Assembly (NCBI GenBank): GCA_965113315.1
Contig: OZ220370.1
From: Podarcis vaucheri
Lineage: Eukaryota
Length of the DNA stretch: 64,000 nt
Direction: 5' to 3' (one strand)
Under the pieces are notes generated by a model. The model was not told the DNA's origin. It made no database searches and saw only the letters and a list, made by a program, of their open reading frames with translations. The position numbers were made by a program, and so were the translations under genes. Below, piece after piece: positions 1 to 64,000 of this stretch; position 1 is the stretch's first letter; each line of letters starts with the position of its first letter.

Positions 1-24602: not shown

Positions 24603-27600
24603 ACTGGGTTCAGCACAGATCAAGACTAGCCAGCTTCCAGGCCTATTATTCTCCTTGCTGGGATGGATGTGGCATCCAGCCAGGTGAGAAGTGGCGAGAA
24701 AATGCCTATCCCACCACCTAAAAGTATGGCAACACATCTTTGCTTAGCTAACCCTTTATGATGCTGATGATAGTGACCAATGCCATTAGCTTAACAAAGA
24801 AACGGATTTGGCCAGTTCACCAGGTATTCTCTTGCAGGTTCTAACTTCACAGACACAGAATCACAGGCATGGGAGGGACCCATGGAGCTACCTGTAATTC
24901 AGACTGATCCCCATCCCACCCCCATAACAAGATTTGTGCAGCTGCTCTGGTTTCAGTGATGGCAGCATCACATACCTCTTTGAGACTCCAGTCAAATGAC
25001 TTTGATTAAACTAGAGTTGTGTGTGTGCATGTCTCTCTGAATTCAGTAAGGTTTCCTTCCTGATACATCTGTTCAGCATTGCAGAGTAAATAATTTCTAG
25101 GTGCTATTGGAGAAAATGGTAAGAAGAGAATACAGTATTTAACTGTGTATGCAAGAACTTCTGGCTGGCCGATAATTTCCTAATGGGAAATGACAGCTTA
25201 AATAGTTTATGAAAACAGCATTCCTCTAAAAGTTGCAGGCAGTGATTTGTATATGTAACGTGAAGAACAGAGGACAGTATTTTAAAGGAACGTTTCACAG
25301 GCTTCTTAGAACTATGAGAGCTATTTATTTAAAATTGCTTCAATTTTTTCTTGAAGAAGGAAACAGTTTGGAGATCAAAGTGAGCAGTACTGTTATTTCT
25401 GTCACTAAAATTGCAGATTAGGGTCTTTGTCAGTGTTGCTCTTTGGGTGGTCATGTGTCCTATTTTAGAGAGGACAGCCCTCTATATCAAGAGGGCTTGA
25501 AGGACTCATCTATTTGAAGTGCTGCCCAGTCCAAGCCCAGCTCAAAGGCTAAGAACCACAAGACTGGAAAAGTTAGCACCTGGACAACAGACTGAGCAGG
25601 CATGTGAACCAACCTGCTCACAGTCTTTTCCCTGCTGTGGTGAGTTGTCATTATTTCTAAATGTGAATCTATACATATCAAGGAGCACACTTATGCAAAT
25701 ATACATCCTCCTTTTTGCTGGTGCAGTTCCTCTTTGGGTGATATTAAATCTTCATTCTCTAGGGCAGGGTCTGGATCTGGTGGCCTTCTAGATTTTGCTG
25801 GACTACTACAGCTCCCTGAGCAGTGGTTATTTGGGCTGTGGCTAATGTTTCTAACTCTCCTTGGTCTTAAGGGCAAGCTGTCCTGAGATTCCTCCGCAGC
25901 ATCTGAGGAACGTTTGCTTTGAATTAACATCATGATTAATTATTTCTGTCCCATTACCTTTGCGATTTCAAATATTTGTTGGAAGTATGGTTGGTGAGTG
26001 AGGCAGAAAGCTGACATGTTATTTGCTTATCAAACCAAGGTACAAACTCAAGGCTAAATATCAATGGGATCATGAAGGTTCCTATAGACTGTGGATTTAT
26101 GTCCTTCCTCCAAAAATAGCTTTGAGAAAGCACAATGCTTTTCTGAATACCTCACAAGTTGGGGCTGGCAGGAATGTCAGGTTTCTTCCACATGTCTGGA
26201 ATGGGCAAGATGCCAGTACCAGTTTCTACACTAAAGGTTACATTGCAGAATTATGCTCTGCAGTTTAGTCACCCAAGATTAAAGATCTGGGAACTTGCTT
26301 AAAGGGTGGATGAGAGGTTGAAGCAAGCTGAGAAAGAACAAGAGACTCCAGCATAGAAAAGGGACTCTTGGCTGACCAATCCAGGGACAAGTGATCACAT
26401 AAGCAATACTTGAGTTGCTATCTTGGAAGGGCAAAATACACAGGGAAAGAGTCACTGGTGAGAGGGAGAGAGTGTGTGTCTCAGTGTGAAAAGCCCCAGA
26501 AATCTCTATTTAGTAATGTAGATGGGAGGGGTGGGTGGATTTGTGTGTGTGTGTAGAAAAACAACTCTGGGAGAACCCCTTCAATTCTACAGATGGGTAT
26601 CAACCTTTTGCAAGTCTTCAAAATATATCAAGTCAGTTTGATCAAAGACATTGGTGGAATTTTTCAAAAAAGGAGCACGTGTAACTTTAGGGGAGGCTGC
26701 AAACAGAAGGTGCGTGTGGATCTGTTGTGCGAGGGGAGTCAGAGCGGGCTATGATGTGGCCAGAAGTTGTGCCCCACAGAGGTGAGCCTGAATGTGCGCA
26801 GAATATTGCTTTATAAGGATTGGGTTGGCAGGCTTGTCGGTGGGCAATTACAGCTTCCTTCAAACATCTGCAAAGCTGTTGCCTGTACACAGCTTAAGTT
26901 GTGCTAAGGATGCTCATGTCACATTCAGGTCAAAGCTGGAATGGAAGAAGAGGAAGAGAGGGGAGCTTCAGAAAGAGGGCTAGGCTGGATTCCCATGTGG
27001 GTAGGAGGCTTTGTGGGATATTTGAAAGTGTGCAAGTGCAACATAACTAGAAAAAAATGGGCAGAGTGAGAACACGTGAAATGTCTTGTGATTCTTCTAA
27101 AGTTCCCTCTCCCCCCAGGTAGGAATCCCTCTCCCTCCAGGGAGGGATGTCAAGCTAAAGCTTTCTTGTGCCTCCAGTAGTTCACTCAACTGCTGGCCTG
27201 AACAAATGGAGCTCAGTTGCCACTTGCACGCCTGCAGAGACTAAAGGCAGAGTTTTTGCCTGACATAAAAAATGGCAGAGCAAGGCCATCAGGTAATTAT
27301 TCAGCACTGCAATGAATCTGAAGAGATGTTAGGGAAAGTAGATAAATGCATTTAGATAAGGGTAATTAGTAAGATGTTCCAAACTCTGATTCAAAGCAAG
27401 CCTTAAAATTACTTAGGGGTTATCCTTGCACTTCTAGGTCACCAGTTCAAGTGTATGGGCGGGGGGGGGGGGGCAGGAATGAAAAAGTACCAGCTGTCAC
27501 TCTACCATCAGAATACCTTCCATTCCACATGTTTGCAGACATTTGCATACAACAAAAGCACATTGCAAAGACTTCAACAGGCAGTTCCTTGCTGTAAAAT

Positions 27601-29631
27601 GTGAGTGATGGTATGTTGAAGGACAATCCACTCCCACCAATCTCAACCAGGCTGGATAAGGGGGGTCATCTTGCCAACTTTGAAGCCTCGATTCCTCTTA
27701 TGCAGTAGAAGAATTTTTTTTTTTTAAAAAAGAAGTTTATGCAATTGTCATCGAACAATGAGAATAATATGAAACAAAGTTGATAGTGAAAACTGTCAGA
27801 ATGAACCACAGTAATAACGAATAACAATCGGAACACAACCGCCTGTTTTAATTCTGGATGAGATCACATGAAATGCCTGTTAATAAAGGTAAAACTAAAA
27901 ATCCGTCCTTAAAATAAGTGAAAAGTCCAGAAGCAAAGCATGATGGCAACATGAAGGCAGTTGTTTGTCTGCAAGCAATTGGTATTCAGAGATGCTTCTG
28001 AATGTGGAAGCTCCTCTTCAGATGGCTAATGGCTAGTGATAGCTTTATAATCTTCCAAAAATTTGTCTAATCCCTTTTTACAGCTCATTGCCATCTTTAA
28101 ATCTTGTGGCATGGAATACATAAAGATGTTACTTATAGATTTATTGAAATACTGACACACCATGTACAATAGAACTCCCTTTTGTCAGTTCTGAACCTAC
28201 CACCAATACATTTCAATGGGTCAGCCAGACTTCTAGCATTATATGAGGAGATCTCTCTGTTTCATATTCATAATTTTATCACTCTCTGTTGTGTCCCTCC
28301 TTATTAATCCTTTTTCCATGGTGCAAAATGCACGAAGCCAACAGAAAAGACTAAAAGAGCTAAAGGGAGTAATAAAAATCAAAGCATAGGGGAGGGAGGG
28401 TCTTGGACAATAAGAGTAATAGATTTGGGGAAGTATTATGGGAGAGGAAAAGAGAACTTGTTTCCAGCTAAAATGGAAACACACACAAGCACTAGATGTT
28501 TTTAGGGGAGGGAATACGCTGCTCTGGATTTTTAGTATTATTAATCTGATTAATTAGAAGAATATTATACTACCTCTATGTCATAAAAAGTGGCAGGTTC
28601 CCTGCCTCCTTTTCACCAGAAGTTCTGCCCCATTCCCCATATGTCTTGACTTTTAATATGAACTTTGTATCACTTGATGTAAAATATGATTTTTTTTGGG
28701 GGGGGGAGGGAATTGTTTTAGAGTAGAATGTGACCTATGTACATGACATCATCTCATTGCTGCCAATCTGACGGAGCAGTTTTTCAGTCCCCTGACCTAA
28801 ATGTTTGGGGTGTTACTCCTGTTATGTGAATGTACAGAGTGTTCCTTTGTAGGTGTAGTCCCCGTGACATCTGGGTTACTGGTTCCACACTCTTTCGCTG
28901 GAATAAAGCTGCGTGCAATTTTTATTTTAGCATTTTGCCAAATGTTAACATTGGTAAAAATGTGTCGGCTTTCAGTGTGTTCTTTTTTTTTATCTCTGTG
29001 TGTGGCATGTGTTTTATAAAAATTGATTTTTGAAACTTCCTGGATGAGGAGCATGTTGTAAGCAAGCAAGCAAATAAATAAAGTACTTTATATGATATGT
29101 CGTTAGACACCATATCTGCTGCCTCGTCCCCCATCTTCCTTAATCCCTTCTTGACTGGCTGCTGTTTTGAATCCTAATTGTCCTGCACCAAATTTGCACA
29201 TTCAATCTCAGTTGGTCTAGTCCTCAAGGCATTCAATAAAGTCACATTTAGGCTAATGAATTTCCATTAACATCTGCAAGTAAAAATTAATGTTTTAAAG
29301 TGCAAATTAAATCCAGGCTCTTCTCATAAGGGTATGTTCAGCAGAAATGGCTGTGATCTAGCTGTGCGGACCTTGGAAGAGTAAATTTACTCTCAACACA
29401 CAAAGGAAGTGCAATGGATACTAAGAACTGAGCCTTCAAGGACCAAGCCCTCACTCACCTCCTTGCACTCTCAGTCGCTAATTTTCTCGGGGTAAGAACA
29501 CCACCACCTCAACCTATCTTTCAGTTTCATTTCCCTGAATGTCACCTGCACCTTGCACCAGTATGTCAAACCTGTCAAGATGAAGGTCAACAAGGAATCT
29601 TCTCTGTGGTGGGACAGGGATCAATGCAGTA

Positions 29632-29865
29632 CAGTTGCACCTTGGTTTTCAAACAGCTTAGTTCCTGAACGTTTTGGCTCCAGAACGCCTGGAAGCAACT
29701 GTACCGGTTTGTGAACTATTTTTGGAAGCCGAACTCCTGACAGGGCTTCCAATTGGCTGCAGGAACTTCCTGCAACCAATCAGAATCCGCACTTTGGTTT
29801 CCGAACGTTTTGGAAGTTGAACGGACTTCTAGAATGGATTCCGTTCGACTTCCAAGGTACGACTG
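29632..29865. mobile_element. Tc1/mariner-superfamily MITE
   Basis: TA|CAGTTGCACCTTGG ... CCAAGGTACGACTG|TA. Confidence 0.8.
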
Positions 29866-29999
29866 TATCTATTTCATGCAGGGATGTATATATTTGGTTC
29901 AGCCCTTCATCATACATAGAAGATTCCTAGTTTGGCAACAATGGGGAATGGCTGTAAGAACTGGTATACACGAAAATCAATGGGTTGTATCCAACTAAG

Positions 30000-30172
30000 T
30001 CATAGAATCATAGAATTTTAATTGGAAAGGACCACAAGAGTAATTGGAAAGAAAATTGGAAATTTTAGTTGGAAAGGACCACAAGAGTCATCTAGTCCAA
30101 CCCCCTGCAATGCAGAATCTTTTGCCCAACGTGGGGCTTGAAATTAAGAGTCTCATGCTTTACTGACTGAGC
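30000..30172 (-). mobile_element. tRNA-Lys/CR1 SINE with partly duplicated tail
   Basis: CATAGAATCATAGAAT tail. TTGGAAAGGACCACAAGAGT present twice. GCCCAACGTGGGGC..AAGAGTCTCATGC is the reverse complement of tRNA-Lys. Confidence 0.8.
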
Positions 30173-30623
30173 AGAAGGACCCACACAATGAAACTCCAAC
30201 TCCCTCTCCTCTCCCTGCATGCCCCTTCCTGCACCCCTGAAAACCTGTTCTGGGATTTCCCCCAATCCTCTGGAGCAGACTTGTGGAGGGCATGGGGGCA
30301 GGTCCTTGCGTGTCAGAGAGGAAGTTCTGTTGTGTAGGTGAAGGTCCTTCCACTAATGGGATGACTTTGCTGCCTACTACCCAAGACACTCACGACACTA
30401 TCCCTGTACAGTTTCACTCTCTAGAAAAAGGGTTGCATGTGCAAATCTTGGCACAAGTCCTTTAGGCTGTGGCATAAAAGCATCCAGATTAATACCAACT
30501 GGTTGTGTTTCGCCCATTGCACAATTAAGTCACTTTCTGGGGTGGGAGTCAGATGTGGACACAGAACTTTTGTCACCAGGCTGGCTTGGGCTGGCAAAAG
30601 CTGTTGTCCAAATCATGTGGAGA

Positions 30624-30930
30624 CAGGGCCGTCTTACCCATTAGGGTTAATGGCGCCCTGTGCCACGGTGCCCGCCCAACAGGGGCGTCCAGCAGCGGGA
30701 GTCTGGGACCAACCGGGAACAGCTGCGAGGGCATGCTGGGTGGTGGCTCTCCTGCCTGGGAGAGGAGGCAGCGGCGCCGCCGCCGCACAAAGCTATGCGA
30801 CACCTTTCTCCCTCCTGCCCACCCCGCAGCAGTAGCGAGACTGCTGAGGAAGCCCATGCAGCAAGCGAGCCTCAAGCTGCCCAGTGCAGGGGGCAGGGAG
30901 GGGTGCCGAGAACGTTGCCCCCCTGCCCCT
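30624..30930. mobile_element. GC-rich truncated hAT-like element
   Basis: Begins CAGGGCCGTCTTA (hAT-like end) and is CpG-rich. Second TIR and TSD not found. Confidence 0.45.
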
Positions 30931-31152
30931 TCTGCTGAGCAAAAAGGTGGAGGAGAGATTCATTCAGAAGGATGATTTAAGCACAATGTGTGGACCCCAA
31001 TTCCTTTGCTTTTCTGCCAGTTATTAACTGCACTCTTTCAACAGGGCAGAGCACAGAGGGAAATGATAGCCTGCATCCCAAAGGAAAGAATGGCAGACTG
31101 ATTACTTTATGGTTATTTTGAAAAACTGATGAGACAGCAAATGATAGTCAAT

Positions 31153-31170
31153 CCTATTAAAAAGATTAAG

Positions 31171-31207
<37 letters not shown>
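31153..31207. repeat. (CA)n microsatellite
   Basis: Direct reading of the sequence. Confidence 0.95.
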
Positions 31208-31209
<2 letters not shown>

Positions 31210-32605
31210 CTTCAAACACCCTATATAGCCTACATTGGGATTGGTTGATATGATTCTACAACTCAAGAAGAGTGGAAATTACAGAACATCTGCAATGAAA
31301 TTGGTTTTCTGTGGAAAACTGATGAATCACTTACTGCCAATGACTGGAAGGAAAAATGCTTGTTTATGCCCTTATGTAATGAATTTTTATGAGGTGAAGT
31401 TTGGTGTTTATTAAAAAAAAGAAAAAAGAAAAAAACCACTTTAAACCGCCAGAGATGTAAAATAATAGAATTCCAAATTCAAAGCAATGAATTACTGCAA
31501 AGACAATCACAAGTAGAATACTATCTGCTACCAAACATCCAAACAGACCCATTACTCTTATAATGACATTAAAATTTTTCATCCATCCAGTTAAGTGGGG
31601 CGGAGAGGGGGGGATGGCATGAAAAGGGGCAGGCATAGGAGTTCCAGTTCAAAGCAGAAAACACATCTGCATTCCTATTTTGAGTTCCAGAATGTTTTCT
31701 TTTTTCTCCTCCTGGAAAAAGAGATGGGGGGAGGGAGAAGCGAAAGCATTTCTCAAGGATAAAATTACATTTCTCAGCGAGTCTTCAGAGAAACAAATCA
31801 AAGGTCCAAAAGCTTCCTGCAGTCCCAGGAATACAGATTGGAGACAGACTCCTCCCCCATCCTAAAGTTCACACGGCTTTTTCAATTGAAGAAGTCTGGA
31901 ACCCCATACATTCGTGTATAGGAGACGCTCTTACCCCAAACCTCCCCTCAATGGGGCTTGCTTGGCTGTAGAATAGGCATGGCTACAGGCTGGCCATGTT
32001 AGCTGAAATCTACAAATATTTCCTCCTCGTAGCTAAGAAATTGCCTCGCAGTATCAAAACTCTGTTAAGAGTTAAAACAACTGCATTCTCTTTAAAGACA
32101 ACGGAACAACTTTTAAATAGGAGTGGAAATTAGCTGATGTTCTTGCTTGTGGCTAAGGTGGGGAGACCGTAGCCCTGTGCCAAACTGACTGCTAAACTAA
32201 TGATTACAACAACTTAATTACCCTCAGTGTGCTTAATATCAACCCCCCATGGATTCCTGTCAGCATGCAAACTGTAACTCTAGCCCTCATTTGGCAATTG
32301 CTTTGGGGGAAATTAGCTTGGCTTCAGTTGCGAGGCGTGTGTACAAGTGCAGAGTTCTGAGGCGATAGTTATCTTTCTAATAATCCTTTTTCTTCTTGCA
32401 CTTTGGAATTATGCTTTTACATGGTTCCCCCACCCCCACACGGAAAACCACATCGGCGATAACAGCAAGGGAAAAGAGCCAGGAGCAATATATCCACTTC
32501 CTAGCCTTTCTGCTCCAGTGCACAAGTATCAACCGAGTGGCCGGCAGTTAGCCACCCTCTTCAGAAATATGGCAAGCGTCACTTTGCGGGACTGGCCTGG
32601 TACAA

Positions 32606-32757
32606 AGGAACGCAGGGAGCTGCCTTCTACGGAGCCAAGCCATTGGCGCATCTAGCTCAGGGCATATCTAGCATCACTGACTAGCATCAGCTCTGACACT
32701 CCCAGCCCTTTTGGGAGATGGGACAATACCAGATACTCCACCACTGAGCTACGGCCC
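32606..32757 (-). mobile_element. Degraded tRNA-Ala-type SINE (Squam2-like)
   Basis: ACCACTGAGCTACGGCCC is the reverse complement of the head seen at 52927. Tail similar to the reverse complement of 53060-53125. Confidence 0.55.
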
Positions 32758-33395
32758 ATGTCATGAACAGGAAGGAGGAAGAGGGATCTGGTGTGGGGTG
32801 TTGCTGTTACTGGGACACACAGCAAGCTAGGGATGGAAGAGGAGAGGTTGGCACAGAAAGTACTCACGGGGTGGTGAAGAATGGCCTGGTCAATGTGCAG
32901 GAACCAGAGCAGCAGGGCCCATGACCAGAGAGTCAGAGGGAGCTCTGTCTCCCCAAATGCGGCAGGCTGAGGCCTAAGGAGCAGTGGGAGGAATGTTCTA
33001 GGAAGCTGAGGCAGGTGAGGGCCCACAGCCCAGCTCACCAGCCAGCCAGGTGGTGCTTGTTAGCTGGAGGAGCTGAGTGATTCCTCAGCTGGAGGAGACT
33101 GGGAACAGGTGAGGGTCACCTGCCTCATCAAGCCCAGAGGCGACAACTGGCAAGCAAACTACAGCTTGGGTGTTCCAAGGAGCTTTCAGAAAGTTCAGTA
33201 AAGCCTCTGAACCTATTGGAGGCATAACAACACTGGGGGATGCAACCACAATAAGGTTTGTGGATTGGCCCCAAAGTATTTGCAAGTCAAGCCTAATTTG
33301 GTTGATTCAATGTACATCCTATGCCCTTTAAAAATGTTATGGGGGGGGCTATTAGGTTGTTTTTTTTTTTAAAAAAAAAATAGTTATTTTGTGGT

Positions 33396-33660
33396 CTCTT
33401 CTTCTTCTGTGGTCACTCATAGCCGAGTAAGATTATCTTCTATAAACATGGTTTTAACAATCAGTCCGTGACTGTGGAGGCCTTCTGGACCCACACGTCC
33501 TTCCACAGTGGGGACATTGGTTTCTGGATGGGAGTTGGTCACAGTGTGGATTTGCCAAGCGTGTCTTTCTCTTAGCATGTTTCTCCCTTGCGTCCTGAGT
33601 TTGAGTGTCTTCAAAGCCCATGACACCTTTGGTAAAGGCTGTTCTCCAACTGGAGCGCTT
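33396..33660 (-). mobile_element. RTE-clade LINE 3' end
   Basis: Minus-strand ERSSWRTAFTKGVMGFED..NQCPHCGRTCGS (RTE C-terminal CxxC..H) followed by a short (GAA)n tail. Confidence 0.8.
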
Positions 33661-34042
33661 TTATTCTGTGAACCGTCCTGAGACCCCAGGTACAGGATGG
33701 TATATTAATAATAATAATAATAATAATAATAGTTTGCAGGTGCAGTTGTCTCTATGCAACGAAATCATACTAAGGGTAGACTCACTGAAATTAATAAATC
33801 TGTTACACCTTTTAAAATATTATTACTTTTATTGGTCTACTCCCATACCATCCACAGAATACAACCCAGTGTGGTTGAACTGTATATAAAACTGAATGGG
33901 TCTAGCGCAACTTGAGAAACAATAGTGTGAAATGGCTTCCCAGAGTTTGTGGCAGCTTTTAATGATGCCATCTCTTCTCTCCTTTTCTTGGCACCCATGT
34001 GGTTATATTACATGTAACTATTACAAGTGGCTGCACTTATGT

Positions 34043-34165
34043 TATGGTTACCAAGTTTTTTCCAATGAATCCGGGGGCACTTTTCAACTTCAATGGATTT
34101 TGTGTGGGGACTGATTTGTAAATCAAGGGACTGTCCCCGGGAAACGAGGACGTCTGGTAACCTTA
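34043..34165. mobile_element. hAT (Blackjack-like) MITE
   Basis: TATGGTTACCA ... TGGTAACCTTA termini. Perfect 8-bp TSD ACTTATGT at 34035-34042 and 34166-34173. Confidence 0.85.
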
Positions 34166-34174
34166 ACTTATGTA

Positions 34175-34312
34175 TCATAGAATTGCAGAGCTGGAGGGAC
34201 CATGAGGGTCATCTCGTCCAACCCCCTGCAATGCAGGGATCTTTTGCCCAATGTGGGGCTTCAACCAACGACCCCGAGATTAAGAGGCTAATGCGCTACC
34301 GACTGATTCAGT
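34175..34312 (-). mobile_element. tRNA-Lys/CR1 SINE
   Basis: Reverse complement of the 55765-55902 family: CATAGAAT..GGTCATCTCGTCCAACCCCCTGCAATGCAGG..GCCCAATGTGGGGC..CTACCGACTGA. Confidence 0.8.
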
Positions 34313-34395
34313 TACCTTAAAAAAAGGTTTTCTTTGAATACACTGACTTATGATGATATAAATAAAATGGACAAAGTTTAATCACTATTTTGTTC

Positions 34396-34401
34396 TTTAT
34401 T
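34396..34401 (-). terminator. PEX2: Candidate PEX2 polyadenylation signal AATAAA
   Basis: TTTATT on the + strand about 230 nt downstream of the PEX2 stop. Confidence 0.55.
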
Positions 34402-34628
34402 TACAGTTCTATTGAGATTGCAATTCTTTGAAAGCCACAATCTTTTTATAGCTGTTGATCATTTTACAGTTAAGTAACAAAACCTACAAAGTAGCACAGA
34501 ATAAGAGAATTCCAGTATTACAGAAAGGTTAAAATTACTGTAGGCTAAATTTAACTATCAGGATAGAATAGTCCCATAGAATGCACAAGTTATACATAAT
34601 TATGGATTTGAGGAAAGCCTAAACAAGC

Positions 34629-35546
34629 TTAATGTGTATCTACCTCTTTCATTTCTAACTTATACTTTAATGGCTGCAGATCTTGCACCTCTGTGCCACA
34701 TTTAGGACAAGTAAAATACAAATCAAATAAGTAGTTGCTTTTAATACAATAGTAACAAAAAACATGTGAACAGCCAATGGTGTGAGGCAGAGTGGGCCAC
34801 TCTCCACACAGAGAACATTCCTTGCAACATGTTGCTGAATTATTTTCATTTCTGGTACCCCCTGAAATAGGTAATGACCAAGAAGAGACTTTGAGTTTGA
34901 GCTTTTGCATGTTAATAAGTGGTAAAAGAAAAATAAGAAATTCAGCAAACCCATGCCACAGGAGTTCCCTGTTTGTGTATTCAAATCCAATCTGACGGAC
35001 ACTCTGCGGCTGGCAGAACACTGATCTGATTCGTAAAATACGTTCAGTGAGTGTAGCAAACTTTCCCTTCTGAAGAAAAGCGAGGAAGTTCAGCAATTCA
35101 CAAAGCCTGATGAGCCCAAACACTATGTTAATAAAGTACTTTGTCTTCCGGAATGACTCCAATGGACGATTGCTAAATAAACCGTAACACCTTTCTTCCA
35201 GCCATTTCCCACCGACGGTGCAAATAAGGTACCAATATTTCTGTTGCTTGCTCAACGCCTGGTATTTCTGCATCTGGGATAAGTCGTTCTTGTACTGAAT
35301 GTTCAGAATAGCTTGCCCCACGGTTGCATTCTTGGAGTAGACAGTGAATCTCCACAAAAAAAGCCACAAGGAGGCTTTAAGCTCTGGTTCAAAGCGAGCC
35401 AACAGTCCGGGTTTAAATCCCTGAAAACAGCGAGTAAACTGGGACCAAACCAGCTGTTCCAATGCTTTGTTCAGTTCAAGGGCATCAAGCTGACTTATTC
35501 TAAGCACAGGAGTCACTTTCTTGCCATTGTCATCGCCAGATGCCAT
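34629..35546 (-). CDS. PEX2: Peroxisome biogenesis factor 2 (RING E3 ligase), 305 aa, single coding exon
   Basis: [28 protein letters not shown] (Pex2/Pex12 N-terminal domain) and C3HC4 RING CSLC..CSH..CYYC..CPKC. ATG at 35546. Acceptor TCTTCTTTTATCATAG ends at 35564, 17 nt upstream of the ATG. Confidence 0.97.
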
Positions 35547-36905
35547 TGTCAACACGTGGCTTTCTATGATAAAAGAAGAGATTTAAAGATATATATTATT
35601 ATCATATTAATTTAAATTACAATTTATTAGGCTTTAAAAGAAGTATTTCATGTTGATAACAACTTTGTGAGCTAGATCACCCAAGAATTCAAAGCTGGGA
35701 AAGTGCAACTTACCCCAAGGTCATTCAATGGTAAACAGAGGTTTGAAACCCTGAGTTTGCTACCCTCTCCTATTAGTTCTCCCAGAACAAACACTGTATA
35801 TACATACCCAGCGACAGTAATGCTCACATAATTTTCACCCTATATGGTTGGTATTAATCTTTCAACTGAAGCTTAGAATGTGCAATCAACAATTAAATTT
35901 ATAATTAAATGTGAAGCATGGTGCAATAGGCTGCACACACAAACACCAATTCCTTTTTTATTTTTAAATAGTTTTCTCTCAACCCTCCACACTTCCCCAG
36001 AAAGATAAGTATTTGGTTTTAGGAAAAAGGCAAAAAAAGCTTATTCCAAACTCTCTCTCTCTCTCTTTAATGGCTATTTCATAGGTGCAAGTGTTCCCTA
36101 AGAAGATCACAGCACTTCCTATGGCGGAAGTTATTATCAAATATGAAAATTAAGAGGAACTTCTTAGGGGAGGAATTGTATTGCAGTTAAAATAGTTAAC
36201 ATGCCTTCAATGTGGAAGTTGGGTATATTAAGTAGACATATGGGTAAGATAAAGAAGAAATTGTTGCCACATAAGCACTTGCCATACAAAATGATATGGA
36301 AGAATGTGAATGAAAAGCATGCATGAGAGAAGGTAAGCGTATCAAATTAATATACATAACAGTGTAGCAGAGACTGTGACAAACTTTAGGTACTTAAAAA
36401 GAGAATTTTAGCTTCCTTTAAACTAAAACCAACATTCAGACGAAAGCTGCTTCCTTGCAAGAAAGCATCAGGTGTTGCTTGTGTTTTTTTGCAGGGAGCA
36501 TGCAGAGCACTGGCTATATCTGCTGGATGCCACCATCGGCCAGCATGACCTGTGTACACGCTCCAATATCCCTTGCAGCTAAGCACTGCAAGGGACAATG
36601 GGGTAATGATGGGAATGTCCTTTTGCAAGTGAGATGGAGGAATGCTTGCTGGTGCTGTTGGGAATCCCAGGGTTTTCTGCAACATACAATGAGGACCAGG
36701 GGATCTATGGCAGAAGAACTGCTAGGTTGTATTGTGCTAAACACTGGAATAGATTCTTTGAAATCTGGACAGAGTTCTGCACTCTACTGATGTCATGATG
36801 GTTCAAGCCCGCGTCAGTTGAGGTGGTGTATTTATTTTTCATCTGGTGATGGACAGCTGGTGACCTTGCAATACCTTGGTCTCAGGCTTTCAGCACTGTG
36901 TAGAG

Positions 36906-37041
36906 CAGGCGCCCCCAAACTCGGCCCTCCAGGTGTTTTGGGGCTAAAATTCCCATCATCCCTGACCATTGGTCCTGCTAGCTAGGGATGATGGGAGTTG
37001 TAGTCCCAAAACACCTGGAGGGCTGAGTTTGGGGATGCCTG
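36906..37041. mobile_element. Palindromic hAT MITE
   Basis: Almost the whole element is an inverted repeat (CAGGCGCCCCCAAACTCGGCCCTCCAGGTGTTTTGGG / CCCAAAACACCTGGAGGGCTGAGTTTGGGGATGCCTG). TSD GTGTAGAG/GACTAGAG. Confidence 0.85.
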
Positions 37042-37599
37042 GACTAGAGGCTGTACATTTTAGGCAGTTGCCTCCTATTTTTCCATTCTATACAAGCACA
37101 ACTTCCTGCTGTCAGTCAGCAATCAGTCTCATTAATTCCCTCATGGTCTTAAATGGAACTGAACCAGTCAATTGCTTTTATGAAATGTGAAGATGGCTCA
37201 GAGATTCAAGACTTCTCCCAGAAACGGTGCTAGGTCCACATGTGGCAGAACAGTGTGCTTAACTTATAAAAATGTTTGAACTGGTATGATTAAATTTTCT
37301 GCTCCAATTATTCACAGTGCACCATCACTATGCACAGAACGTTACAGAGTACAAGAGAGGAAGTCCCTGCCTTGAGGAGGTTACAATCTAAAATCTGACA
37401 ATGGGGAAACAATGAATCTATTCATGAGGAATTCCCTGGGTTCACTTTCATCTCAGACCAGCAGGCATAGCTAACACAATTTTATCTGCTTGTTTTGATT
37501 TTGGACTAGATTGCTATAAATTACTTGGAGAAGAATACAAGGGCTGTTCAACCATGGCAGGAAAAGAAGGTGGAGCTCAAGCAGGGCAAGTTATTCTTA

Positions 37600-38760
37600 G
37601 GCAACCCTTGTCCACTGCACAACCCATAGAATCCATCTCACTGTAAATGATCTAAACAGTGTTAAGTTATGTGTGTAATACAGCACGCACAATTGAAGCC
37701 AACCTTTTTTCTGTGAGAGCATCCAAAGACAAAATCTAATACCCAACATACCAATGTTGTGTGAAGCATGATGGACTCCAAAATACAAGAGTGTATCTGC
37801 AGAAACTTACACAAGTATGGTCCCGCAACTCATAACATCATGTAACACCAAGACAACTTGCTGTGTGGATCACAAACACAGACTTTTATTTTCAGTCTTG
37901 TGATCATAAACGAACATTCTTTCATTTATTCTTTCATACAGACAGTTCCCCGAGCTCTATAAAGATAGATGTAATGGAAATGAAAGCATATATACAAGCG
38001 TTGCTGGAAACACAAGGAAGCTTTAGCACAACAATAGAGAAGTGCAAGAAACTTGCAGATGAAGTTGATGTAGAACTTAAAACACCTAGAGAAGCAACAC
38101 AACAGCAAAACTGTGCCGATCAACCCAACCAATCCACAGAAGAGTTCTACCGTTGGTCCATCAATATTCCCTACCTGGATTCGCTTATTACCTGAGATAT
38201 TGGGACACTTTTCTGTCACTAGGTTGCACTGCATAACCCATCATGATGAGCTTCACCAATAACAGTGAACTAACCTGCATAGAGTTTGCTAAAACGACTA
38301 TGATCACAGGTGTACAGCATTTTTTGTGGGGGGGAATACTTTAAAACTCATGTCAGTTTCCTTCAGGATCTTTACAAACTGAAACTGTTGGGGATGAATC
38401 ATTGTGTGAAATATGCAACAAGAGTCTTTAAACTACTGAACTATACTGAACCATTCCTTGCTATTTTAATGGCCATCCATACAGCACTTTCCCTTCCAGT
38501 TATAACATGCAGTTATGACTGATCCTTTAGCACTCTGTGCAGGGTGAAGAAATGGCGATGTACGACAATGAGTGAAGATCGATCGTCTGGCTTGTGTTTG
38601 TGGAGTGACCATGGAGAAAAGTTGAAGACCTATCCCAAGGAGAAATTTATAAAAGAAATGATTGATTGTTTTGGCCAAGACTCTCAGAGGCTCCAGTTTT
38701 TGTTTGAACGATGATCCACTTTGTATTATATTTTCCTTTATGTTATGGACAGGCAAGCAT
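37600..38760 (+). pseudogene. Decayed hAT transposase (THAP12/ZMYM1-like C-terminal half); boundaries approximate
   Basis: Broken frames EEFYRWSINIPYLDSLI, ALSLPVITCS and SFSTLCRVKKW..TTMSEDR (hAT dimerisation-domain motifs) with stops and frameshifts. Confidence 0.75.
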
Positions 38761-39757
38761 TAACAACAAATAAATAAATAAATAAATTCTGACTAGTTTC
38801 AGACCTTATGTCTGTTGTTCACTACAGCCAAGGCAGATTCTGTGTAAAAGGTGTGAAATTCAGCCTTAGGGGTTTTTAATTTGGTTTAGAATCCTACAGT
38901 ATTGTTGTTCAATGGAAAATTTGAAGCTGTGTGTCTTTCTCCTGCCTTAACTCTGTTATTGTTAAATGGACAAATAAAGCAATTTGTTAGCAGTTAGTTT
39001 TGAAATGTGTAATCCCAAACAATACAGTACACCACCACGGTTTCTTGTTGCTTCTCTTCAGCACCATATAATGATGTGTGGGGTTCAGTCATATGAAGAT
39101 TGATAATATTCCATTCAACAATTTGTAGTTACAAGTCATAGACCTTGCGCCTCCACATTTATTTCTGTGGACACCCATGACACAATGGCAGTCAATATAT
39201 GTGACAAGGATTATTAAAAACAGTATACAGATGTGAAAGTTGTAACATATCTATATCCCTAACTCAAACAACACATTGCATATCATTTCTAACACTAACA
39301 TGCCTTATGGTTATACAATTGCTTTTGCTATAAATATGCTATAGTTCTCTAGGTGTGGCTAGTTTTCCATAATACAATGGAGATTCTGTGCAACCTCTCA
39401 AAATAAAGATTATGCAATAAAGTAGGTTTTAAAGAGGGAGGGGAAATATAGTAAAAGGGGAATGTGACCAGAGAAAACGAGCGACTCATAACTCAATTCT
39501 ATGATTTCCTAGAGGAGGCATGACGGAAACATTTTATCTATGCAGACATACCTCCCTGGTTCTGTTTATCAAAATTATTTATGTAATCTTTAAGTGAGTT
39601 GCTACTGTGAAGTATACAGAGACTATATACAATAAGCCCACAACTTGTGTACATTCATCTTCATGCGCATGGCAATTTTCTTAAAAGAAGGGGTGGAGTT
39701 CCAGGATAAACAATTGTGGCAATTCTACCTGCCATTGAACCCAATGGGTTGTGACTA

Positions 39758-40027
39758 CAGTAGAACCTCTACTTACAACTGCCTTCACTCGCAGACGTTC
39801 CAAGTTGCAAACACAGCAAACCCGTAAGTAACAGGCGGGTTTGCGCATGTGCAGGAGTGGCGATTGCTGTTTGCGCCTGCGCAGAAGCGGCAATCGCTGT
39901 TCGCGCATGCGCAAAAGCAGGGAATCGCTGCCCGTGCCTGCGCACAATGGCGCTTCTCCCAGCGACCCGTTTCACCATAAGAATGGTCCTCTGGAATGGA
40001 TTGTGGTTGTGAGTAGAGGTTCCACTG
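39758..40027. mobile_element. Tc1/mariner-superfamily MITE with internal TGCGCA repeats
   Basis: TA|CAGTAGAACCTCTACTTACAAC ... GTTGTGAGTAGAGGTTCCACTG|TA. About four ~30-bp internal repeats. Confidence 0.85.
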
Positions 40028-42057
40028 TATACACAATGTTGGCTTTAGGTGCGATCCCTAAAATATAAGCCCCACCTATGTTGCAGGCCTACCGTACTGA
40101 ATTCTGTTCAAAATGCTTCTAGAAAGGGGGTTGTCTATGTTCCAGGCATCCTCCCAGACAAGATCAGTCACGATAGACAAATTTTGCTTAAAATCAGTTG
40201 GTCAACCATCACTAGACCTTTTAACAAGCTGAAGAGTTTTAGTGGCCTCAAAAAAACCCCACAACACTTATGTAATTGTATTTTTTTTTAACTGTCTTGG
40301 AAGCTTTTTGGATGAAAAGTGGCATAAACATGCTTTGAATAAGATAAACAAATTGGCTGGCACTCCAAAGAACGGAGCGTAAGACTTGGAACCTCCCCCC
40401 AAATCTGCCCTGTAATACATTCCTTTGCAGGAATGTACATTCCTGGGTGAAGCAAGTTTAGAAACTCATTGTCCTAGAACATCTCAGGGCTTAAAGAGGA
40501 GATAGCGAAAAGTTAGATACAGTCAGTATATCTCCTCCACTGCCATGGGCTTGAGGCTAAGATAATAGAGGCTTGCTTAAGGTCAGCTAGTTCCAGAGAG
40601 TTTGTGGCAGAGATGAGATTTGAATCAGCAACTTCCTGACCCACAACTCACACTCTTACAAACAGCACCACACCAATTTTAATTATATTATGCCCTATGA
40701 AGCTGAGAGATATTCTATGAAAGTACAACGCCTCTAGAAACTCCTTTCCACCATCTTAGTCAAATCACTGATAACTATAAGGCTCCAAATGGAAACCTTT
40801 AAGAATATTATCAATAGCAATGCTCTGTGAAGAGTGTGATCAAGCAAAGCAAAAAAGAATTCTTGAGGGGGGAGAAATGTTGCCAATTATCAGTATATAT
40901 ACTTTAAAATAATATTTTAAAGATGACGTGGTCCAGGTTTTAAATGTATTTGAGATGTTTCTGACCAGCTTTTCCTTGTAATGCCACACTGCTTTCCTTT
41001 CCAAAAGTAAACCGCATGCCATGTTTTTATATTTGTCCAACAGCTCTTTTAAATACAGGTAATGTAATAAATTGCTCATTTTTATTTAACTAAATTCAGG
41101 AATCCCTCTTGCAAAACATGCACTGTAAGAAAACAATTTGCTGTATATCACCAATAAAATAGGTATTTCTCCTGATATACTTTAGCATTGCTTACTGAGT
41201 ATTGTACAAATTATGAATGAATATATTTTATTTAGAAATGCATTATTGACAGAAATCTATCAATAGTAAAGTGGGTATTGTCAAGGGCCTGTCAATATTA
41301 ATGTAATTATGATTAAGGGGATAACATGGATTTTAGCTTTAATACCAAATAACATCTCCTACATTGCTGCTATCAATATAAGCATTATTATTGACCTGTT
41401 CTGAGGCTCAGAACTAGATGTATTACCATTAGGCATATTTGTCAATGCATTCTGCCTACAAAAATTCTACATTTAAATTTACAGGCCTGTAAACTTTGGC
41501 AGCAGAAATGTATGAGTTCAAGTAATCTCTAGGGTGTCATTCCCCCCTTCGCCCACTATTCTACTGTAATAAACTAATTTATGCCAATCCAATGTCACTG
41601 CCATCTCACTCCCACTCTATCTCATTTTTTAAGCATAATTAGCAGAAAACAAACAGCATTTTCATAATGGAAGGTCACACACATTCTGTTACTTAATATA
41701 TGCTGGCCTTGCATATCTTCAGGATCCAAAGCTTAGGCAGAAAAGGAAACTAATGGGCTAAAACTCCTATTGTAAGAAGTTTGACTACTGAAATCCCTTA
41801 ATTGTGTTGGCTGTGAATGCAGCAGCTTATTAGTGAACCTCTCAGTAAGTAATATTCCAATTGATTCAAACGTCTTATTATCCAAGTGCCTTAGTTCCCA
41901 AGGCCATTTACATCAGTGAGGCATGCTGATAATCTGTTAGGCACTCATCACAGTGTAAAATGCATCTCCAGCTGCCAATCAATACCACATCTCTTGTGGG
42001 CTACATTGTCTTGCTCAAACATTTTGTGGGGTCTGGGTACAGTGCTTGGAGGGGTAA

Positions 42058-42250
42058 GGGAAAGGGCTGTAGTGATAAGAACATCTGCTTTGAATGCAGA
42101 AGGCCACAGCTTCAATTCCCCAACATCTCCAGGTAGCGCTGGGAATGTTCCCTGTCTAAAACCCTGGACAGCTGCTGCCAGTCAGTGTAGGCAATGGTAA
42201 GTTAGATGGACCACGGATCTGACAATATAAGCTAGCTTCCTTTCTTCCTA
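42058..42250 (+). mobile_element. tRNA-Ala-type SINE (Squam2-like)
   Basis: Homologous to 52927-53125 (CATCTGCTTTGAATGCAGAAGG..CATCTCCAGGTAG..CTGCCAGTCAG..CTTCCT). Confidence 0.75.
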
Positions 42251-42744
42251 AGGAGCACAGTTACACAGGGACAGAGAACCTCTGGCCCTCCAAATGCTGG
42301 AAGAGTTCAGCCAAGATGGCTACGACTCAGAAATCGGAGTCTACCAACTCAGGAGGTCCACAGGTTTCACATCCCTGGTTTCCATCATGACCTATTCCTG
42401 TGTCACCTCTGCTGGCATTAGCTGAAGACTTCATTTTGAAAGCTTTTTTTTAAAAAAACAGGTTATCATAAATTTAGTATATAGAGCGTAACTCTAAAAC
42501 ATTTCCAAGCAGGACCCACCTCTGTAATGAACATTGCTACTGTTTCTGATGACAGAAAGGCAAACAAGACTTAAAAAGAAAGAGGGAGAGGAAATCTGAA
42601 GTGTCGATTTTCCAGCAGAAATGCATTTTGTGGAATAAGTTGTAAAATGTATGAATTGTTACAGGTGATGAAATTGAACTAAATCATGTCACCAAACTAG
42701 AACAAAAGCAGGCACAGAAAATCACTTGCACTGATGGTTTTCAT

Positions 42745-45623
42745 CAGTGCTTTTTTCATTTCTTGTTTTGGAGAAAAAACGATGCCGGTACTCACCATGA
42801 AGTTGTTAGAGTAAGTGCCACACTTTTGATACATCCTCCGATGTACCTTCATCTTCTCTACATCGCTTCCTGCTTTTTGTATCAACTGCATTATGATGTC
42901 CTTGTAGCAGCCATGATTCAACATATTTGGTAGGACTGAATTGAGTAAGAGGTGGTCCTACCATCCTGATGAACATCAGAGAAGAAACTGTCCGAATAAC
43001 CAGAGATGATCTTGATGAAGTTACTGTAAGATTCATCTGAGATAATCCTCTTTCACATTCAGTCGAAGATATTGCAATTGTGCTTAAAGCGTGCATTAGA
43101 GGAAGTAATTTGTCCGGGACTTCATTTTCTTCAAGATATTCATGAAAGCCAAGAATTGTTTCATTTTCATTTAAGCAAAACTTTTGTGCTAGTTTTCTAA
43201 TTTCAGTTTCACCAAAGGTTAATTGCTTTCCAGGATTTTCTGGCCAATATTTGGAATCTAAGACCTTGGCACATTCAGGCAAATCAGCATCATCTCCTTC
43301 AAGTATACACTTTCTAACAGTTTCTTTCAGACTTTCATAGAAAGCAGATGAACTTATTGTAGGGGTAAGTTTTTCATTTTTGTGGAGCTCACTCCCTTTG
43401 AACTTCATAGTCTTCTGACTCTCAAGAGCAACATTATAGTATGGACCAGGATTTTCAATTCGTTCTTCAAAAAGTTGAACTGTGTTCCTTATCTTCCTGT
43501 CTGCTGTAAACAAATCAATATTTTGCTCTTGTAAATCCAAGTTTAGTTCACTGAGAACTTGGAGAGCATCACACATAAGACCCAAATCGAGAACAAATTC
43601 ACATGATGTTATTGTCCGTAAAAGACCCTCATAAAGACAGCGATCTGTTTTGCTTCTTCTCCTGTCTTCTTTTGCCTCCTGAAAGTGATAAACCAGTGCT
43701 TCATAATCTTGCCAAACTGCGAAAACTGTGCAAAAGCTAGAAGCAACCCAGCGGGTGCTTAAAATCCTTCCAATTTTCAGAAGCTGAAGTTCTAGAGTTG
43801 CTGCACATTCCTCCAATTCCCTAGCATTCTCGGGTGAAGCGTGGTAAGTCACATAAAGTTTGTCCATAAAATTCTTAAAGTGATTAACTCCAACCACTTT
43901 GTTCACTGTGTCACTGACAGACAATTCCAGACGATGGTTAGCACAACGCCAGAACATAACACTCGGAAATTTTTCTTTTATTAACCTTTTTACACCACCA
44001 CGTGCGCCAAACAACACTGCACCACCATCACAAGTGACAGACAATAAATACTCCTTTAAATAATCTTCTGAGATTCCTAGGGACTCAAGATGACTGATTA
44101 ATGAGCTTAAAATTCCTCTTGCTGTTGTATCTTGTAACTCAATCAAATCTAAGAAAAGACTTACTGGAGCCGAATGTTTGGGAAGAACTACGCGAATACT
44201 AACAATCAAAGTTATTCTGTTATTCACTGTTGTTGATTCATCAATAATTAAGGACATTTTGTTCTTAGAGTTCACTATGTTGCTTATTAATGTTTTTCTC
44301 ATTTCATCTGCAATATGGTTTAAAATATTAATGCAGGCATTTGTAGAGTGAAAGGTATATCCCATGTCTAGGCCATTAAGTTCCTGTAAATTTATTTCAT
44401 CCTCAAAGTTGTTAAATGCTTGATTTTTCTTTGCAACTTTGTAAGCAGTTCGAAACACTTTTGTTGTGTTTAAGATGACTTTATCTAACTTTTCACTTTT
44501 AGACTCAGATTTTATCCTTTCAGCTGCTTTGTGAGCGCCACTTTCCTTGTGTTCGAAAATCTTTTTTCTTAAAGACATTAACTGTTGTTTTCGAGACTCT
44601 CCAAAATGACTAATTTTGCAATTGGCCCACTCTACTGAAATTTTCACTCCCATCCGTTTTTCGACAGGAAGACTTCCGATATCTCGGCACACTTTGCAGC
44701 CCAACCTTTTATTGTTGACAAAGAGCCACTCATTTCTCTGACAGAAGTCATTTTTCTGCAATAGTGTCCAACATTCGGGCCAATCTTTGCCTGAACTTCC
44801 ATCCTCTTGACCACATGTATCTTCAGTGTTAGTTTTGCGATGTTTGAAAGGATCAGAAGTTGATTCAACAATTTCTGCTGCTTCTTCAGCCTTCCTTTTT
44901 TGACTTAGTGGAACAAAGTAACTACTTAAGGTACTCATTATGAAAAATGATTGCACTGATTTAACTTGGATCACATGTACAACTGCCTCATCATGCCTTC
45001 TGCAAAGCGGCTATACTGAGCATAGGTCTGAAAAAGAAAGAGAGGCTGGCGTTAGAAGAATTCCAGAAGCAGAACTTGGAAAGACAATGGAGGGGTCCCA
45101 CAAAGAGGGCTTGTTTTGGCGCTGGCCATGGCACCAACTTCCCCGGCCACACTGCAGGAATTGGACTAGATGACCCTTAGGGTCCCTTAAAGCCAGATGG
45201 CCTCCCTCCCTCCCATTCTCATATTACCTGGGACTTTTGCCGCACTGGCTCCGGTGACTTTGGCGGCTTCGGCAGCTCCTGCGCCCACCCTGCCACGGCC
45301 ATCATGAATGCTGCCAGTGAGGCGACCAAGCCGCACATGGCCAACAGTGGAGTGCAGTGCGTTGCTGGGGATGCACATCACACTGTGCTGCCTGCTCTTG
45401 CGCTCCACAGGGAGCGGGACTCATGCGCTCTGGCAAGCCACGCTGCTGCTGACAGGAAGCAGCAGCTGTTATCGGGCCCAGGAACAGCTCCCGGAGGGCG
45501 GTGGCAGCCGGGCCCTGGAGTGGCACTGCCCATGCCATGTCTCCTCATGCGGCCAAGCATCTCCAGGAAAAATAAAGTGCCGGTATTAAGGATCATTGGG
45601 TACCGCCAGAAAAATAAGCACTG
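42745..45623 (-). mobile_element. Full-length hAT DNA transposon (2879 bp; Tip100/Zaphod-like ends) in the inferred PEX2 5'-UTR intron
   Basis: Left end CAGTGCTTTTTT (42745), right end AAAAATAAGCACTG (45623). Perfect 8-bp TSD GTTTTCAT at 42737-42744 and 45624-45631. TGCCGGTA motif near both ends. Encloses the transposase ORF. Confidence 0.93.
42806..44938 (-). CDS. Intact hAT transposase, 710 aa (KIAA1586/ZNF862-like)
   Basis: First ATG at 44938 (MSTLSSYF). N-terminal CKVC..H..H Zn-finger-like motif, IIDEST (D233), TCDGG (D304), CANH (CxxH), STRW, TECER (E629), and basic NLS-like KRK / KSRKR. No stop or frameshift. Confidence 0.88.
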   Translation of the reverse strand: MSTLSSYFVPLSQKRKAEEAAEIVESTSDPFKHRKTNTEDTCGQEDGSSGKDWPECWTLLQKNDFCQRNEWLFVNNKRLGCKVCRDIGSLPVEKRMGVKISVEWANCKISHFGESRKQQLMSLRKKIFEHKESGAHKAAERIKSESKSEKLDKVILNTTKVFRTAYKVAKKNQAFNNFEDEINLQELNGLDMGYTFHSTNACINILNHIADEMRKTLISNIVNSKNKMSLIIDESTTVNNRITLIVSIRVVLPKHSAPVSLFLDLIELQDTTARGILSSLISHLESLGISEDYLKEYLLSVTCDGGAVLFGARGGVKRLIKEKFPSVMFWRCANHRLELSVSDTVNKVVGVNHFKNFMDKLYVTYHASPENARELEECAATLELQLLKIGRILSTRWVASSFCTVFAVWQDYEALVYHFQEAKEDRRRSKTDRCLYEGLLRTITSCEFVLDLGLMCDALQVLSELNLDLQEQNIDLFTADRKIRNTVQLFEERIENPGPYYNVALESQKTMKFKGSELHKNEKLTPTISSSAFYESLKETVRKCILEGDDADLPECAKVLDSKYWPENPGKQLTFGETEIRKLAQKFCLNENETILGFHEYLEENEVPDKLLPLMHALSTIAISSTECERGLSQMNLTVTSSRSSLVIRTVSSLMFIRMVGPPLTQFSPTKYVESWLLQGHHNAVDTKSRKRCREDEGTSEDVSKVWHLL

Positions 45624-47108
45624 GTTTTCATCCAAGACCCAGTTTCTGGCTATAAGACCCTTTACCAACCTAGTGCTCCCCATATGTTGTTGGACTATAA
45701 CTCTCACAATGTGCTGGCTGCAGCTGATGAGAGTTATAGTCCTACAACATCTGGAGCCTACCAGGTTGGCCTTGACCTTGAACATGGCCTGAAGGTATAC
45801 AACGCAACACCCCTGCAGAAGCAGCAGGTTAAATTCTGGTCAGCGGCTGGACATCAGATTACCTGGGAACCCTGTGTGCTGCAAGTTCCATCATGGAAGA
45901 GAGATGTCAATGTAATAAAGATAGACTATTTATCAACATGATAATTTCTTAGAGTAATTCCTACTGTGCGTGATATTAAAAGATTTCTCAAAATCATTTG
46001 TATTGAGTCCATGCCAAGGAGCCTGAGGAGTATTGAGGAATACAGTTGCATGAGAATTCAGCTGCCAAGTAAGAAGACTTCTATCAAAGCTACAGTGTGC
46101 AAGACAAACTCATTGTTCTTTGTTTAAAAGGGACCACATTGGCTGTCTGTAGGCTGCCTCCACTCTACGGGTTTCCAACCCAAACCACAATAGAGAATCT
46201 CCTTAGAGATGCATACTGTACAATGTATTTTTCTATCTTCAGTCTCATCAAAGATAGGTACGTTACCTCAACAAAAGCCTCACTAGAAGCCCAGAGTATA
46301 TTATCTCTTAATCACTGTAAAATTAGTTTGCCATTACTATGCCATTAGCTTAAATAACCTTAGAAAAGATTAATTTCATATTACATTTTAAATTTCTATA
46401 TTCTTCAATTAAGTGCCTACTATCGTTTGAAAGAATAATAGAGACTTAGGTTCTCTAACCATTCTGCATAGCTAATAATACATAACATTTATATAACTTT
46501 CCATGTTTGAATCCCTGAAAATGTTAACTGATTATTTTCATGGTATTCCTGTGAGGCATTGAAGAATTATCTCTATTTTACATGTGGAAAAGAGGACTTC
46601 AGAACATATTGCATCAAAATTTGGGGAAAAGACTAGAAGGAGAAATCACATGATTTCCATGACTATATTCATTTTCTTAAGTCACATAATCTTTTACTTA
46701 GAATTTTAGTCATTTAATTTACGGTTCTTTACTGGATATTGTAAAAAGGATAAATAACTATGGGAAATAGAAGGGAAATATCTAGGTTTGTGAATTTTAG
46801 CTACCTTGATAAAGAGGACTGGACTGATAATACCCCTTTTAATTTTTCATGAAAATGCATTATGTTGCCTGGAGATAATCAACTTTCTGTACCATGCAAG
46901 AAGTATCTTACTATGCTAGACATCATTGATGGCTATGTCCACAATAATGCTTAGGCCGGAAATGGTAGTTTGGCAAAAATACTGGATTTGTAACACATTT
47001 CATTTCAGAAGCTATTATTGCTGCTACTAGTACTGTTACTATGATTTTGCCCAATGGCAGTAGCATTGATACCTGTAAGACCAACAACTCAAGTAGTAAG
47101 ATCCTGAG

Positions 47109-47332
47109 CAGGGGTCAGCAACCTTTTTCAGCCGTGGGCCGGTCCACCGTCCCTCAGACCATGTGGTAGGCTGGAGTCGACTATGCCCCACAAATAACTC
47201 AGAGATGCATTTTAAATAAAAGCACACATTCTACTCATGTAAAAACACACTGATTCCCGGGCCATCTGTGGGCCGGATTTAGAAGGTGATTGGGCCGCAT
47301 CCAGCCCCCAGGCCTTAGGTTGCTTACCCCTG
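47109..47332. mobile_element. hAT (Charlie-like) MITE
   Basis: CAGGGGTCAGCAACCT ... AGGTTGCTTACCCCTG. TSD ATCCTGAG/ATCTTGAG. Confidence 0.88.
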
Positions 47333-47663
47333 ATCTTGAGTTTTACATAACTTTTATTCTGGCTAAATGTCCTTTCCCGCCTTACCCCACACCATCCTGT
47401 TGCCCCAAGAGGAACTGGTAGCTTTGGTATATCAACTCAAATCCTTTCTACTGGGCACAAACTTACTTAAGGCAAATAATTTTTTTGAAATAGGTAACTG
47501 TAAGACAGTTGGGTGTCTGTTCTGCCTTTTACCAACAATCTTCATCTCTTCAACCTCGCTTCTGTTTAACATCTAGCCGGGTGCACCGCTCTGGGAAACA
47601 TAAAAGGCGGTTCAGTCCTAATAAGGGTATTACATTACTAATAGAGAGATAGTTGATCTAAAC

Positions 47664-48012
47664 CAGGGGTCGGCAAGGTTTACCGGCCATGGGCCAGATC
47701 ACTCCCACGGAGATCATCCTGGCACTGGACTGGCATAGCGCGACGCCGGATAGCGCATCTGCGCATGTCCGCGGCGCCAGAAATTGCTTCTGCGCAAGCC
47801 TAGACGCCAAAAATCCCGCCTGCGCAGAAGCGATTTTCGGCATCTGGACATGTGCAGACATGATTTCCAGTATCTGCACCTGCGCAGATGCAATTTCTGG
47901 CACCACTTGGTTAGTCCCCGTGCCGTGCTGCTTTAGCGCAGCATGCGGGGAACTCACCGAGTGGGTGGCTTGGTTCAGGGGTGGTTCGTGGGCTGCACGT
48001 TGCTGACCCCTG
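47664..48012. mobile_element. hAT (Charlie-like) MITE with internal TGCGCA repeats
   Basis: CAGGGGTCGGCAAGGT ... ACGTTGCTGACCCCTG. Perfect TSD ATCTAAAC at 47656-47663 and 48013-48020. Confidence 0.9.
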
Positions 48013-48054
48013 ATCTAAACAGAAATGGAAAACTCTTTCCTGTACACACACACA

Positions 48055-48287
48055 CAGTGGCACCTCGAATTTTGAACATAATCCATTCCAGAAGACTGTT
48101 CAACTTCTGAAACGTTCAAAAACTCAATATGGAAGCCTCGATACCATAGGGAAACTCAAAAAGGAAGCCGCATGGCACGTTCAGCTTCTGAAAATCGTTT
48201 GAAAACTGGAGGTTACTTCTGGGTTTTCGGCACTTGAAAGCCGAAATGTTCCGACTTCTGAGATTCTCAAAAACTGAGGTTCCACTG
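48055..48287. mobile_element. Tc1/mariner-superfamily MITE (inverted relative to 1939-2180)
   Basis: CAGTGGCACCTC ... GAGGTTCCACTG|TA. Internal TTACTTCTGGGTTTT is the reverse complement of AAAACCCAGAAGTAA in the first copy. Confidence 0.8.
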
Positions 48288-51200
48288 TATATATCATTGT
48301 AATTTATGAGTGTGTATGATACAAGTAACCATTTGACATTCTTGGTCACTGAAACCTCCCGTGTTGGTTTTTTTAAAAATCAATTATAAGTACATTCTCT
48401 TCCCAGAGTTTTAGTTGGTGGTCTTTGTACCGTGATACACAAACACACAGACTAAACCTCTGCTTTCCATGTACTTTTAAGACACATTCTGCCCTCCTGA
48501 AAGTGCAGCTCTCCATTTGCGGGACGGCTGCTAACAGGAAGGTGGCGTCAGTAGTGGCAGGACACAGAGCGGCAGACACAGAAGGCGGTAAGAACACACA
48601 GTGGCACCTGGGCTAAAGCTATAGCTAAAGAAGGTTGCACTGATCTGCTGTAATTCTCGTTTCAGAACAAAGGCAAGGCTGACCTGACCATTGTTTAAAG
48701 CATCCACCACTGAAACTAGGTTTTACGCGGGCATTTGAAATCACATAGTCCAGACTGAATGATTCTAAACAAAGCACTGCTTTTGGCTCAGCTGTATCAA
48801 ATGGTCGTATTAGTTTTGTTTTAAGGAGGCTTAATAACGTATCTGTGAGACCAAATTTTCGTCTTGTGTTTTGGAATGAGTCTCTTAAGGGTAGTTGGAA
48901 TTCACTTTTCAGATAACTGCTTTCTTCTTATTGCCAAATGTAATTAGTGTGATATGACAGTATAATACTGACTGTGGTTGGTTGTTTTGTTTTTTAAATT
49001 CCTAAACATGCCAATGAAGTACTGTTTAATTTATTTCACATTTTTCTCAGTATTCTCATAATTTCCATCTCACTGTCTCTTGGCAGTAAGATGGAGCAGT
49101 TTTCTGCTTCCTGCTTAGTTTGCTATCAATAAGAGATTATTGGGGTGGATAAAAAAATAGTTACATTACATAATATTTATTAAATTGTGTTGAATACAAA
49201 CATTCATAACTTGATTCTTTTTCAAATCTCAGGTCAGACCTGTTTTCAAACATACTACACTAAATCCTGTGGGTTTTTTTACATAAAAGAAAAAATAGGG
49301 AAAATGTTTTGACTTCAATAGTCGAGCATTAAGAACATGATACAATAAATCATGCACTGTGTTCATACTTTCTGACAATCATAAATATTTATGACTATTA
49401 ACCAAACAACAAGGACATTTACTTTTATCATAACTTAGAACAGAGGGATATTTGAAAGGACTTCCACCATGTTATATACAGAAGTTCTTGAATGAATTAT
49501 TATGGTATTCAATATGAAGACTTCTGAACATGCATTAACAGGATGCTGAAGTAGCTTTAGATATCCACAGCATTTCTATCTCAGGAAGTCCTGAATTATC
49601 ACTGATAAATGTCTCAATAAACTTCCAAAGAAGTTCAGAACCTAGTGCACCAAAAGTTAAATCTGAGTCTTCTGCTGTGAAAATCCACACAGATCTCACC
49701 AAGCTCAAGAACAAAGGATTTTTTATATATTAAAAAATAGCATTCTATGTTATATTCTAGTTAGCATCAATGGTAAAATCGCACTCTTGTAGAAGACAGT
49801 AACCTGATGTTCCTGGTTCCTTCTATTAGTAATCTCACGAAATTCTGAAGTCTGATATCCCCCATATAGGAATTTGTCTGCACAAAGCTAAATGGTAAAT
49901 GCAGAAGGAATGAGCATTCATTAAACATATTTGCCCCAATCTGGGGGCCTCAGTGTGCACATCGAGTTATGTGCACATTGAGACTTCAGTGATGGAGAAC
50001 GCTATATAATCCCCCATCCCTTTCTTCACCATTTAAGTTAATGGGAGAGCTCCTGCTGACAGTGAATTCCACGTCCATATCAGCAGACCTGCAACTCCCA
50101 TGAAATTTACTGCCTCTGAAAACCTAACGCTCTAAAATTCTGTTTCCCGTATAAACAAACAATCCTATATTCCTAAGCAATCCAAATGAAAATCATCTTG
50201 GAAAGTAACTGATCACAGCAACAAATAATATAAATTGCTTAACCACCATCTTAAAAAAAATAAAATTATGCATGCTTAGATTTGCACAAAATGAGTCAAT
50301 TTCCATCAATGACAAAATGATAAGAATGATGTGCTTCTCCCCCCACCCCACCCCACTTTTTAATAAAGATAGCAAGGCTTAGAAGGGGGCTTATACGGTG
50401 CACTTTTTAGCTCACTCAAATCTTTATCTTAAGGAAATAATTTAAGGGAGGTACCATGGGCTTTGAAAGGAAATTAAAATGTGCCTGCTAATGTAGCATT
50501 AATTTCCTTATAGCAATTTTGCTTGGATCAAGTCTGTGCACTGTGCATGCTTTGAATATGTGATTTCAAACTGATATTTCCTTTCTCGCATATGTTACCA
50601 CATTTAAGAAGTCTGAGATATTCCTTCCAAGGAATACATGACATGTGTGTGTAACATACACACATACGATATGAAAATTGACTCTTTGGGTACCATCAAG
50701 ATTTTTTTTTTTAGAGCACATCTTCGTAATTGTTTCCACTCCTGCGCCAACGGTTTTAACGCTGCCTTCAAAACCTTGAGTGGTAGTATTCACCACCTTG
50801 TTTTTCTTCGTGTTAGCTGAGCTGTGCAGCATGCATAGTAAATTCAGATTTTGAATAAGGTCATTGAAGGAAATAAGGTCAGCAAAGGCAATCTTGCTCC
50901 TGGTGGGACTGCTGCTCGCATGTTATTAAAAAGAAAGAAAAAAATGGAATCCCACCTGAAAAATTTAATTAATCGTTTCAAAATTCCTCTAACTCTCCTG
51001 AACAAGATCCTCCAGATTCACTTTGATTTTGCTTTAGGCAAATTTCAGTGACAAGTCTATTTGAGAACTTTTCCACAGGACTAATGAATACATGCATAGA
51101 TATACACACACTTATTCTCTTCCTCCCAACTCCGGAATCATTTGCTGGAAGGAAGTGGGTCGTGAAAGAAGTTCCTCAGATGACCACACCATTGTTCAAC

Positions 51201-52220
51201 CTACTTGTAGAATATTTGCTAAGGCACTCCCAAACATGAAGTGGGCCTGTAAGGAGAATTCACACACACAAGACTTTGCTATGAGGTAACTGTGATTCTG
51301 TGTCTATTTTGGTGCCACCTGTGAATGAAAGGAGTGCGAGTGTGTTTGTATGTAGGGCATTGTAATTCTCTACAGTCTGGTACCTAAAACCTAGATACTG
51401 ACTTGTATAGATGTGCAATTTTCCATTCTTAGTGTAATTACATAACTGTTAAAAGCACGTTTGTCTTAAGAGATATTCTTTAGGTAACTAAACACAACAT
51501 GCCAGACTTGTTCAAATTAACACACCTCTTCACAAATGATTTGAGTATGAATCATTGAATGCAGAATAATTTGGGATTTGCAATATGCCAACTCTGGAAT
51601 ACTAGGGGTATGCAAGGAAGACATCTCAACAAGGTTACCTAAGGGTTTTTTCTCATTCTTTAATGTGTGAAGGAGGAAGCAAAGCATCTGAAAACAATGT
51701 TCACAGGAAAGGATCAATGGCATGGATTTCTCAATGGCACTCCACTGGACTCATGCATCTTGAACAGCTGTTCAACTTCAAATACAGGCAACAAGTGGGA
51801 AGTGCAACTAAATGTTGGGGCAGGGAATGCTCTTTCTCATGACTGGTTGGCTGCTATCCTGCATTCTTCTCGTATGCCCCATTCCATTCCTACCCTCCGC
51901 CAATTACTTGGGCATACTCAGTGTTCAGAGGGCTGATTTGCGGTCACTCCAGTCTGTGTGTGTGTGTGTGTGTGTTTTACTTTTGCAGACTTTGGGACCC
52001 TTGCAATGCTGCTGCTACTTTCCAGGGCATGGGCAGTGCAGTTCCATCTATGTAAAGACCAACACAACAGATATTTATGTTCACTATTAGTACAGCAGCC
52101 CTGGTGCCATCCAGATGTTGTTGGACTCCCATCATGTCCAACCAGCATGAACAGGAATGATGTGCGTTTCAGCCCACAACATCTGGAGGTCACCAGGTCA
52201 GATAAAGCTGATACACTGTA

Positions 52221-52418
52221 CAGTGGAACCTCGGGTTACAGACGCTTCAGGTTACAGACTCCACTAACCCAGAAATAGTATTTCAGGTTAATAACTTTGC
52301 TTCAGGATGAGAACAGAAATTGTGTGGCAGTGGCGCGAGGCTCCATTAGCTAAAATGGAATCTCAGGTTAAGAATGGACTTCCAGAATGAATTAAGTTCT
52401 TAACCCAAGGTACCACTG
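52221..52418. mobile_element. Tc1/mariner-superfamily MITE
   Basis: TA|CAGTGGAACCTCGGGTTA ... TAACCCAAGGTACCACTG|TA; same subfamily as 62585-62826. Confidence 0.88.
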
Positions 52419-52926
52419 TATATGATGGCAGGTGCTGATTTCTGTGTCTTTCATTCGTTTTCACCCATCACTACTTTAGGGACATGAAAAATGTAGGAGC
52501 AGGGCTTTGAAACTAACTGTAAATTAGTTTCAATTAGAGGTTTGTGGTTATTAATCAGTTGTTGTTTTAAAGCCACATGTAGCACGGCTAAGTCCCTCCC
52601 TCACCCACCCCCTAGGAATCCGTCATAGGAATGTCAGTATGGTACAGTGGTGTTAAGACTACAATTGGCTGGATCCAGGTTCAAAACATCACTCAGCTGC
52701 GAAGAAGCTCACTGGGTGACTTTGGATTAGGCATTCTCTCATAGGAACTGTAAGGAAAAACCACTTGCTGAATCAGAACAAATCCAGCATTATGTTCCCA
52801 CAAAGATGCCTCTGGTGAAGGCCACAAGCAGAACCCTAGGAACTAGCATTCAAGTCAAGCCTAACTTGCATCCATGTTGCAAGGATAAAAAGTTGTGTTA
52901 GGAAGAAGGATCACCCATACAACCCT

Positions 52927-53125
52927 GGAAGGGCCACAGCTCAGTGGCAGAGCATCTGCACTTGCAAGCAGAAGCCCCCAAATTCAATCCCCGGCATCTC
53001 CAGGTAGAGTTGGGGGAGACCCCCTGCCTTAAATCCTGCAGAGTCACTGCCAGTCAGCATGTAGACAATACTGAGCAAGATGGGCCAATCGTCTGACTCT
53101 GTATATGACATCTTCCTATGTTCCT
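52927..53125 (+). mobile_element. tRNA-Ala-type SINE (Squam2-like)
   Basis: AGCTCAGTGGCAGAGCATCTGC..TTCAATCCCCGGCATCTCCA tRNA-Ala-like head; CTTCCTATGTTCCT tail. Confidence 0.8.
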
Positions 53126-53559
53126 TGAGAAAAGGGGACAAAGAAATGTAAACAAGCAGATACATGGCAGGCAGAAATCCAACCGATAACTCTTTTTACA
53201 AAGCAGGCAGGGCTATATATATTTATATATAACAAAGAAACCTGGTTTGCAGAGCGAGGTAACCCAACTTCCAAGGATTTTGCTCCCTTATTTATTTCAT
53301 TAAGATTGTGAAGGTGGGGAAACCAACCTCAAAGCGGTTTACAAAAATCCACAAAATTCAGTTTCAAACATGCAAAAGTCAGAGCACTAAAACAGATGAA
53401 AAGTACCTCAAGTTTCTAAGCATCTGGGTTAGGCTTGAGAGAACACGAAGGCTTTCAGCAGGAGCTGGAAAAAGCGTACGGTGAGGTGGAGCCTACTTGA
53501 CGTCAATAGGCAGGGAGTTCCAACGAACAGGCCTCTTCAGGCCTCTTGTGTCCCAGAAT

Positions 53560-54300
53560 TAAGGATGCCGCTGAGCTCGCCTTAAGCCCCATTTTGGGAC
53601 CCCCACCCCACCTTGACGCTACGCAACCCCTCTCCCCACCGACTGCCAGCCTCCCCCCTCCCCCATCCATCCCCCTCCTCCGTCACGGACTGACCTCTCT
53701 TTTCCTGAGGGAGGGGCTACTCCGCGAGACCCCGCCGCCCCGTTTCCCGCGCCGACCGAGGGGAAGAGACCATGCAGTTCGGTGACCCGGATTTCACTTC
53801 GGGCGTCGAGTTCTCCTTCGGGGATTCCTAGAGCAGCCGAGCTTGCTTCCACCACGCCGCGCGCCTTTCCGCTCTCCTCATCTCTATGGTGCTCCTCCGT
53901 CCTTTGCTTTCCTCAGCGTTGTAGGTAACTGCCGACAAAGCGCAGAGCGTCTCCCCAGCTGAAGCAGGAAATACTAATGAGATGCCCTTTACGTCTTTCC
54001 TAGAGCGGCTCCCCTCTCCCCCCCCCCGCAGCTTCGCGGTTCTTGTTCTCTGCTTTTGCCCATAGAGATAGTAAAAACAAAAATAAATACAAGAGTGGCA
54101 CGTCGTCCAAATCTCTGGCTTGAAAAGACCTTTTGATTTCTCCCTAAGAGCAAAGTGAGAGCTCTCCGTAGAAAAGAACACAGGAAAGAAACACAGGATT
54201 TTGTAATACGGGTGCGATTGGGCAGTAGGCACACCTCGCCCCCGCCCTCAAAGTAATATATAGGAAATGCTGAACTCCCAGGCTCCAAGTAACGTCTTTT
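53560..54300 (-). promoter_or_regulatory. PEX2: CpG-rich probable PEX2 promoter and non-coding exon 1
   Basis: Clearest non-TE CpG-dense segment upstream of PEX2. GC box near 54240, CCAAT (minus) near 54217, ETS-like CCGAAGTG near 53795. Candidate donor GAG|GTCAGT with the exon ending at 53695. Link to PEX2 is inferred. Confidence 0.7.
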
Positions 54301-55764
54301 TTCGTATGCAGAATGTGGTCCTAGGTTTGTTTTTCTTCTTCTAAGGATTTGTTGTCACGGATCTGCATGCAAGTCAGCAGAGCACAGGACTTCTGCATAC
54401 AGCTGAGTACTAGGTTGGGACTAGAAAGGGTCGGGGTGGAAATCGGTTGGCTTTTGGTTAAACCAAACCAGTTTTAAAATGAAAACCAAACCAGTCAACC
54501 TCAGCCCCACATGCAACATGAATAGCTGACTACGGTGCTATTCTCTCAGCGTCTGCCCAACCTACATCCAGAGCTCAGTGTCACTGGACTACTTTGCAGG
54601 GCTGTTGTAAACTTAAGCCTCAGGATGATCTCCAAAATGCATTAACAATGTACTGTTGTAGTCACTCTCAACTGCCTACCCGCCCCCAAGCCAAGATATG
54701 GGGGATAGGAAGGCCTGGGTTAAACAAAAGAGAGAGAGCATGGATTCCTGCCTTTGCTACTCCCTTTTTGGGGTGGACATTCTGATGCCCAGTCACAGAT
54801 TTGGTAAAAATGTAAATAAAATATAAAACACTTTGGTTTCCCCGTTGTTTCTCTCACTTCCGGAGAGGGAAAGGTTTAAAAATGGCTTCCAGAGTAAACC
54901 CAGAAGATCGCTATCCAGATGGTGAGCTACTCTACATTAACTCTGTGGGCTTGCCAAGCTTCTCCGCGGAGAGCTCAGCCGATTACGGCGAAGAGGCCAG
55001 GCGGGGTCAGCTGCCTGATGGGCGGCCCTTGCATCCAATCACATGGAAGGAAAAGCCGCGGACGACGTGTTGCCCAATGAGAGTTGATTGGAGAAATGGA
55101 ATTCAGAATCATTGCGCTGTTTAAGGAGTCGAGGGATGGGCAACTCTTTAGAATTAAATAGCCCAGCACCCTGATTGCAGCAGAGAGTAGCTTAATGCTC
55201 CACAAGCAAAGATTCTGTTTTGTTTGTATTGTAGCTGGTATTCAGAAGTATACTGCTTCTGAAACGGGAAGCTCTGTTTTAACAATAATGACTAATAATC
55301 CTCTATAAACCTGTCCAATATTTAATTTTTATTTAAAAGGCATCTAAGCCACGTCTGGCAGTGAGACCCACACACCAGTTATTTCTATTGGCATTCCATT
55401 TGTCAGAGGGTAACCTCACATAGAATGAGAAAGTGGGGGAAGGGGGGCAGTAGCCATTCATAAATAGATAAAGCTCCTGTCATATTCCCCCATCCTCTTC
55501 ATAAGAGGGCAGGGGTGTGTAATTTCTCTGGAACCTTGAAATTTACCCTTAAAAAGGAAAACAGCAAATTGGAAAGGATGTTTGGAGTTTCTTGTTATGC
55601 TCTCCTCTCTGCTTTTTTTCTTCCTTACAATGAGTGTGTGTTTTAAATCACATGGTCAGGAAAAGCCCTACACCATTTGGCATATTTCCCATTTGTTCAA
55701 CTTTTTAATACCTTGTTTTTTATTTTCTTTTAAAAATCCGTAGCCCATTTAAAAATGCACAATT

Positions 55765-55902
55765 TAGCTGAGTTGGTAGAGCATGAGACTCTTGATCTCA
55801 GGGTTGTGGGTTTGAGTCCCATGTTGGGCAAAAGATTCCTGCATTGCAGGGAGTTGGACTAGATGACCCTCATGGTTCCTTCCAACTCTACAATTCTATG
55901 AA
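55765..55902 (+). mobile_element. tRNA-Lys(CTT)-derived SINE with CR1 3' tail (best copy)
   Basis: TAGCTGAGTTGGTAGAGCATGAGACTCTTGATCTCAGGGTTGTGGGTTTGAGTCCCATGTTGGGC head, then AAAAGATTCCTGCATTGCAGGGAGTTGGACTAGATGACCC..ATTCTATG. Confidence 0.85.
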
Positions 55903-55958
55903 TTTGCATGTATTATTTATCCCTGTCATTTAAAACAAATCTAAGGATACTCTCTGTG

Positions 55959-55959
<1 letters not shown>

Positions 55960-55993
<34 letters not shown>
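55960..55993. repeat. (CA)n microsatellite
   Basis: Direct reading of the sequence. Confidence 0.95.
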
Positions 55994-55996
<3 letters not shown>

Positions 55997-57083
55997 TTTG
56001 TTGAGTGGCCACTGTTGCAAGAGGGAAATGTTAATGTGTTAATGTAACAGTATTGCCAACTTTGCAAGTAAATATGAAATGTTTGTACTGTTTGTGTGAG
56101 CTATTTGGTGGGTAGCCTAGGACAGGAGTGTTTCCCCAACAAGCTGTGCCCCAAACGCTGCACTGAGGTTTGATGTAGTTGTATGCCCTGCATGTTGTTA
56201 TTTCATAAGCAGCCACTCCCCCTGGTTACTGTACAGTACTTTCCACTTGTTTCCCCATTAAATGACCCTAGTAGGGGTAAAAGCTGTATCTTGGAAATGT
56301 GGTGTTCTGTAAGGTAGCTGCTGAAGGCACAAAAGCTCAGTCAGAAAACAACAGCCAGCCAAGCACTTCTGCTCCATTCTTTTGCCTTAGGAACTTGGTG
56401 AAATCATTGAATCTTTGATATCTGCATTGTGTGGTGGTTACCTCAAAGAGTATTTTTTAAATTAGATTTTTTTTAAAAAAAAACAGTTCTACCTTTTCCA
56501 CCCTAAAAAAGTCTAGCTGTTGAATTTGGTGCAACACATTCATTTGTAGAAGAAGAAAAGAAAAGAAGGTGTGTGTATGGGTTATGTTATTTTGCATGAC
56601 TTGTAACAACTGAACTTGCTTCTTCCATCCTAACATCTGAATAAGATGCAAAACCATGCTTACTACCTATCAGATTCAGATCTTGCTAATTCACAGCTAT
56701 TTTCTTTTTCTTCATCCCCCCCCCGCAATATTTTTATTAAGAATTTTGGCATAGCAGTATCAAATACAAAGTAAAGAAACCATGACAGGGGGAAAGGAAA
56801 ATAAAAAGCCAAAGGGGAAACAAAGACAGAACATCTGGCAAGAATGAGAAGGTAAAGCAAACCACAATCAATTCTCTAACTATAAGAGGCTCGCCTTGTT
56901 TCTCTTTGTTATGTCTTTCCAGGTATGTTGAAAGGGATGGCAGAAACAACCAGGCAAACAATGAGGAAATGCTGAGAAAGAGGAAAATGAAAGTCACATA
57001 ATCCACAATCTCATATAGACTGGTGGCGGAGACCTTTATGCTCTTTTTGACGGATGCAGTCGATAAAGTCAGACCACATGTTG

Positions 57084-57290
57084 CTACCTTCTAGACCTCT
57101 TGTGGAGGGGGCACATGAAGAAGGGCCTCAGATGATGATCACAAGCTCTGGGTTGGTTCATAAGAGGAGAGGTGGTCTGTGAGGTACTGGGGTCCTGAGC
57201 TGCATAATACTTTATAGGACAAAACAAACCCTTTGAATTGGGTCTGGAAACTAACTGGTATCCAGTGCAGTGGGGCCAAGATAGGCAATA
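57084..57290 (-). mobile_element. L2 LINE C-terminal fragment
   Basis: PILAPLHWIPVSFQTQFKGFVLSYKVL..GPQYL (L2 LHWLP..R..FK motif). Confidence 0.75.
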
Positions 57291-60200
57291 GCCCTCTCCC
57301 ACTGTTGTTCCCCACCACCTGGTATTCAAAGGCAGGCTGCCTCAGGTCCTGGATGAGTACCCACATTAATACAAACATAAATGCAGCGATTACAGTTCAC
57401 TTGCACAGTTTTAACAATTGCCAGACCTATTCCTGGTGCCCAAATGGCAACTGTGCCTGAACAGTAACTCATTTTCATAAACAATTTTTGGACTACATGG
57501 CCTTGAGTATGACCCTGAAGATTAATATATGTGTTGTACTGCCTCTAATTGGCCTGTTTGCCTCTTGATACACACACACGATTCACATTAAAGCTAATGG
57601 GGATTACGTGTGTGCCTAAAGGTTAGAAAATACTTTGGAAGGCTCTGTTACATCGTGTGGCGTTAATGATCTCCGAATTTCAGAGGTGCTTGGGGAAAGT
57701 AAAAGAAAGTAAATTGGGGGTGGGCATCATGCTTGCGTGAATACAGCAGTATACCCACCACACAAAACACAACAACCCAAATCTGTCAGTAGTGGAACAA
57801 GTTCAAATTGAGTCCAAAAGCTTCTTTGGTGACCCCGCTCTGAAACCTCTGATGCCTTTGAGGGTGTGTTCTTGTTGGGGATATCTTTACCCTGAGGAAA
57901 GATGTTCGCAACGTATCAAGCAGTCGTGTCTTATAACAAAGTACGGGATACATATGCATTTTAGTTAATGTCCTATGAACATGGATTGAAAACTCAGCAC
58001 TGGAAATACAGAAAGCAGGAGTGTGAACATAACCTTCCAATTAGGCTGTGTTCACATTAGTGGCCTGAAATGTATTCCCCCTGCCACACACACATACTGC
58101 TTTTCAAGCCATGTTTGCATAGAGATGCTCACATCAGAGAAGTTTTCATCCAGTTTTCTAATCAGATTGAAGCTGGCTTGAGAAGAATTGCATCAAACAG
58201 CAGTATTTGGCAGGAAATGACAGGGTCGATAGACATTTTGGCTAACGTGTGAATGCAGCTTCAAAAATCAGCAGTGGGGGTGCTGTGCATGCAGAGCAAG
58301 GGGTAACGTGAACATACCCTCAGATGAAGCCAGCCAGGTTATATGGTGGGACAAACTTTTGTTGTTGCAAGTTGTAACCCCGCAGACAGCCCAATGAGAA
58401 CTGAGCGTGCTCAGTGGCTATGGGATACTCAATAATTCCTCCTCCCAGGGTGGTGTAGAAATTGAAAACCATGTAGAGAGGGAATGGAATGGAGCAGATG
58501 GAATCGTGATAAGCAACCCTCCATTGTGCAACACACAGTTATAAATCCTGCTTGTGTTTTCCTTCATTCTTATTTGGGATGAGAGGATTTCTCCTACTGA
58601 AACTTACGGTACATGAGTTTAGGTTTAGGTTTGAAGAGGTGGAACTGAAGCAAATACTTGGGAGTTCACAGCTTCTGCATCATTTCCTCTCCCCGGCACC
58701 TGAAATCATATGGGCGATGGATTCAGAAAGTCAGGGAAGAAGACCCATTGAACTCAAGACATGCATAGAGATTACACTGTATGGGAAGTTCATGGTAATT
58801 TGCCACCTGCGGTTAACAAAAGTATCATATAAATGTATCATGCAGTTCAGCTTTCCCCTTACTTTCCTTTTATGAGCTAAACTTTACATTCATGATCAAT
58901 CATTTTAGTTAATGGCAAAGCTCTGTAGCCTCTCTGCTTTATTATTATTTTAAAAAATTACTCTTGTCTTTGTGTAGTTCGAGTCCTTTTGTTAATTATA
59001 CCAAACCAGATTTCCACTGAGACTCCAGCGGTAGTGCTATCAGCATGTGATCTGTCAAGGCCCCATGAAACCTTCTTCAATGGCTTTTGTAAGTTTAGTA
59101 CTTTTTCTGTGGACTCGCTTGTTGTACAAAAGGTGTGCTACTTGCACTGTTTTGATCAAAGTCAGGCTCATATGAGTCTTATCTTTTAATTTAGGCTAAT
59201 TTCAATTCTGGGGTTTTTTAAATAGATAATTCTCTCCTCCCTTGCCCTCAAAGGAAAGCAGTAGTTCTCCCTTGTGCTATAGCTCTGTGATCAGCCATTC
59301 AAGTATTCATCTTTCTTTTCTTTTAAGAAATGATAAGTCAAAGTTGATAAGTTACTTTGTTCTTTGCTTAAAACGTATTTTTTTATTTATGAATTAATAA
59401 GCTGCACTTAAAAAAATGCAGAATACAACATATAGAAATGAAGGCTACATTCACATTACAGTTTATTCCATTTCCCTGATATTTCCTTGCTTTTGATTTC
59501 CACATATTATTTGAGCTTCCCCACAAGGTAAAAGACACTTCCAGAAAACTAATGGAATATAGAACATGTTTAGCACTCATTTCCATTTTATTGGAAAAAT
59601 CTGTTTGCAGCCATCTTAACCTGGAAAACAGCAAAAGTAAAGTGACAAAATTTGGGGTGGGGCACCAGCATTTAGTTATTTCCTGTTATTTTCATGGGGG
59701 AATATTCATGCATGGAAAGAAGTGGGGACTAACAACACTGTCCAATAGCAGTTGTGTCATGCCACACCCACTGATGTGAATGAAATTTAGTGCAACAGGC
59801 TGGTATATTGGTCAAAAAGCCACAGTTCCCTAACACAGCAGGTACTGCAGTATGAAAGGAACATTAGCAAACAGGACAAAAGTCATATGTGATTATCAGC
59901 AAAACTAACACAATATTCCCCATGTCTGAATGCACCCAAAATGAACATAGTAAAATAACACCCTCATGCAATCTATACTGAAGCCCCTTTTGTCTGGGAA
60001 GAATTGCTGTATTTGGTATTGCCACTTTGGGGGCGGGGTGGGGGTTTCAAAACACAGCATGGCATACAATGGTGGACCTCCTTTGTTAAGGTTACCTCCA
60101 CACTATGTGGGAGGGATTCAAACACATAGAAGAAATGTGCTCTGTTGCCTTAGTTAGCACAACAAATCCACTTAAAACCAAACCAAAAACCAGACCTTTT

Positions 60201-61230
60201 GTAGTTAGGAAATTGACAGGGAAATGTACTGGAAATGGTGGGATGAATGAATGATTAACGAGAAGACACCTAAACACCCCCAAGTAAATCGGAACGAATG
60301 CTCATTGCCATATAACATCCCTGCAAACAAATCAGAACGAATGTTCAGTAAAGACCAGATTTAATATATTCTCTGTCTAAGCTTTCTTCCAGCAAAGCAG
60401 GATAAATGTTCAATAAACGGGTCAGCAGGAGGAGCCTTATAAGTGATGGGTTTTTTAAGGTAGGTGAGGGAATATAATGAACTATATTTTATTCCTTTAT
60501 AGACCCACGTGTGTGGGTTAGCAGACAAAAGGATCAGCATCTCTAGACATAGCTGAGACAGGACAATCTCACCCCCCCCACAGCAAGGAGTCCATTGCTC
60601 CAAGGGTCCTTGATGGTGGTGGGGAATATGAGGCTCTTTTTCCCCCCCATGCAAGCTGATGAAGGGATCACACTCTCAATTTGCCCAAAATCACATTCCT
60701 TCTTGATCACCAATGTTCTGCCTCCTCAGTCCTCACCCTGTGAAAATATGCGAGGGAAAGCTTTTAAAGTTAAGCTCAGCTGCGCAGATGTACATTGAGA
60801 AACATGTCCCTCCCCACCTCAAAAACATCCAGAGAGAGTACAATGGAGGATAAAACTCCTCCCTGTCCATTCATCTTCTCTTAATAAATTGTAACCAACC
60901 AGGGGGGAAATGCCTAGCCTAAAAGGGTCTGTGTGTGTGTCTTGGAGGACTCGGCTGCCTAGGGTTGTGTGCATCTTGGCAAGTGTGGACTGGTCCCTTC
61001 CAGCTAGAGGTGATTCAAAAGGATTACAGGTCACGTGGTCTCCTCAGTACATGGTTGCTGCAGCAAGAATGTGTGACACTGGTACTGGAATTAACCAAGA
61101 GCAATTCAGTGATTACCATTTCCATCTGTAGTCACTGAAATGTAGAGTCCCCCAACTGGGGAATGTTACTCGGTGCAAGCCATGTTGCACTGATAATGTA
61201 TGCATTGGGGTTTCTGTGTCTTTGTGATAC

Positions 61231-61516
61231 AGAAGAAGAAGAAGAAGAAGAAGAAGAAGAAGAAGAAGAAGCGGAGGAGGAGTTTGGATTTGATATCCCG
61301 CTTTATCACTACCCGAAGGAGTCTCAAAGCGGCTAACAATCTCCTTTCCCTTCCTCCCCCACAACAAACACTCTGTGAGGTGAGTGGGGCTGAGAGACTT
61401 CAAAAAAGCGTGACTGGCCCAAGGTCACCCAGCAGCTGCATGTGGAGGAGCGGAGACGCGAACCCGGTTCACCAGATTACGAGTCCACTGCTCTTAACCA
61501 CTACACCACCCTGGCT
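61231..61516 (-). mobile_element. CORE-type tRNA SINE (Squam3-like) with long (CTT)n tail
   Basis: Long (AGA)n run at 61231-61271 followed by a body near-identical to 21206-21447. Confidence 0.88.
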
Positions 61517-62584
61517 CTTTCTAAGTGGACAGATTGAGCTTTGGTCTGTCTGTCTGTCTGTCTGACACATGGAACAGTGTACTTATGGTGTTGCAGACAG
61601 TCCTTTCCTCTTCCCTCCTAACTCGTATCATCCCTGTCTATGGCACTCTGCCCCAGAACTGACCATTTCTGTCACTCGAAAGTAAATGGGTCAGGGTGTG
61701 CTGGCAACATAAGGATTCTCTTCTCCCTCCATTACATGCCATATGTCTGTAACCCTACAGGTGTTCTACTAGTCTATTTATAACCTTTGCTAATGCAAAA
61801 ATATGTTTCTAATTGCAAGTAATTGATGCATGATTAAGACAAATGGTTGGAGCTATAGTGAGGGGTGGGGGGAGCTCTCTTGTTATTCTGGCTTTGGCAG
61901 CAACTTGGATCAGATTGATACCACATTAGAACAATGTTTTATAGCCTCTGCCAATTTAATAATCGAATCAGATGCTGGATCTGTACAGAACTGCATCTCT
62001 GATTGACAGAAAAGGCTGTTTTAATATGGATGTGATGTGCTATTCATATATAATAGGGTCTTTGAATGACAGTTTAACAATGGTATAATTTCTACCTTAT
62101 ATACTGTAAATGATTCTCATTGTGGCGCTGGTAGCTCTGCGCAAGCTGTATTATGTATAGAACACCCTTTCCCCACCAAACAGTAATGCTTTTAAAAAAA
62201 ACCCCTATGGGTTGTGACAATTAATCCAATATTGCTAGGCAGTGTCAAGTACCACTATTGTTGCAAATCGTAGGATAAGAGTTCTTGGGTACTTAACATC
62301 CAGTGAAGGACAGCACATCTCTTTTGAGATATGTTGCACATAAAGGCAATGGGGAGAAATGGTTCCAAGCTTGCATTTGTCTACATCGCTTCTAATGTAC
62401 ACCCCCTGCAAATCCTCTTCTCCCCCACCCACAGTTTTTGCTCCAGAATCCTCTTAGGGAAAAACTGTCTAATGTAATAGAGTTACTTTGTTCCATTAAA
62501 TCACATAAGGGGAAATTTAAGAAGCCTCAAAGACCAAATAAAAAATAGAGAATCCCCTTGCAGACTCTGCAGTCTCTCACTATA

Positions 62585-62826
62585 CAGTGGTACCTCGGGT
62601 TACATACGCTTCAGGTTACATATGCTTCAGGTTACAGACTGCGCTAACCCAGAAATAGTACCTCGGGTTAAGAACTTTGCTTCAGGATGAGAACAGAAAT
62701 CGTGCGGCGGCACGGCAGCAGCAGCAGGAGGCCCCATTAGCTAAAGTGGTGCTTCAGGTTAAGAACAGTTTCAGGTTAAGAACAGACCTCTGGAATGAAT
62801 TAAGTACGTAACAAGAGGTACCACTG
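62585..62826. mobile_element. Tc1/mariner-superfamily MITE
   Basis: TA|CAGTGGTACCTC ... GAGGTACCACTG|TA. Confidence 0.9.
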
Positions 62827-64000
62827 TAATTTGTAATTCTCCTTTATTGAATGTAATAGAGTCATGTGATGGTTGCTGATCAGCAAGGCTGTGTGTAGGT
62901 GTGTGAGGGTCTGGTACAGTGCCTTCTCAGTGGCCGCACCCCAACTGAGGGACTCACAGGGAGGTAAGGTTCTTCTCCCCAGTTATTATTTAGATGCCAA
63001 TTTAAAACATACGTCTGCTTGAGCATTTTGGCCACGAATTGGCTCTGGGATTCCAAAGTTCTGTTTCACTGCTTTGTTGTTCTGTTTTTGTTTTTTGTTA
63101 AATAAAACATCTAAACATTACAAGATTTATCATTTCCATTTTTTTTATGTGGTGCACCTCCCCAGACTTCAGGAGGAAAGGCAATATATAAATGAAATGA
63201 AATACAATAAACAAAAGCAATAATATTTTGCACTTGGCTCCTGCAAGTGAATCTGGGAGTTCTGGTAAAAATTCAAAGCAAGCCTTCCTTGCCCCTGTCC
63301 TAGAGCCAAGGGCTCTGACAAATGTCCTCTTAAGTGCTGATTGGCTCCTGCATCCAATCCTAAATGCTTATTTACCAGGGCAGTGACTCACAGGAATGGA
63401 ACAGTAGAACGGAAAAATATTATTTAGAGTTATTCTGCCCCCCTGAGTTCTCAGTTCAGGCAAGACACTATTCTTTATGTTACTTTTTTCTGTGTTACTA
63501 ATAAGAGCACTGTTAAACATAAAGCGCCTCCATACAAATATATATCTATAAGGAGTAGCCAGTGACCCACATTACAGTGGGGCTGAGAAAGATCAATGAC
63601 ACTGTACTCATAAGAGGCTTTTTAAGGTTGAGTGTGAATGTCGCCGCAGTCATTCATTTTGTCAGTGGACTTTCTCCTCTTGGTCAGGACCATACATCAC
63701 GGCGCCGATTTCACACAATGCCTTGGCTCCTTCTTTGAATAGATTGTAGTCCTTTGGAAAGGACCTACATTCTTTTCCATAGCTTTGATACCAGTGTATT
63801 AGGACTGTTAGCGTTTTGAAGAGTTATTTTTAAAATTCCGCTCTCCTCTTTGTGCATTTCTTAGGATATTGTGACTCAAATGTAAAAGCTCATTCACCCA
63901 CAACTGTGGCGACAAGGATAACTGGTCTCAGGTCAGTTTGACTCCTCTTGAGATTTCTATGGCGGCATGTTACAAAGTGCTATTTTACCACATGAAAACC

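Follow-up and report, generated by a model that had tools for sequence, protein, structure and literature searches.

A hAT transposase reading frame bounded by splice sites in the putative 5' intron of lacertid PEX2: a candidate optional exon

Background

The locus described here raises the question of whether a complete transposase open reading frame (ORF), lying in the putative 5' intron of PEX2 in lacertid lizards, is expressed as an optional exon of its host gene. The window, the whole stretch of DNA that we analyzed, consists of 64,000 nt of Podarcis vaucheri sequence (assembly GCA_965113315.1, contig OZ220370.1), and the features described are all on its minus strand. The best explanation overall, which we consider fairly probable, is that the PEX2 intron of lacertids holds a hAT element whose ORF is an optional PEX2 exon at an early stage of domestication.

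Results and Discussion

PEX2 and its putative 5' intron

The PEX2 coding exon (34629..35563) follows an acceptor, TATCATAG/AAAG, that places the exon start at 35563 and scores 10.6 bits with a simple weight matrix. The coding sequence (35546-34629) specifies a protein of 305 amino acids that matches the Pfam family Pex2_Pex12 at 5e-41, contains a RING finger, and is 98–99% identical to lacertid PEX2. A CpG island at 53401..54200 (GC 0.52–0.63, CpG observed/expected 0.67–0.96) is the putative PEX2 promoter and non-coding exon 1, and a putative exon-1 donor (GAG/GTCAGT, exon end 53695, 7.6 bits) lies at its edge. This island (53.4–54.2 kb) is the only non-repeat one of the region and matches no repeat in the rest of the window. 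Two further CpG-rich stretches, at 39.6–40.2 kb and 47.5–48.1 kb, were considered as alternative promoters and set aside as probably repeat-derived. Each includes short pieces (61–74 nt) that partially match other parts of the window, and the former is internally repetitive. Across the putative 5' intron, 18,130 positions were scored for donors and acceptors with the same weight matrix.

A complete hAT element with an intact transposase ORF

This intron contains a complete hAT transposon of 2,879 bp (42745..45623), oriented in the same sense as PEX2 and recognized by its terminal inverted repeats (TIRs), its target-site duplication (TSD) and the fold of its ORF. The same 8-mer, ATGAAAAC, occurs as a perfect match on the 5' side (45624..45631) and the 3' side (42737..42744) of the element. 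The TIRs read CAGTGCTT and then [A/T]TTT, and the two ends, CAGTGCTTATTT and CAGTGCTTTTTT, agree at 11 of the first 12 positions. These TIRs were not reported by an automated repeat search with a seed of 8. The element thus displays hallmarks of the hAT superfamily, namely an 8-bp TSD, short TIRs, a transposase core and catalytic motifs. Both transposon ends are still intact, and the loss of ends that characterizes a domesticated transposase gene has not occurred. Retention of TIRs and TSD is unusual for a domesticated gene.

The ORF (42806..44938, with the ATG at 44938 and the TAA at 42808-42806) encodes an intact, KIAA1586-like hAT transposase of 710 amino acids. Six residues that are invariant in 43 family members (D233, D304, C332, H335, W397 and E629) are all present in the lizard ORF, as is R396, which is near-invariant (at least 90%) in the same set. 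E629 aligns with the glutamate of the Hermes ...SER.FS motif in the family profile, which matches the Hermes C-terminus (E 2e-4). The catalytic D/D/E, CxxH and RW motifs are thus retained at the sequence level. An AlphaFold model of the ORF (pLDDT 82) matches the Hermes transposase (E 1e-10, TM 0.59–0.66 on the target), and the protein is predicted to fold like Hermes, with an RNase-H-like core bearing an insertion domain and a C-terminal dimerization region. The Pfam domain Dimer_Tnp_hAT is sub-threshold for the lizard ORF alone and was detected in 8 of 12 relatives.

The best named matches, which are 35–62% identical to the ORF, are annotated as KIAA1586 or 'E3 SUMO-protein ligase KIAA1586-like' (Pfam PF27073, PF14291 and PF05699). 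Relatives found in Logan are 71–79% identical. Some relatives of the ORF, in a frog and geckos, are annotated as fused to KRAB or SCAN domains.

Splice sites framing the ORF

An earlier note on this DNA had described an acceptor and a donor that would make the ORF a cassette exon, and both are present as described. The acceptor (45028..45057) consists of a branch-point-like TTCTAAC at 45057-45051, a tract of 15 pyrimidines, and a CAG ending at 45028, so that the exon would start at 45027, 89 nt before the ATG. The donor (42788..42798) reads ATG/GTGAGT, with the exon end at 42796, 10 nt past the TAA and 51 nt from the 3' end of the element. Both sites lie, as had been claimed, between the putative exon-1 donor at 53695 and the PEX2 acceptor at 35563 on the same strand, and scoring with the weight matrix ranked each of them first in the intron. 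The acceptor scores 14.3 bits (rank 1 of 18,130 acceptor positions) and by consensus counting is the only site on either strand of the 64-kb window with 15 of 15 pyrimidines and a YAG. The donor scores 10.1 bits (rank 1 of 18,130 donor positions) and is one of two intron sites with at least 8 of 9 consensus matches. The joint chance that the best site of each kind adjoins the ORF is ~1e-5.

The sites delimit a proposed cassette exon of 2,232 nt (42796..45027) that contains the whole transposase ORF and is drawn from the sequence together with RefSeq models. At the sequence level the arrangement is that of a cassette exon, with a flanking acceptor and donor between host sites on the same strand. 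Since the strongest splice signals of the intron frame the ORF, it is probably expressed as an optional PEX2 exon. Both flanking sites are within the hAT element itself, which the note had not stated for this finding. Given how strong and how close to the ORF they are, the spliceosome could treat the entire ORF as such an exon.

The 89-nt leader (44939..45027) contains four upstream ATGs, opening uORFs of 10, 7, 6 and 1 codons, as well as an in-frame TAG. Judged from sequence, the four ATGs should damp translation of the transposase.

A proposed route to a transposase mRNA

We propose that a full-length KIAA1586-like hAT element inserted in sense orientation into the PEX2 5'-UTR intron before Podarcis, Lacerta and Zootoca split, and was then fixed. 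The element contains the very strong acceptor 89 nt before the ATG and the consensus donor 10 nt past the stop, which may have been borne by the transposon or have evolved after it inserted. Skipping of the exon would give the normal PEX2 mRNA. Inclusion would give an mRNA in which the transposase is the first long ORF and the PEX2 coding exon supplies the 3' UTR and the poly(A) signal. The transposase-derived protein would then have been kept by purifying selection. The element is, as far as its sequence indicates, without a poly(A) signal of its own: the earlier report of no AATAAA after the stop holds, and both AATAAA and ATTAAA are absent from the transposase stop down to 41343.

The earlier note had further suggested a bicistronic mRNA that escapes nonsense-mediated decay (NMD), with PEX2 as its second cistron. 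The link between the ORF exon and PEX2 is supported indirectly by the RefSeq isoform X1 models and by a model with a joint coding sequence in P. lilfordi, both described below, and the mRNA would be bicistronic in a structural sense only. Translation of PEX2 as a second cistron is unlikely, since ribosomes are not expected to reinitiate after an ORF of 710 codons, and the included form would therefore be an mRNA for the transposase in which PEX2 serves as 3' UTR. A stop codon within 50–55 nt upstream of the last exon junction escapes NMD that depends on the exon junction complex (EJC). With 42796>35563 as the last junction, the stop lies 10 nt from it; with a candidate 50-nt mini-exon (42520..42569; acceptor 9.1 bits, donor 8.8 bits) included, the distance grows to 60 nt. 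NMD escape would thus be anticipated only where 42796>35563 is the last junction. The exact junctions, the promoter used, escape from NMD and a regulatory trade-off with PEX2 are points that we infer, as is a splicing 'switch' between PEX2 and transposase.

Are the splice sites a family trait?

A first metagenome scan for relatives of the ORF returned no loci, and a second, with a profile, returned 80 (33–56% identity). Of 45 loci, 7 have a donor in the first 40 nt past the stop, compared with 7.8% expected, an enrichment that is not significant (P=0.06). In three of the closer loci (two 52% identical, one 40%) such a donor is found 10–19 nt past the stop. Strong acceptors within 150 nt before the ATG are not enriched in distant relatives (P=0.82) and are not a family-wide trait. 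It is conceivable, though we think it unlikely, that the element is built as a portable cassette exon: an autonomous hAT with a strong acceptor before its ORF, a consensus donor just past it and no poly(A) signal would depend on a host for promoter, splicing and 3' end, and its stop, near the donor, would evade EJC-dependent NMD. One copy would have been kept in lacertid PEX2 since before the three genera split, with ends still usable.

Orthologues and database models

In Podarcis muralis, P. raffonei, Lacerta agilis and Zootoca vivipara, the RefSeq entry 'PEX2 isoform X1' is the orthologous ORF of 710 or 711 amino acids, and 'isoform X2' is the true PEX2 of 305 or 308 amino acids. The record XP_028592483 (P. 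muralis) is the 305-aa PEX2 in version 1 and the 710-aa ORF in version 2. In a P. lilfordi model, the transposase and PEX2 ORFs are joined in a single coding sequence of 1,025 amino acids, and the mini-exon described above corresponds to the linker of this fusion model. Altogether, the ORF of five other lacertids is 96–97% identical and is assigned to the PEX2 gene. RefSeq assigns the ORF to PEX2, and therefore PEX2-linked transcripts with the exon have already been modeled, though mislabeled. Older P. muralis models have 519 and 692 amino acids, which suggests broken frames in an older assembly or allele. Among the 120 matches listed, no further lacertid protein exceeds 80% identity to the ORF, which fits a single intact copy.

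The RefSeq naming under PEX2 could stem from intron-retention reads. For the window's own organism, a search of sequencing runs found only DNA, and no run recorded as RNA contained the exon. Eight runs that contain it are labeled RNA by guess only, and contig runs of related organisms with guessed labels contain 54–73% of the exon's words. As their RNA labels are guessed, these runs are not counted as evidence of expression. Our literature search for this PEX2-transposase lizard locus and KIAA1586-hAT found no description of the locus.

A possible promoter within the element

Transcription could also start in the 595-nt 5' region of the element, in which case the ORF would be a nested gene that removes a small internal intron (45228->45027) and uses its 3' donor to borrow the PEX2 poly(A) signal, the PEX2 promoter being uninvolved. 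A candidate donor for that intron (CAG/GTAATA, exon end 45228, 7.5 bits) does lie 200 nt upstream of the acceptor. However, it is much weaker than the sites flanking the ORF, the region that would have to act as promoter (45228-45623) fails CpG-island criteria, and the 5' region includes a short repeat-like piece that is also found at 55842-55881. The missing poly(A) signal of the element suits a nested gene as well, and a shared last exon alone would suffice for RefSeq to assign the ORF to PEX2. Overall we regard a nested gene as rather improbable.

Selection on the ORF

The ORF is intact in six lacertids of three genera despite at least 54 replacements, and the lizard group to which they belong radiated ~37 Mya according to one published dating (PMC7279592). 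This long survival bears on whether the element is simply a fixed copy without function, its ORF intact by chance or slow decay, its splice sites unused or used at a low, non-productive level, and RefSeq X1 a longest-ORF artifact of unspliced or intron-retaining reads. With intact TIRs and TSD and unchanged catalytic residues, the element does resemble a fairly young copy. A neutral model of the six species that considers nonsense changes only is marginal (P=0.05 for none), and at positions at least 90% conserved in the family the depletion of replacements (6 observed versus 10 expected, P=0.09) is not significant alone. However, no frameshift is found in any of the six species, and with frameshifts added the neutral probability falls to between 2e-3 and 4e-6, giving a joint P of at most 2e-3. 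Replacements also fall at family-variable positions and avoid conserved columns (Mann-Whitney P=6e-4). In addition, the highest-scoring acceptor and donor of the intron sit on either side of the ORF, and consistent multi-transcript models are found in four independently annotated genomes. A functionless copy therefore seems to us a quite unlikely account of the locus.

The sequence comparisons point to purifying selection on the ORF, and in a transposase-derived protein such selection makes early-stage domestication, with the ends still kept, the probable interpretation. Among lacertids the protein is 96–97% identical, compared with 98–99% for PEX2. A rough k-mer estimate of dN/dS, which is weak, is 0.3–0.6. 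Private changes of the P. vaucheri lineage affect two residues with at least 90% conservation in the family; one of them, A306G, is two residues from the catalytic D304.

Is the product fused to PEX2?

Models for P. lilfordi and, in Ensembl, for P. muralis splice from a weaker donor inside the ORF (42845..42850, GAAG/GTACAT, exon end 42847) that precedes the stop by 13 codons. Hypothetical exon joins were read in silico, for frame only. A transposase-PEX2 fusion protein of ~1,000 amino acids made through this donor, of the type described by Cosby et al., is very improbable: although splicing 42847 straight to 35563 would leave the frame open into PEX2 and P. lilfordi has its 1,025-aa model, an open frame is a 1-in-3 chance, the frame breaks through the 50-nt mini-exon in P. 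vaucheri, the internal donor scores ~6 bits (a hand calculation) against 10.1 bits at 42796, and in four species the RefSeq models terminate at the stop codon of the transposase. The main ORF begins and ends with an ATG and a stop of its own, and its leader contains an in-frame TAG, which sets it apart from host-transposase fusions.

Comparison with known systems and significance

The ORF as an optional PEX2 exon is probably a nascent domesticated hAT transposase, and as such a variant of the themes of ZBED6/ZC3H11A and of transposase capture. ZBED6 lies in intron 1 of ZC3H11A in placental mammals and is expressed by retention of introns 1–3 in a variant of ~13 kb (PMC2780926). The host promoter drives this alternative transcript, which was initially entered in annotation as a host splice variant, and the gene is single-copy and at the same site across species (PMC2780926). 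Like ZBED6, the lizard ORF is an intronless, hAT-derived frame in sense orientation in the first intron of a host to whose protein it is unrelated in sequence, and it too is annotated as a host splice form. Expression from the host promoter is shown for ZBED6 and proposed for the lizard. However, ZBED6 relies on intron retention, whereas the lizard ORF is a discrete candidate cassette exon.

Host-transposase fusion genes such as KRABINER, CSB-PGBD3 and SETMAR were born by transposase capture (Cosby et al., bioRxiv 10.1101/2020.05.07.082677). In the lizard, by contrast, the main product would be unfused, because the host exon that precedes it is apparently non-coding and there is an in-frame stop in the leader. 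The CSB-PGBD3 transcript is polyadenylated at a site inside the element, whereas the lizard exon has a donor past its stop and would continue into the host coding exon. Human KIAA1586, by sequence in the same hAT clade as the lizard ORF, occupies a different locus as an independent gene. The lizard ORF differs in being a separate and much younger insertion with intact transposon ends.

The RefSeq 'PEX2 isoform X1' of at least four lacertids is a hAT transposase and not a peroxin, and its name can lead comparative or expression studies astray. Should the junctions be confirmed, the locus would be a clear young example of a transposase becoming a host-expressed gene: the element is complete, yet it would be fixed at a single site throughout a radiation of lizards, with its protein constrained and its transposon-internal splice sites used. 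An unfused cassette-exon route would then be added to intron retention (ZBED6) and in-frame capture (CSB-PGBD3, KRABINER), and in these lizards the output of a transposase would be tied to an essential peroxisome-biogenesis gene.

The hAT element and its transposase

The 710-codon ORF (42806-44938; all features are on the minus strand unless marked otherwise) is carried by a complete hAT transposon of 2,879 bp at 42745-45623, within the putative PEX2 5' intron. The element termini, CAGTGCTTATTT and CAGTGCTTTTTT, match at 11 of the first 12 positions, and a perfect 8-bp duplication, ATGAAAAC, flanks the element at 45624-45631 and 42737-42744. Within the element's 5' region, 40 nt (45150-45188) recur 10 kb away at 55842-55881 with 85% identity.

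The ORF sequence alone gives only a sub-threshold Pfam match to the hAT dimerisation domain. A profile of its relatives matches the C-terminus of the Hermes transposase, including the glutamate of the ...SER.FS motif, and the AlphaFold model of the ORF (pLDDT 82) matches Hermes structures (E 1e-10). Residues D233, D304, C332xxH335, W397 and E629 are invariant across 43 family members, R396 is near-invariant (at least 90%), and all are kept in the ORF. The named relatives are 'KIAA1586-like' proteins found in reptiles, amphibians, fish, insects and a snail; the transposon clade is thus a widespread one.

Elsewhere in the window, a long ORF at 6872-8848 (+), broken by masked N runs and rich in proline, glutamine and serine, looks like the C-terminal exon of a zinc-finger homeobox gene of the ZFHX type. 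It would fit the ZFHX4-PEX2 neighbourhood of other vertebrates. The N runs lie at 7.6-11.1 kb and 19.8-19.9 kb. A 160-aa ORF at 188-670 (+) is probably a LINE fragment, as it contains a CWRC...HMWWECP motif of the kind usual at the zinc-binding C-terminus of LINE reverse transcriptases. Tandem GCGCATGCGC-type units are present at 39600-40200.

Splice sites framing the ORF

A branch-point-like TTCTAAC (45057-45051) is followed by an acceptor consisting of 15 pyrimidines and a CAG that ends at 45028 (exon start 45027); the ATG at 44938 comes 89 nt later and opens 710 codons. At the other end, a donor, ATG/GTGAGT (exon end 42796), is located 10 nt past the TAA at 42808-42806. Given the element boundaries, both splice sites are therefore within the element. 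Given the recurrence at 55842-55881, the 595 nt upstream of the acceptor may in part stem from a nested or captured repeat rather than from the original transposon. The intron itself is delimited by the putative PEX2 exon-1 donor, GAG/GTCAGT (exon end 53695), and the PEX2 coding-exon acceptor (exon start 35563). The earlier note had read this arrangement as a PEX2 cassette exon spanning 42796-45027, and the branch point, both acceptors and both donors are all on the minus strand where it had placed them. It had also claimed that no AATAAA follows the stop within the element, and indeed neither AATAAA nor ATTAAA occurs on the minus strand from the ORF stop down to 41343.

We scored every minus-strand position of the 18,130-nt intron with one simple matrix for donors and another for acceptors. 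The matrix frequencies follow published splice-site tables approximately, and so do the bit values. In the intron, the donor ranking is headed by 42796 (10.1 bits) and the acceptor ranking by 45027 (14.3 bits); the PEX2 acceptor scores 10.6 bits and the exon-1 donor 7.6 bits. Matrix-free counts give a similar picture: 45027 is the sole site with 15/15 pyrimidines and YAG on either strand of the 64-kb window, and only two donors in the intron, 42796 among them, reach 8 or more of the 9 consensus matches. An acceptor and a donor of this kind would come so close to the ORF, within 100 nt and 51 nt of its ends, with a chance of about 1e-5.

Origin of the splice sites and comparison with known systems

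Among captured transposases, the splice site used is in eight of nine cases an acceptor just upstream of the ORF that derives from the ancestral transposon (Cosby et al., bioRxiv 10.1101/2020.05.07.082677). Relatives of the ORF from one frog and two geckos are annotated as fusions to KRAB or SCAN domains. We tested both sites as a family trait using 80 metagenome loci that encode relatives with 33-56% identity. A donor at most 40 nt past the stop is present in 7 of 45 relatives' loci, against 7.8% expected, which is not a significant enrichment (P=0.06), and strong acceptors ahead of the ATG show no enrichment among these loci (P=0.82). Three of the closer loci (L001, L004 and L007) have a donor 10-19 nt past the stop.

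The closest precedent to the lizard ORF is ZBED6, located in intron 1 of ZC3H11A. ZBED6 is a hAT-derived, intronless ORF that is co-expressed from the host promoter and was at first annotated as a splice variant of its host gene (PMC2780926). However, ZBED6 is expressed through intron retention and is described as no longer able to transpose, whereas the lizard ORF is a candidate cassette exon within a complete element. CSB-PGBD3 and KRABINER resemble the lizard element in having the acceptor inside the transposon, but both are in-frame fusions, while the lizard ORF is unfused. The lizard case is set apart by the completeness of the element, the lack of fusion, and splice sites at both ends of the ORF, the donor falling after the stop.

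Orthologues and existing gene models

The best database match to the ORF (97% identical, 710 aa) is named by NCBI 'peroxisome biogenesis factor 2 isoform X1 [Podarcis muralis]'. Orthologues in P. raffonei, Lacerta agilis and Zootoca vivipara, within the cluster of this match, are also named 'isoform X1', and true PEX2 (305/308 aa) is 'isoform X2' in each of the four species. Version 1 of XP_028592483 is the 305-aa PEX2 and version 2 is the 710-aa ORF. Given that RefSeq tracks a model by its accession across versions, a single transcript model probably contains both ORFs. In P. lilfordi, a 1,025-aa model joins ORF residues 1-698 to PEX2 through a short linker. The ORF part stops at an internal donor, GAAG/GTACAT (exon end 42847 in window coordinates), and the linker maps to 42565-42500, corresponding to a 50-nt candidate mini-exon at 42569-42520 (acceptor 9.1 bits, donor 8.8 bits). 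The isoform X1 and P. lilfordi models thus already link the exon to PEX2, with its product wrongly named as a peroxin. Our literature search turned up no publication on this locus.

Two segments downstream of the element, 42520-42569 and 42251-42316, form coding tails in P. lilfordi CAI5779349 and Ensembl P. muralis A0A670II63. The internal donor at 42847 is weak and lies 13 codons before the ORF stop. On hypothetical junctions made in silico, joining it directly to 35563 would hold the frame open into full-length PEX2; via the 50-nt mini-exon the frame breaks in the window species, while the P. lilfordi model reads through. Older RefSeq and Ensembl P. muralis models of the ORF (519 aa and 692 aa) start at M192 or skip segments at approximately residues 105-123 and 421-436, which suggests indel errors in an earlier assembly, or else that the individual sequenced carried a broken allele.

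Constraint on the ORF

The ORF of the window species is 96-97% identical to those of other lacertids, compared with 98-99% for PEX2; pairwise differences number 13-25 of 698 residues and 2-11 of 305, respectively. At least 54 replacements separate the sequences of six lacertids (the window species and five others in Podarcis, Lacerta and Zootoca). Under a neutral model, 54 replacements correspond to about 79 substitutions, with about three nonsense changes expected (P of none = 0.05). Adding frameshifting indels, at an assumed rate of 0.05-0.15 per substitution, gives a joint probability of six intact ORFs of 2e-3 to 4e-6. As a separate line of evidence, family entropy is higher at the 51 lacertid-variable columns (2.19 bits) than at lacertid-invariant columns (1.70 bits; Mann-Whitney P=6e-4), and the replacements therefore follow the constraint profile of the family. 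A rough dN/dS of about 0.3-0.6, which combines replacement counts with the proportion of 31-mers present in runs of related organisms, carries little weight.

The window lineage has the most private changes (nine). Two of these, A306G (codon at 44023; two residues away from the catalytic D304) and S466N, fall where conservation across the family is 90% or higher; a third such position is changed by R472Q, common to the window species and Lacerta agilis. The changes at residues 306, 466 and 472 may reflect relaxed or shifted constraint in the window species. Diversification of this lizard group is placed at ~37 Mya in the dating quoted by PMC7279592 from Garcia-Porta et al., which would give the insertion an age of tens of millions of years.

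Proposed expression of the transposase

The best-supported reading is that the element provides the 5' UTR of PEX2 with an optional internal exon. Skipping would yield the PEX2 mRNA. Inclusion would yield an mRNA with the transposase as its first long ORF; its 3' UTR would come from the PEX2 exon, as would its poly(A) signals (AATAAA/ATTAAA at 34401 and lower coordinates). Alternatively, the transposase transcript could start inside the element: a candidate donor, CAG/GTAATA at 45228, precedes the strong acceptor by 200 nt and could define an element-internal 5' intron together with a first exon belonging to the transposon. Use of the PEX2 promoter is plausible: the CpG island at 53.4-54.2 kb is the only one without a repeat-derived look. 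The CpG-rich stretches at 39600-40200 and 47500-48100 (CpG o/e 0.8-0.9) are probably repeats and not promoters; the first is repetitive within itself, and parts of both match other places in the window over short lengths.

In the leader of the proposed exon (45027-44939) there are four upstream ATGs, with uORFs of 10, 7, 6 and 1 codons, and therefore translation of the transposase should be damped. The escape from NMD proposed in the earlier note would hold only with 42796>35563 as the final junction; with the mini-exon at 42569-42520 included, the last junction would be 60 nt past the ORF stop. The same note envisaged a bicistronic mRNA and a PEX2/transposase switch. The inclusion form would be bicistronic in structure only, and translation of PEX2 from it is unlikely, as reinitiation is not expected after an ORF of 710 codons. 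Each inclusion event would cost one PEX2-coding mRNA.

Follow-up and report, generated by a model that had tools for sequence, protein, structure and literature searches.

The wall lizard Podarcis vaucheri carries, on contig OZ220370.1, a hAT transposon whose ends and transposase reading frame both appear complete, and this raises the question of whether such a copy is still a mobile element or has been taken over by its host. A preliminary description of the stretch of DNA analysed here (64,000 nucleotides, referred to as the window) had treated the element as a candidate autonomous or recently active transposon, with a domesticated gene or a fossil as the alternative.

The element and its ends

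Sequence inspection placed the element, 2,879 bp in length, between two identical copies of the target-site duplication (TSD) GTTTTCAT (Table 1). Its terminal inverted repeats (TIRs) extend for just 12 bp with one mismatch, and beyond this point the two ends diverge. The hAT superfamily is defined by an 8-bp TSD (PMC3942097) and is described as having short TIRs of 10-25 bp, YARNG termini and a length of 2.5-5 kb (PMC3942097, PMC3014272); the 8-bp TSD, 12-bp TIRs, CAGTG termini and length found here agree with that definition in each respect. A 9-bp TSD was considered, as a G precedes both copies, and was rejected because the symmetric CAG...CTG ends would be lost. The window contains 16,294 pairs of identical 8-mers separated by 100-10,000 bp; about 0.055 pairs would be expected by chance to enclose ends with an inverted match of at least 11/12, and three were observed, one of them the hAT element and the remaining two short elements bounded by other CAG ends. 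The perfection of the TSD conveys little information about age, because its probability of survival is 0.44-0.61 at 3-5% change per site.

An 8-bp subterminal motif occurs three times on the two strands of the 64 kb, always within 50 bp of the element ends. Neither a pattern search nor a sensitive BLAST search detected a second element or MITE with these ends elsewhere in the window. The 39-bp fragment nested in the element is 85% identical to positions 55842-55881 (E 2e-5) and resembles three further copies; it derives from a dispersed host repeat and corresponds to the 3' portion of a SINE-like element with a tRNA head. Two overlapping ORFs that span the element end, 45304-45792 (+) and 45378-45785 (-), have no Pfam match and were judged to have arisen by chance.

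Table 1. Positions in the window of the hAT element, its parts and the neighbouring host features
Feature	Position	Strand	Remarks
hAT element	42745-45623		between the two TSD copies
TSD, left copy	42737..42744	.	8 bp
TSD, right copy	45624..45631	.	8 bp
TIR, end downstream of transposase gene	42745..42756	+	12 bp; 11/12 match to other end
TIR, end upstream of transposase gene	45612..45623	-	12 bp
Subterminal motif	42783..42790	-	8 bp
Two subterminal motifs, opposite orientation	45578..45608		45578-45585 (-) and 45601-45608 (+)
Nested host-repeat fragment	45150..45188	+	39 bp, in 5' non-coding region of element
hAT transposase ORF	42806..44938	-	2,133 nt / 710 aa
Candidate 3' splice site	45028..45047	-	polypyrimidine tract and CAG; last intron base 45028
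Two canonical poly(A) hexamers	41081..41232	-	5' bases 41232 and 41086; candidate 3' end, putative use
Host PEX2 coding exon	34629..35564	-	ATG 35546, 305 aa, acceptor 35564
Candidate PEX2 promoter and first non-coding exon	53690..54300	-	putatively assigned to PEX2

The transposase and its family

The transposase ORF has neither stops nor frameshifts. Its product retains D233, D304 and E629 of the RNase H-like DDE core, the CxxH motif (C332-A-N-H335) and R396-W397, as well as E234, R630, R643 and all four ligands (C81, C84, H130, H136) of an N-terminal CCHH zinc finger. A structural model of the protein aligns with Hermes over 391 residues (167-665) with a Z score of 23.5 and an rmsd of 3.2, the next unrelated fold scoring Z 10, and the family profile pairs the E629 motif with the C-terminal glutamate motif of Hermes. 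The protein is thus a DDE transposase with a Hermes-type fold, a CxxH motif and a hairpin tryptophan; the last two features are reported to matter in Hermes and in Kat1 (PMC4763223). A single-sequence PDB search had returned one match (E 0.71) that was taken as chance, and it was the profile and fold searches that led to Hermes. The match to the hATC domain (PF05699) has E 0.02 and 15.1 bits against a cut-off of 21.4. The window protein is not one of the 21 of 26 aligned proteins that match hATC at E<=0.01; in the model, this C-terminal region superposes on Hermes. Hermes itself (from Musca domestica; PDB 4d1q, 6dww, 8edg) is alike in its whole catalytic fold but belongs to a separate hAT lineage with only 17% identity to the window protein. 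The N-terminal zinc finger is unlike Hermes (its lead is zf-C17orf113, score 0.90), and Hermes is active whereas the window copy is worn. We confirm the preliminary description in that a copy of a hAT transposon, with its two ends, lies in a lizard host; the TSD, the outer coordinates, the length of the ORF, the positions of the catalytic triad and the presence of the CxxH motif and the RW tryptophan were also given there correctly.

The KIAA1586-like family to which the protein belongs comprises at least 421 proteins at E<=1e-30 in a search of representatives. Relatives in Leptobrachium, Microcaecilia, Biomphalaria, Pelusios, geckos, Tiliqua, Varanus and beetles are 50-79% identical over nearly the full length. 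In a FastTree phylogeny of 47 rows, built without a named Tip reference, the window protein groups with P0003-P0006 in a clade that has support. Membership of the hAT Tip group is judged by clustering with Tip100/BuT2 transposases in a tree, and KIAA1586/ZNF862-like proteins are presumably linked to that group. The KIAA1586-like label that had been predicted for this copy is indeed carried by many of its relatives. Proteins named 'E3 SUMO ligase KIAA1586-like' across animals are mostly hAT transposases, making the name misleading: it derives from the N-terminal tandem-SIM region described for the primate protein (PMC8952880), the region that would mark a KIAA1586/ZNF451 SUMO E3 ligase. Aligned with plain transposases of the family, the window ORF shows no extra N-terminal sequence.

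Wear on the protein

The window protein departs from its family at 13/168 conserved columns, a count that is mildly circular in that conservation was defined with sister rows included; among its 35 nearest neighbours in the alignment, 26 have five or fewer such columns altered. When conservation was defined without the whole P0001-P0006 clade, 10/67 changes on the stem fell at highly conserved columns, against 3/95 on the two sister branches (Fisher P=0.0085). Changes from Arg to His or Cys, the signature of CpG-type decay, make up 6/67 on the stem and 0/98 on the sister branches (P=0.004). Among the conserved sites affected are L196F, H331R (which adjoins the CxxH motif), R403C, E461V, R544C, R599H and F632L; position 461 is E in 53/53 other rows, and position 632 is F in 48/53 rows and in Hermes. 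Eight amino acids have been deleted in frame after N157, in the linker helix, leaving 27 residues between H136 and F162 where 40/46 relatives have 35, and beyond residue 52 the single indel common to comparisons with both sister proteins is in frame. The copy is aged and is shown to be worn at conserved residues, whereas an active autonomous element should display no decay at family-conserved sites. The earlier phrase 'catalytically intact' holds for the five residues that it named and fails for the altered columns and the deletion, while these conserved-site and arginine changes, together with the nested host repeat, speak against recent activity.

The PEX2 neighbourhood

The PEX2 coding exon (Pfam Pex2_Pex12, E 5e-41) lies on the same strand as the transposase, 7.2 kb downstream of its stop. 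A search with the PEX2 protein at E<=1e-150 returned 24 matches, none of them from a lacertid and the best from Rhineura (88%) and Tiliqua (87%). On the other side of the element, the candidate PEX2 promoter has the highest CpG observed/expected ratio (0.65) of the 1-kb bins between 28 and 64 kb, with GC-box- and CCAAT-like sites and a donor-like site at 53695.

The closest protein to the transposase comes from Podarcis muralis: it is 97% identical and colinear over 710/710 amino acids, with 22 differences, and belongs to a 13-member sequence cluster. NCBI names it 'peroxisome biogenesis factor 2 isoform X1', a misleading label, as it consists of transposase sequence only and has no PEX2 sequence. 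Annotation pipelines give such a name when transcripts share exons with PEX2. Ten conserved-column departures and the 8-aa deletion are common to the two proteins. No other relative above 80% identity appears among the matches listed (best 120 of 194 and best 120 of 160), and in a search for shorter homologues the best 120 of 160 matches are all at or below 76% and none is a named lacertid protein. As the PEX2-named protein is 97% identical and PEX2 flanks the element, the insertion is most likely older than the separation of the two lineages and is probably common to both at PEX2; the claim of an autonomous or recently active element does not sit well with this. Both orthology and splicing depend on a database name plus adjacency, which tells against capture by the host.

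The candidate 3' splice site lies 89 nt upstream of the transposase ATG. Between the candidate first exon of PEX2 and its coding exon there are 598 YAG sites, of which this one ranks first and PEX2's own acceptor sixth, on a score that is a crude pyrimidine count set after an AG-exclusion filter had dropped the 45028 site. Four out-of-frame ATGs between this site and the transposase start codon could limit translation, a point against capture. The poly(A) hexamers are in host DNA, 1.6-1.7 kb downstream of the transposase stop, and a search for four hexamer variants found none between that stop and the element end. The element is probably spliced to non-coding exons of PEX2 through the acceptor at 45028. 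No fusion to a host domain was seen: over 710/710 residues the bare ORF and the P. muralis isoform are colinear (forms of up to 1,243 aa were searched).

Survival of the frame

Neutral decay would be expected to have introduced 3.7 stops at the point estimate of age, giving a probability of finding none, P(0), of 0.026 when stops only are counted and of 1e-3 to 5e-5 once indels are allowed for at assumed rates of 0.05-0.10 per substitution; at the lower limit of the estimated age it is 0.12 (stops only), and the full range of assumptions runs from 0.12 to 1e-6. Drift alone would rarely leave such an open frame (P ~0.03 to 1e-4). Conservative replacements account for 13/22 differences from the P. 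muralis protein, against about 35% expected (P ~0.02, a protein-level proxy). Since the split, conserved columns have changed in 3/22 differences, which is no departure from neutral expectation (P ~0.2). Of 12 polarisable differences 11 lie on the window's branch, which is the longer (0.029 against 0.007), and the copy may therefore now be drifting.

The chief alternative, which we regard as possible but distinctly the less probable, is that an old, fixed copy has survived by luck with its ORF unhit, that its acceptor traps some of the PEX2 transcripts as a by-product and that the protein is functionless. Changes on the window's branch do strike conserved columns at close to the neutral rate (3-4/11 polarised), the CpG-decay signature is present, P(0) for disablements since the split from the P. 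muralis lineage alone is as high as 0.03-0.27, and the copy was ascertained for its intactness, so that one lucky survivor among many unseen copies is plausible. Over the whole history of the copy, however, the point estimate of P(0) falls to about 0.03 for stops only and to 1e-3 or less with indels; moreover, the frame has stayed open at identical length in two lineages, conservative differences are in excess, and the catalytic and zinc-finger residues have all been spared.

We think it unlikely that the fixed copy remains a competent source, with the PEX2 promoter driving a working transposase that would mobilise short elements or MITEs in trans or cut host DNA. D233, E234, D304, C332, H335, W397, E629, R630, R643 and the four zinc ligands are kept, the model matches Hermes, TIRs and subterminal motifs are present and, by analogy, the domesticated hAT Kat1 is reported still to cut DNA (PMC4763223); against these stand E461V and F632L, H331R beside the CxxH motif, the eight residues gone from the linker helix and the absence of a matching short element from the 64 kb. 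If it were true, the locus would parallel yeast Kat1 in a vertebrate and would stand midway between transposon and gene, its ends and TSD in place. A recent insertion by a currently active family, possibly acquired horizontally and with the P. muralis protein a paralogous copy, is very improbable: the perfect TSD and open frame, the patchiness of the family over snail, beetle, frog, caecilian, turtle and lizards at 50-68% identity, further copies that might be included in the 13-member cluster and the very young hATs described in Anolis (PMC3014272) would suit it, but the PEX2 name fits exactly this neighbourhood, the departures and deletion are common to both proteins, no further match above 80% is listed among the best 120 of 194 and best 120 of 160, and the element contains a fragment of a host repeat.

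Discussion

We favour, as somewhat the more probable reading, a fixed copy that serves as an alternative last exon driven by PEX2 and is probably at an early point of domestication. An old KIAA1586-like hAT would have landed, in the sense direction, within an intron of the PEX2 5' UTR in a wall-lizard ancestor and then become fixed. Transcripts from the PEX2 promoter, starting with one or more non-coding exons, may be spliced to the 45028 acceptor to yield the transposase-derived protein and end at the poly(A) signal about 1.6 kb downstream, or else skip that acceptor and be spliced to the PEX2 coding exon. With a shared promoter and either/or splicing, the transposase and PEX2 ORFs would therefore be alternative last exons without protein fusion. 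After insertion the constraint imposed by transposition appears to have been lost, as the conserved-site changes and helix deletion suggest, with the frame, zinc finger and catalytic triad kept. The protein would most likely be nuclear, DNA-binding and oligomerising, under weak host selection rather than a mobile element; binding to old copies of the element's own ends is one putative role. Domesticated genes usually lose their TIRs, and those of this element are kept, which argues against capture. The PEX2 context and the acceptor, both absent from the preliminary description, point towards its alternative of a domesticated gene or fossil.

KRAB fusions are found in 3/26 aligned relatives, and the KIAA1586-like family has therefore been captured repeatedly by splicing. 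Cosby et al. report that in 8/9 cases the captured acceptor lies a short way ahead of the transposase ORF, and they describe KRABINER, SETMAR and CSB-PGBD3 as alternative host-gene isoforms that arose in this way (10.1101/2020.05.07.082677). The candidate acceptor here is similarly placed, but the element is a hAT rather than a mariner or piggyBac, and no host coding domain is fused because all of PEX2's coding sequence belongs to the downstream exon that is skipped. ZBED6, in intron 1 of ZC3H11A, is described as a domesticated, hAT-derived single-exon ORF that uses the host promoter without protein fusion (PMC2780926). The window element resembles it in being a hAT-derived ORF inside a host gene, with putative expression from the host promoter; ZBED6 differs in that it relies on intron retention, is pan-placental and has lost mobility, whereas the window element would use an alternative acceptor and its ends and TSD remain. 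In our literature search we found no description of this locus, and the fusion-gene supplement of Cosby et al. may include squamate entries.

The element makes a poor candidate for an active amniote transposon, and young hATs of lizards have already been described, in Anolis. In A. carolinensis, hAT-HT1-3_AC, SPIN_AC and hobo_AC are reported to be 2-3 kb long with 8-bp TSDs and YARNG termini and to drive MITEs (PMC3014272); compared by description only, they include families 0-1% from consensus, while the window copy differs by 3% of amino acids from its likely orthologue. Overall, a nascent gene captured by the host is a likelier description of the locus than an active transposon. It resembles an early step in the domestication of a transposase, datable and testable across the sequenced wall lizards, in which ends, TSD and triad are present and a host promoter is seemingly in charge. 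If the splice is real, the transposase exon would compete with PEX2's sole coding exon and could therefore set the dose of this gene, which acts in peroxisome import.

Element anatomy and transposase identity

The stretch contains a genuine hAT copy, whose inverted terminal repeats match at 11/12 positions and diverge beyond; the three occurrences of a subterminal 8-bp motif in the whole window all lie within 50 bp of the element ends. The preliminary description had reported complete hAT anatomy (ends, TSD, ORF and catalytic residues), and this was borne out when coordinates and residues were re-derived: D233, D304 and E629 lie at the positions it gave, and C332xxH335 and R396-W397 are present. 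Chance alone would give about 0.055 TSD-plus-TIR configurations in 16,294 candidate pairs; three were observed in the window, all having CAG ends. In TSD, TIR, size and fold the element agrees with the hAT superfamily as defined in parts of PMC3942097 and PMC3014272. The ends of the nearby 349-bp MITE differ from those of the element, and a palindrome that begins 34 bp beyond the right TSD has the look of a short MITE.

Features of the window
Feature	Position	Details
hAT element	42745-45623	2,879 bp; bounded by two identical 8-mers
TSD	42737-42744 and 45624-45631	two identical 8-bp copies
Transposase ORF	42806-44938	2,133 nt, 710 aa; minus strand
Non-autonomous hAT-like MITE	47664-48012	349 bp; 11/12 inverted ends beginning CAGGGG; identical 8-bp TSD 47656-47663 / 48013-48020
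Second non-autonomous hAT-like family	24023-24602	580-bp element; 11/12 inverted ends; identical 8-bp TSD 24015-24022 / 24603-24610
Imperfect palindrome	45665-45769	105 bp; 42-nt arms, 83% complementary
Piece of dispersed host repeat	45150-45188	39 bp; E 2e-5; outscores every one of 300 shuffles with each of four reference copies
Dispersed repeat, longest copy	55765-55901	tRNA-like head (Rfam RF00005, 40 bits); related copies 13592-13661, 21576-21644, 30067-30172, 34175-34304
PEX2 coding exon	34629-35546	same strand as transposase ORF; 7.2 kb downstream of its stop
CpG-rich candidate promoter	53.7-54.3 kb	donor-like site; 8 kb upstream of element
Repeat pair	21208-21443 / 61274-61509	236 bp; 92.8% identity
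N runs	7662-11139 and 19805-19932	eight; 2,215 bases in total
ORF	6758-7660 (+)	301 codons; no Pfam match above cut-off
ORFs	125-667 (+), 4153-4584 (-), 5379-5954 (-)	144-192 codons; no Pfam match

The sole Pfam match of the 710-aa protein was a sub-threshold one (E 0.02) to hATC, a family matched by 21/26 aligned proteins. Hermes, in four sequences and with the E629 motif aligned, was the only PDB match to a profile of 55 homologues, and it was also the best match to the AlphaFold model (pLDDT 82) in Foldseek (E 2.5e-9) and VIA-align (Z 23.5, 391 residues, rmsd 3.2; next fold Z 10). The model places D233 within the first core strand and D304 immediately past strand 298-303, as is expected of an RNase H-like DDE core. 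The zinc-finger ligands C81, C84, H130 and H136 are conserved across the family, and an Atlas score of 0.90 for zf-C17orf113 in the N-terminal part is a lead only.

Among the matches listed, relatives 50-79% identical come from a snail, beetles, frogs, a caecilian, a turtle, lizards and others, and many named ones are annotated 'E3 SUMO-protein ligase KIAA1586-like'. The preliminary description had anticipated a KIAA1586-like label; the PEX2 context was missing from that description. At least nine of the more remote relatives, 808-926 aa long (P0059, P0062, P0073, P0092, P0095, P0097, P0101, P0110 and P0113) carry an extra PF02338 domain, which we take to be an OTU-like protease, besides transposase domains. 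Two of the three shorter ORFs in the window, 125-667 and 4153-4584, presumably resemble LINE ORF2 C-terminal fragments. The 'E3 SUMO' wording stems, according to part of PMC8952880, from the SIM region at the N-terminus of the primate KIAA1586 protein; relative to plain family members, the window ORF has no N-terminal extension of the SIM kind.

Probable location in PEX2

The best match to the protein (688/710 identical, gapless; a cluster of 13 members) carries the database name 'peroxisome biogenesis factor 2 isoform X1 [Podarcis muralis]', and its content is transposase only. With the PEX2 coding exon downstream on the same strand and a candidate promoter upstream, the element most likely lies within a 5'-UTR intron of PEX2, oriented in sense. 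An acceptor-like polypyrimidine-CAG 89 nt upstream of the transposase ATG ranks first among 598 YAG sites in the interval and PEX2's own acceptor sixth, on a crude score adopted after an initial filter had discarded the former site; poly(A) hexamers lie 1.6-1.7 kb beyond the transposase stop, within host DNA. The database name is most simply read to mean that P. muralis transcripts splice PEX2 non-coding exons to the transposase ORF, and the insertion site would therefore be the same in both lineages. The Pro-, Gln- and Ser-rich ORF at 6758-7660 converges on PEX2; we take it to resemble the last exon of ZFHX4, presumably converging as at the human locus.

Age and wear

Conservation was scored at 168 columns, those in which 85% or more of 53 other aligned homologues agree. 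Departures number 13 in the window protein and 10 in that of P. muralis, and those 10 are common to both. The two closest relatives without damage show 2 and 3 departures; among the 35 closest other homologues 26 have at most five and five have at least 12, with KRAB fusions making up two of the latter five. On the stem common to both Podarcis proteins 10/67 changes fall in conserved columns, against 3/95 on sister branches (P=0.0085, with conservation defined outside the clade), and 6/67 against 0/98 are Arg-to-His/Cys (P=0.004), the signature that CpG decay leaves in methylated DNA. E461, present in 53/53 other homologues, is V in the window protein, which also has L for F632 and R for H331; both lizard proteins lack eight residues after N157, inside a helix predicted by the model. 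The claim of recent activity is poorly supported in view of this conserved-site wear, the CpG-type Arg losses, the deletion and the shared departures, and the copy is probably old and common to both Podarcis lineages. The perfect TSD is a weak sign of youth because such an 8-bp duplication survives with probability 0.44-0.61 at 3-5% change. A recent, active insertion is very improbable.

The dispersed repeat is SINE-like, since its longest copy starts with a tRNA-like head. Its 3' part, which presumably resembles a CR1 tail, matches the 39-bp fragment nested in the hAT element, and this fragment may have inserted later or been captured earlier. Of the long repeat pairs in the window, that at 21208-21443 and 61274-61509 looks youngest. 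The N runs mark a draft assembly with gaps, so consensus errors could account for a few of the substitutions specific to the window.

Selection on the frame

A two-class estimate gives about 39 (13 to 67) changes free of transposase constraint on the stem and 22 since the split from P. muralis; with about 0.06 stops per missense change in simulations on the window ORF, 3.7 stops are therefore expected without constraint, and the probability of none is 0.026. If indels are assumed to occur at 0.05-0.10 per substitution, this probability falls to between 1e-3 and 5e-5, and at the low age bound it is 0.12 to 0.003. Of the 22 differences between the lineages 13 are conservative, where 35% would be expected (P about 0.02). 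Against selection stand the conserved columns since the split (3/22 changes, a sparing that is not significant, P about 0.2), the 11/12 polarised differences on the window's branch and the choice of this copy for its intactness. We moderately favour selection acting on the frame; that it is a neutral survivor, with splicing as a by-product, is possible but unlikely.

Probable capture by a host promoter

The element was probably captured through PEX2 splicing. The PEX2 promoter would transcribe through it, and splicing would end the transcript with either the transposase exon or the PEX2 coding exon, two alternative last exons, the former yielding an unfused 710-aa protein that keeps the zinc finger and triad and has probably lost efficient transposition. 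We lean towards a DNA-binding, oligomerising nuclear protein made by this shared-promoter mechanism. Kat1, in the account in part of PMC4763223, illustrates that a domesticated hAT can remain catalytic; a fixed, host-driven and still competent enzyme is nonetheless improbable here.

The window ORF can be likened to ZBED6, a hAT ORF within ZC3H11A that uses a host promoter without being fused to a host protein (PMC2780926, in part). The window ORF would follow the acceptor-capture route set out in parts of Cosby et al. (bioRxiv 2020.05.07.082677), although it does not count as a fusion gene by the usage there; neither 'Podarcis' nor 'KIAA1586' occurs in the main text of that paper. A search of the literature outside subscription journals found no paper on the PEX2-transposase locus. 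Very young lizard hATs have already been described in Anolis (PMC3014272, in part), which lessens the value of the active-transposon headline even if it were true. In Leptobrachium, Eublepharis and Heteronotia (the related proteins P0006, P0016 and P0023) KRAB is fused to this transposase family, in one case also with SCAN and C2H2 fingers, and on their sequences these relatives represent repeated capture of one family in tetrapods.
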